From: Chiloscyllium plagiosum
Taxonomy: Eukaryota
Length of the DNA stretch: 64,000 nucleotides
Reading direction: 5' to 3'
Assembly: GCF_004010195.1 (NCBI RefSeq)
Contig: NC_057749.1
Coordinates: forward strand, 19,739,946-19,803,945
The notes beneath the pieces are model-generated. The model did no database searches and was not told where the DNA came from. It was given only the letters and a program-made list of their open reading frames with translations. Each line of letters begins with the position of its first letter. Position 1 is the stretch's first letter. Both the position numbers and the translations under genes were made by a program. Below are positions 1 through 64,000 of this stretch, piece by piece.

Positions 1-200
1 GAAAGCAGTGGATGCCAAAACATTTAATTTTTTCAAAAATTAGATGCAGTTCTTAGAGCTAGAGGGATCAAAGAGTGTGGGGACAAAGAGGGAACAAGAT
101 ACTGAGGAGGATAATCAGCCATGATCGTATTGAAATGGTGGTGCAGGCTCAAAGGACTGAATGGCCTGCTCCTTCTCCTATTTTATATTCTTCCATGATG
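1..200 (+). mobile_element. CR1-like LINE 3' end fragment
   Basis: ggatcaaagagt..tcagccatgatcgtattgaaatggtggtgcaggctcaaaggactgaatggcctgctccttctcctatt; the same tail recurs at ~28360-28440, ~33220-33285 and ~37000-37080. Confidence 0.7.
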
Positions 201-252
201 TTTGTTACACATCAACTTTAGTGATTGGAAAGTAGTAATCAGAAAGATTCTG

Positions 253-568
253 GGTGGCACGGTGGCGCAGTGGTTAGCGTTGCTGCCTCACAGCGCCACA
301 GACCCGGGTTCAATAACCGCCTCAGGCAACTGTCTGTGTGGAGTTCGCACATTCTCCCCGTGTCTGCGTGGGTTTCCTCCAGGTACTCCGGTTTCCTCCC
401 ACAGTACAAAAATAATGTGCAGGTTAGGTGAATTGGCCATGCTAAATTGCCCGTAGTGTTAGGTGAAGGGGTAAATGTAGGGGAATGGTTCTGGGTGGGT
501 TGCTCTTTGGAGGGTCGGTGTGGACTTGTTGGGCCGAAGGGCCTGTTTCCACACTGCAAGTAATCTAA
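253..568 (+). mobile_element. tRNA-derived V-SINE (HE1-like shark SINE)
   Basis: A-box ggtggcgcagtggttagc, B-box gggttcaat, V-domain-like gtctgtgtggagtt..ttctccccgtgtctgcgtgggtttcctcc, 3' tail gggcctgtttccacactg. Confidence 0.85.
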
Positions 569-1819
569 ATATATTTTCCAACTGGAGACTGGATTGTGAG
601 ATTTGCTCCTACAAACGGTTGTAGAAAGAGCCCATGAATTCTACTGAAAGTGAATTTGACAGTTGTACTGTTGTAAGCATGTAGAGCAGCTAGAAGAGTA
701 AGAATGGATGAGATGGATGTTAAGGGAGTGGGTACTGAATGAGAGAGAGTGGGTTTGAACTGCATGGTTCATGTGAGAACAGTAGAACAACATTGATGAG
801 CTGACACCCTTTGTAAGTTATAATGATTACCACCTTAAAGCTAGAAAGTTACTATAAGTGAACCATTCCTATATGGTCCTTTGTGTTAGCTGTGTAAGTG
901 TGTGTATGTGAGTGTATGCTTGAGTAGGTGCATGCACATACACAGATATGTAGCTGCATATACACTTGTGGGTGTGCATGTGTGTGTGTGTGCATGTAGG
1001 ATGTGTATGAATGTGCACAATTTTGAGTGTGTATAGGTACCTGTGTTTGAGTAATCATGTATGTATATATTAAGGGGAGAACTTTGCATTCCTATGCAGA
1101 AGGTTCTGATGTTTAAACATTCTTTTGGGTCATTGAATTACATTACAAATCTCAGGATGCTCCAAAGTATTTTACAACCAATGAAGAACTGATGAATGTA
1201 GCAATTGTTATAATGTAAGAAACTAAGTGAACACTACATCTACCCAGTATTCAACCATCTCTGATTGGAAGAACTAAATACTTCTGCAAAAATATCTGAC
1301 CTATTGAGTTCAGCAGAGGAGACAGTTTGGACCAAACTGTACAAGAATTAGGAATTAACACAGTTTAACCGAGAGAAAAAAAATGTTTCTGTATATAGTG
1401 CAGGTTAAAACTAACCTGTTTTAGAATATAAATATAAGACGGTCACTAATAAATCCAAAAGGATTTTAAGAAAAATGTTTTTACCCAGTCAGTGGTGAAA
1501 TTGTGGAATTTGCTGCCTCGATGAATTAGAGTCCTCATGCTTCCTGGTTTTTGGAACTGTGCAATTAGTTTTCTTGAGCTATTGTCAGCAAATGAGAGGA
1601 AGTGTTACTGTATATATTGTTCATGAAATCTATAGCATTCCAGAGGTATGGCTTAGAACCAGATCATGTTGTCTGAGCCTTGTTGGTCTATCCAACACTC
1701 AATCTCCAACCTTGGAATTGTTCCAAATGCACCACTTTGTTGTTAATTGTGAAGCAAATAACATTTAGGGCCAATGAATATTGTTTGGAAGTTCTGAGTC
1801 CTGAGAGGGCAACTGAATG

Positions 1820-2280
1820 GGAAAGAGAGAGAAACAGAAGTCAGATGAGAAACAGAAAGAAAGACAAAACATCAATTGGGAAGAAAGAGAGAAACTGAAA
1901 CTTGGGGTGGGGGATGAAAGAGCTAGAAATTGTGGGAGGCAAGAGAGCGGTAATAAAACACACGCTATAGAGGGGAAGAAGGTGAGAAACAGAAACTGGG
2001 GGAATGAAAGAGAAAGAGCGAAACAAGCTAGAGAGAGAGTAAACAAGAACCTGCAACAGACATGGAGAAGAGAAAGTGAGACAGAAACTAATGGTTAGAA
2101 TGATGAAAGAGAAATAGAAATGGAAAAGGATGGGGAGAGAAAAAGCAAGAGGGGAGGTAGGGAGAGAGGGAAAAAAAGACAAACTTGGACACACAGAAAA
2201 AAGAAAGATTAAAAACCGTGTGAGAGAGGGAAGGTGGAATAGAAACACTGGGTGTGGAGGATTGGGTGGAGAGGAAGCAA
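1820..2280 (+). repeat. Purine-rich (GA-rich) low-complexity tract
   Basis: ~450 bp dominated by A/G on the + strand. Confidence 0.8.
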
Positions 2281-3089
2281 CTTGGTGAGAGTAAACATAG
2301 TGGGGAGCAATGCAGCGTACTTTGATTAAATGGCTGCTTCTATTTGAAGAACCCTTATTCTTTTATTGCTGCATAAAGAGGAAAGAGGCTTCTTGAAAGT
2401 CTTGATAAATGTCAGAAATGTAGTTCTGGGAAGATTATCCTCTATTTAGCTTCACACCCCAGCCATCCCATAATAACCCTGACACAAAGTTGCAGGTTTG
2501 AATGCCTGTTCTCAAAATTACAACCAACGCAAAGGTTTCTGATGGTAAAGATATTAGTAAATCACTTGTTTGATCAGATGGCCCTGAAGGACTTCAGGTA
2601 TAATCATCCTGTTTTCGCCAAGTAGTTTTTAGAAAACAAGGGGTCAAGCTGAGGTCAGGTGGAGACAACGGAAATGTGACTGAATTAAATAAGTGGGCTG
2701 CACAATGAACAATGTGATGACTCGAGGAGTTAGTTACTGCAGCTTTAACTTTGTTAATTTGTGCTAAATCATAGAATGGTTACAGCTTGGGAGGAGACCA
2801 TTTAATCTTGTGTCTGTGCCAGCTCTCCAAATTAGCTCAGTGTCATTTAGCAGCCTTCTCTCCATAACCCTGCATTTACTCTCTTCCAGATAATAATCCA
2901 GTTTTCTCTTAAAGGCCTTGCTTGAACTGCCTCCCCATACTCTCAAACTGTGCAAATGTTAACCAGTCTCTTGTGTGAAAACGTTTTCCTCATGTTGTCA
3001 TTATTTCTTTTGCCAGTTATCTTAAATCTGTGCCCTCTTACTATTGATACTTACACCAGTCGGCATAGTTTCTCTACATTTACAGTCCA

Positions 3090-4221
3090 GATTGACTACA
3101 GCTCCGTTGTGAACACCATTATCCCCTGATCTCCAGACTGATCTCAGAATTCCGTGATCTTGGTCTTGGCTCTGACCTCTGGAACTGGATCCTCAGCTTT
3201 CTGACCCACACACTGCAATCAGTGAAGATAGGTAACTACACCTCCTCCACAAATGCGCTCATCACTGGAGCCCCCCAAGGATGTGTCCTCAGCCCCCTAT
3301 ACCCTGTACACCCACAACTGTGTTGTCAAATTCCAAATGGACGCCATCTATAAATTGGCTGAAGACACCATTGTAGTGGGATGGATATCTAACAATGATG
3401 TATCAAAATACAGAAGGGAGATAGATGTCTGGTGACATGGTGCAATGAGAATAACTTCTCTCTCAAAGTTGACAAAACTAAAGAACTGATCACTGACTTC
3501 AGAAAGAAAGGAGGAGAGCACACCCCCATCTACATCAATGGAACTGAGGTTGAGAGGGTGGAGAGCATCAAGTTCCTCAGATAAGCAATAACATTTCCTG
3601 GACTTCCCATGTAGGTGTGACAGTCAAGAAGGCACAACAATGCCTCGCCTTCCTCAGTTGGCTCAGGAAATTTGGCATATCTGTAAGGACCCTCACCAAC
3701 TTCTACAGTTGCACCATTGAGAACATACTGTCTGGGTACAAAACAGCCTGGTATGGCAACTGCTTTGCCCAGCACTGTAAGAAACCACAGAAGGTAGTGT
3801 GCACAGCCCAGACCACCATGGTAGCCAACCTTCCATCCATGGACTCCATTTACATGGCTTGCTGCCGGGACACGCTGTCATCATCAAAGACCCATTGGAC
3901 CCTGTAATGATCTCCTGCAACCTCTTCCATCAGGCAAACGATACAGAAGCCTGAACACATGCAGCAACAGGTTTAGGAAAGCTTCTTCCCAGCTGTAATT
4001 AGACTGATGAATGGACTCCCTAGCCTCAAATAATGCTGATCTTGCTAATACTGATCTTGCCTCGCACATGCTCTCTGCATTGTAACCTGTGTGCCTCTGT
4101 CTAAGTCTTTTTGATCTGTACATCTTCGCTTCCTATGATCTGCTTGATACTGCTCATAAACAAAGCTTTTCACTTACTTCAGTGTACATGACAATAAAAC
4201 AATCAATCAATCAATTAATCA
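3090..4221 (+). mobile_element. 5'-truncated Rex1/Babar-type non-LTR retrotransposon (RT C-terminal half, decayed)
   Basis: DYSS..NTIIP-like start, KLAEDTIVVGWIS, TNFYSCTIENILSGYKTAWYGNC; ends with aataaa and an (AATC)n tail. Confidence 0.8.
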
Positions 4222-5108
4222 GACCCATCATGATTTAGAATACTTCCATCAAATCTCTTCACCTTTTGTGCTCCGAGGAAAACAACCTCTTTTCTTGCTA
4301 AATTATTCACAGAACAGAAACTTAGGGGAAATGGTGGTAAATTGGTCATGTCACTGGACTGTTAATCCAGAACCCCAGGTCAATGTTTCTGAGGACATGT
4401 CTTCAAATACCCCAGCAGCAAGTGGTGACATTTGAACTCAGTAAAGGATGTCTGGAATAAAAAATTAGTTTATTGATGACAAAACACAACTGATTTACTA
4501 ATGTTCTTTAGGGAAGGAAATCTACCATTCTCACCTGGTCTGGCCGACATGTGACTCTATATCCAGAGTAATGTGTTTGACTCTTAACTGCCCTTTGGGC
4601 AATTAGGGAAGGGCAATATGGCTGGCCAGGGATGTGCCCACATCCCATGAAGGAATTTTTAAAAAACTCCAAACCTTGGAACTATTCTTATTAATCTTTT
4701 CTGCAAAAACTCTAATGCCTTCACATCCCTCTTAAAGTGTGGTATCCAGAACTGAACATACTTCTCAATCTCAACTGGATTATTATTTTACACATGTTCA
4801 ACATAAGTCCTTGCACTTGTACATTATAGCTCTCTTCAGAAAGCTGTGATATTATATATTTTATTAATGCCTCTCTCAATCAGTTCTGCCCCTTTCAATG
4901 ACTAAATATGCGTGTTCACCCATGTCCCTCAGCTTCTGCAAACCATTTGGAGTTGTATCCTTAATTTTATACTTTCTCTGTGGTCAGAATCTTATTTGTA
5001 CTAATTCAGGACTAAGTACTGAGCAAGAGTGTTCCCAGGAGAGTAACCTGTGACCTGTTAATTTGAGAAAACCCTCTGGGTCTTCTGGTAATCAGATAGC
5101 TGATATAA

Positions 5109-5460
5109 TCATAGAACCCCTTAAGTGTGGAAGCAGTCTATTCAGCCCATCAAGTCCACACTGACTCTCCAAAGAGCATTCCACCCAGACACATTCCTAT
5201 ACCCTATCCCTGTAACACAGAATTTCCCAATGCTAATCCACCTAGCCAACACATCCCTGGACTCTATGGGTAATTTAGCATCGCCAAACCGCCTAACCTG
5301 CATATGTTTGGATTGTGGGGGGAAACTGGAGCACCTGGAGGAAGCCCCAGCTGACACGGGGAGAATGTTCAAATTCCACACAGAGAGTTGTCAGTGGCTG
5401 GAATCAAACCCAGGTCCTTGGCATTGTGATGCAGCATTGCTGACCATTGAGTCACTATGT
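5109..5460 (-). mobile_element. V-SINE (HE1-like), reverse strand
   Basis: Reverse complement of the SINE at 253-568. Confidence 0.8.
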
Positions 5461-5842
5461 GGCCTCCAGTTTACCTGCTGGAATCGGTACTGGGGGATAT
5501 GGGCTGGGTGCTGGCAGGTGGGACTAGATTGGATTGGGATATTTGGTCGGCATGGACGGGTTGGATCGAAGGGTCTGTTTCCATGCTGTACATGGTATTA
5601 CACCCCTTTTTTGGGAAAATTAGAATAGGAGGAAGGTCGGTGTTGTGTCGGGGAGGGTGATGATATCTGGGGCTGGGACACAGGAATGGATGGGAGAGTT
5701 TTGAAAGGAAAGAGTGGTGAGTCTCTCAGGTGCCACTCCTTTTTCATTCAACCTGCTCTTGGGTCTATGCCAATTTATAGCAGATCAAGCTGCACCTCCC
5801 CACAAGCTGACAGTCTGCCAGCATTGAATTACCATTTGGAAA

Positions 5843-6416
5843 AGATTAGAGTGGCGCTGGAAAAGCACAGCATATCAGGCAGCATCCGAGAAGCAGGAAA
5901 ATTGACATTTCGGGCAAAAGCCCTTAATCAGGAATGGGTCTGGGAGCCTCGGGGGTGGAGAGATAACTGGGGTGGGGCTGGAAGGGGAGGTAGCTGAGAG
6001 TGCAATAAGTGGATGGAGGGGTTGGTAAAGGTGACGAAGAGGAGGGTGGAGCAGATAGGTGGGAAGGACGATTGACAGGTGGAACAGTTCATGCGGACGG
6101 TGCTGAGCTGGAAGGTTGGAACTGTAGTAAGGTGGGGGGAGAGGAAATGAGGAAACTGGTGAAGTCCACATTGATGCCATGGGTCCCAAGGTGGAAGATG
6201 AGGCGTTCTTCCCCCAGGCATCGGGTGGTGAGGGAGTGGCGATGGAGGAGCCTCAGGACCTGCATGTCCTCGGCAGAGTGGGTGGAGGAGCTGAAAGTTT
6301 GGCCATGGGGTGGTGGAGTTGATTAATGCAGGTGTCCTGGAGATGTTCTCTGAAGCGCTCTGCAAGAAGGTGTCCAGTCTCTCCAGTGTAGAGGAGACCG
6401 CATCGGGAGCAACAGA
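5843..6416 (-). mobile_element. Penelope-like element 3' fragment (GIY-YIG C-terminus + pLTR with degenerate hammerhead core)
   Basis: Minus strand encodes an EERLIFHLGTHGINVDF-like C-terminus; terminal cctgattaagggcttttgcccgaaatgtc at ~5904-5932. Confidence 0.75.
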
Positions 6417-6580
6417 TGTGCCTTCCATATCCATCAAAGTTTCAGCTTAGACAATGCATTAAAGGTGTGAGATTAGAATCTGTCTGTATTCCAACCTGGA
6501 GTCAGACTGGTTTTATTTCCAAAGTAGGAATTTATAAAATGTCACATTGACTGCCTAAAGGTTGTGTGCTTTTAGAACAA

Positions 6581-6868
6581 GATAAGATTAGGTTCCCTAC
6601 AGTGTGGAAACGGGCCATTCGGCCCAACAAGTCCACGCCGACCCTCCAAGGAGTGGCCCACCCAGTCCTCTTTCCATCTGACTAATGCACCTAATACTAC
6701 AAGCAATTTAGCATGGCCAAAGTCTTTGGACTTTGGGAGGAAACTGGAGTACACTGAGGAAACTCACGCAGACATGGAGAGAATGTGCAAACTCCACAAA
6801 CAGTCGCCCGAGGCCAGAATCAAACCTGGGTCCCTGGTGCTGTGAGGCAGCAGTGCTAACTGAGCCAT
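6581..6868 (-). mobile_element. V-SINE (HE1-like), reverse strand, internally deleted
   Basis: Homologous to 253-568 in reverse orientation. Confidence 0.8.
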
Positions 6869-6899
6869 CTTCAAATACAAATCTGCAAATGCACATTCA

Positions 6900-9260
6900 C
6901 TCCATAGACGTCTGTCTGTGTGTGTGTGTGTGCGCGCGCGCGCTTTATAGAGTGTGTTTGCAAGCATGACGGAGTATATGCCTGTGAGAGGGTGTGCGTG
7001 TGTGTGTGTGGATGTGAGAGCATGTGTATGAGACAGGGTTTGTGTAAGAGTGTGTATAGTGTTGTGGGTCACCTGTAGTGTGATGTGAACCCAAGATTCC
7101 GGTTGAGGCCATCCTCATGGGGACCAAACTTGGTTATCAACATTAGCTCGGTGACTCTGTGGTGTTGCATGTCCTGAAGTCCACCTTGGAGGACGTTCAC
7201 CCGAAGATCTGAGGTCAGATGTCCTTGACCACTGAAGTGCTTCCTCACTGGGAGGGTACAGCCCTGACTGACGATTGTTGCACCGGGCGCATTCATCGTT
7301 ATTGTAGCGTCTGCTTGATCTTGCCCATATACCATGCCTCGGGGCTTCCTTGCCTGCAGCTTTTGAGATAGACAACATTGGCTGAGTCACATGAGCACCT
7401 GCTGTGCACATCGTGGGTGGTGTCCCCATGTGTAATGGTAGTATCTATGTTGACACTCTGACATGTCGTGCCGTGGTTGTGTGGTGTTGTGGTTGATGTT
7501 GTCCTGAAGACTGGGCCGTTTGTTGCGAACAATTGTCTGTGGCGAAGGGTACCCTATCGGTCATAGCCTGTCTGTCTCCTGAAGAGATCATTATGGTTTC
7601 TCGCTGTGGCAAGTTGGAACTGGTGATCAATGAGTTGAGCATCGTATCCCGTTCTTATGAGGGCCCCCTTCAGATCTCCATCGCAATCTTCCTCAACTGA
7701 ACTGATCCTGTGTTTGCATAAGGCTTGTCTGTAGGGGATGACTGTTTTAATATGTTTCAGTGGAAGCTATAGTAGTGCAGCATTGTGAGGTTATCCATGG
7801 TCTTGCAGAAGGGTAAGATACTGAGGTGTCCGTCCTTGATGGAGATGCGTGTATCCAAAAATGAGACTGATTTGAGATTGAGAATGAGAACGGGATACGA
7901 TGCTCAACTCATCGATCGCCAGTTCCGACATCCCATGGTAAATCTGATGCTGAGATGAAACTTGTTGAGGTCACTATGTAATTGTTTCAGTGACTCCTTG
8001 CCATGGATCCAGAAGAAGAAAATGTCGTCAATGTATCTGGTGTATCGTGTTGGTCGGAGGTCCTGTGCAGCAAAGAATTCTTGTTTGAACTTGTGAATGA
8101 AAATGTTGGCAAATTGGGGTCCAAGTTTGGTCACTATGGTTGTTCTGTGTGTCTGGATAATGAAGTGATTGTCAAAAGTGAAGACGTTGTGGTCGAGGAT
8201 GAAGCAGATGAGTTGTTGGATGATGTCTGGACATTCGCAGTTGTTGGTATTGAGTACTGAGGTTGTTGCAGTGATGGCATCGTTATGGGGATGCTGATGT
8301 ATAGTGCCGAAACATCCATTGTAACGAGAAATGTTCCTGGTTCGACTGGTCCATGGGTGCTTAGATTCTGTAAGAAATCTGTAGTGTCGTGACAGAAGCT
8401 GGAAGCCCTCTGTACAACGAGTTTCAAGATGCCCTCGACATCGAGCCAAAGAGGTTCTCACACAGGGTCCCGTTGCCTGATGCAATAGGATGTCCAGGTG
8501 TGTTGGCTTTGTATATATTTGGAAGGCAGTAGAAGTCCCCTATGCAAGAAGTGTGCAGGATGAAAATGTGTAGGGTACTCTGAAGGTCTGGATCAAAAGT
8601 GTTGCTTGATCTGTTTAGGTCACAGGTATGTTCTTTGGTCAGATCGGCAAGTAGTTGCCTGTTCTAGGTTGTTCAGTTGTCGGTACACTTCTTTGCAGGC
8701 GTTTGTTCTATTCTGTATGACTATGGCTCCTCCTTTGTCTGCTGGTTTGTTGACAGTGTTGTGATTGGTCTTGAGAGCTTGAATGGCGTTGCATTGTGCT
8801 CAGTGATATTTTGCTCCACCTTGTGAGTGTGGCTGAGAAATTTGGCTTTCACATATTTCCTGACAGTTTGAGCATCTATATAAGCCCAGGACAATGGCCC
8901 TCTGGAGGGTTTCCTTTGGTTGCTCCATTGCAGATCTCTCTGTCAATTGTTCCGTTTTGTCAGTTGTCTAATTGGACTCGCTGCTGACATCTTGGAAGAA
9001 TTCCCAGAGTCTCATTCGCATGATGAATTCCTCTGTGCCTGCCGCAAGACCAGTGGAGTCCATTTTGGTGGTGAGGCAGAGTTGAGCCATTGGCTGAGAA
9101 CTTTGATCTCATCCAGTTGAAGGGTATGGTCCAATAAGTTGACAATCGATTTCCCTGTGGTGGTGCCATTTTCAACTGTGGTGCCAGGGGAGGCTTCGCT
9201 ACTGCTGGTGGTTATGCCAAGTTTCTTTAGCTTCTTGTTCTTGATGTGCAAAGGACACAC
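6900..9260 (-). mobile_element. Penelope-like element (RT + GIY-YIG), decayed
   Basis: TMDVSALY, FILDHNVFTF, RYIDDIFFFW (PLE-type RT), SCDSANVVYL..WYMGK (GIY-YIG), then a (CA)-rich tail. Confidence 0.88.
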
Positions 9261-11730
9261 CCGTGAACTAAACAGATTGATCAAGACTTTTGATTCAGTC
9301 TTTCAGAGTACCCTGCGTATTCTCATCTCGTGTAATTCTCACGTAGGGGACTTCTACTTCCTTCTGAAGGTACACAAAGCCAACACACCTGGACATCCCA
9401 TCATCTCGGGCAGTGGGACTCTGTGTGAGAACCTTTCTGGCTATGCCAGGGTGTGGCAATGCTGCTCCTTTAACAAAGTTGTTCTGTCCTTATTTTTTTT
9501 TCAGAGGGATTGTAATGGCAGAGGTTCTGAAAAGCCTGGAAATATCTACTTGAAAAAGCACTTAATTGCTTTTATTTAAAATACTTGTACAATGAAAGGG
9601 GAGTGGCCATTTTTCCCAGATCAGGGTTTGGTTTGGTTTGGTTTTAGCAGTCTGGTGGGGTTTTGTTTGCAGCTTCTGGTCAAGTTTAGCTGTGAACCCA
9701 GAGAAGCTGCTGGACCCAAAGTGGTTCCATGCTGATCCTCTCCCTCTCTGACATCTCTCCTGTACGAATCTGTGTTTGGTTTTACCTTTTTTAGCCAAGG
9801 GAATGTTTATGGGGATATTGCAAGTATTTGGAACAGCATTGTTAAATTGCAATAGAGTCGATTGGGTTTTCAGTTAGGTTGTTATTCTAAATTCAGTTCT
9901 CCTTTGTATGTGTTTCATTCAGTGGTCTGTAAATAAACTTAGTTTTGTTTAAAACTGTACAGTTGGGTCAGCTGTATTACTCCTGGAATATTCACTTTAC
10001 ACCTGATTAAAACAACCAGAAAAGTTAGGGTCCGGGCTATCTTCTTGAAATATTTTGACGTGTCTGGTCTGGTCCATAACAGAGGGCATATTGAAGCTCA
10101 TTCTTCAGGGATCCCCTCAGCTTCTGTTGTGACACCACAGATTTCTTACAGAAACTCAGCACCCATGGACCAGTTGAACTAATGAACATTTCGGCACTTT
10201 ATACCAGCATCCCCCACGAAGACAGCATCGCGGCAACAGCCTTTGCACTCAATACCAACAACTGCCAATCTCTAGACACCATCCAACAACTCATTTGCTT
10301 CATCCTCGACCACCGTGTCTTCACCTTCTACAACCAGTTCATTATCCAGACACCCGGAACAGCCATGGAAACCAAATTTTCACCCCAGTAGGCCAACATT
10401 TTCATGCACAAATTCAAACAAGACTTGTTTGCTGCACCGGGCCTCCGACTAACACAATACTCCAGATATATTGGCAACATTTCTTCCTTTGGAACCATAG
10501 CGGGGAGTCACTGAAACAATTTCATAGTGATATCAACAAGTTCATCCCACCATCAGACTTACCATGGCATACTATTTAGAATCAGTCTCATTTTTGGACA
10601 CATACATCTCCATCAAAGATGGGCACCTCAATACCTCACTCTACAGCAAGCCTATGGATAACCTCACAACTTTGCACTTCTCTAGTTTCCATCCTAAACA
10701 TATTGAAACAGCCATCCCCAATGGACAAGGCCTACGCATACACAGGATCTGTTCAGATGAGGAGGAACGCAACAAAAACCTGAAGGTGCTGAAGGACACC
10801 CTCATAAGAATGAGCTACAATGCCCAATTCATTGATCGCCAGTCATCGTAATGACCTCCACAGGAGATGGACAGAGGATACACCTGAAAGGCTACCCCTC
10901 TTTGCTCCACTTTCCAGGCGTGGAGAAACGACACCTCATTCTTCACAGCCTACATCCACATTATTGATGAGAATGAGCACCTTACCAAGATCTTCCCTAT
11001 GCCTCCATGTCACGCCTTTAAACAACCGCCAAATCTTAAACAGACCATTGTTCGCAGCAAACTACTCAGTCTTCAGGACAAAATTGGCCACAACACCACA
11101 CAACCCTGTCATGGCAAACACTGCAAGACATATCTGAGTGTCAACACGGATACTACCATTACATGCGGGGACACCACCCACCACGTGCGTGGTAGGTAAT
11201 CATGTAACTCGGCCAACATTGTCTATCTCAAATGCTACAGGTAAGGATGCCCCAAGGCATGGTATATGACAATGGATGAATGGACACCATGCAACAATCG
11301 CCAAGAGGGATATTCCCTCCTAGTGAGGGAACACTTCAGCAGTCAAGGACATTCAGCCTCGGAGCTTCAGGTGAATGTCCTCCAAAGCAGACTTGGGAAC
11401 ACACTGACCAGATGCTGATAGCCATGTTCGGTACCAAGTACAGTCTCAACTGGGATCTTGGGTTCATGTTACATTACAGGTGGCCCCACTACACTATACA
11501 CTCTCACACATATACTTGCACATATTCACAAACACACTCACACAGACATATACTGTGTAACACTTGTGCACACGATCTATTAAGCGTGCGCGCGCACACA
11601 CACACACTCTTGCACTCTTTCACACGCACATGTCTCTAGCACACACACATTCACAGACTCCCTCCCACACATGCACTCTCTCTCTCTCTATCTTTCTCTC
11701 TCTCTCTCCCTGACACACACACACACAAAC
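9261..11730 (+). mobile_element. Second Penelope-like copy of the same family, opposite orientation, interrupted by a solo LTR
   Basis: GDFYFLLKVHKANTPGHPIISGSGTLCENLSGYA|EGILK..., MNISALYTSIPH, GTAMETKF, SVSFLDT, FKQPPNLKQTIVRSK; ends in CA/CT microsatellites. Confidence 0.88.
9452..10081 (+). mobile_element. Solo LTR inserted in the Penelope ORF
   Basis: Begins TGTGG, ends ATAACA, internal aataaa (~9932); flanked by (c)aggg / gaggg; the Penelope reading frame resumes after it. Confidence 0.7.
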
Positions 11731-12264
11731 AAAAGCTCTTTAAGTAATGTAGATCTTAAAGGTGTTTTAAAGGATGAGAAAGAAGTGTAGAAGTTCAGGG
11801 AAAGAATTCTAGAACATAAAATCCAGACAGCTGAAGGTGTACCCAACACCTGTGCAGAGTGAGAAATCTTGTAGCATCACCATAACCCACCTCCTCCTTC
11901 TGCAGGTGCAATTCCCCTACAGGTCATTGTTAATTATTGTGTTAGCTTTTAGTTATGCTTGCAAAGGTACTGCAGTGATTTGCTGTTACCTTCTGCAGGT
12001 TGCTCACATGGCTGACCAGGAATTTCTCCTATTCTTACTGCTTGCCATCGGAATGTTAGAAGGATTTAAAAGTTGAGGCTCAACCTGTTTGGCTGTGTTC
12101 TGAATGTACCTTCTTTGTGCATCAAGTCCTGGATTGGGATTTGAATTCAGAGATTTTGGTTCAGAGGCAGGGGTGCTATCCATTGTACCACACAATGTCC
12201 TCTCATTATTATTATGTAACTATTATTACTGTACAGCCATTCATCACTTTCTTTTTTCCTTTAG

Positions 12265-12397
12265 ACATATATCAAGAGTCAAGACAAGGACTTTGTAGCT
12301 GCTACTATACAGGCTATTGGCCGATGTGCTACCAACATTGATGAGGTCCGTGACACTTGCCTGAATGGATTGGTTCAACTGTTGTCCAATAGAGATG
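12265..12397 (+). CDS. AP3B2: AP-3 beta-2 internal exon (trunk): [44 protein letters not shown]
   Basis: Pyrimidine tract + ttag acceptor (12261-12264), G|gtgagg donor; 133 nt, phase 0->1; peptide recognisable as beta3-adaptin trunk. Confidence 0.95.
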
Positions 12398-13360
12398 GTG
12401 AGGCCCAAGCAACAAACAGCCAACAGCAAATACTGAAAGCTGGTAGAAAAATATTTAGTGTGCGACACTTGGTTTAAAATGCATGCCTTGTGCATCAATG
12501 ACAAAACACAAGAGTAGAATATAGTAGCAATCACGATACAGATCCTTTGACAGATTTATTCTACTTGCAATCCCATTTCAGTCTGTATTTCTCTACCCAT
12601 TAAGTCCCAATGCCATCCCAATGATTCACTGATCAAATCAAGCATCATGTTGTTTGCAATGTCACTGATGCTACTCAACCAGCCTGCACTTGCAAAACCC
12701 AACACAAATTATTTGTAATTGGACAGCATTTATTCAACAATCCTGATATGCTAATAGTTGCATGAATAACTATGTTAAGATTATTAGAGGAGCTTGTAAT
12801 ACGACATACTCTCATAAGCAGAGGTGTGTTCCCTGAAAACAAAAGGAATATGTTCAAGCCGCGTTCCTTGTTTGAATTACAGGGGAGCTTGGGAAACCTG
12901 TAGTTCTTGGTTGCTTTCTCCATGGCAATGCCAGAGTCTAATCAAATTCAAATTGCCAACCGATTAGCATCTTTTTTTTCCTGTAGCATAGATTATGATC
13001 ATTTAGAATTTGGCATACTTGCATATGGCTTGATAAGTGCAAGACAGAAAACTTCAACAACATATCTGTTATTTCAGTATTATTCATTAACACATATTCC
13101 GCCATCCTGCAATGTCATCACATGTTTCCTAAGTGTGCAATCTCTCAGTCCTGTCATCCCAATTTGCAGTTCCTCTATTTTCTGTTGCTCAGGACATATC
13201 TGTTCAATGAAGGGCTGTATCATCCTGTTCTGTCCTCACTACCACCATCTCCTCTCCCACTCACTCACATGCTTACATTATTTGTCCTATGGTACTGAAG
13301 GAAGATGGGGCTATTGACTAGAGTTGTGCTGTTTTAATCACAACTTACATTGTATTGCAG

Positions 13361-13470
13361 AGTTGGTGGTTGCTGAATCTGTGGTCGTCATTAAGAAGCT
13401 GTTGCAGATGCAACCATCGCAACATAGTGACATCATCCGACATATGGCAAAACTCATTGACAACATCATG
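13361..13470 (+). CDS. AP3B2: AP-3 beta-2 internal exon: (E)[36 protein letters not shown]
   Basis: tgcag acceptor, ATG|gtgagt donor; 110 nt, phase 1->0; G+AG restores Glu across the junction. Confidence 0.95.
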
Positions 13471-13901
13471 GTGAGTGTCAGGGTAGGATACGAGGATGTT
13501 GACTCTTTTACTTTTTAAAAAATTATTCATTTCAGAATGTAGATCTTCGCTGGTTAGGACAGCATTTACTACAATTCCTAATTGCCCTTGAGATGGTGGC
13601 AGTACTCCAGGAATCTATTTGATGCGGGAACATACACCCGGCTGTTAGGGAGGGGTTCCAGACCTTTGGCCAAGAAACACTGAAAGAAAGTTGATATATT
13701 TCTAAGTCAGTATTGTGAGTGGCTTAGAGAATAATTTTCAGGGAGTGGTTTTTCTATATATCTGCTGCCCTTGTCCTTCTAGGTCATAGTGATTTTGTGT
13801 TTGGAATGCCTAAGTGAATCTCTTAGACTGCTTCCCCTGAAATAATCCCCAGAACCTTACATTTATGACCACGTCGATCTTTCATTGCTCCATGTACAAA
13901 T

Positions 13902-14105
13902 GCTGAAAATGTGTTGCTGGAAAAGCGCAGCAGGTCAGGCAGCATCCAAGGAGCAGGAGAATCGACGTTTCGGGCATGAGCCCTTCTTCAGGCTGATGCC
14001 CGAAACGTCGATTCTCCTGCTCCTTGGATGCTGCCTGACCTGCTGCGCTTTTCCAGCAACACATTTTCAGCTCTGATCTCCAGCATCTGCAGTCCTCACT
14101 TTCCC
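13902..14105. mobile_element. Non-autonomous Penelope-derived hairpin element with minimal hammerhead core
   Basis: Perfect 76-bp inverted repeat (13902-13977 / 13996-14071); direct repeat ctccatgtacaa at 13888-13899 and 14106-14117. Confidence 0.85.
13964..13991 (-). ncRNA. Minimal type-I hammerhead ribozyme core (Penelope pLTR type)
   Basis: Minus strand reads CUGAAGA-A-GGGC(UCAU)GCCC-GAAA-CGUC: CUGANGA box, stem II, GAAA box, palindromic ACGU in place of stem III, GUC triplet. Confidence 0.7.
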
Positions 14106-14491
14106 CTCCATGTACAATGCTAAATCTCTTATTGCTTGTTTGTGTGAGAGACCTGCATGCTCTTTCTGAATACTTAACCTGTTGACTCACAGTTGAATCC
14201 AGATTCCAGGCCACATTTGCACCCAAAAGGATCATCCAGAGAATCTCAGAACTTCTATTCAGTAACCCTCAAATGTTTCTTGTCGATGTGCCTGAAATAT
14301 TACATTTTCCCTAAGTCTTTAGTGGATGGATGGAGTGAAATTTATTATCATGATCGTTACACCATGTCGAAAACTACTCTGTTGTCACAAGGGCATATAT
14401 AAGGCAGCCTGCTCATGCAAGCATTAATTGGGACCCATCGACATCTAAGCCTTTCATCCCACTGTCATGCTCTAAAATATAATTGTGTTTA

Positions 14492-15143
14492 CAGAGGAAC
14501 CTTGATTATCCGAACAAGATGGGGGGGCACTGTTTCATTTGGATAACTGATTATTCGGTTAATTGATTCCATGCCTTTCCTCTGGGGCTTGGAGTTTTCT
14601 GTTAGGTTCGCTCCCCATTCAGGAGACTAGGCAGCAACACACCGCGTATGAGCCCCTGACCCGTCCAACACCACACCCCCATCCGCACCCCCCCCACCCC
14701 ATCATCTGCCANCCTCCACTCCCGCACTCCCATCCACCCCCACTCCCTCTCTGGAGCAGCCAGACTGGACACACACATACACACCTTTTTACTGCAACTT
14801 TTTGATAGTTTCCACCTTTGCCCTGTACAGGACAATGTTAGAGAGATTATCTGGGAAAGGGGGGTTTAGGGTACACCCCTATGTAGAACTCCAGGGAAAG
14901 TGTTGGGGGAGAGAGAGAGGGCTGGAGGTCAGTCATTTGGAGACGGTGCCTGGGCTCCCATCGAGGTCTAGGACTGTTCTCGGCAGCATTTCGGTAAGCC
15001 GAGTTAACTTTTAATCACTGTAAAAAAGAGACGCGATCAGTGTTGAAAACACATCTTTGATGTAAAATTTCCATCGGACCTTGAGATCTTCTTCGGATAA
15101 TCCGATATTCGGAATTGATATTTGGATAATCAAGGTTCCTCTG
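14492..15143. mobile_element. Tc1/mariner (Tigger/pogo-like) MITE
   Basis: TIR CAGAGGAACCTTGATTATCC ... GGATAATCAAGGTTCCTCTG with TA on both sides; no transposase ORF. Confidence 0.88.
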
Positions 15144-15321
15144 TAAACAGAATTCAAATCCACACTTTTATGTGATAGCTTTATTTAAGTTAGCTAAACT
15201 CCCTTAAAATCATCTCCATTGATTATTATCTCTCTACATTTATCCAACCATTTCAAACCAATTAACTCTTAAGTAATGTATCCACTACCTATTCACTCAT
15301 TCCACTAGGTCTGAGGCATTC

Positions 15322-16677
15322 ATAGAACATAGAACATTGAACAATACAGCGCAGAACAGACCCTTCAGCCCTCGATGTTGCGCCAACCTGTGAACTATTC
15401 TAAGCTCATCACCCTACACTATCCCATCATCATCCATGTGCTTATCCAAGGATCGTTTAAATCTCCCTAATGTGGCTGATTTAGCTATATTGGCAGGTAG
15501 GGCATTCCACACCCTTACCACTCTCTGAGTAAAGAAACTGCCTCTGACATCTGTCTTAAATCTATCACCCTATAATTTGTAGTTATGCCCTCTCGTACAA
15601 GCTGACGTCATCATCTGAGGAAAAAGACTTTCACTGTCTACCCTCTGATCATCTCGTCTGTCTCTATCAAATCCCCTCTTAGCCTTCTTCTTTCCAATGA
15701 GAACAGACGCAATGCTCTCAGCCTTTCCTCATAAGAGCTTCCCTCCAGACCAGGCAACATCCTGGTAAAACTCCTCTGCACCTTTTCCAATGCTTCCACA
15801 TCTTTCTCGAAATATGGGGACCAGAGTTGTACACAGTATTCCAAGTGCGGCCGCGCTAGTGTTTGTATAGTTGCAGCATGACCTTGTGGCTCCGGAACTC
15901 AATCCCTCTACCAGAGAAACCTAACACACTGTATGCCTTCTTAACAGCACTATCAACCTGGGTGGCAACTTTCAGGGATCTATGTACATGGACTCCAAGA
16001 TCCCTCTGCACTACCAAGAATCGGTCCATTGACCCAGTATTCTGCCTTCCTGTTATTCTTCCCAAAGTGAATCACCTCACATTTCGCTGCATTGAACTCC
16101 ATTTGCTACCTCTCAGCCCAATTCTACAGTTTATCCAAGTCCCCCTGCAACCTGTAACATTCTTCCAAGTTGTCCATTACTCCACCGACTTTAGGGTCAT
16201 CTGCAAATTTACTAATCCATCCACCTATGCCTGCGTCTAAATCATTTATAAAAATGACAAACAGCAGTGGTCCCAAAACAGATCCTTGTGGCACACCACT
16301 AGTAACCAGACTCCAGGCTGAATATTTTCCATCAACCACCACTCGCTGCCTTCTTTCAGAAAGCCAGTTTCTAATCCAAACTACAAATTCACCCTCAATC
16401 CCATGCCTCTGCATTTTCTCCAACTGCCTACCATATGGAACCTTATCAAAGGCTTGGCTGAAGTCCATGTACATCACCTCAACTGCCCTACTCTCATCTA
16501 CATGCTTGGTCACCTTGTCAAAAAACTCAATGAGGTTTGTGAGACATGACCTGCCCTTAACGAAACCAAATTGAAATCAAATCGACTATTCGAAATCAAA
16601 TTGTTGGTTGCTAAATGATTATAAATCCTATCACGTATAATCCTTTCCAAAACCTTTCCTACAACAGAAGTAAGGCT
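15322..16677 (-). mobile_element. CR1-clade LINE, 5'-truncated
   Basis: YMDFSQAFDKVP, SGVPQGSVLGPLLFVIFINDLD, KFADD, LEYCVQLWSP; (agaacat)n tail. Confidence 0.92.
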
Positions 16678-16799
16678 CCTTAAAACTATATTAGATAATA
16701 ACAAATTCCTCTTTTTCCTTCATAAATAAAACTGTAATTTTTAAAAAATGAACAAAACATAGAAAATGACATACAATTATATTCCCATCTTTTCTTTGC

Positions 16800-17400
16800 A
16801 CATTAAAGTTCCAAGTGTTCTTTCTCCAATAAATGTAACAGTTTCTTAGAAATTGCTGCTTTCTTTGTAAAACAATTAAATAGCTGATTGCTGCCATCCA
16901 CCCATTTCAATTTGGAAATCTCCCCATCTTCCATCCTCTGTTTTAAAACTGCAAGATCGACTTTTGTCACCCACACATTTTGTTGAATGTACATTATCCT
17001 ATTTTATGATTGATGTGGCACTCAGTATTGCTGCTGAATTTCTTTCAGAAATTTCTGATTAAGTTTGCTCAGAAAAATGCCTCACTAAGAGCATGAGTCT
17101 TCATCATTAATATACTACTCTGCTGATCTTTTTACTTTCCCAAGCTAAAGGGCAACATTTACTAGAGGAAACATTATAAACCCTCTGCACTTGAGAACCA
17201 ATCACAGAGATTTGCATTAGAGGCATCACTAAAACCAACAAGTTTCATGCTTCTGGTATCTCCCAGTGAAGGGAATTTCAAAACACAATGCTTAATTTTT
17301 AATTTTTTCAATGTTCTGTTTACCTGAATAATATCTTCCACCTTGGGATTTTTCATACTCAACCCTAATATTCAAATCTGACATTTGGCCTTTTTGAGGG
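16800..17400 (-). mobile_element. Ty1/copia-like RT-RNase H remnant
   Basis: NRTLKKLK..LKFPSLG..KLVGFSDAS; DLAVLKQRMEDGEISKLKWVDGSNQLFNCFTK resembles the copia RNase H end motif QxADxxTK. Confidence 0.65.
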
Positions 17401-17559
17401 CCCAACTATGAAAATCCTGGGGGTTGCCAATAACCAGAAATTGAACTGAACTAGCCATATAAATACAATGTCTACAAAGGCTTTCCTGAGGCTAGGAATT
17501 CTTCAGTGAGTTATTCATCTTCTGACTGCCCAAAGCCTGTCCACCGTAGAAAGTAGAAG

Positions 17560-18090
17560 TTTGGAAGTACAAAGTAAGCCAGGCAACATCAGGAGGTGGA
17601 GAAGTCAACGTTCCGGGTGTAACCCTTCTGCAAAACTGGGGGTGGGTATAAGTGGAGCTGCAGATAAAGGAGAATGTAATGACAGGTTCGGGGAGGGGGG
17701 GAGTCAGGGTGGCGAGGTAGATAGAGATGAACACAGGTAGAGGGTACAGCCTGGTTGGTTGATGGAAGGAATGAATCTGGTTGGAAGCTGGAAGGAAGGG
17801 TTGATCAGAGGAATGGAAGGGAGGGGGAGGGGATGGGAAGGGAGTTGGAGGATGGGAAGGGAGGCTGTTTGAAATTGGAGAACTCAATATTCAGTCCTCC
17901 AGGCTGTAGGCTGCCCAGGGGGAAGATGAGGTGTTGTTCTTCCAATTTGCGGTCTAATTTGCTGTGGCATTGGAGGAGGCCAAGGATGGTCATGTCGGAA
18001 AGGGAGTGGGAGAGGAAATTGAAATGAACGGTGACTGGGAGGCCAAGTCAGCCCCTGCAGGCCTGGCTGAGATGCTCAGCGAAACATGCC
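17560..18090 (-). mobile_element. Penelope-like 3' fragment (GIY-YIG C-terminus + pLTR)
   Basis: MTILGLLQCHSKLDRKLEEQHLIFPLGSLQPGGLNIEFSNFK; degenerate core gcagaagggttacacccggaacgttgac. Confidence 0.8.
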
Positions 18091-18094
18091 CTGT

Positions 18095-18330
18095 TTCTTC
18101 GCATCTGAGATTTAACCGACTATAGTGGTGTCAACAGTGAACTTGTAAATGGCATTAGTCTGGCATTTGGCGACGTAGTCGTGGGTATACATTGAGTACA
18201 GTAGGGGCTGAGTACGCACCCCTGGGGGACTCCAGTGTTGAGTGTTAGTGAGGATGAAATATTGTCCCCAATCTTCACTGATGACGGCCTGTGGGTCAGG
18301 AAACTGAGGATCCAGTTGCAGAAATCACTA
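18095..18330 (-). mobile_element. Rex1-type RT fragment
   Basis: Minus strand: [37 protein letters not shown]. Confidence 0.7.
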
Positions 18331-18822
18331 AGTTCAGTAACAAGGGTTAAGATTGATGTTGTGCTTAGGCCCTGGAGTGAGAATTGACCTCAGAGCCTTG
18401 TGACTCAAAGGCGAGAGTGCAATCAACTGAGTTATGGCTGCCACAATGGTGAAGCTAAAAGAACAACCCATTTGGACACCTTTTTTGCTTTGGTTCAGTC
18501 GTCGGACATGGGCTTTGCTGACAGGCCAACATTTATTGCTTAGGAGGCTTTGGAGGCTAGCGTTTATTGCCCAGCCCTAGTTGCCCTCCAGAAGGTGGTG
18601 GTGAGCTGTCTTTTTGAACTACATGCTGGAGATTGACCCAAAATGCCCTTAGGGAAGGAATTGTGACACAAATCCATCTTCATCAACATGCTGAGGTAAG
18701 ACTTCAGCCTGGATCTTCTGACTCAGAAATGCAAATGCTACCTCTGTGTTGCACAATCTTTGAAACAACCTATTTGCTGACACAAAGAACGATCACTGAT
18801 TATTTGTCTTTTCTCTGTATAG

Positions 18823-18999
18823 GTTCCTATGGCAAGAGCCAGTATCCTTTGGCTTATTGGTGAGTACTGTGAACATGTGCCCACGATCGCTCCTGATGTG
18901 CTTCGGAAAATGGCCAAGTCCTTCACCAATGAGGAAGACATTGTTAAGCTGCAAATCACTAACCTGGCTGCCAAACTGTACCTTACCAACTCCAAACAG
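18823..18999 (+). CDS. AP3B2: AP-3 beta-2 internal exon: [59 protein letters not shown]
   Basis: tgtatag acceptor, CAG|gtgttt donor; 177 nt, phase 0->0. [15 protein letters not shown] matches the beta3B (AP3B2) rather than beta3A pattern as I recall it. Confidence 0.96.
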
Positions 19000-19804
19000 G
19001 TGTTTGTCTATTCTCTTATGCAATGGGGCTATACAAAGGTGGGAGGTGTTGATGCTAAATTTTGCTCATGGTTATTATTTACTTATGCTGCTCCATTTGA
19101 GCTATATTATGTTTTTTTTCAAATGAAGTCATCAATGTGAGTGTCAAATTCCTGATCAAGTTGGAAAATGGGCAAGTTTATTGATTAAGTTAAAACTTTA
19201 TTGCTAAGCAACCTTTAGTCTTGAGAATACAAGGTCTGAACTGAATGGGGCTGCCTGGAAATTGGCAAAAGTTTCAATTGGTCCCATTTGCCCCGACACA
19301 GAACATGTTATGAATGTACAAAACTGATGGGCAAGAAAAGACCTATTTCAGTCAAGCCTTCTCCATGCATCAGAAGGGGTCAGAGTATTCTAACTCAACA
19401 CTTGCTTCATTCTCTTTCCCTCTTCAATTCCCCACCTTCACCTCCAACATCCTATGGAGTCTTTTAACCTTCTAGAGCAAACAGGGGAAAACAGTACACA
19501 GTATAAAATTGTACCCTGACCCCTTCAAGAGATTGTAAGTCCAGAAATCAACAAGTTATCTATTGCGTTTATCTTTCATACTGTGTAATTTCCATCTACA
19601 TTAGGAGTTAGCCTAGTTCCTTCTTTGAGGGATAATAATCCAGAAGTTTTAACTTGAAGGGGTGAATCAGACAAGATCGTTCGAGTGCTCTACCTGTGTG
19701 CAAAGAGGTCAGCTTATTCTCTGTGGGTATTACGCTGGTTGATCTTAGTGTGTATGGAACCATCAGACAATAAAGAGTTATTCAACTGCCCTGATACAGC
19801 TGCC

Positions 19805-20245
19805 ATAGACCATAGAACATTATAGTGCAGTACAGGCCCTTCGGCCCTTGAGTTTTACCGACCTGTGAAACCAATCTGAAGCCCATTCAATCTACACAAT
19901 TCCAATATTATCCATATGTTTATCCAATAACCATTTAAATGCCCTTAATGTTGGCAAGTCCACTACTGTTGCAGGCAGGACATTCCACGCCCTGACTACT
20001 CTCTGAGTAAAGAATCTACCTCTGACATCTGTCCTATATCTATCACCCCTCAATTTAAAGCTATGTCCCCTCGTGCTAGCCATCACATCCGAGGGAAAAA
20101 AAGCTCTCAATGTCAACCCTATCTAATTCTCGGTCATCTTGTGTGCCTCTATTAAGTCACCTCCTAACCTTCTTCTCTCTAAAGAAAGCAGCCTCAAGTC
20201 CCTCAGCCTTTCCTCGTAAGACCTTTCCCCCATACTCGGCAACAG
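19805..20245 (-). mobile_element. CR1 LINE 3' fragment
   Basis: [40 protein letters not shown]. Confidence 0.85.
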
Positions 20246-20506
20246 ATGTTTTCTCTACGATAATTGATGATAGTTTCATGGACACCATGACTAGTTGCCA
20301 TTTCCAGAAATCAGTTGCCATGATGGGATTTAAATCCATGACCCTACAAGCATTAGCCTGGGCCTCTGGATTCCTGTTCCAGTGAAGTTTCCACTACATT
20401 ACCACCTTAGGTTTTTACAAAACATCAATCTATTACTCTGGTCATATTGATGTTGTATTTGGTTGACATACTTTATGGTTTTGTTTTATTTCTCCTTGCC
20501 CTCCAG

Positions 20507-20693
20507 ACCAAACTGCTGACTCAGTACGTTCTTAATCTGGCCAAGTATGACCAGAACTATGACATCCGGGACCGAGCCCGTTTCATCCGGCAGCTCATTG
20601 TTCCAACAGAGAAAAGTGGTGTGTTGAGCAAGTATGCCAAGAAGTTGTTTCTGGCCCAGAAGCCTGCCCCAGTCCTTGAATCCTCCTTTAAAG
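20507..20693 (+). CDS. AP3B2: AP-3 beta-2 internal exon: [62 protein letters not shown]
   Basis: ctccag acceptor, AAG|gtagga donor; 187 nt, phase 0->1; contains adaptin YDIRDRARF motif. Confidence 0.96.
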
Positions 20694-21889
20694 GTAGGAA
20701 GTTATGATATATCAATTTTGTTTATTATGGTTTGAGGCAGTGGGGTCACAGTAAGAAGAATCTTCTTCTGGTGGTGAGGTTGGAGGCAGGAAGAATATTT
20801 AATTAAGTGGAATGGTGTCTTACCCAAAATCCCGTAACCTTCCAGCCTCCACTAGAATCTGAGTGGGAAGGCACGTGGTCAGACTTACCATCCTGCTGCC
20901 AAGTGAGGCCAAGAAGTGGCCTCATGACATTACCTGCCTGTATTAGGTCCTGGTGGCCAACCCAAGGGCTGTCAGCCTCTAATTGGCAAAGTTTTGGCCC
21001 CAGCTCTTCATGCTGCAGGTGAGGATCAACAGGATTGTTCTTAATGAGTTTGTGAACCTCAGCCTTAACAATGATGGAATACTGATAATTGATCAGTACG
21101 CATCATATTTATTGTTTTAATCAGAACAGAAATTATTGCTGGGATTCATTTGCAAGACAAAGCCGTTCAGCCTGTTGAGCCTGTTCTGCCATTCAATTCA
21201 ATTTTAACCTTGTCTGTCATCTTACTGAAAAAAGATCTGTGGATCTTGGATTCCAGATTTCCAATTGACCTACAAATCTGAACAATGTTGCTTTTGAGGG
21301 AGGACAGATTTCCAGATTTCCATTACCCTTTGATCCAATTGGCTCTAAATTTCAGGTTCTCTCTGCGCCACATGCCATTTTGTACCTCTCCTCCAGCACA
21401 GACTCTGGACCATGTTGTCATACCCCCGACCAAGAACCTTACAACAGTAGAACGTAGAAGGCGGCCATTTGACCCCAGCTCTTTAAAAAGACAATCCAGT
21501 TAGTCCCACTGACATGCACTTTCTTTTCCCTCCCTGACTATTGCTTATTACATTTTGGAAAATTGTATTTCTGAGAGGAAATCCTCACAGTGCTTGCTCA
21601 ATTATTTATCTTACTAACTTAATCCAGAAATGAAACATACACGGCTTAACAAATACCTCACTCAGGAGGAGGAGGTCTCAGTTAAAATGTTTTTAAAATC
21701 TGTGATAATTCAATTAAACACTTCATAATTCAGCTTCAGATCACTAATTTTATATAATCAGTCAACCGTGTTTATTAAGCCCAAAACAAAACTTCTATTA
21801 AATGTGAGTGAAACTTGGTAAGCAATGCAAGAAAACATGCAGGCAAGTAATCCTCACTTCACACCAGTGCCATGGCAGAACATATCACA

Positions 21890-23180
21890 GAATCATAGTC
21901 ATAGAGACGTACAGCGCAGAAACATACTCTTCGGTCCACCTCACCATGCCGACCAGATATCTTAACCTAATCTAGTCTAATTTGCCAGCACTTGGCCATA
22001 TCCCTCTAAACCCTTCCATCTCACTCCTGACTTGCGTTTTGTAAACTGTGGACAGCCATTGCAGAGATAGGAGGCAAGTTACTCATTGCAGGATTCCCAG
22101 TCTCTGATCTGCTCGTCTTCACAGTATTTATATGGCAAGTCCAGTTCAGTTTTGATCAATGGTAAGCCCCAGAATGTTGATAGTAAGAGATTCAATGGTG
22201 GTAATACTATTGACTATCAAAGGGAGATGATCAGATTCTCTCTTGTTGGAGTATAAATGATTTGGATGTGAACATAGGAGGTATAGTTAGTATGTTTGCA
22301 GATGACACCAAAATTGGAGATGTCATGGACAGCAAAGAAGGTTACCTCAGAGTATAACAGGATCTTGATCAGGTGGGCCAATGGGCTGAGGAGTGGCAGA
22401 TGGAGTTTACTTTAGATAAATGCAAGGTGCTGCATTTTGGATGCCTTTTTAATACTGTAATTGTAGCAGCCTCCACCACTTCCTCTGGAAGCTCAATTCC
22501 TAAAGACACCACCCTCTGTGTGAAAAAGTTGCCCCTTAGGCCCCTTATATATCTTTCTCTTCTCACCCTAAACCTAGTTCTGGACTTCCCCACCCCAGCG
22601 GAAAGACCTTGTTTATTTATCCTATCCATGCCCCTCAGGATTTTATAAACCTCTATACGGTCACCCCATCAGCCTCTGACGCTCCAGGGAAAACAGTCCC
22701 AGCCTATTCAGCCTCTCCTTAGACACCAGAATTCTGGAGACCAGAATTGTGCACAGTATTCCAAAAGTGGCCTAACCAATGTCTTCTACAGCCGCAACAT
22801 GACCTCTCAACTCCTAAACTCAATGCTCTGACCAATACAGGAAAGTATACCTATTGCCTTCTTTACTATCGTATTTACCTACAACTCTACTTTTTAGGAA
22901 TTATGAACCTGCTCTTCAAGGTCTCTTTGTTCAGCAACACTCCCCAGGACTTTACCATTAAGTGTATAAGTCCTGCTCTGATTTGTTTTTCTAAAATGCA
23001 GCATCTTGTATTTATCTAAATTAATCTCCATCTGTCACTCCTCAGCCCACTGGCCCGTCTGATCAAGATCCCGGTGTACTCTGAGGTAGCCTTCTTTGCT
23101 GTCCACGACATCTCCAATTTTGGTGTCATCTGCAAACATACTAACTATACCTCCTAAGTTCACATCCAAATCATTTATAC
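21890..23180 (-). mobile_element. CR1 LINE 3' part containing an inverted templated insert (22014-22438)
   Basis: GNFFTQRVV, MFADDTKIG; agtcatagag tail. Confidence 0.8.
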
Positions 23181-23699
23181 TCCAACAAGAGAGAATCTAA
23201 TCATCTCCCTTTGATAGTCAATGGTATTATCATCATTGAATCTCCTACTGTCAAGATTCTGGGGCTGACCACTGATCAAAACTAAACTAGACTCGCCATA
23301 TAAATACTGTGGAGACAAGCAGATCAGGAACTGGGAATCCTGTGATGAGTAACTTGCCTCCTATCTCTGCAATGGCTGTCCACAGTCTACAAGACGCTAG
23401 TCAGGAGTGAGATGGAATACTCTCCACTTGGTGCAAGAAGTTCAAGAAGTTCAACACCAGCCAGGGTAAAGTAGCTCACTTGATTCATATCCCAGCCATC
23501 ATCTTTAACGTTCACTTGCAGCCCTAATGCACAGTGACAGCAGTGTGTATAATCTGAAACATCCACTGCAGCAACTCAACTAGGCTCCTCCAAAAACACC
23601 TTCAGTAGTCACACCCTCAATCATCTAGATGGGCAAGAGCAGCAGATACTTAGGTACACCAACATTTGCAAGTTCCCCTACAAGCCATGCGCCATCTTG

Positions 23700-24245
23700 A
23701 CAAAAGAACAAAGAGAAGTACAGCACAGGATCAAGACCATTGGCCCTTCAAGGCTGTGTCAATCATCATGCCCTAATTAAACTAAAAAACAAACCTTCTG
23801 CCCTTATTCAATCCATTTCCCTCTATTCCCTCTCTATTCATGTAATCATCCAGAAGCCTCTTAAATTTCGCTAACGTATCTGCTTCCACCACCTCTTTGG
23901 CAATGCGTTCCACGCTCCTACCACTCTCTGCATGAAAAACTTCCCTCACACATCTATCTCCCTTAATCACTCCCCCTCTCACCTTGAACTTCTGCCCCCT
24001 TGTAATTAAAACTTCAACTCTGGGAAAAAGCCTCTGTCTATCTACCCTATTTATGCCTTTCATAATTTTGTAGACATCTATCAGGTCTTCTCACAGCCAC
24101 CATCTTTCCAGTGAAAACAATCATAGTCATTTTAATCTTTCCTCATAGCCAATGCCCTCGATCCAGGCAACATCCTGGTGAACCTTTTCTGCATGCTTTC
24201 CAAAGCTTCCATATCCTTCTGGTAGTGTGGCAACCAAACTTGCAA
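23700..24245 (-). mobile_element. CR1 LINE 3' fragment nested in an older + strand LINE (~23180-23700 and ~24250-24390)
   Basis: MKGINRVDRQRLFP..EVVEADTLAKFKRLLD. Confidence 0.75.
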
Positions 24246-24613
24246 CTATATCACCATTCAGCTGTGTCATCACTATCACATATCCAAATTTTGGAGTTCT
24301 GGGTGATGGTGTCCCTGGATCACATGATTTGCAGCAGTTCAAGAAGGCAGCTTCCCAAGGACAATTAGAGATAGGCAGTTATGCCAGCTTAACTGAAACA
24401 TGATTCAGATTTTTAGCAATGTGGTGGAACGTGGTTAAAAACCATTGTAATTATCAGGTCATTTGAATTAAGTGGTTGTGAGTTATGTTGAGTGGTTGAT
24501 TTGTTTGTTTGTGGACTCTGCAGAGCAGGTCAGGATTAAATATGAGTTGGGCTGTCAGGGTGTCAGGTAGTTCAGAGACAGTTTTATAATTTTGGGATTT
24601 GCCTTTCTTACAG

Positions 24614-24732
24614 ATCGGGATCATTTTCAGCTCGGCTCATTGTCCCACCTGCTGAACAGCAAAGCTGGAGGTTACCAGGAACTCCCAGATTGGCCTGAGT
24701 CTGCCCCTGACCCCTCGGTCCGTAATGTGGAG
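24614..24732 (+). CDS. AP3B2: AP-3 beta-2 internal exon: (D)[39 protein letters not shown]
   Basis: ttacag acceptor, GAG|gtaatg donor; 119 nt, phase 1->0. Confidence 0.95.
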
Positions 24733-24859
24733 GTAATGGACAAAGTTTTAGCAAATTTGGGACAACTGTCCATACCAATACCCTGTTGCATTTATATAGC
24801 ACCTCTAATGCAGTAAAACGCCACAAGGTGCCTCACAACAGCATCACCAAACAAAACCA

Positions 24860-25760
24860 TGTTCAGCTGCTTCATCAATGACCTTCCCTCCATCATAAGG
24901 TCAGTACTGGGTACGTTCGCCAATGATTGCACAATAGTCAGCACCAATCACAACTTCTGAGATACTAAAGTAATCCATGTCCAAAAAAGCAAGATCTGGA
25001 TAACTTCCAGGCTTGGGCCGAAAAGTGACAAGTAAATTCATGCTATAAAAATGGCAAGCAATGTCTGACTCCAATAAGAGGCAATCCAACCATTGCCCCA
25101 TGACATTTAATGGCATTACCATCACTGAATTCCCCCACCATTAATATCATAGGGATTACAATTGACCAGAAACTGACCTGGACTATAAATATAAATATAG
25201 TGGCTACAAGAACAGGTCAGGGACTAGGAATCCTGCAGCAAATAACTCACTCCTGACTTCTTAAAACCTGTCCATCATCTACAAGGCATAAGTCAGGAGT
25301 GTGATGGAATTCTCCCCACTTGCCTGGATGAGTGTCACTGCAACAACACTCAAGAAGCTTAACACCATCTAGGACAAATCAGCTGGCTTGGTTGGCACTA
25401 CATCCACACATCCACTCCCTCCACCAGTACTGCTCAATAGCTCCAGTCTATTATCTACAAATGCATTTCAGTAAGTTTCCATAAACAGCACCTTTCAAAT
25501 CCACAATCACTTCCATCTGAAAGGCCAAGGGCAGCAGATACATGGTAACACAGTCACCTGCAAGATCTCTCAATCCGCTCACTTGGAAATATCACTGTTC
25601 TTCTGTATCACTGGGTCAAAGTCCTGGGGTTCCCTCTCTATTGGCATTGTGGGTCTATCTCATGCACTCATGGACTACAGCAGTTCAAGAAGGCAGATTA
25701 TCATCACCTTCTCAAGGGCAACTATGAACATGTAATAAGAGCTGCATCAATGAATATGTT
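24860..25760 (+). mobile_element. CR1/L2-group LINE 3' part (second family)
   Basis: FINDLPSIIRS.GTFANDCT; same family on the - strand at ~43050-44610. Confidence 0.75.
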
Positions 25761-26447
25761 CGATGAGTGAATTTTTTTCTAAATTGCTGCTAAGTTGCAA
25801 AAAGAGAGATCCCAGTCAGTGATGAAAAGATAATCTTCGAGGAGATCGGAGAAGTAGAAGAGTTATACAGGGAATTCCAGAGTTTGGGGACCATGCAGCA
25901 GCAGTTACAGCCACCAATGGTAGAGCGATGAAAATCTAGGATGCTCTAGAGGCCAGATTTCACAAAGGTTTTGAGATGAAGGCAACTACAGAGATAGAAA
26001 TGAGACTATGGATAGATTTGAAAATGGGGACGAGGATTTTTAAATCATGACATTACTTGTCAAGGAGCCAGTGTTGGTCAGTGAACATAGGGATGATTGG
26101 TAAGTGGACTCTCAGGTTTTGAATTATCTCAAATATGTAGAGAATTAGCAATGAGGCAGCCCACAACAGGGGACATCGAGCTCTTGTGAAGTGTGCAAGT
26201 CCAGCTTGTCTAGGGGCTTATGGACTGTGTTGTTGGACTGTTAACTGTGTTTCTTTGTTTTTCTACTTTTTAGTAGGATGGGCTGTAATATTCAACTTTT
26301 TAACTTTATTTTCTTTATTTTTCTGCTTTGTACCTAGATTTTGTATCTCGATACCCTAATACCTAAGAAGGCACCATAAGTGGTGATTTGTAAACTTTTC
26401 TCTGTATTCATGTGAGTACATGTGACAACAAACTTAATTCAGTGAGA

Positions 26448-26594
26448 ACAACAAATGCTGGAGATCACAGCAGGTCAGACAGCATCCATGGAGAGACAGC
26501 AAGCTGACATTTTGAGTCTAGATGACTTTTCATCAGAGCTTCAGCATTTGTTATTTCAGTACAGATTTTAGCATCTGCAGTAATTTGTTCCTAC
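26448..26594. mobile_element. Mini Penelope-derived element with degenerate hammerhead core
   Basis: 13-bp direct repeat taattcagtgaga at 26435-26447 and 26595-26607; minus strand agct-CUGAUGA-aaagtcatctagactc-aaaa-tgtc-agct. Confidence 0.7.
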
Positions 26595-27329
26595 TAATTC
26601 AGTGAGAGATTGACCAAGTGTGGATTGGAAAATACAAGTCTAGAGATTGTGAAGGCATGGATGAAGGTTTCAACAGCCAATGAGCAGAAGCAGAGGTGCA
26701 TATGGGACATCATTAAAGTTGATTAATGTCTTTATCAAATCAGCCATATGTCTTGCAGCACACACAGGTTGGCAACATCTGATCTAAAGGAATTTTTGCA
26801 AGCCCTAAGGAGAAGTGAAAGTCTTGAACATGGCATGTTCCTGTCTGATACTTTAACTCTGCAATTATTGTCTGGGAGAGAATGGCAGGTGACACTGTTG
26901 GAGATTGCTTTCTCAGGTCATAGCAGATGTAGAGAACTTCAGGGTAACTATTACTCTGGTGAGGAGTTCAGAACAAAGGTCAGTAGAATTAGAGCCAGGC
27001 TGTTCAGGGATTTTGTTAGGAAACTGTTCTTCACACAAAAGGTTAGTGTAAATCTGGAAACCTCTGACTTGAAAAAGAGGTTGAAGGGATCAATTGAAAA
27101 TCTCAAAGCTGAGATTGACAAATTTTGTTTGGCTTTTAAGAGTAATGCAACCAATGTAGGCAAATGGAATTAAGCAAACTGAAAGCTTTTGAATAAAACA
27201 CTGAGGTTCCTTTCTGGAAGGAGATAATTGAAGTGGGATGTTTGAATTTGATCTCATCTTGGCTAGATTGCATTTGGAATAAGGGGAACTGTTTTAAATT
27301 CTTTATTAAGTGATGTATCCAAAGAGACT

Positions 27330-28440
27330 GGAAGAGATGCCAAAAAAAAGTCAGAATACCAATGGGCTCAGTGCTGAAGGTAATATATTGACAGGTATAG
27401 AGAATTGGCTCATGGGCAGGAAATGGGGATAAGGGTTCTTTTTCAGGGTGGTGACCTGGGATGGTGGGGCTCCACAAGGATCAGTGCTGGGACTGCAACT
27501 ATTTACAACATATATTAATGACTTGGAAGAAGGTTGTACATGTAACCAAATTTGGAGATGACACTAAAATAGCTGGAAAGGTTGTGAGAGGGTTATAAAC
27601 AGTTGACAGAGAGGCATTGATAGGTTAAGTAAGTGGACAAAAGTTGGTAAATGCAGTAAAATATAGCAAAATGCGAATTTGTTCCTTTGAAAAGAACAAA
27701 ATGGAACCTTATTTAAATGGAGCCAAACTGCAGAAAGCTGCAACACAGAAGGATTTCGGGGTACTTGTGCATGAAATTAAGAAAACTAGCACATAGGTGC
27801 AGCAAGTAATCAGGAAGTCTAATGGAATGTTGGCCCTTATTTTAAGGAGGTTGAAGTGTAAGACAGAGAAGTCTTACTGCAACTGCATAAGGTGCTGGTG
27901 AGACCACATTCAGGCTACTGTGAGCAGTTTTGACCCCCTTATTAAAGGAAAGATCATTTCATTAGAGGCAGTTAAGAGAAGGCTCATTGGGATGATTCCT
28001 GGCATGGAGTGATTGTCTTATGAGCAAAGATTAAATAAGTTGGGACTCTATTCTTAACTTTAAAAGAATGAGAGGTGATCTCTTTGAAACATAGGATTCT
28101 TAAGGAGCTTGACAGGGTAAATGCTGAGAGGATGTTTCCCCTCATGGGAGAGTCTAGAACCAGAGAGCAAATAAAGGGGATGCCAATTTAAGAATGAAAG
28201 AAGAAGGAATGTCTTCTCTCAGAGGAGTATGAATCTTGGAATGCCTTGCCACAGAGACCTGTGGGGCAGAGTGTCTGTGAATATTTAAGGTTGAGATAGG
28301 TAGATTTTTGATCAGTAGGGGAATCAACGGTTATGGGGAAAGAGCAGGAAATAAGGGATGTCAGATCAGCCATGATCCTGTTGAATGATGGAGTAGACTT
28401 GAAGGGCTGAATGACCAATTCCTGTTCCTATTTCTTATGG
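27330..28440 (+). mobile_element. Decayed CR1 LINE 3' part
   Basis: GAPQGSVLGLQLFTTYINDL, gtgagaccacatt, terminal tcagccatgatc..cctgttcctatttcttatg. Confidence 0.8.
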
Positions 28441-28827
28441 CCTTGTTGTGATCTTTTAATGCTGGTTTGCAGATAGGGATGGAGCTGGTTTCCTCAATGT
28501 TTTGGGCTTTCTCTGGTTTATTCTAATGACAGAGATATTTTTAATTTACAAAATGTCCTTCATGTTTCATTTTAATCAAAATCATTTCCTTCACAATCAC
28601 ATTAATGAACGAGTTCTATTATTGAAATGATGGTAGTGCAGCTTTAGTTGAATTGACAATCTCTGTCTCTTCCCATTAGTCTCTGTGTGGAGAAGTGTAA
28701 CAGGTTTGATTTTAATCATATTCATCTTTATCAGTTAACAGTGTCCCCACCTGATGATTTATCCTATCCAGTGCTCTATAGTATTTTGATTGTTGAAGAT
28801 GTGGCTGGTGTCCTGTGAATATGTGCT

Positions 28828-29780
28828 GTGGCTTAGTTAGCACGCTTGCCTCCTAAATCATAAGGATGTGGCTGCCTATCCCACTTGAGCATAAGAATCA
28901 AGGCTGACTCTCCATTACAGCGCTGAGGAAGGGCTACACAGTTGGAGGTATGTCTTTCGGATGAGACATTACATTGCAAGCCTGTCTGCCCTCAACAATG
29001 AATGCTAGAGATCTTTAAAAAGTCATTGACAAGTTTTGGTGGTCACTAGTGAGACCAGCATTTATACCCCATCCCTAATTGTCCTTGACAAGGTGATGGT
29101 GAGCTACTTTCTTGAATTGCTGAGTTGTGCTGCAGGTATACTCATTGTACATTCATAGAGCAGGAAACCATGATTTTGACCCAACAACCTATGACAGTAT
29201 TGGTACACAATCCTTTATCCAAAATTCTGAAATCCATGAAGCTCCAAAATCCGAAATTCTTTTTGTGGAGTGTGGAGCGTCATTTTGGCATGTGAATAGG
29301 TGACCCAACTCCACACCCACTCGAACCACGTCACTGAGATGTGACATGGCGTGTGGCCCAGCACTGGCAGGCATCAATTGTGTCTCAGTGTGTGTGCTAT
29401 CCACACGTAGGTCTGCTGTTAGGTAATTTTTTTAATTTCACTGTGAAAATGTCATTTATTCCGAAATCCAAAAAATTCCAAATTCTGGAAAACAATTGGC
29501 CCCAAGGATTTCGGATAAAAGATTGTGTACCTGTACTTTAAGTAAGAGTCTGGGGAGTTCTGCTGGTGTCTTGGCCGATGTGCAACCAACCAACATCAGA
29601 AAAGCACAACTTATCTTGTCATTATCACATGCTGTTTATGGAAGGTTACTGTACTCAAATTGGCTGCTGTATTTCCCATGTTAGAAGTGTGACTAACCTT
29701 CAAAAATTACTTCATTGGTTGTAAAGTGCTTTGAAATGCACAGGCACCATGAGAAATGCTGTATAAATGTGAGTCTTTTT
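28828..29780 (+). mobile_element. Deu-domain SINE (SacSINE1/AmnSINE1-like), split by a LINE tail and a MITE
   Basis: 5' part ..ggaggtatgtctttcggatgagacatt.. (28828-29000); 3' part aaattggctgctgtatttcc..cttcaaaaattacttcattggttgtaaagtgctttg (29545-29780). Further fragments at ~54125-54290 (+) and ~1130-1225 (-). Confidence 0.65.
29200..29533. mobile_element. Tc1/mariner-type MITE
   Basis: Inverted termini ggtacacaatcctttatcc ... ggataaaagattgtgtacc, TA on both flanks. Confidence 0.8.
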
Positions 29781-30466
29781 ATTCAAGTAGAATTCTCTAC
29801 TTGCTTTTAAGTTGATTAGCAGATATGAAAGCACAAAGTCTTTTTCTCACTTCTTTATGATATTGGGAAAGTTTTATTGCTTCAACTTGAGGTACTCAAG
29901 ATGTAGACTAAATGGCTCCATTCTCTGTCTGATAAATTTGCTTTATCCACCTTGATCAGTGGTGTCATAAAAATAGAAGTACTGGGCCTGGACAAACCCC
30001 AGCAATCAGATCTGAAGACTTCAACAAGAGTTAGGGTAACTGCGGGCCTGAATACTTTAAAGTAATGCCATTAGTTAGTAACCCTAGTGTGGATCATATG
30101 AAACCTCTCGGGTCAATATTCCCAAGGGATCCGTATCCTAGACAATTGTCAGCTTTTAGGAATAAAACACAAATGATTGATTCCTCAACAATTCATGGAT
30201 CACAGAATCCTTAGGCAGCTAATTGATTATGGGGCAGGTTTGATGGGTCAAATAGTGAACTCCTAAAGTCCCCAGGCTAAAAGATTAGGAATGCAGATTA
30301 GTAATTAGCCCAAAACAGAAGAATGTAGATTAGTAATCACAAGACTGACCATAGGACAGGCAAAAAGATGTGGGTGGATATGGGGAGTATTTGCAGTGCT
30401 GTGGCTCTGCAGTTTGTTGAATTCTGGTTGTCTGATCGGGAGTGTCCTCTACAATGCTGCCTGCAG

Positions 30467-30523
30467 GAGGAAGCGACCGTGGAGATGGAGTTGCGAATCG
30501 GATTGCTGGGAGACTGGAAAGAG
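30467..30523 (+). CDS. AP3B2: Probable alternative 57-nt in-frame exon: EEATVEMELRIGLLGDWKE
   Basis: ctgcag acceptor, GAG|gtgtgg donor; 57 nt, phase 0->0, no stop. It resembles in length and sequence the 19-aa insert I recall at this position in the long human AP3B2 isoform (EEDLSLIETHVGLLGEYTE). Confidence 0.8.
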
Positions 30524-33500
30524 GTGTGGGTGTGTTGTTTGCAGTGCTGTGTTTTTATGTCAGGGAATCTGTGATTATTCATTTACTCGGGTATTCACCC
30601 AGAAAGTGCGATGTTGAAAGCGCAGCCTGCTCAAGATGATGGTCCTGTGGCGCAGTAAGTGGCATCCCCATTTCTAGAGCAAAAGCTTCAGATTTAAGTG
30701 CCATCTCAGGACTTGAAAGCAAAGGAAGGTGGCCCAAACAAGTTGATTATCAATTCATAAATCTTCCTCATATGATAGGTGGAAAGAACAGGCATGTTTC
30801 CTGGTTGACCAGAACTACATGATAGTTGCAGTGCAACAAGCTTCCTATGTTAAAAGACTGCACAGGCACGTTCTTGCTGTGACCAAGCATTATCCTTATT
30901 CTGAGGGACTACAATACACAACCTATCTATTGCCACATCAAACTGCCACTACAGTCATAAATGCTTTGTAACTGCAGGCTTTTTACTTGACAATATCAAT
31001 GGCATTAAATGAACGTATTGATTGAGATAACCTAAATATTGAATCCATTGAACCAGGTAACTACAGCATTAGTCACCATAATAGGTAGTACTTCTGCTTT
31101 GAAACAAAGTGTTTTGGCCCATCTCCCTTGTCGCTAAATCTTGGTGCTATTTAGGCACATAAATACAGCTGACCACACTAACATGAAGCTTTGTGTTCTT
31201 CACTTGCTTGTTTCATATGTTACATTGGCATCAGCATCTACCTGTTGTTGTTATTGCCATCTGTTCTAATGAGAAACCATGTTAGAAATGAATGCATTTG
31301 TTTGTGCTGACTTCAGTGTCTTCGGCTCTATCACAATTACCACAAGAACTAACCAAGCTGGTCAGAGAAGAATTCTACCCATTTTCTGTTTTAGGAAGGA
31401 GCAACATCTTCTTGCTTTGAGGAAAAACAGTCTGTTATCTGTTATTTTCTGCTTTGAGATCACCTCTTAAGGGTGGGTAAGAAGAGGCTTTGAAACTGAG
31501 AGTGGGCATTTGACAAAGAGCAGTGATTAGAACATAGAACTCTACAGCACAGGATTGGGCCCTTCGCCCCACAATGTTGTGCCGCCCATGACGCCAAATT
31601 AATCCAATCTCTTCTGCTTGTCCTTGGATCATAACGCTTCATTCCTTTCATATTCATGGGCTTATGTAAAAGTCCTTTAAATGCCCCATACGTATCAAAC
31701 TCCACCACCATCCTTGGCAACATGTTTCAGACACTGATCGTTCTCTGTGTAAAAAAGCTTGCCACCCACCTTTGAACTTTCCCCCTCTGACCTTAAAGGG
31801 GGCAGAAGACTCTGCAAATTGTATATTTTCTATTCAATATAAAAACAGATTCATAAGTGTGTTCATTTTTTTTGGAATGTATCATAATTTATTCATACAA
31901 ATGCATCAACCTTTACATATTATAACATAAATCCTACAAAAGAGCGTAGTTATTTGAAAAATTGTAATTTGTGGTATAAAACATCTTGGTGGTCTTCTGA
32001 GAACTAATACTTGATATGAATCAAACAATATCAGTAGGAACTTAATTCTTGCTCAGAAACTCTGCATGGCTTGTGCTTATGACAATTCATGCCATGCTCA
32101 TGAGAACTCTGTTGTTTATATCTTGTGTAAGGAGTTGTAAGTATTAGGGATGAGAGTTCTGGCTTGTTACCTCATGCGGCTCAGCTATGGTATTATTGGG
32201 CCAGCCTCTAGTCTGCCTCAAGGACCTTCCAGTGGCTAGAACTCCACATTTTGAAATCCACTGCTCTGCCTCACTGACACAATGCCCATTTTGTTTCCTG
32301 GCACAGCCAATTTCTTATGTTTATTCATTTAGATGCTTTTCAGCTGTAGATTCCATGCCAAACAGTGAGATAGAAATCAAGACAGGCAGCTTTTCTTTGT
32401 GGAGGGAGTTTATTAATTTCCTCAGTCTTAGAATTTTCATCTCACGTTCAGTGTCGCACTCACAGCTGCTCCTTATTTCAATGTAGATAATTTCCAGTCA
32501 ACCTGTTAAGAGATGTATAACATCTCTGGAGCAGATCAGATTTGAGTCTGGGTCTTCTGGTTCAGAGGTAGGAACACTACCACTTCATCCCAAGACACCC
32601 ATACCCTATTTATATGTGCTCAAATATAATTAATATCCACCAGTTACTTCTCTGGTGGATATTAATCAGCAATGATATTATAATAATGAAGCAAATTTCT
32701 TGTACATTAATGACATTATGATGTCTGGAGTATGACCCAATCACTGTTGGTTAACAGAAATCTTAATAAAGGAGTTATAAGATGCTAGGTTTTTTGTTCT
32801 CTAGATGACCGATATTAGAATCTTTTAAATCTTTGGTTTTGTTGATTAATAATTAGTACATAAACTGTGAATGTTTGTAAGTTAGGAGAAATATAGAACT
32901 TAGAAGGTTAAGGGGTGGTCTGATTGAATTTTTCAAGATATTAACAGGAAAAGATTGTGTAGATAAAGATGAGCTTTTCCATTGGTTGGGGATGCTAGAA
33001 CTATGGGGCATAGCCTGGCCCTAATTCTCAGACTATTCAAGAGAGATGTTAGGAAGCACTTTTACACACAAAGGGTGGTAGATGTTTAGAACTTTCTTCC
33101 ACAAATTGCATTAGATGCAGGATCAGTTGTTAATTTTAAATCTGCGATTGATAAACTTTTGTCAAGCAAAAGTATTAAAGGATATAGGCCAAAGGCAAGT
33201 ACATGGAGTTAGGCCACATATCAGCCGTGATCCCATTGAATATGAAATAGACTCAAGGGGCTAATGGTCTACTTCTGTACCTATGTAAAACCACATGTTG
33301 CTCCAGGAATGATTTAATTTACTCTCCATCTCCAAACAACAGGGCTGCTCCTAATTAATAGCAAATTTATAAAGGATTGATTCTGAACAAAGGTCTGGTT
33401 TGGTCATAGCTAAAGTATTGCAATCAGCTCTAGTCACTACTCTTTAGAAAGGATGTGAGGATCCTTGGGAAGGTGTAGAGGAAATTTACCAGAATCATTC

Positions 33501-34539
33501 CAGGGTTGAGACATTTTAGTGACAAGGTGAAGTTGGGCAAACTGTTTTTTTTTAACTTATAGATTCGTAATGTTGTACAGCATGGAAACAGACCCTTTAG
33601 TCCAATTTGTCCATGCCAACCAAGTTTCCCAAGCTAAACTAGTCCCATTTGCCTGTATTTGCCCTTATATCCCTGTAAACCTTTCCTATTTATATACCTG
33701 ACTAAATATTTTAATCTTGTAATCTTCCTGCATCTACTAGTTTGTCTGGCCGTTCATTCCACATATGAATCTCCCAAAGAAGATTTAGGGAAGATTTGAT
33801 ACAGCTGAACAATATTATGATAGATTGAGATAAGGTAAACAAGGAGAGTTGCCAGTTGCCAGTGATTATTACTTGACAAGTAATGCCCTATTGGTATCAC
33901 AATTCATCATATTAATATTCAGACTCCCATATTAATAACCAAACAAACTAGCCCTCGGGAAGATTCAACATGAATGGATTCAGCTTGCTGTTTGCTGCAA
34001 ATGATCTACATGTTGCAAATGACCAAAAAGCAGCTCAGGGCATGATCCACAAGCATCAGTCACATGCACACTTTCTCTACAAACATTGGCATGCAGTATC
34101 CAACCACCTCTCATGGTCATCTTAGCACCTCTCTGTTGCACTGACAAGCATTCTGGAAGCACAACTTTGCACTGCTGTACACACTGGTAAGAGCATTGGG
34201 GGCTGCAGCAGGAGCACTTTGTGCACAGACACAAACACCAACCCATGGATTAGGCCAGGCTGCATCCTCAAGGCTGCTTGTTTGCTCTCATAGTACACAT
34301 TCACTTTGCAGCTACCAAGATGCCTTTTCTTGTCTTGCAGTGTCAATTAGTGCATTGCACAATAAGCAGTTTTCTCTCCACAGATGCTGCCAGACCTACT
34401 GAGTTTCTCCAGCAACTGCTGTTTTTGCTTGTTTCAGGCAGTCCTCAGTTAAGGGGGAACATATCTTGCAATGTGCCATGTAAATCTCATGCCTGCTTTA
34501 TGTTCCACCAGCTTACTCAGCAAACACACAACATATGTG

Positions 34540-34825
34540 GGCGGCACGGTGGCACAGTGGTTAGCACTGCTGCCTCACAGCGCCAGAGACCCGGGTTCAA
34601 TTCCTGCCTCAGGCTGTGTGGAGTTTGCACGTTCTCACCGTGTCTGCATGGGTTTCCTCCGGGTGCTCCGGTTTCCTCCCACACTCCAAAAGATGTGCAG
34701 GTCAGGTGAATTGGCTGTGCTAAATTTGCCCGTAGTGTTAGGTAAGGGGTAAATGTAGGGGTATGGGTGGGTTACGCTTCGGCGGGCCTGTTTCCACACT
34801 GTAAGTAATCTAATCTAATCTAATA
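34540..34825 (+). mobile_element. V-SINE (HE1-like), young copy
   Basis: Intact A/B boxes, CpGs retained, (taatc)n tail. Confidence 0.88.
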
Positions 34826-37532
34826 TGTGTTAAGCACGCAGCCATGTCTCAAAGTCTTATGGAAGTAGTTGTCACTGATGTCCAGGCACCCATCGGTCTG
34901 GAATCCCAGCACAACAGGAATGATAACTAAGTTTATAGTTGACACACAGATTGGCCAAGTGGTTGACGGTGAGGTCTTAGGTTACAGAAGGATTTAAATG
35001 ATTGGTCAGATGGGCAGATTGGTGGCAGATGGAATGTAACCCTGGTAAGTATGAGATGGTGCAGTTTGGACGAAGTAACAAGATAAGGGAGAAATCAAGA
35101 ATGGCAGGAGAAGTAGGAAGCTCAGAGGAACAGTGTGATCTTGGAGTGTTTGTTCACAACTCACAGAAGGTGGCAGGGCAGGTTAATAGGGTAGGTAAGA
35201 AGGTATACGGGACACTTGCCTTTATCAGAGTCAAGAGTGTGGTGCTGGAAAAACACAGCAGATCAGGCAGCATCCTAGGAGCAGGAGAATCGACACTTCG
35301 GGCATAAGCCCTTCATCAGGACTGAGGCTTGTGAGCTGGGGTACTGAGAGATAAATGGGAGGGGGCATGGGGCTGGGGGTTAGTTAGCTGGGAATGTGAT
35401 AGGTAAATGAAAGTGGGAGTGAAAAGTTGATAGGTCAGAGCATAGACTGGAACAGCAGGGAGGTTATGTACAGACGTTTTGTTAGGCTACAGCTGGAGTA
35501 CATTTCTGGTCTCTGCTTTTCCCGAAGGATGTGATTGTACTGGAGGAGGGGCAGAAGAGATTCACCAGAGTGTTGACAGGGATAGAGCACTTAAGCTATG
35601 AAGAGAGGCTGGATAAACTCAGGTTGTTTTCTTTGGAACAGAGAAGGTTGAGTGGGGACCTGACAGAGGTGCATAAGATTATGAGGGACATGGAAAGAGT
35701 GAATAGAAAACAGCTGTTCCCCTTAGTTGAACAGTCATTAAGCAAGGGCGCATAATTGTAAGTTGGAAGGCAGGAGGTTTAGAGCAGATTTGAGGAAACA
35801 GAATTTCCCCAGAGATCTGGAATGCACTGCCTAAGAGGATAGTTGTTGCGGTAAGCTTACAACCTTTAAAAAGTACTTGGATGTGCATTTGAAATGCCCA
35901 CTGCATTCTAGACGCCTGTCTGCTGTAGTTGCTCTGCCTGTGCATTTGGATGAAGTCTTTGTTTGCCAGCACCACAGATTCATCCCCTGCTTAGGGCTGA
36001 TCAGGTAACTGGTATCTGGCAGACCTCCAACTGCCAACAGTCTGGGTAATTTCTTCCATAACCAGCTGAAATGCTGTTGTATTGAGATGCTCGCCAACTT
36101 GTGTTCCTACACTCTCTATGCCTAATGTTTCCATTTAGGCATCATTACCCAAGCGGTTAGTAGTGTGCAAGTGACAACATTTCTGAGGCCCCATTTGTCT
36201 CGCGCTCAGAGCTTCAGGAGGTGCTTCTGGTCGAACCAGGCAGTTCTCCATAGACAATAGAGTCTTGTGAGTTAGCTAAGGGAAGTGTGGTATTAGCCCT
36301 AGTGGAATAGGGAGAGTTATTTACCTTCTAGAAGTACTACTGGCTGTTCTTTTGCAGCCTGGAAATGGCACTGCCTCAAGTGGTGACCGTGGACCAAGCT
36401 GGTAGCATTTTGGCATGACTTCCTTTGCTGGTCTTCCAGAAGAGGACTCCTCTCCTTCAATCACCCTATCAGGACCTCCAGGTCCCTTGGAGAATCATGA
36501 TGCCATCTTTTCTTTTCTGCCATGTTCTGACTCTGCCCTTCGAGATGCAGTGCAACTTTAGAATGCCAGAGCTCGTCCAGGTCTTCTAAAGTCCAGGTAT
36601 GGGCTCAAGAGTTGCCAGTCATTTGCAGATATCCATTGAGTGGCAAGCTACTCTGGGAATAGCACGTGGTAAGATGAGTTAGAAATGAGACACAAGATTT
36701 GCAGTAGGAGTGTAATAGTTCATTAATGCGGTGAGTTTAGCAAGATACAATGAGAAATCCCACTTGGCCTCACTGTGAAAAACCCTCCAAAAACCTCAAC
36801 GCAATTCAGACTTAGTCAAAAGAAACTTAAGATTCAGCCAAGGAGTCTCCCATTTAGAATGGAGATAAGAAAGATTTCTTTTGTATTCACTTCTGCAGAG
36901 AATATTGTTGATTAAATATATTCAAAGTTAGAGTAAAGTTTTGATTGACCAGAGTGAGAAGTTATGGGACCAAGCCAGAAAGTGGAGTTGAGACCACAAT
37001 CCAATCAGCCATGATCTTATTGAATGGAGAAGCAGACTTCAGGGGCCAAATGGCCTACTTCTCCTTCCAAATTTTATGTTCTTGCCAATCAAGCTGGACA
37101 TTATTACACTGAATTTGTTACACATGGAAAGGCTGGGTAATTTTGACGCTTTGTATCTCAACATAATGCATGTGTCCTGGGCTGGGAAGCATGGGCCTTG
37201 TGTGATTTGTGTGTCCTCTTACCTGCATGTTGCTTAGGACTTTTGCACAGACATTTTGAGAACTGACAATGACTTCACATAATCTGACTTAACAGCATTT
37301 GGTAGAAATTCAAGGTTGTATTCAGTGTTGTCTTGTGCATCTTCCACTGTCTGTGCCCAACTACACACCAATAATGAGTTTAATAGTGGACCGTGAGAGT
37401 TATAATTTACAAGACGAGCCTCTAAATCTCTCTGTCACATCCTGATCCAAAACTACGGCCTGCCTTATGGTTTGATTCCCCTTGTCACTTTGTGCAAATT
37501 GGATGAATCATTACTTAATTCCTTCTTCCCAG

Positions 37533-37644
37533 GTTTCAGAATGGACTAAACCCATTGGCAGAGAAAAGAGAAAGGAGAAGGTCGAAAAACCATTCTATTC
37601 TGATTCCGAGGGGGAGTCTGAACCTACTGAATCAGCAGACAGTC
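37533..37644 (+). CDS. AP3B2: AP-3 beta-2 hinge exon: [37 protein letters not shown]
   Basis: ccttcttcccag acceptor, C|gtgagt donor; 112 nt, phase 0->1; EWTK and [17 protein letters not shown] are AP3B2-like. Confidence 0.93.
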
Positions 37645-37904
37645 GTGAGTAATGAGTGCTGGAGGTTGCAGATGACGGAAGTTGTAATCTCACACAGTTG
37701 CCTCAACTGGAAATGTTCGCAATTTATTTTGTTAGCACATCTTTTTAACTGCTTTTAGGTGTTGTTGATATTAGATTAATTAATTAATTTCTTAACAAAA
37801 GTATAGAACCATGAGGTCCTAAGTTTTCTAATTATCTCCCTTTATCCCTCCACTTGATTTTTTCCCCTAAAGACCCTCCTAAAAAATCCACCTCTGATCA
37901 TTTA

Positions 37905-38568
37905 GAATTAGAATCTCTACGGCCCAGCAAGTCCACACCAACCCTATGAAGGGTAACCCATCCAGACCCATTCCCCTATTACTCTACATTTCCCCCTAAC
38001 TACATTTCCCCCTAACTACATTTCCCCCTAACCTAACCCACATGTCCCTGAACTCTTTTGGGCAATTTAGCATGTCCATTTCATCTAACCTGCACATCTT
38101 TGGACTGTAGAAAGAAACCGGAGCACTCTGAGGAAACCCACGCAGACGTGGGGAGAATGTACAAACTCCACACAGTCACCCAAGGCTGGAATTGAACGCG
38201 GGTCCCTGGCTTTGTGAGGCAGTAGTGCTGACCACTGTGCCGCCCCTTTTAAAAAAAATTAAAAATCTACCTCTAATCATTTAACCCACTATCTCCTTAG
38301 ATTAGATTACTTACAGTGTGGAAACGGGCTCTCCGGCCCAACAAGTCCACACCGACCCGCTACCCACCCATACATTTACCCCTTCACCTAACACTACGGG
38401 CAATTTAGCCTGGCCAATTCACCTGACCTGCACATCTTTGGACTGTGGGAGGAAACCCATGAAGACACAGGGAGAATGTGCAAACTCCACACAGTCAGTC
38501 GCCTGAGGCAGGAATTGAACCCGGGTATCTGGTGCTGTGAGGCAGCAGTGCTAACCACCGTGCCGCCC
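37905..38568 (-). mobile_element. Two tandem V-SINE copies (~37905-38245, ~38295-38568)
   Basis: Both are reverse complements of the SINE at 253-568; the first contains a 3x 16-bp repeat ctacatttccccctaa (~37985-38032). Confidence 0.85.
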
Positions 38569-39447
38569 TTAATGTGGCTCACCGTCATATTTTGTTTCAT
38601 GATGAAGTGCCTTGGGATAGTTTATTATGGTAAAGACACAATATTAATATAAGTTGTTATTGTTGAGTTGAGGATAGTCTTCACAATAGAAGATATAAGT
38701 TACATATCAAAATTAGAGGGTAAATGTGGGGCAAATAAGATTGAGGAAATTAGAGTAATTAATATCAGCAGAGACAAAATACTGGAGCAGTTCAAAGGAC
38801 TTCAAGAGGACATTAGGTCATTATTTAGATGTGGAGTTCAAGGATATGGGGAAAAAGCAGGAGATTGGCACCAAATAATGATCGTTTGAAGAACTGCAAA
38901 GACAGTAGGCTAAATGGTCACCTTCTGTGCTGCAACAATTCTGATCCTGTGTGATTTGAACCTGACAAATCTCTGTGACCTATTAGCTTCATCCTACGAG
39001 TTCTGAAACAGAGGGAGTGGATGTGCTGGCTGTGGTTGCTTGAAATTTGGCAAATGTAACAATGCTTTCAGAAAAGGGAGAGAGAGATGGAGAGAGAGAT
39101 AGAGAGAGAGAGAGAGAAAAAGAGAGAATGGAACAGACCAGTTAGCCTGCCATAGTGATCAGGAAAGTGCTGGGAACTATTACTAAAGAATTCTTAAAAA
39201 TTCATTTAAAAAAGCATAGTATGATTAGAACAAGTTAATACTTGTTTTTGGAAGGGAAATCATATTTAACAAATATAGTAGTGTGTTTGAGAATGTAACT
39301 GGCAGAGGAACCAGTTGGTATCGTACACTTGAACTTTCAGAAGGCAGTCAATGAGGTGGCCAGGCAAAAAGGTCAGTCTACAAGATAAGGGCTCATGGAA
39401 TTAGCGGTGATGTATTAGCACAGATATAGAACTGGTCTCCATACAAG

Positions 39448-41281
39448 AATAGACAATAGGTGCAGGAGTAGGCCATTCTGCCCTTCGAGCCTGCACCACC
39501 ATTCAATATGATCATGGCTGATCATCCTTAATCAGTATCCTGTTCCTGCTTTATCTCCATAACCCTTGATTCCACAATCCTTGAGAGCTATATCCAACTC
39601 TTTCTTAAATGAATCTAGAGACTGGGTCTCCACTGCCCTCTGGGGTAGAGCATTCCACACAGCCACCACTCTCCGGGTGAAGAAATTTCTCCTCGTCTCT
39701 GTCCTAAATGGTCTACCCCGTATTTCTAAGCTGTGTCCTCTGGTTCAGCACTCACCCATCAGCGGAAACATGTTTCCTGCCTCCAGAGTGTCCAATCCTT
39801 TAATAATCTTATATGTCTCAATCATATACCTCTCAGTCTCCTAAACTCAAGTGTATACAAGCCCAGTCGCTACAGTCTTTCAGTGTAAGGTAATCCCGCC
39901 ATTCCAGGAATTGACCTCATGAACCTACGCTGCACTCCCTCAATAGCTAGAATGTCTTTCCTCAAATTTGGAGACCAGAACTGCACACAGTACTCCAGGT
40001 GTGGTCTCACCAGGGCCCTGTACAGCTGCAGAAGAAACTCTTTGCTTCTATACTCAATCCTGTTGTTATGAAGGCCAGCATGCTATTAGCCTTCTTCACT
40101 ACCTGCTGTACCTGCATGCTTACCTTCATTGACTGGTGTACAAGAACATCCAGATCTCTCTGTACTGCCCCTTTACCTAAATTGATTCCATTTAGGTAGT
40201 AATCTGCCTTCCTGTTCTTGCCACCAAAGTGGATAACCATACATTTATCCACATTAAACTGCATCTGCCATGCATTTGACCACTCACCTAATTTGTCCAG
40301 GTCACCCTGTAATCTCCTAACATCCTCATCACATTTCACCCTGCCACCCAGCTTAGTATCATCAGCAAATTTGCTAATATTATTACTGATACCATCTTCT
40401 ATATCATTAACATATATTGTAAAAAGCTGCGGTCCCAGTACTGCTCCCTGCGGTACCCCACTGGTCACTGCCTGCCATTCCGAAATGGAGCCATTTATCA
40501 CTACTCTTTGTTTCCTATCAGCCAACCAACGTTCAGTCCAAGCTAGTACTTTGCCCTAATTTTGCTCACTAACCTCCTATGTGGGACTTTATCAAAAGCT
40601 TTCTGAAAGTCCAGGTACACTATATCTACTGGATCTTCCTCATCCATCTTCAGAGTTACATCCTCAAAAAATTCCAAAAGATTAGTCAAGCATGATTTCC
40701 CCTTCATAAATCCATGCTGACTCTGACCTATCCTGTTACTACTATCCAGATGTGTCGTAATTTCATCCTTTATAATAGACTCCAGCATCTTTCCCACCAC
40801 TGAGGTCAGACTAACTGGTCTATAATTTCCTGTTTTCTTTCTCCCACCTTTCTTAAAATGTGGCATAACATTAGCCACCCTCCAATCCACAGGAACTGAT
40901 CCCGAATCTATCGAAGTCTGGAAAATAATCACCAACGCATCCATGATTTCTTGAGCCACCTCCTTAAGTACCCTATGATGTAGACCATCAGGCCCCGGGG
41001 ACTTATCAACCTTCAGACCTAACAGTCTCTCCAACACCAATTCCTGGCAAATATAAATTCCCTTCAGTTCAGGTTCTTCAGCCACTGTTACCTCAGGGAG
41101 ATTGCTTGTGTCCTCCCGAGTGAACACAGATCTGAAATACCAATTCAATTCTTCTGCCATTTCTTTGTTCCCCTGTTTCTGTCTTCAAGGGCCCAATTTT
41201 AGTCTTAACCATTTTTTTTGCCTTTCACATACCTAAACAAACTTTTACTATCCTCCTTTATATTATTGGCCAGTTTACCTA
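39448..41281 (-). mobile_element. Younger CR1 LINE (long ORF2/RT segment) inserted into an older + strand CR1 (~38670-39447, ~41285-42120)
   Basis: KSPGPDGLH, NYRPVSLTSVVGK, QHGFMKGKSCLTNL, YLDFQKAFDKVPH, SGVPQG, KFADDTKLG. Confidence 0.93.
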
Positions 41282-42198
41282 CCTACCAGAAAGAAGACAT
41301 AAATGGAGCAATTCTAAATTGGCAGGCTAAGACTAGTAAAGTGCTTCAAGGATTAATATTGGGGTTTCAGCTATTTGCAATCTATATTAATGATTTATAC
41401 AAAGAGATAAACAATAACATATTAAAGTTTGTTGAAGATATAAATCTAAGTGAATTAAGATATGCAGAGGACACAAAGAGGCTGTGAAAGGATATATTCA
41501 GGTTAAGTGAGTAGGCAACAAGCGGGGATTTGAATATAATGTATGGAAATGTGGAGTTAGTCACTTTGCTCAAAAATAGGAGAAGCAAAATATATTTTAA
41601 CAGCTGTGAAATTTGTAAATGTTGATGTTCAAACAGGCTAGCATGTGCTCAAACAAGGTAACATGCAGGTGCTACAAAAAAATTAGGGTGGCAATCTGTA
41701 AGTGGATTGAAGTACAAAATAAAGATGCCATGCAACAATTGCACAGGGTTTTGGGATAATTTTCCTACAATGAGAAGATCTGCAAATTGGACCTGTGCTG
41801 TCTAGACTGAAGAACAGTAAGAGGCAATCTCATTGAAACATTAAGGATTCTAAAGGAGCTTGACAAGGTAGAAACTGAGAGGCTGTTTTCCTCAGCTGTG
41901 GGATCTAGAATATGGGAGGCATGGATAAGTGAGTTGATCATTTAGAACTGAGAAAAGGAGAAAATCTCTTTCTAAGAGAGTTGTGAATCTTGGAATTCTT
42001 TACTTCAGAGGATTGTGTAAGTCCTATAGTTGAATATATTTAAGGTCAGAATAGACAGATGTTTGGTCTCTAATAAATGACTTGCCTGGCTTATTCATGC
42101 TCCTGTTTCTTATGTTCTTCTACGATTGAGGGGTGATCTGATTACTGTTGGCCAAAACCCCTTGGTCTAACTCAATAAATGGCTTTTAATGTTCACAG

Positions 42199-42358
42199 AG
42201 TCCCCAACTGCCAGTGAGTCTGAAAGCATGAGTGAAATTGAGAGTGAGAGTGGCTCAGAGAATGATGAAGAGAGTGATGAAGAGACCAAGTCGGACAAGG
42301 AGAGAAAGAAGAAAGCAGGAAAGGAGAAGAGCAAGAAACAAGATGAGAGCGAGGACAG
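42199..42358 (+). CDS. AP3B2: AP-3 beta-2 acidic/Ser-rich hinge exon: (Q)SPTASESESMSEIESESGSENDEESDEETKSDKERKKKAGKEKSKKQDESED(S)
   Basis: cacag acceptor, CAG|gttggt donor; 160 nt, phase 1->2 fits both neighbours. Confidence 0.87.
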
Positions 42359-43049
42359 GTTGGTGAAGTTGGGCACAATGAGTGGGTACTTTCAGTGCTT
42401 TCTTCCATGAAACTGGGCCTGTTTTTGTTCAACTAATTGAAGGAAATTTCCAATTGCAAGAAAATTACAATGCATCTTAGAGAAGAGTTGGGGAAGGAAT
42501 AAGGCAATTAGGTAAGGAGAAGATTTGTTATATGTGGTTGGCATGAGGGGGCCATTTGTTACAATCGCCGTAGAGACAAATAACTTTTTAAAAAGAAATT
42601 TAAAATTCCACTGAATAGCTGACAGGATGTCACAATACTCTTATCCTGATGCTTTTACTTAAGTTTTAAGACTTCTACTGAATAAAACAAAAGCACCATT
42701 TACTAAATACTATCTCTGGAGCCAACATACACTTTAAACAGCAAAACAGAATACTCCCCTTCTTCTTTTAGCATAACTAAGAGCATACTTCACAGATTTT
42801 CTTCTTTATTCATGCTCCTGTTTCTTATGTTACTATACAATTGAGGGTTGATCTGATTACTGTTGGCCAAATGGTGTGATATGGTGTGACATTGCTAGCT
42901 GGACATTTATTACCTGTAGGCAGGTGCTGAGGAAGGAGATATGGCTGGGTCGGCCGGGGCAGTCAGGTTTGTGGATTTTGAGCAGGAGGTAGAAACGGAC
43001 GCTGCAGGGTTGTGGGACTATAAGGGACTATGTGGGACTATGACTATTT

Positions 43050-44610
43050 ATTACCTGTCCCTAGTTGCCCTCGAAAAGGTGACATGAGTTGCAGTCTAAC
43101 TGCTGTAGGTAGAGCCACAATGCTGTTTGTGGGGAATTCCAGCATTTTGACCCAGTGGCAGTGAAGGAATAGTGATATATGTCAGGATGGTGAGTGGCTT
43201 GGAGGGTATCTTGAAGGTGTAGGCATTCCCTTGTACCTGCTGCCTGTGTATTTCTAGATAGAAATGATTGTGAGATTGGAAGGTGCTCTCTAAGGATCTT
43301 TGGTGAATTTCTGCAGTGCATCTTGTAAGTAGTACACACTGCTGCTGCTGAACGTCAGTGGTGAAGGGAGTGGTTGCTTGTGGATTTGGTTCAAGTTAAG
43401 CAGACTGCTTTGTCCTGGGTGGTGTCAAGCGTCTTGAGTGTTATTGGAGCTGTACCAATCCAGGCAAATAGGGGTATTCCATCACACTCCTGACTTGTGC
43501 CTTGTACATGGTTGCCAGGTTTTGGAGAGTCAGGAGATGAGTTATTCCCTGCAAGATTTCTGGCCTTTGACCTGCTCTTGAAGCCATATATTCATAAGGA
43601 GAGTCCTGTTGAGTTTCTGGACAATGGTAATAGTGTTGATAATGGGGGATTCAGTGATGGTAACATCATTGAATTTCAAGAGGTGGTGGTTAGATTGTCT
43701 GTTATTGGAGATAGTCATTGTCTAGAAATTGTGTGGCGGGAATATTACTTGCCACTTGTCAGCCCAAGACTGGACATTGTTCAGATCTTGTTGCATTGGA
43801 ACATTGTCTGCAACAGTATCTGAGTCATTACGAATGGTGCTGAACATTGTGCAATCATTGGTGAATGTCCCCACTTCTGATTTTATGATGGAGGGAAGGT
43901 CATTGACAAAGTAGCTGAAGCTGGTTAGAGCAAGGACAATATCCTCAGCACTGCCCGCAGAGATGTCATGAGCTGAGATGATTGATTCTAACAATTGCAA
44001 CCATTGTCCCATGTGACAGGTATGACTCCAGCTAGTGGAAAATTTGCCCCTTGATTCCTATTGATCCCAGCTTTGCTAGAGTTCCTTGATGCCACACTCA
44101 ATCAAATGCTGCCTTAATGTCAAGGGCTATCACTCTTACCTCACCTCTGTAATTCAGCTCTTTTGTCCATGTTTGAATCAAAGTTGTAACAAGGTCAGAA
44201 GCTGAGTGGGGCACCCAAACTGGGTGTCACTGATTAGGTTATTGCCAAGAAGATGCTGCCAGATAGCACTGTTGACACCTTCCATCACTTTGCTGATGAT
44301 CAAGAGTAGACTTTTGGGATGGTAATTGGCTGGGTTGGATTTGTGCTGCTCATTGTGTACAGGCTTTACCTGGGCATTTTTCCATATTGATAGATTCAGT
44401 GTTGGAACAGTACTTGAACATCTTGGTTTGGGGAGTGGAACATTCTGGTGCACAAATCTTCAGTACTATTGCCAAAATGTTGTCAGGGTCCATAGTCTTT
44501 GTAGTAACTAGTGCCTCCTAACTGCTTCTTGATATCGTGACTGAAGACTGGCATCTGTACTACCAGGGACCACTGGAGGATGCCAGGATGGATAATCCAC
44601 TTGGCACTTC
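43050..44610 (-). mobile_element. CR1/L2-group LINE, decayed
   Basis: WKNAQVKPVH..SNPANYHPKSLL, FVNDLPSIIKSEVGTFTNDCT. Confidence 0.8.
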
Positions 44611-45337
44611 TGTCTGGAACTACTCAGCAAATCTGGCTGCATCTGTGGAGAGAAAAATGTGGAGATTTAACAATTTAGCCTCTTCCCAGTGAAAGTCCTC
44701 AACTTGAAACGTTAATTCTGTTTCTCTCTCCACAGATGTTCCCAGATCTGCTCAGTGTTTCCCACATCTTTGGTATATATTTCAGATTTTCACCATCCAT
44801 AATAGTTTGCTTCCTTATGAATGCAAGGCTGGTCTCTTGTAATGAATTGTGTAGTACAGTGATTATGTTTTCTTTTATTCATTTGTGGGATATGAGTGTC
44901 ACTGGATGTTCCAATTTTTATCACCCATCCCTAATTAACTTTGAGAAAGTCATGGTAAGCTATCTTCTTGAACCATCATAGTCCATGTACTGTAGGTACA
45001 CCCATTAGGGAAGGATTTCTAGGATTTTGACCAAGTGACACTGAAGGAACGGTGATATAGTTCCAATTCAGGATGGTGAGTGGCTTGGAGGGGAGCTTGC
45101 AGATAATGGTGTTCCTTTGTATTTGCTGTGCTCACCCTTCTAGATGATAGTGGTTGTGCATTGGGAAGGTGCTAAGGAACTTTGATAAATTGCTGCACCT
45201 TGTTGATGAAACAAGTTACTGCTATTGAGTGTCGGTGGTGATGGGAGACGATGTTTGTGGATGTGTAGCCAATTTGCCTGGAATGCTCACTTACTGGAAG
45301 ACTATTAGCCTCTTGTTTTCCTCAATATGTTTTTCAG

Positions 45338-45506
45338 TGGACAAAGTGAAGGTGAAGAGAAGACAGTGAAAAAACACAAAGAGGAGGAAGAATCAAGTTC
45401 TTCTTCTTCTTCCTCCTCTGAGGAAAGCTCCTCGGAGAACAGCTCATCAGAATCAGAGTCAGAGGGAGACTCTGAATTGGATACCGGTAAAAAGAGCAGG
45501 AAGACG
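45338..45506 (+). CDS. AP3B2: AP-3 beta-2 hinge exon: GQSEGEEKTVKKHKEEEESSSSSSSSEESSSENSSSESESEGDSELDTGKKSRKT
   Basis: ttttcag acceptor, ACG|gtaagc donor; 169 nt, phase 2->0. Confidence 0.9.
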
Positions 45507-47837
45507 GTAAGCCAGTTATGAATCTATTTTTGTCGAGATGCATTCGGAAAGTGCGAAATGTTGCTGGTTCATATACTGGACTAATCCCAGAGATGGAGTA
45601 CTGAAAGTACACTATGACAACTGTTATATGCAATAATAATAAAAATAATATACTGCAGATGCTAAACATTTGAAGGAAGTACAGATATTGCTGGAAATGC
45701 TGAGAAGGTTTCAGGTTTATCAGAACTGAAAAATGCTGAAATATTCACAACCAGAAATGTTAATTTTGTTTCTTTCTCCATAGCTACTGTCAGACCTGCT
45801 GCATTTCCCTAGCATTGTGTTTCTAATTCCAGAATTATTATCATTGAATTCAGGAAATTATAGGAGAGACGGTGGTGAAATGGTAATGTCACCAAACTAA
45901 TCGAGATGCACAGACTGTGTGGACACTTGTTCAAATCCCACCATGCCAGCTGGTGGAATTTAAATTCAATTAATGAATTTCGAATTGAAAGTTAGACTCA
46001 GTATTGAAATCATGATTGGATGGGAACCATTGATTGTGGTAAAAAGCCATCTGATTCACTGATGTCCTTTGGGGAAGGAAATTTGCCATTTTCATATCAT
46101 CTGGCTTACATATGGCCTTCATATGACCCACCAGCAACTCTTTTCTGAAATGGCCTAGCAAACTGCTGAGCTCAAGGACAGTAGGGCTGGCCTTGCCAAT
46201 AACACTCACATCCCATGAAAGAATAGAAAAGAAACAAATCAGGAAATGACCACAGTCTCTGGATCAATGTAGATATCAACTTAGTTAATCAATATCCCTC
46301 CATGAAAGGGATCTGCTACTTTGGTCAGGTCCACATGACTGAGTTTTTGGTTGATCTTTTGGTTCTTTCAGCATTAGGCTAGGAAAAGCTATCTATACTC
46401 AGACTTGCACTACAGCAGAAATTTACCCCCTTATTATCTTCAACACAAATAGGGGTGGGCAAAATTGGCGAGATTGCTTGCTTCTGGAGAAGTTATTTTA
46501 AAAGTTCTCCTCACCTGACATATTTACCTGAACTGACGTTTTTTCCACAATGGTCCTTGTACCCTGCCATCTACCACTTCTGCAATCTAGGTATTAAAGA
46601 TATCAAGGGTATGGGGAAAGTGCCCAAGGGATTGATTGACCTGTCCTTATTCCTATGAGCATATAATTTCACTTTCCTGAAATTTCGAAGGTTCCTCCCT
46701 TCAGATTTTGTCATTGTTTCTGAAGTCTGTCTTTACATTGAATGTATGGCATTAAAGCAAATCATTCAGCCTAACTAATCCCTGTTGTTGTTTATGCTGC
46801 GCTTGAGGTACTCCTATCTTTCCAGATGTAAATCTCCACACTGGTTTAGAGTTGAGGTTTGCACCTGAATTTGGCTCTCTTTGACCAGTTCTAAGTGCAC
46901 TTGAGAGTTGAGATCCCTTTCAAACTAGTGGAATCAACAGCAACAAGTTGCATTTATGTAAATCCTTCAAGAATAAAGTGTACAGTCCATTTCGATATGA
47001 ATGTTATCAGATAGAGATGACAGCAACATTCCTGGATTTCCTCAGTGCAGTTGTGAAATAGTGACTGCAGCTTCAGTCATTGGGCTGAGGAGCCACTTGT
47101 TTTGGGCTCCTGCCTCAGATTCCCATCAAGACTTAATTTTGGATTTTGTTTTGAATTCTTTCATGGGATGTGGGTTTTTTTGGCACGGCCAAAATTCTTG
47201 ATCATCTGAACTCAATTGTCCCTGAACTGGTTGGCTTGTTAGGCCATTTCAGAGGCCAGGAAAGAGTCAGCTACATTGCTTTTGGTCCAGACTCGCACAC
47301 AGGCCACGCCATTTTAGGATGGCGGATTTTCTTCAGTTTAGTGGATTTTTACAATTTGTAATGAAAGCTGACATGACCACCATTGAGGTTAGTTTTGTAT
47401 ACTAGATATATTAGTTTGTTTCAAATTCAACTATCTGCCCAGGCGGGATTAGAAATGATGTTTCCAGAGTGTCTAATGATATTACACACAGTCTCCTCCT
47501 ACCTACTTTCCGACCACCGCAACACATCTCTTCCTAATTGTCCTACTGGAGCTGAGCACCTGGATTGCCTCATAAATGGTTTATAAAGTGCCTGTCAACA
47601 GAGTCCATCTTGGGAAATTAGGATACAGATTGTGATCAGTGTGCACAATCCAAATTCTGCACCACAGAGAAATATCAAGCCTAAATGCAGAGCTTTTAGG
47701 AAAAGCTACTGATTGATGCATGATTCAGGAATGTGGAAGTGATTGAAATTGGCAAACAGAATATGAAATACAAATAAGTCAAAGCTGAAGTTTTTGTTAG
47801 CCTTTTTTGCAGATGACTTGCTCCGTTCTTTTCTCAG

Positions 47838-47913
47838 CTTTTCACAGCAAAACCACCTCCAAGGCCGCTTGAGACAAAACAGAAGGAGATCTCTCTCCTT
47901 GACCTGGATGACT
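47838..47913 (+). CDS. AP3B2: AP-3 beta-2 hinge exon with clathrin box: LFTAKPPPRPLETKQKEISLLDLDD
   Basis: ttctcag acceptor, T|gtgagt donor; 76 nt, phase 0->1; KEISLLDLDD(F) is the beta3-adaptin clathrin-box segment. Confidence 0.9.
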
Positions 47914-49338
47914 GTGAGTCTTTTTTTTATTTCAGTAGTTCTGAGAATAGTTAAAATAGACACTACCTTTACTCCAAAATGTGCCTGTTGATCTGATTCC
48001 TTTGAAATTCTAACTGCACTTTGGGTCTCCATTTTTTTTCAAGATCACTGTATTTAAATAGCTCTGCTTTCTACTGGATGTTTGCACACAAAGCTAACAC
48101 CAAAATATCTGATTCTTAACTCTTTCTGCCAGGTATTGTGGCTGAAATATTACAATGCTCTGCCTATGCACCATTACCATGGCTGCCATTTTCCAGAAAT
48201 GTGTCTGCGTGAGGTGTGGATGGGGGGGGGGGTCACTCTTCAGAGAGTCGGTGTAGACTTGTTGGGCCAAGTGGCATGTTTCTACATGTTAGGGATTCTG
48301 TGGTGTGCTGCGGTGTATTTGCCTGGTTCAGGTCAGGGTCTTACGATCATAGACACCTTGGTACCAACATAGAGGTTATTTAACCATCCATCAAATGGGA
48401 CAAATGCTGATTGCTTGGGAAAAGGAATGTTTTTGAGGGCATTGACACTTACCAGTTCCGAGAGGAAGAAGCTCAAATACCTCTTAGTGGTATCAATGCA
48501 CTAACTCTTTGTTTCACTGCAAATCAACATCTAAATTGACTTTCCATTTCCCATACACCCAGGGAGAAGGGATTTGGGATTGTTTTTAAATGATTCTCAG
48601 ATTTTGGTCAAATCTGTCAAAGGTGCACTTCTTGTTTGCCCCTGATTGTTGCGAGACAGGGACATTCAGGTCACTACCAGCCTCCAGTTCAAATATTGTA
48701 TCTAGTCTTGGCACCATCTTTAGGAAGGTCATGACAGCATTACAAAAAGGGTTCACAAAATTTGTTTAAGGGGTGAGGAATTTCCGTTCTGAAGACAGAT
48801 TGAAGAAGTTAGGATTTTTTTTGGAGAAGAGAGGGCTGAAAGATTATCAGATTGAAGTATTCAAAATCATAGGGGTCTGGACAGAGTAGTTAGGGTGAAA
48901 ATATTCCTAACCATGAAAGGATCAAGAATGAGAGAATACGAATTTAATTGGCAAAACAAGAAGATAGTGATATTTTTAAAAGTTTTTTTCACCCAGTGAG
49001 TTATTAGAGTCTGGAACACATTGCCTGATTCATGCAGGTAGGTTCATTTGAGATCTTCAAAAAGTTACTTGACTTATTTGACTGTTGTTTGAAAGGAATG
49101 GTATGTGGGGTTCCTGGGAGAAAATAGGAGAATGGCACAAAATGAAGTGTTCATTTGCAGAAATGATGGCTGAATGGCCTCTTTACATGCTGCAATAATT
49201 CTGTGATTCAATCATTTCAATGTTCAGAAATCATCTTAAGTTGTCAGCAGATGTTCAATGAGAGTTGTTTCTGCTACATATTAATGTTCTTTGGAATTGG
49301 TTCTTCTCTTTCACCCTCTACCTCCTTTTTTTTTTCAG

Positions 49339-49448
49339 TCAGCTCACCCACAACCTTCCAGAGCAGTCCCTCTCCCAACACATTGCCCAAAAGTCTCAAT
49401 CTGGATCTACAGGGGTTAACATTAACTGACACAACCCTACTATCTGAG
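49339..49448 (+). CDS. AP3B2: AP-3 beta-2 hinge exon: (F)SSPTTFQSSPSPNTLPKSLNLDLQGLTLTDTTLLSE
   Basis: poly-T + cag acceptor, GAG|gtgagt donor; 110 nt, phase 1->0; DLxGLTLTD motif. Confidence 0.92.
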
Positions 49449-49939
49449 GTGAGTATTGTCCTGATTGATATTCAATTGATACCTGTATTAATATACTAAG
49501 AATTTAATTTCAAATGTCCACACGCAGGATCCAATCAATTCTTTGCATAAAGTAGTTTTAAATGCATTTTGATTCTTAAGCCAGTCTGCCCATTTCCAGC
49601 TGAATGTGGACAGTTTTCAGAAAGCTGAGTGGAGAGTTCTTTGGATACACCTGCTGGTTGCCACTGCCTGTACTGTTTCCACTGGAGGTAACAACAGATG
49701 TTGATGGTGTCTGCCCAGATAAGAGAGATTTCCAATAAAACCATGGCACTGAGATTTTGTTTCCATATTCTTTCATGGGATATGGGTACCACTGGCAAGA
49801 CACTGGTTTTCCATTCCTAATTGCTCTTGAACTAAGTGGCTTGCCAGGCCATTTCAGCAGAAAGTTAGGACTATTGTGGGTCTGAAGTCACGTGTAGGCC
49901 AGACCAGGTAAAGATCATAGATTTCCTTCCTTAAAATCC

Positions 49940-51850
49940 AGAAAATATTGGAGCAGGTATAGGCTACTTGACCAATCACAGCTGTGCAGCCATTCAATGA
50001 AATTGTGGTGAATCTGATAATCATCAGCTCCAGTTTCCTGCCGTTTCCTAATAACCTTAGATTCCCTACTTTTGATTATAAGTCTGTCCATGTCAACCTT
50101 GAAATCACATAACAACACAACCTTTTCAGTTATTCTCTGGAATGTTCCCAATGCTAAGTAAACCTTTCCTGAAATAAAGAATCCAAAACTGTTCACAATA
50201 TCCTAGGTGTGTCTAACTAGTGTCTTGTATAGTTTTAGCAAGACCTTCTTGCTTTTATACTACTTTCCTTTTGGGATATAGGTCAACATTTCAGTTTTTT
50301 GAAAAAAATCTTTTCAGTATGAGGACTACGCTGGCTAGGCCAGCATTTAATGTCCATCCCTAAGAGGGCAGTTAAGTGTCAACCACATTGCTGTGTTTCC
50401 AGAGTCACGTGTAGGCCAGACCAGGTAAGGATGGCAGTTTCCTTCCCTGAAGGGCATTAGTGAACCAGACTTTTTTTTCCTGACAATTGGCAATGGATTA
50501 ATGGTCATCATTAAGCTCTCAATTCCAGATTTTTACAGAATTCAAATTCTACCATCTGCCATGGGTGGGATTCAAACACATATCTGGGTCTCTGGATTAA
50601 CAGTCCAGCGATAATACCACTAGCCCATCACTAGTTGCTTCCCCTATTACCTGCTGAACTTGTCTGTTAGATTTTTGTGATTCGTGCACAAGGACCCCAA
50701 TTGCTGTAGCTTTCCACAGTCTTACTCCGTTTAAATAATATTCATCCCCTCTATTCTTCCTGTCAAAGTACATAATCCAATATTTCCTATGTTATATCTC
50801 ATCTTCCAAGATTTCATTCATTCACTTAATCTGTCCATATCCCTCTGTAAACTCATAATGTCAGCCTCAGCACTTATCCTCACATCTATTTTGTGATATC
50901 CACAGACTTGGCTAAAGTACATTCAATTCCATCAACAAAAGCATTCATATATTGTAAGTAATTGTGGCTCAGCAATGATCCATGCAGCACTGCACTAATT
51001 ACAGGTTGCCATTCTGAAAATACCCCCCTTATTCCAGCTCTCTGTCTAATATTTGTTAGCAAATCCTCTATTCATGCTAATATACTACCCCTAACACCAT
51101 GGGCTCTTTTATCTGTGGTGACTTATCAAATGCCTTTCGTAAATCTAAATATATTGTGCTTTCCAGTTCCTCTTTATACATCCTGCTGTTGCCTCCTCAA
51201 ATATTTATAATAAATTTGTCAGACATGATTTCCCCTTCAAGAAGTCATGCTGAGTCTTTTTAGTTATGTTATGCTCTGCTAAATGCCTTGCTGCTACATC
51301 CTTTATCATACATTCTTTATAATACACTCCAGCATTTTCCCAAAGCAGATGATAAGATAACTGGTCTATAGTTACCAGTTTTTATCTCTCTCTGTTTTTG
51401 AATATCGGTGTTACATTGGCAGTTTTTCAGTCCTTTAGGACCTTTCCAAAATCTAAGGATTATTGGAAGATTACTATCACTGTAGCTACTTCATCTAAAA
51501 TCCTAGGCCTCAACCTAGCAGGTCCAATGACTTATGTCTTTTTACCTAATTTGGTTCCTATTACTTTTACTTCTAGTGACAGTTATTGTATTTTGGTCTC
51601 CCACCATCATTGCTGTGGCCCCTTAATTGTTTAGTATTTTTGGAACACTATTAGTGTCTTCTACCATGAAGACTGTTTCTTTCCTCTGCAATTTCCTGGT
51701 TCCCCATTATGATTTACTCAACTTCATTCTGTAATCAGCCTATGTTTACTTTTGACTCTCTCTTCCTTTATACATGTATATGTAAAGAAATGCTTGTTGT
51801 CCATTTTTATATTACTTGCTGTTTTACTCTCAAAATTTATTTTCTCCCTG
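49940..51850 (-). mobile_element. Old CR1 LINE with nested SINE (~50310-50630)
   Basis: Degenerate reverse-strand RT motifs (gacatgatttccccttc, ctggtctatagttacc); the nested element matches the SINE-like family at ~4330-4660 and ~45870-46230. Confidence 0.65.
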
Positions 51851-52304
51851 TTTATTATTTTTTGGTCTTCAAAGAACATTAGAACATCCCAGATGGATTT
51901 TCCAACAATTGATGGTAGTTTTTTAACCAAGATCCTGAGACTCACTTTATATTCCATTTTCTTGATTGAATTTCAATTCTGCATTGGTGTCAGGTTCCTA
52001 TGGTGCCATTTTGAAAGAAAAACAAGGGATTTCTCCCTGGTATCCTGCCAAATATTTATTCTTGAATTAACATCACAATCCTACAAGGAAAAGGGAAAAC
52101 TATCAGCAAAAATAGAAGTTCAATAAATCTTAGGTAGGATAGTATTTGGAGTAAGTAACATAGCTTAGGAAAAATAATTGAATTAATCCAGCTTAGAACA
52201 GACATGGCACGAACACAGGAAAAAAGGTTAATATGAATGGTCAAGTCCCAAAGTTACAAAGAATCATATAAAACAATGAAGCAATAATACAATAATAATA
52301 ATAA

Positions 52305-52757
52305 GAGGAGGTTTACCAGGATGCTGCCTGGACTGGAGGGCCTATCTTATGAAGTGAGGTTGACTGAGCTCGGACTTTTTTCATTGGAGAAAAGGGAGGA
52401 GGAGAGGGGACCTAATTGAGGTATACAAGATAATGAGAGGCATAGATCGAGTCGATAGCCAGAGACTATTTCCCAGGGCAGAAATGTCTAACACGAGGGG
52501 TCATAGTTTTAAGCTGGTTGGAGGAAAGTAGAGATGGGATGTCAGAGGCGCCTTCTTTACACAGAGAGTTGTGAGAGCATGGAATGCGTTGCCAGCAGCA
52601 GTTGTGGAAGCAAGGTCATTGGGGACATTTAAGAGACTGCTGGACATGCATATGGTCACAGAAATTTGAGGGTGCATACATGAGGATCAATGGTCGGCAC
52701 AACATCGTGGGCTGAAGGGCCTGTTCTGTGCTGTACTGTTCTATGTTCTATGTTCTA
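52305..52757 (+). mobile_element. CR1 LINE 3' fragment
   Basis: [37 protein letters not shown]; (ctatgtt)n tail. Confidence 0.88.
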
Positions 52758-53284
52758 ACAATGCTAGGGCTAGAGCAAATGACTCCTTTCCCATGAGAAG
52801 AAGGCTAAGTGTGCCACCCTATCACCCTAAGACTTGAAGTCATTGTACTGGGGCAATAAGCAGATGGTATGTTCCACTAAGTACAGATTAAGTAAAGATT
52901 ACAGACTAAGTAAAGATTAAAGATATAGCAATTGGCCATTTGTTTACCTTCCCTTGCAACCCCTTACACATGCCCTGGTATTAATTTACTATTCAAATGT
53001 CATAGATGGAATGTGACTAAAGCAAGAATTTGCCTATGTGCGCCAAGAATTAAGCAACAACAAAATTAAACATCCACTGGCAAAAATCACATATCTACAA
53101 TTATAACCTATTTTTAACAAGCTCTTCACTCACAGATTTCATCATTAGCGTGGGTTCTCAGGAACAGAACCCACGTGGATATGGCTGTAACACACATGTA
53201 AAAAGACGAGAAAATCAAAGTAATTCAAGGAGATCCATTTTTCCCACAGAAAGAGTGTATCTTCTATGTACATGTACTTCCTTG

Positions 53285-53940
53285 AAAATGGCATGACAGG
53301 TAGACAGGGTGGTGAATTTGTTTAGAACACTTGCATTCATCGGTCAGAGCATTGAGTACAAGAGTTGGGACATCATTTTACAGCTTCACAAGACATTGGT
53401 AAGGCCACATTTGGAGTACTGCGTACAATTCTGATCACCCTGTTATAGGAAGGATGGTATTAAAGTGGAAAGGGTGCAAAAAAGATTTACAAGGATGTTA
53501 CCAAGATGAGGAGGTTTGAGATGTGAGGAAAGGCTGGACAGGCTAGGATGTTTACGCATAGGAGGCTACATAGTGACTTTACAGAGGTTTGTAAAATCGC
53601 GAGGGACACAGATAAGGTGAATTTCCAAGGTCTTTTCCCCAAGGTAGTGGAATCCAAAACATAGGTTTAGATAAAAAGGGAAAAAATTTAAAAGAGACCT
53701 GACAGGCAACCTTTTCATACAGAGGGTAGTGCATATATGGAAAGAGCTAGCAGAAGAAGAGGTAGAGGCTGGTACAATTACAACATTTAAAAGATATTTT
53801 GACAGATACATAGATAGGAAACATTTAGAGGGATATGGGCCAAATACAGATAAATGGGTCTAGTTCAGTTTTGGAAACCTGGTCAGCATGAATGAGTTAG
53901 GCCGAAGGGCCTGTTTCCATGATGTATGACTATGTATGTA
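53285..53940 (+). mobile_element. CR1 LINE 3' fragment
   Basis: LVRPHLEYCVQF, gggcctgtttccatgatgtatgactatg tail. Confidence 0.8.
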
Positions 53941-54414
53941 TGAACAAACACTGGTGAAATTTTCAAATGTCTCTTCCTTGTTTTTGTGATTGAGATAAAC
54001 TAAAAAAACTCCCCTTTTCACAAGATAGGTGCAGGCATGAGCCACTTGGTCCCTTGTGCTGCTCAATCATTCATTAAGCTCATGGCTTATCTGAATACTC
54101 CATGTTTCAGCCTACTTCCAGTCACAAAAACAGATTATCTGATCATTATCAAATTGCTGGGAGTTTACTGTATGTAAACTGGCTACCTAATGACATGGCA
54201 GTGACTAAACTTCAAATGATCTTTGTTGTTTGTAAGTGCTTTTAAATGTCCAGTGGATGTGACATGCATTGTGTAAATGGAAGTCTTTTTAAAAATTTCC
54301 TGCTTGATTTGTATTGCTTTAGCATATTAAAGAAGATTTTGAATGATAATTCCCCTTCCCTCCCATGTTAAACAACATAAGGATTTAAGAGAGTCATCAG
54401 AGAGCAACTAGTTT

Positions 54415-54565
54415 CAAGTGACACCAGGTTATAATCCAACAAGTTTATTTGAAATTACAAGCTTTCAGAGTGCTGCCCCTTCATCAGGCGGAGTGGATTA
54501 TAACCTAATGTTGTTTAGATTCTGACCTTGTCCATCCCAGTCCAACACCGGCACCTCCACATCAA
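54415..54565. mobile_element. Mini Penelope pLTR remnant with hammerhead-like core
   Basis: Minus strand CUGAUGA-aggggcagcactct-GAAA-GCUU (54459-54487); short inverted ends aggttataatcc / ggattataacct. Confidence 0.6.
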
Positions 54566-54947
54566 ATTAATCAAGACAATTAATAAAATTAAAGCCAATA
54601 AGGAAGTCAGGAAACATTATCCCTGTACAACAGTTGACAGAAATTTGAAACTCTCTCTCTTTCAAAAAGGCTGAGAATGCTGTGAGGAAGTAGGTCCTTC
54701 TGGAATTGAGCTTGATAGATTCTTGTTGGGTATCAGGGAATCTGGGGCAAAGGCTGGGAGATGAATCAGCTATGAACTAAATGACTGGAGGTACGGGCCA
54801 GAGGCTACTGAATGGTCTTCCCACCCACCCTTCCCATTTTCTTAACTCTACAGTGATCCAGATTCCAGTTGGTAATCAAACCCTCAACTCAGTAAAATTC
54901 TGAAACTCATGGTTAGAGATAAAGCCAAACACCCCCGCACACCTCCC

Positions 54948-55813
54948 TGTTACAATGTGGGGTAAACCCTTCTGCTAATTTAAAAGAAACACATGAAAAG
55001 TTCACCTCACCTTGTAATCTACTAAAGTATGAGTGACAGAGAACTACCCAAATTCCACTATTTGAAGAATAAAATAACAATTTATTAAACCCTTCTGCTA
55101 ATTTAAAAGAAACACATGAAAAGCTCACCTTGCCTCGTAATCTGTTAAAATATGAGTGACAGAGAACTACCCAAATTCCACTATTTGAAGAATAAAATAA
55201 CAATTTATTATTTAACCCCAAAGAGAACATTAAACAACAACTACCTACAACTGTAAGTCTCCTTTCTCTTAAAAAAATTGTATCTACCTCCCACTCTGTG
55301 ACAATATACTAATCAAATAAAGCCAATATAACATTTATAGCAAATCAATTTTCAAAACCAGTAATCATCTTCGGGTGTCAAATCTCCACTGACTGTAGAT
55401 TTCCCTGGGTCATCTTTGGTCTTCTGCTGCAAAGATGTTTCATATGAAAAAGGTACCTTTTAGAGAGAGGGTCTGCGGGCAGCCTTTTGATCGCAGTAGG
55501 TACTCTTTGTCTCCAGCTAACTGTCCAAAATGCCTGCTTTTTATACCCCAAAACATCGGATTGTCTCATTGGTTTGATGTTGTCAAAACAGTAAAGTTCA
55601 AATTCGATTGGATTTTAGTATCTTGGGGCATAATTTAAACTGGTTGAATTCGAACGGTTGTAAAAACAACTCATTATCTAAGTTACAGCTCATATGTTAC
55701 ATCTTCAAATTGTCCAGTACACTTTGTGCCTGCACAGTCACATGACAGGTACTTGCTAGCTTTTCAACTTACACCCTGTCTTAAAGATACAGTACCTCTT
55801 CAACTCCACAACA
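54948..55813 (-). repeat. 3' LTR of the Gmr1-like element (with internal 123-bp tandem duplication)
   Basis: TGTT...AACA termini, adjacent PPT, homologous to 62030-62734. Confidence 0.9.
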
Positions 55814-58800
55814 CCTCCGCCCTTAAGAAATAAAATGAACCATCATAATGAAAGAATGGCTTCAATTTTTTTCTATTTCTTAACCTCATTATCATGGCAT
55901 ACATAGGACCTTAATCGAAGTTCACATTAACTTCTGCACACACACACACACAAAATCATTGGTGTCTATTCAATCTCATCTTTACATCCGCAACAACGCA
56001 TCTGCTATTACATTCTTATGACCCATAACATGTATGATTTGTAAATTAAAAGTCCGTAACATAAAACTCCAATGAAATAGTCTCATAATCTTGTATTTAA
56101 ATCATTCCAAGGCTGTGATCAATCTCCAACACAATCGTCTCTGACACATTGTTCGTGACATAAACATTAAAATGTTGTAAGGCCAGTTCCAAACTCAATA
56201 ATTCTTTTTCGATTGTAGAGTATTTTCTCCGGTGGATGTTGAGTTTCTTTGAAAAGTAACCAACTGTAGCAGTAAAGCTCTAACTCCTATTTCACTAGCA
56301 TCGATTACAATTTTGAAAGGTTTCAAAAGTTTGGTGCAGCTAAAACTGGTGCCGTGGTTAATACTGCTTTTAAATTGTCACCTGCCTCCTGATATTGTTC
56401 TGTCCACTGAAATTTTGTGTTCTTCTTCAGCAAATCTGTTCAAAGTGCCACTACTCTGCTGAGGTTTGAAACAAACTTCCAGTAGAATCCGCTTACTCCC
56501 GAAAATCTAAGCACCTCTTTCTTAGAGGTTGGTCATGGAAATTCCTCGATGGCCTTCGTCTTTGCATTCCTTGGGGTCAACCTTCCATGACCCATGTTGT
56601 GTTCCAAGAACGTCATCGCTGCTTTCGCAAATTCAATTTTGAGCTCTGCCAACTGTACCATGTGATCTTCCCAGGACTCACTAAAGATCGTCTAAATAGA
56701 CGGCACAGTTTGCTAACCAGCCACAACTCTGTTCATTGTCTTTGGAATGTGGTGGATGTGTTCTTCATTCCAAAGGGCTTCACTTTGAATTGATATAGCC
56801 TATTTGGGGTTACAAATGCAGAAATTTCTTTCACTTTCTCTGATAAAGGTGCCTGCCAATAACCATGCAGTAAATCCAACTTTGTGATGTAACTGGCTTG
56901 TCCAACTTTCCCTATACAGTCCTCCAATCTTGGTATTGGGTATGAGTCCGATTTTGTTACGGCATTGACCTTCCAATAGTCCATGCAAAATCGTTGAGTC
57001 CTGTCAGGTTTGGGAACTAAGACGATCGATGAACTCCACTTGTTGTGACTCAATTCAATGATATTTTTGTTGAGCATTGCCTCCACTTTCTTGTGGACCT
57101 GTCTGGCTTTGAAAGGATTAAGCCAATAGGGGTGTTGTTTTATCGGAACAGCATTCTGTATGTCTATCTCATGCACAATAGCATTTGTCCTCCCCATCTT
57201 ATTCCTGCATATGTCCCTTCAACTGTGGTCTTTGCTCCTGAGACAGATAGTTTACTAATGTGTCCCACTCTTCCTCATTGTGAAATGTATTTTGAGGCAC
57301 ATCAAATTCCACAACATTTGGATTTGATTCCTCACTCTGCGGGACAGTAACTAACACCTGTTTCTCCAGTTCCTTCTCCCTATTATAATAAGGTCTCCAC
57401 CTATATGAATAGGAAGGGTTTGGAGGGATATGGGCCGCGTGCTGGCAGGTGGGACTAAATTGAGTTGGGATATCTGGTCGGCATGGATGGCTTGGACCGA
57501 AGGGTCTGTTTCTGTGCTGTACATCTCTATGACTCTATGTTCACACAACATACCCAATGCAGTTTTTTTCTATCTGGCATCTTTACCAGATAGATCACCT
57601 GATTCAACTTTTTCTCAATTTGTTGGGACTATTAAACCTAGCTTTGAAGGGATCTCCTATCACTGGTATCAATACTAATATGTCAACTTCACTGGAAAAC
57701 ATCAGAGTTTTTATCTGCTTTTATCTGTTTCATTCTATGCTCTACCCTCTTCAGGTGCTGTTTAGCTAAACTCGCCTACACAATTTAATCTCTCTCTCAC
57801 CTCCAATATATAATCCAAGTGTGAGATCTCAGACTTTGGCCCTGTCAATTTCTCTTTAATTAATTTCAAAGGGACTGTCACTTCACATCCAAATATTAAC
57901 TCAAAGGGAGTAAGCTGAGTAGATTCTTTTGAGGCATCTCTAATGGCAAACAATACGAATGGGCTACCTTTGTCCCAATCATTCGAGTAATCCTGACAGT
58001 ATGCTCTCAACATGGTCTAAAGGTTCTGATGCCACCTTTCTAAAGCTCCCTGGGATTCAGGATGATACACACTTGATTTAAAGTGCTGTCTACCTAAGCT
58101 ATCCATGACTTCCTTAAACAGTCCAGCAGTAAAATTAGACCCTTGGTCTGACTGAATCTCTCTGGATATCCCATACCGCATGAAGAAAGCTATTAACTCC
58201 TCTACCACCCTTTTTGCCTTAATATCCCGTAATGGAATTACCTCTGGAAATTTGGTAGACGCATCCATTATGGTTCGCAAGTACTGGTGCCCACTTTTAG
58301 TTCTCAGGAGAGGACCTACATGATCAACCATAACCTGTATGAAAGGTTCTTTGAATGTAGGAATTGGTAACAAAGGTGATAGTTTATTACTGCCTGTGGC
58401 TTACCTACATTTGGCATGTATGACACGAATGGCAAAAGTTAACCAAATCTTTGTGCATTCCAGGCCAATAAAAATGTTTTTGTACCTTAACCTGTGTCTT
58501 CCGTACACCTAGCTGACCCTGTAGTTCATGTGCTACCCATAACACTTCTTGTCTGTATGCTACCGGCAACACAATCTGGTGTAAGTCTGTCCATTTCTCC
58601 TTTGCACAAACCTGCTATGGTCTCCATTTTCAACTTTGGATTCTATCTTTAAGATAATAGCCCTCAGGAGTATTCTCCACCTCCTTTTCTGAGAATGCAT
58701 TTACATATCTATCTTTTATTGTCTCGTCTTCCTGTTGCAAGTCCCTTACCCTTTCAGGACTAAACATTTCTGCCTAACTCTCTGTTCAGGTTTTTCCTGC

Positions 58801-58973
58801 ACCATTATGTCAAACAGGGTGTCCGCTAACTGAACCCCAATTTCTTCATTTTTCTCTTTAGTTTTTGTTTCATGCTGTGACTTATGAGTACAGTCGCTTT
58901 TATTTGTCATTTCTATCGTATACAACTGATGCAATAAAAATGAGACCGAGTTCCTCAAGGGCCAAGGTGCTAC

Positions 58974-59360
58974 ATAGAGTCATAGAGATGTACAGCATGG
59001 ATACAGACCCTTCGGTCCAACCCGTCCACGCTGACCAGACATCCCAACCCAATCTAGTCCCACCTGCTAGCACCTGCCCCATATCCCTCCAAACCCTTCC
59101 TATTCATATACCCATCCAAATGCCTCTTAAATGTTGCAATTTTACCAGCCTCCACCACATCCTCTGGCAGCTCATTCCATACACGTACCACCCTCTGTGT
59201 GAAAAAGTTGCCCCTTAGGTGTCTTTTATATCTTTCCCCTCTCACCCTAAACCTTTGCCCTCTAATTCTGGACTCCCCGACCCCAGAGAAAAGACTTTGT
59301 CTATTTATCCTATCCATGCCCCTCATAATTTTGTAAACCTCCATAAGGTCACCCCTCAGC
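58974..59360 (-). mobile_element. CR1 3' fragment nested in the LTR element
   Basis: [35 protein letters not shown]; a shorter + strand tail is nested at ~57400-57540. Confidence 0.88.
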
Positions 59361-59539
59361 ACAAATTACACGATTATACAAAGGGCGGCATAAAGTGCAT
59401 ATGAAGTGCAAAACATGCAAATTACAGTGTAATAAAATAATGATAATTAATAGACATTGTTCGAGGAGCAACTTGAAATCATGCAAAGACTTTCAGATGA
59501 AAAAGAGTCCGATCATACAGTGTTAAGGAGTCTGCTGGT

Positions 59540-60115
59540 CTGGGGGCAAATACTATTGCACAGTCTGGCCGTCAGAGACTGAATGCTTTGGTATCTTCTG
59601 CCAGACAGCAGGAGGGAGAAGAGTTTGAATGAGGGGTGTGTGGGGTCTTCCACAATGCTCTTAGCCTTTCAGATGCAGCATGTGGGGTAAATATTTATAA
59701 TGGAGGGAAGAGAGAACCCAATAATCTTCTCCACTGTCCTCACTATCCACTGTAGGGTCTTATGATCCGAGATGGTGCAATTCCAGAACCAAGCTGTGAT
59801 GCAGTAGCACAGGGTGCCCTCAATGAACCCTCTGTAGAATGTGGTGAAAGTAGGGGCATAGGAAGTGGACTTTCCTCAATCTATGCAGAAAATAGTGACG
59901 CTGCTGGACTTTCTCGGTTATGGAGCTGGTGTTAAGGAACCAGATGAGATTCTCTGTCATGTGGACACCAAGAAATTAGGTGCTCTTCACAATCTCCAAG
60001 GGGGAGCCGTCAATGTCCAGTGGAGCATAGCTGTACCGTGCCCTTCTGAAGTCAACAACCATCTCTTTCGTTTTGTCCACGTTCAACGACAGGTTGTTGG
60101 CTATGAATTAGTGGG
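59540..60115 (-). mobile_element. Rex1-type fragment nested in the LTR element
   Basis: Minus strand LNVDKTKEMVVDFRR..FLGVHMTENLIW..FYRGFIE..CITAWF. Confidence 0.75.
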
Positions 60116-62029
60116 GTAGTGGGTTCTTGTTACTACACGGTTTGGAAAAATAACAGGATACTTTTCTTTAAACTCTTCAGTTTCCCCGGTCAGCCTTGGC
60201 CTTCTCCACAACAACTGGTGTACTCCCACCTTGGACCCTGCTAAATCATTCCCAAGAATGGTCTGGATTCCTGGAACTGACACTCTGTCAATCACTCCCA
60301 CTGTTACTTCCCCAGTCCTGAGTTGGAATTCCAACCTGATCTTAGATAGAGAAACGCTAAATTTCTGTCCATCTATCCCACAAATTACCATTCTCTCGGG
60401 CAACAGGTCAGAAAGAGTGCAAACAGTTCATCTCTTACTTTTAGAGACTGGTTAGATCCTGTATCTCTCAAAATTATAACTTCTTACCCTTCTCCCCCTG
60501 TTCCTTCTGAGTAAACTTTATCCACAGAGGCAAATTCTTTATAGAGATCAGGCACGAACCCCATACCCAGCCCATGTCTAGGCTGTGCACTCTCCTGCAG
60601 CTCTTCGACTTTTCTTGGGGTTTCCTTTACTACTTTCACTAATGACACTGGCTTAGCTTCTTTTACCATATCTTCTCCCACGGTGCCTTTCTTTAATGAC
60701 CAGCGCTGTGACTTTGTGTCCCACTTTACCACAGTGGAAACACTTGAGGCCTTTCACCTCCTTTCTGCCCTCTTGGGCTTCATTTTTAACCAATGGTAAA
60801 CAATTACCAGTGTTCTCTACTTTTTGTTTCATAGTGTAAGATCTCCCCTTCTCCCAACTTCTAACCCTCAAAAGATGAAATTCTTGCTGGAAGCTAAACC
60901 TTGTCTTATGCACCAATGTGTACTCATCTGCCATCTCTGCTGCTGTTCTCATTTCCTGAACTTTCTGTTCATCCACATGAATTCTTATCATTTCTGAAAG
61001 TGAGTTTTTAAACTCCTCCAGCAGAATAATCTCTCTTATAGCCTCTTGGTCTTACCTATTTTTAAGACCCACACTCTGTGGGCCCTAAAATGAATTCTTT
61101 CAAACTCAACATAAGTCTGACCTGGTTCCTCCTTTAGGTTTCTGAGCCGCTGTCTACACGCTTCTGGTACCAATTCATAACCACTTAAAATAGCCTGTTT
61201 GACCTCTTCATAATCTCTTGACCCCTCATCTGACAGCGCGGCAAATACCTCACTAGCTCTGCCTGCAGTTTAGCCTGAACTAGCATTACCCACAAGTCCT
61301 CTGACCACTCCATCTGCCCTGCCAATTTTTCAAATGAAATAAAGAAGGTTTCGACATGTTTCTCATCAAAATGTGGCAGTGTTTTAACATATTTGTACAT
61401 ATCACTACATTATCTTTTAATCTCCATCCTATTAACTTGACTGTCCTGACTAAGTCATAACTTCTGAAGTTCAAGTTCTCTCTCTTTTACTCTATCCCTT
61501 TCTTCTCCCTCCCTTCCTCTTCTCTCTGTCTTTCTTTTTCCTCTCTTTCTCCTTCTCTCCCTCTTTCTCCCCTTTGTTTATCTTCTAACTCCAATTTCGT
61601 CAACTGTAATTTAAGTTTTTCTAACTCTACTGCACTTGTCTGTTTCTCTGACACACCTAAGTGTTTGAGTAATTCCATTACAATTTCAGCTTTACTTTTG
61701 TCCTTGGTTAAACCCAATTCTAACCTCTTTGCTAATTCTAAAAATATGATCTTTTCTTTCCTTTCTAAACTTTCTTGGCATATTTGGGAATCATCTTCAA
61801 ACCCCAGAACCCCTTTAGCAATTTTAAGAGCCATTTCCCTCACTTTAATTTTAACCAACCACAAACAACTAAAATTAAACAAATTGTTGAACTTATGTTT
61901 TATTTAAAGATTTAGGACACTAATCGGCAAGTGTTTAAATCCACTGGGATGTTTCGTACTCCAAATCTGTCCAAATCTCAAACTGGATCATTCTAAACGT
62001 GTCCAAATCATAGACCCGAGCCCACAAAC

Positions 62030-62734
62030 TGTTACGACATGGAGTAAACCCTTCTGCTAATTTAAACCAAGCACACAGAAAAGCTCACCTCACCTTGTAA
62101 TCTACTAAAGTATGAGTGACAGAGAAGTACCCAATTTCCACTATTTAAAGAAAAAAATAACAATTTATTATTTAACCCCAAAGAGAACATTAAACAACAA
62201 CTACCTACAACTGTAAGCCTCCTTTCTCTCAAAAATTGTATCTACCTCCCACTCTATGACAATATACTAATCAAATAAAGCCAATATAAAATTTATAGCA
62301 AATCAATTTTCAAAACCAGTAGTCATCTTCAGGTGTCAAAACTCCTCTGACTGTAGATTTCCCTGGGTCATCTTTGGTCTTCTGCTGCAAAGATGTTTCA
62401 TATGAAAAAGGTACCTTTTAGAGAGAGGGTCTGCGGGCAGCCTATTGATCGCAGTAGGTACTCTTTGTCTCCAGCTAACTGTCCAAAATGCCTGCTTTTT
62501 ATACCCCAAAACATCGGATTGTCTCATTGGTTTGATGTTGTCAAAACAGTAAAAATCAAATTCGGTTGAGTTTTAGTATCTTGGGGCATAATTTAAACTG
62601 ATTGGTTGAATTTGAATTATTGTGAAAACAACTCATTATCTGAATTACATATCGGATGTTACATCTTTAAATCATCCAGTACACTTTGTGCCTGCAGACA
62701 GTCATATGACAGGTGTTTGTCAGCTTTTCAACTT
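62030..62734 (-). repeat. 5' LTR of the Gmr1-like element (outer ~43 bp missing)
   Basis: Homologous to 54948-55770; followed on the minus strand by gtttgtgggctcggg, a degenerate tRNA-Pro-like PBS. Confidence 0.88.
62496..62530 (-). promoter_or_regulatory. LTR CCAAT + TATA box, antisense to AP3B2
   Basis: Minus strand CCAAT(62530-62526)...TATAAAAA(62503-62496); identical in the other LTR; AATAAA on the minus strand at ~62164-62169. Confidence 0.55.
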
Positions 62735-62779
62735 TCTAGGGGCTTGTCCACCAGTTCAAGATTCTGGTCTTTGTTTCAG

Positions 62780-63011
62780 GTGTCAAGCCCCTTACTGGGG
62801 GGAATGAAGACATATGAGTTGCTTCATCGCATCACGGGAGAGGGACTGTCTGTGGAGTACTACTTCAACAGGAGGCCATTCAGCCCAGACCACACTATGG
62901 TCTCTGTCCAGATGCAGTTCACCAACAATTCAGAAATGGAATTCCGAAATCTCCGTATTGCTGAGCCCAAGCTGCAATCAGGAATGAGATTGCAGGGATT
63001 CAAGGAGATTG
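62780..63011 (+). CDS. AP3B2: AP-3 beta-2 ear-domain exon: VSSPLLGGMKTYELLHRITGEGLSVEYYFNRRPFSPDHTMVSVQMQFTNNSEMEFRNLRIAEPKLQSGMRLQGFKEI
   Basis: tgtttcag acceptor, G|gtaaga donor; 232 nt, phase 0->1; ELLHRxxGEGL motif at the start of the beta3 ear. Confidence 0.94.
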
Positions 63012-63281
63012 GTAAGAATCTGGGGGAGCATGAAAAATTCTGGAAACATTGAGCAAGTCAAGAAAGACATCAGTGTTTCATAACTTCACCTTGTTGTGTC
63101 CTTGACCTAACCCTATGTCTGTCCTTTTGTGGAGTTGTAGCATGTGTATAAAGTCCCTACCTCTGGATGAAAAGCCCCAGGTTCTTATCCCATCTCAGAA
63201 CTTGGTGACCTCAAATGGTGTGTCATAATGTGGTCAAACAGGTCGATTATCAATCTGTACTTTATTGTGATACGCCTAAGG

Positions 63282-63657
63282 TGTTGTGGTTGATAGCACC
63301 TTTTAAAGATGACCAGGAGATACAGAGAATTCCTCAAGATTATAAGCCTTTATTTGCAAACAAAAGCTGTGGCCATCAGAGAAGCTAACTTCGAAAAGTC
63401 CCCGAACAACAAGAGTACTCTAAAGTTATGTTGTTCTGAAAAACCGCACACTATCCCCATTATTTTAGCATAACCAATCGCACTAAGCCTACATTATATC
63501 CCCTTAACCAATCAGACTCTGCCACAATTGTCTTCTGGATTGCAGCCAACCATCACGTTGTGCCATGGTCATCTTTCTTCACCTTTTGTCACGTGACAGG
63601 CTGCAGTCACGCAAGGCTGGCTCGAGCACGCAACCCAGACCTTACACTTACACAACA
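63282..63657. mobile_element. Possible solo LTR
   Basis: Terminal inverted TGTTGTG...CACAACA, internal tttatt and CCAAT motifs; no target-site duplication seen. Confidence 0.4.
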
Positions 63658-63685
63658 TCCCAACATGTGTTACTTTGTAGTTATA

Positions 63686-64000
63686 CAATAGCACCTCGAC
63701 TTATGAACTTAATCTGTTCTGGGACCCGGTTCGCGAACCGAAAAGTTCGCGAACTGAATCAATTTTTCCCATTGTTCGGATAGCGTAAGAATGCTTGGAC
63801 GTAGCAACGAGCGATGTTCACAGCACGCGCGCCAAAGACGAACTGAATGAGATCACGCGGTGCCCGAGAGCTTTTGCGTTCAAAGCGCGCATAGCAAAGC
63901 AGAACAATGAAACCACGTGGTCGCACACGGGCTTTTTGCGTTCGTACCTTCATTCGTACCTTGAATTTCGTACATACGTTGAAGCAAACTTTTATGTACA
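63686..64000. mobile_element. Left part of a CpG-rich Tigger/pogo-like DNA element, runs off the window
   Basis: TA followed by CAATAGCACCTCGACTTATGAAC.. with repeated gttcgcgaac/ttcgtac subterminal motifs; very high CpG density versus flanks. Confidence 0.55.

Follow-up and report, generated by a model that had tools for sequence, protein, structure and literature searches.

The 57-nt segment at positions 30467–30523 (+ strand) of the window, by which the whole 64,000-nucleotide stretch of Chiloscyllium plagiosum DNA analyzed here is meant, is very probably a genuine cassette exon of AP3B2. In this reading the exon is orthologous to the one annotated in other vertebrates, is probably still spliced into the transcript, would be helped in this by the UGC motifs that precede its acceptor, and may encode a linear motif with a GLLG core. 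The position of the exon, its reading frame, its splice dinucleotides, its homology, and its single-copy status are established, as is the occurrence of the skipped form in RNA. AP3B2 is the neuron-type beta subunit (beta3B) of the AP-3 vesicle-coat adaptor. The exon provides neuronal AP-3 with an optional insert of 19 residues at the boundary between the trunk and the hinge, and the core of this insert is unchanged across all of the jawed-vertebrate groups sampled.

The AP3B2 gene is found on the + strand of the window, where exons for residues ~411–939 were located between positions 12265 and 63013 by tblastn with shark AP3B2 proteins. The exon borders were set by testing pairs of donors and acceptors against eight hemiscylliid reference proteins, and six of the splice junctions obtained in this way reproduce all eight of them. 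The constitutive upstream exon at 24614–24732 (+ strand, 119 nt) ends with ..PDPSVRNVE and is followed by the donor GAG/gtaatg. The constitutive downstream exon at 37533–37644 (+ strand, 112 nt) is preceded by cccag, begins with GTTTCAGAATGGACTAAA (VSEWTK), reads VSEWTKPIG.. after the acceptor, and marks the onset of the acidic, serine-rich hinge. The intron between them at 24733–37532 (+ strand) is 12,800 nt long and consists mostly of high-copy repeats. The junction 24732/37533 is exact in 8/8 of the reference proteins and fixes the two flanking exons, so that a cassette within this intron would be inserted at phase 0/0. The other neighboring exons are at 20507–20693, 42199–42358, and 45338–45506. 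Further downstream, in the region 45338–49454, the junctions 45506/47838 and 49448/62780 each appear in one of the eight reference isoforms and the junction 47913/49339 appears in seven, which points to further annotated splice variation in the hinge and ear-linker exons among the hemiscylliid isoforms.

The candidate exon lies on the coding strand of the intron that separates the ..SVRNVE exon from the V[SP]EWTK exon. Bases 30467–30523, read directly from the + strand, are GAGGAAGCG...AAAGAG, and their 19 codons contain no stop and are translated as EEATVEMELRIGLLGDWKE. The trinucleotide cag occupies 30464–30466 and gtgtgggt begins at 30524. A preliminary description of the window had proposed an exon of 57 nt and 19 codons in phase 0/0, placed exactly between RNVE and VSEWTK, and the direct sequence and its translation bear this out. 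The segment thus has one of the two lengths (57 or 60 nt) of the homologous exons, together with an open frame at phase 0/0 and AG..GT borders. The same description had called the pyrimidine tract weak, which holds only in a relative sense; the pyrimidine fraction at −22 to −4 is 0.68, equal to that of the constitutive upstream exon and within the range of 0.53–0.89 spanned by five neighboring exons. The donor of the cassette matches at 5 of 9 positions, compared with 5–7 of 9 for the neighboring constitutive exons. The splice signals of the cassette are on par with those of its constitutive neighbors.

An intron of this length offers many segments with the outward form of an exon. The + strand of the intron contains 622 candidates of 30–150 nt in which an AG, an open frame of 3n nucleotides, and a GT follow one another, and 31 of them are exactly 57 nt long; the segment at 30467–30523 might be one of these, resembling an exon by coincidence. 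Every 19-codon stretch of the intron, on either strand, was compared with the inserts of seven other species; 9,301 of these stretches are open. The stretch at 30467–30523 ranks first among the 9,301 with every one of the seven references, at z-scores of 6.3–11.0, and the runners-up do not exceed 5.4. The individual z-scores are 11.0 with the insert of Carcharodon, 10.4 with Heptranchias, 9.5 with Hemitrygon, 9.2 with Leucoraja, 6.8 with Dermochelys, 6.5 with Dipodomys, and 6.3 with Zootoca. Ten consecutive residues are the same as those of other sharks, and the segment falls at precisely the junction that carries the annotated homologous insert elsewhere. A fortuitous open frame is refuted in practice by these results, and the probability left to it is vanishingly small.

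The exon is also distinct from the repeats that fill the intron. A 501-nt stretch around it has a single match, itself, in the 3.56-Gb genome of the species, and is present as a single copy. The word depth in sequencing run X1 is ~7.5 at the exon, compared with values from thousands to 1.9 million in many other bins of the intron. The exon had been described earlier as lying in a non-repeat island; it is single copy genome-wide, and its bin is among the few low-depth bins of the intron, in agreement with that description.

Homologous inserts were collected from AP3B2-related proteins retrieved in searches with the upstream exon and with residues 643–682 of the Carcharodon X2 protein. Among the 170 proteins of at least 600 residues, RNVE is followed at once by a GLLG insert in 84; the junction is direct in 51, inserts of other kinds alone are present in 33, and two lack the junction. 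The cartilaginous fishes outside the orectolobiforms have the insert in 15 of 23 proteins. In Carcharodon carcharias the insert is EEALAETEVRIGLLGDWKE in isoforms X1, X2, and X4, and it is absent from isoform X3. The corresponding peptides are EEALVETEVRIGLLGDWKE in isoform X2 of Cetorhinus maximus, EEVFTETEVRIGLLGDWKE in isoform X2 of Heptranchias perlo, and KEVSEEPEVRIGLLGDWRE in both of the Hemitrygon akajei isoforms seen. The skates Leucoraja erinacea (five of eight isoforms) and Amblyraja radiata (three of five) carry NDVSSETDVRIGLLGDWKE. These annotated exons share with the exon in the window the gene, the junction (..SVRNVE / V[SP]EWTK), the length of 19 residues, the phase, and a second half that reads RIGLLGDW[KR]E; they differ from it at 4–8 of the nine residues of the first half. 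The inserts annotated in other sharks are positioned after RNVE, which excludes a mapping to a different intron.

The public models that contain the insert come from lamniform and hexanchiform sharks, skates, a stingray, ray-finned fishes, turtles, lizards, and one rodent. The hits at E ≤ 0.001 obtained with the Carcharodon residues included no birds, amphibians, or jawless fishes, which is no sign that these groups lack the exon. The insert of the ray-finned fishes is 20 residues long in teleosts, sturgeon, and paddlefish (for example, QEEVIDTSEGRIGLLGDWRE and LDEVISPSEGRIGLLGDWRE), one residue more than the shark exon. The insert of turtles and lizards has 19 residues (for example, EETAFLIESHIGLLGELRE and EESIGPMESNIGLLGERIE), as does that of Dipodomys ordii (EEDLSLIETRVGLLGGYTE), the one rodent model. 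According to the preliminary description, the long human isoform of AP3B2 has a 19-residue insert at this position as well, and the Dipodomys peptide is close to the one given there. The bony-vertebrate inserts share with the exon in the window the junction, the preserved frame, and the core E-x-[RHN]-[IVM]-GLLG-xxx-E, and differ in the residues after GLLG, for which tetrapods, salmonids, and cods show no conservation.

From this comparison of sequences the exon is judged to be the ortholog of the annotated 57- or 60-nt exon found at the same junction in other jawed vertebrates. Since homologous inserts are present at that junction in bony vertebrates as well as in other cartilaginous fishes, the exon is, on the same comparison, older than the split between the two lineages, and it is already visible in public annotation. 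Such an age had been suggested earlier, and the cartilaginous-fish, ray-finned, reptile, and rodent models speak for it. The exon is real, old, and widely annotated, and its existence would not surprise a specialist.

Two more optional pieces, VK[ED]S and V[IF][RA]LLERVTTLTS, are carried by teleosts at this junction, and the shark intron has neither of them. The four-residue piece VK[ED]S appears to come from the use of a donor lying 12 nt downstream, since the open frames that read through into the intron start with VKES or VKDS. The cassette of 13 residues, V[IF][RA]LLERVTTLTS, comes after the GLLG exon. Counterparts of this cassette and of VK[ED]S were sought in the shark intron; the top candidates, scoring 23 and 21, lie at places that lack splice sites and were rejected.

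All 84 inserts conform to the invariant pattern E-x-[RHN]-[IVM]-G-L-L-G-xxx-E, and the peptide of the window contains this core. The insert of the window is composed of a variable, acidic first half and a conserved second half, E-x-R-I-G-L-L-G-D-W-K-E. The first reading of the window had treated GLLG[DE][WY] as the conserved unit, and this has to be given up, as the two residues after GLLG vary. They are EL in turtles, EH in a softshell turtle, KP in monitor and skink lizards, ER in lacertids, GY in Dipodomys, AW in turbot, DR in cods, and DT or DR in salmonids.

In the Carcharodon protein the insert occupies residues 653–671, between the Adaptin_N domain (35–582) and the AP3B1_C domain (832–979), just before the acidic, serine-rich hinge. 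Inclusion of the exon in C. plagiosum would likewise lengthen the protein by 19 residues where the trunk (..PDPSVRNVE) gives way to the acidic, serine-rich hinge, with the frame kept. A structure of the Carcharodon isoform predicted by AlphaFold2 from a 36-row alignment has a mean pLDDT of 52.8 and a pTM of 0.35; residues 561–900 are below 50, and the model is uninformative on the insert.

The most economical reading of the core would be that of a short linear motif in a disordered hinge, where it may serve as a binding element that tunes the interaction of neuronal AP-3 with its partners. The clathrin box is defined as L-hydrophobic-x-hydrophobic-[DE] and the acidic dileucine signal as [DE]xxxL[LI]. 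In a comparison by eye, LLGDW departs from the clathrin box, with G and D in the places of x and a hydrophobic residue, and the conserved acid stands five residues before LL, not four as in the acidic dileucine signal; both assignments were rejected. Neither of these two motifs has an exact match conserved across the orthologs, in which the residues after GLLG are themselves not conserved.

Carried one step further, the proposal would make the core a short linear motif, so far undescribed, through which neuronal AP-3 changes from one of two functional states to the other. The core could either recruit a partner or fold back as a near-dileucine pseudo-cargo onto the cargo site of AP-3 itself, and splicing would then decide which neurons or which stages use the switch. 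This proposal is prompted by the retention of the core throughout jawed-vertebrate history within an optional exon and by its absence from the AP3B1 paralog. It is offered tentatively and is rather unlikely to hold.

The AP3B1 paralog, which encodes the ubiquitous subunit beta3A, was examined for an equivalent cassette. An AP3B1-like gene is found in the same genome at C2:31770596–31772772, where the homologous exon is present and is followed, as in AP3B2, by a hinge exon with ..KFYSDSEE... The intron at this junction is 2,056 nt long in AP3B1, compared with 12,800 nt in AP3B2. A cassette of the GLLG type was not found; the best 19-codon stretch in the 30 kb downstream has a z-score of at most 5.0, and none of the top three stretches for each reference is located in the 2,056-nt intron or is flanked by both AG and GT. 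No frame of this intron encodes GLLG. A gap of 2,617 N at C2:31794058–31796674 is well beyond the intron. The cassette thus appears to be specific to AP3B2, the neuronal subunit.

The closest relatives of the species are the exception to the general annotation of the exon. The insert is missing from all 21 orectolobiform AP3B2 proteins seen, a set that includes all but one member of a 16-member cluster. These proteins comprise seven from Chiloscyllium punctatum (X1–X6 and one older model), five from C. plagiosum (X2–X6), seven from Stegostoma (X1–X7), one from Rhincodon, and one from Hemiscyllium. A search of proteins of 30–611 residues for a short fragment with the exon gave 19 candidates, none of them at E ≤ 0.01. 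The exon had been introduced as hidden, which is accurate for the orectolobiform models and inaccurate elsewhere, where it is routinely annotated. It is an annotation gap in one order of sharks and not a new exon. For the genome of C. plagiosum the result is an annotation fix, as the AP3B2 of carpet sharks currently lacks an isoform that neighboring shark orders, rays, and bony vertebrates have. The form with the exon may be rare in orectolobiforms, or lost from them.

The transcription of this region was examined in the sequencing runs that bear the label of the species, which comprise four runs of unrecorded kind from one study, two single-cell poly(A) runs of raw reads, and small runs. Run X1, of unrecorded tissue and kind, is taken to be RNA because it contains GT..AG joints at annotated exon borders and because its depth of 5–25 over unique intron sequence is too high for 2.4 Gb spread over a 3.56-Gb genome. 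The joint 20693/24614 and the skip joint 24732/37533 (GT..AG, 12,800 nt) are found in one contig of this run at a depth of 55.5. The inclusion junctions 24732/30467 and 30523/37533 are not among the X1 joints listed, which come from contigs that drop minor forms. The exon itself is contained in an unspliced contig of 603 nt with a depth of 6.6, no higher than that of the adjacent intron. Since contigs keep the major path, these data show that skipping is the major form in the X1 sample, and nothing more. A single variant, G to C at 30475, appears in the contig of depth 6.6; it changes the third base of the third codon from GCG to GCC, which both encode alanine. The small run X7 contributes short pieces only (for example, the exonic 18829–18999), none of them in 30112–31379. 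The single-cell run X5 has 1,218 reads on the window, almost all of which are partial matches to high-copy repeats, and no reads of the single-cell run X6 matched the window.

These observations bear on the possibility that the segment is a relic, descended from the conserved cassette, no longer spliced in by orectolobiforms, and undecayed because shark genomes change slowly. The 0 of 21 protein models, the lack of a short fragment with the exon in the protein collection, the skip junction as the only one of the three among the listed X1 joints, and an exon depth equal to that of the intron are what such a relic would leave behind. Gene models depend on the tissues that were sequenced, however, and contigs drop minor isoforms. 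The frame, the AG, and the GT are all intact, the acceptor has kept its UGC cluster, the splice signals do not fall short of those of the constitutive neighbors, and the sole X1 variant is synonymous. The last 10 residues of the peptide are the same as in lamniform and hexanchiform sharks. Relative to Carcharodon, four of the first nine residues differ and none of the last 10 (one-sided Fisher p ~ 0.03, computed by hand), so that change is confined to the part of the exon that varies in all of the groups compared. A relic is improbable on this evidence, and the exon is probably still included in C. plagiosum as a minor or cell-type-restricted form.

The sequence in front of the acceptor offers a clue to how such inclusion might be regulated. 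The acceptor region CAATGCTGCCTGCAG at 30452–30466 (+ strand) contains UGC at −12, −9, and −5, which are the motifs just before the acceptor that had been pointed out beforehand. At least three TGC trinucleotides within the preceding 14 nt are found at only two of the 4,214 AG sites on the + strand of the window. Control by SRRM4 is made plausible by this rare cluster in front of the acceptor, and SRRM3/4 may serve as a plausible first guess for the regulator of the exon. The cluster would then be recognized by a factor that favors inclusion, with SRRM4 or SRRM3 as the best candidate, and it is also the one feature that speaks for the neural regulation suggested earlier.

The main targets of SRRM4 are microexons of 3–27 nt, and some longer exons are also acted on. 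The AP3B2 exon has the UGC motifs close upstream of its 3′ splice site, as expected for an exon of this group, and at 57 nt it exceeds the 3–27 nt of the SRRM4-dependent neural exons. Microexons are taken as 3–27 nt in the accessible parts of PMC7935315 and PMC6948980, and as up to 51 nt in that of PMC12064062. The nearest described parallel is microexon 34 of TAF1, whose SRRM4-dependent inclusion is, according to the available part of PMC6948980, mediated by UGC motifs immediately before the 3′ splice site. Both exons have UGC directly upstream of the 3′ splice site, where it interrupts the pyrimidine tract, and both add residues, with the frame preserved, to a stretch of a neuronal protein that is presumably disordered.

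The records on AP3B2 itself are at the level of the gene or of unnamed exons. The accessible part of PMC7935315 lists AP3B2 only in gene-level rows, as a gene up-regulated by SRRM4. Retention of an ap3b2 intron in Betta is reported in the part of PMC9150285 that was available, and differential exon use in mouse Ap3b2, with the exons not named in the text, in that of PMC12559144. Ap3b2 was not found in the five supplement files searched from the nSR100-knockout paper PMC4387716. The portions of the literature and supplements that were searched contained no exon-level data on tissue specificity or SRRM4 dependence of the AP3B2 exon in any species, and no study of this cassette was found among them. 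The exon can reasonably be described as recorded in databases and functionally uncharacterized, and as a small target for work on AP-3 and on neuronal splicing. Loss of AP3B2 causes the epileptic encephalopathy DEE48, according to the accessible portion of PMC13050717.

Factors other than SRRM3/4 could also be drawn to this sequence. MBNL, which recognizes YGCY, CELF-type proteins, which bind GU-rich sequence, or repressors that loop the exon out through a flanking repeat might control inclusion instead. The UGC cluster also reads as YGCY at −12 and −9 (UGCU and UGCC), and further YGCY motifs are present at −70, +22, and +105. The donor gtgtgg opens a GU-rich stretch at 30524–30559 (+ strand), in which 32 of the first 36 intron bases (89%) are G or T, in keeping with the GU-rich sequence that had been reported to follow the donor, and UGUGU occurs at +8 and +25. 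The exon is flanked by a perfect repeat of 14 nt and a 13/15 repeat, and its length of 57 nt is beyond that of a microexon. Motif counts alone, on the other hand, cannot separate the candidate readers, and control by these other factors is regarded as possible and somewhat doubtful. The absence of GCAUG within 268 nt of the exon makes Rbfox unlikely, and since UCUCU is likewise missing within 300 nt, there is no obvious PTB site. Given the exon length, the YGCY reading, the GU-rich stretch, and the flanking repeat, control by SRRM3/4 is still a guess.

The flanking repeat consists of an upstream copy at 30362–30403 (+ strand; AAAAAGATGTGGGTG ... TTTGCAGTGCTGTG) and a second copy that overlaps the end of the exon. 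The element TTTGCAGTGCTGTG is identical at 14 of 14 positions between 30390–30403 and 30538–30551, the latter within the GU-rich stretch, and 13 of 15 positions match between 30362–30376 and 30518–30532. The pair has an alignment score of 28, compared with a mean of 17.2 and a maximum of 27 for shuffled sequences. The last 6 nt of the exon, the donor, and the next 28 nt are in this way repeated 64–105 nt upstream of the exon, and the upstream copy has AT in place of the donor GT. The repeat may have arisen by local duplication, or its two copies may form a pair of sites to which a splicing factor binds.

The same intron harbors a very high-copy element at 34397–34825 (bin 34550–35183), where the word depth in run X1 rises to as much as 1.86 million. 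Many of the single-cell RNA reads of run X5 stop at 34818–34824 and continue into poly(A). The element is probably an abundant, transcribed repeat of the retroelement type.
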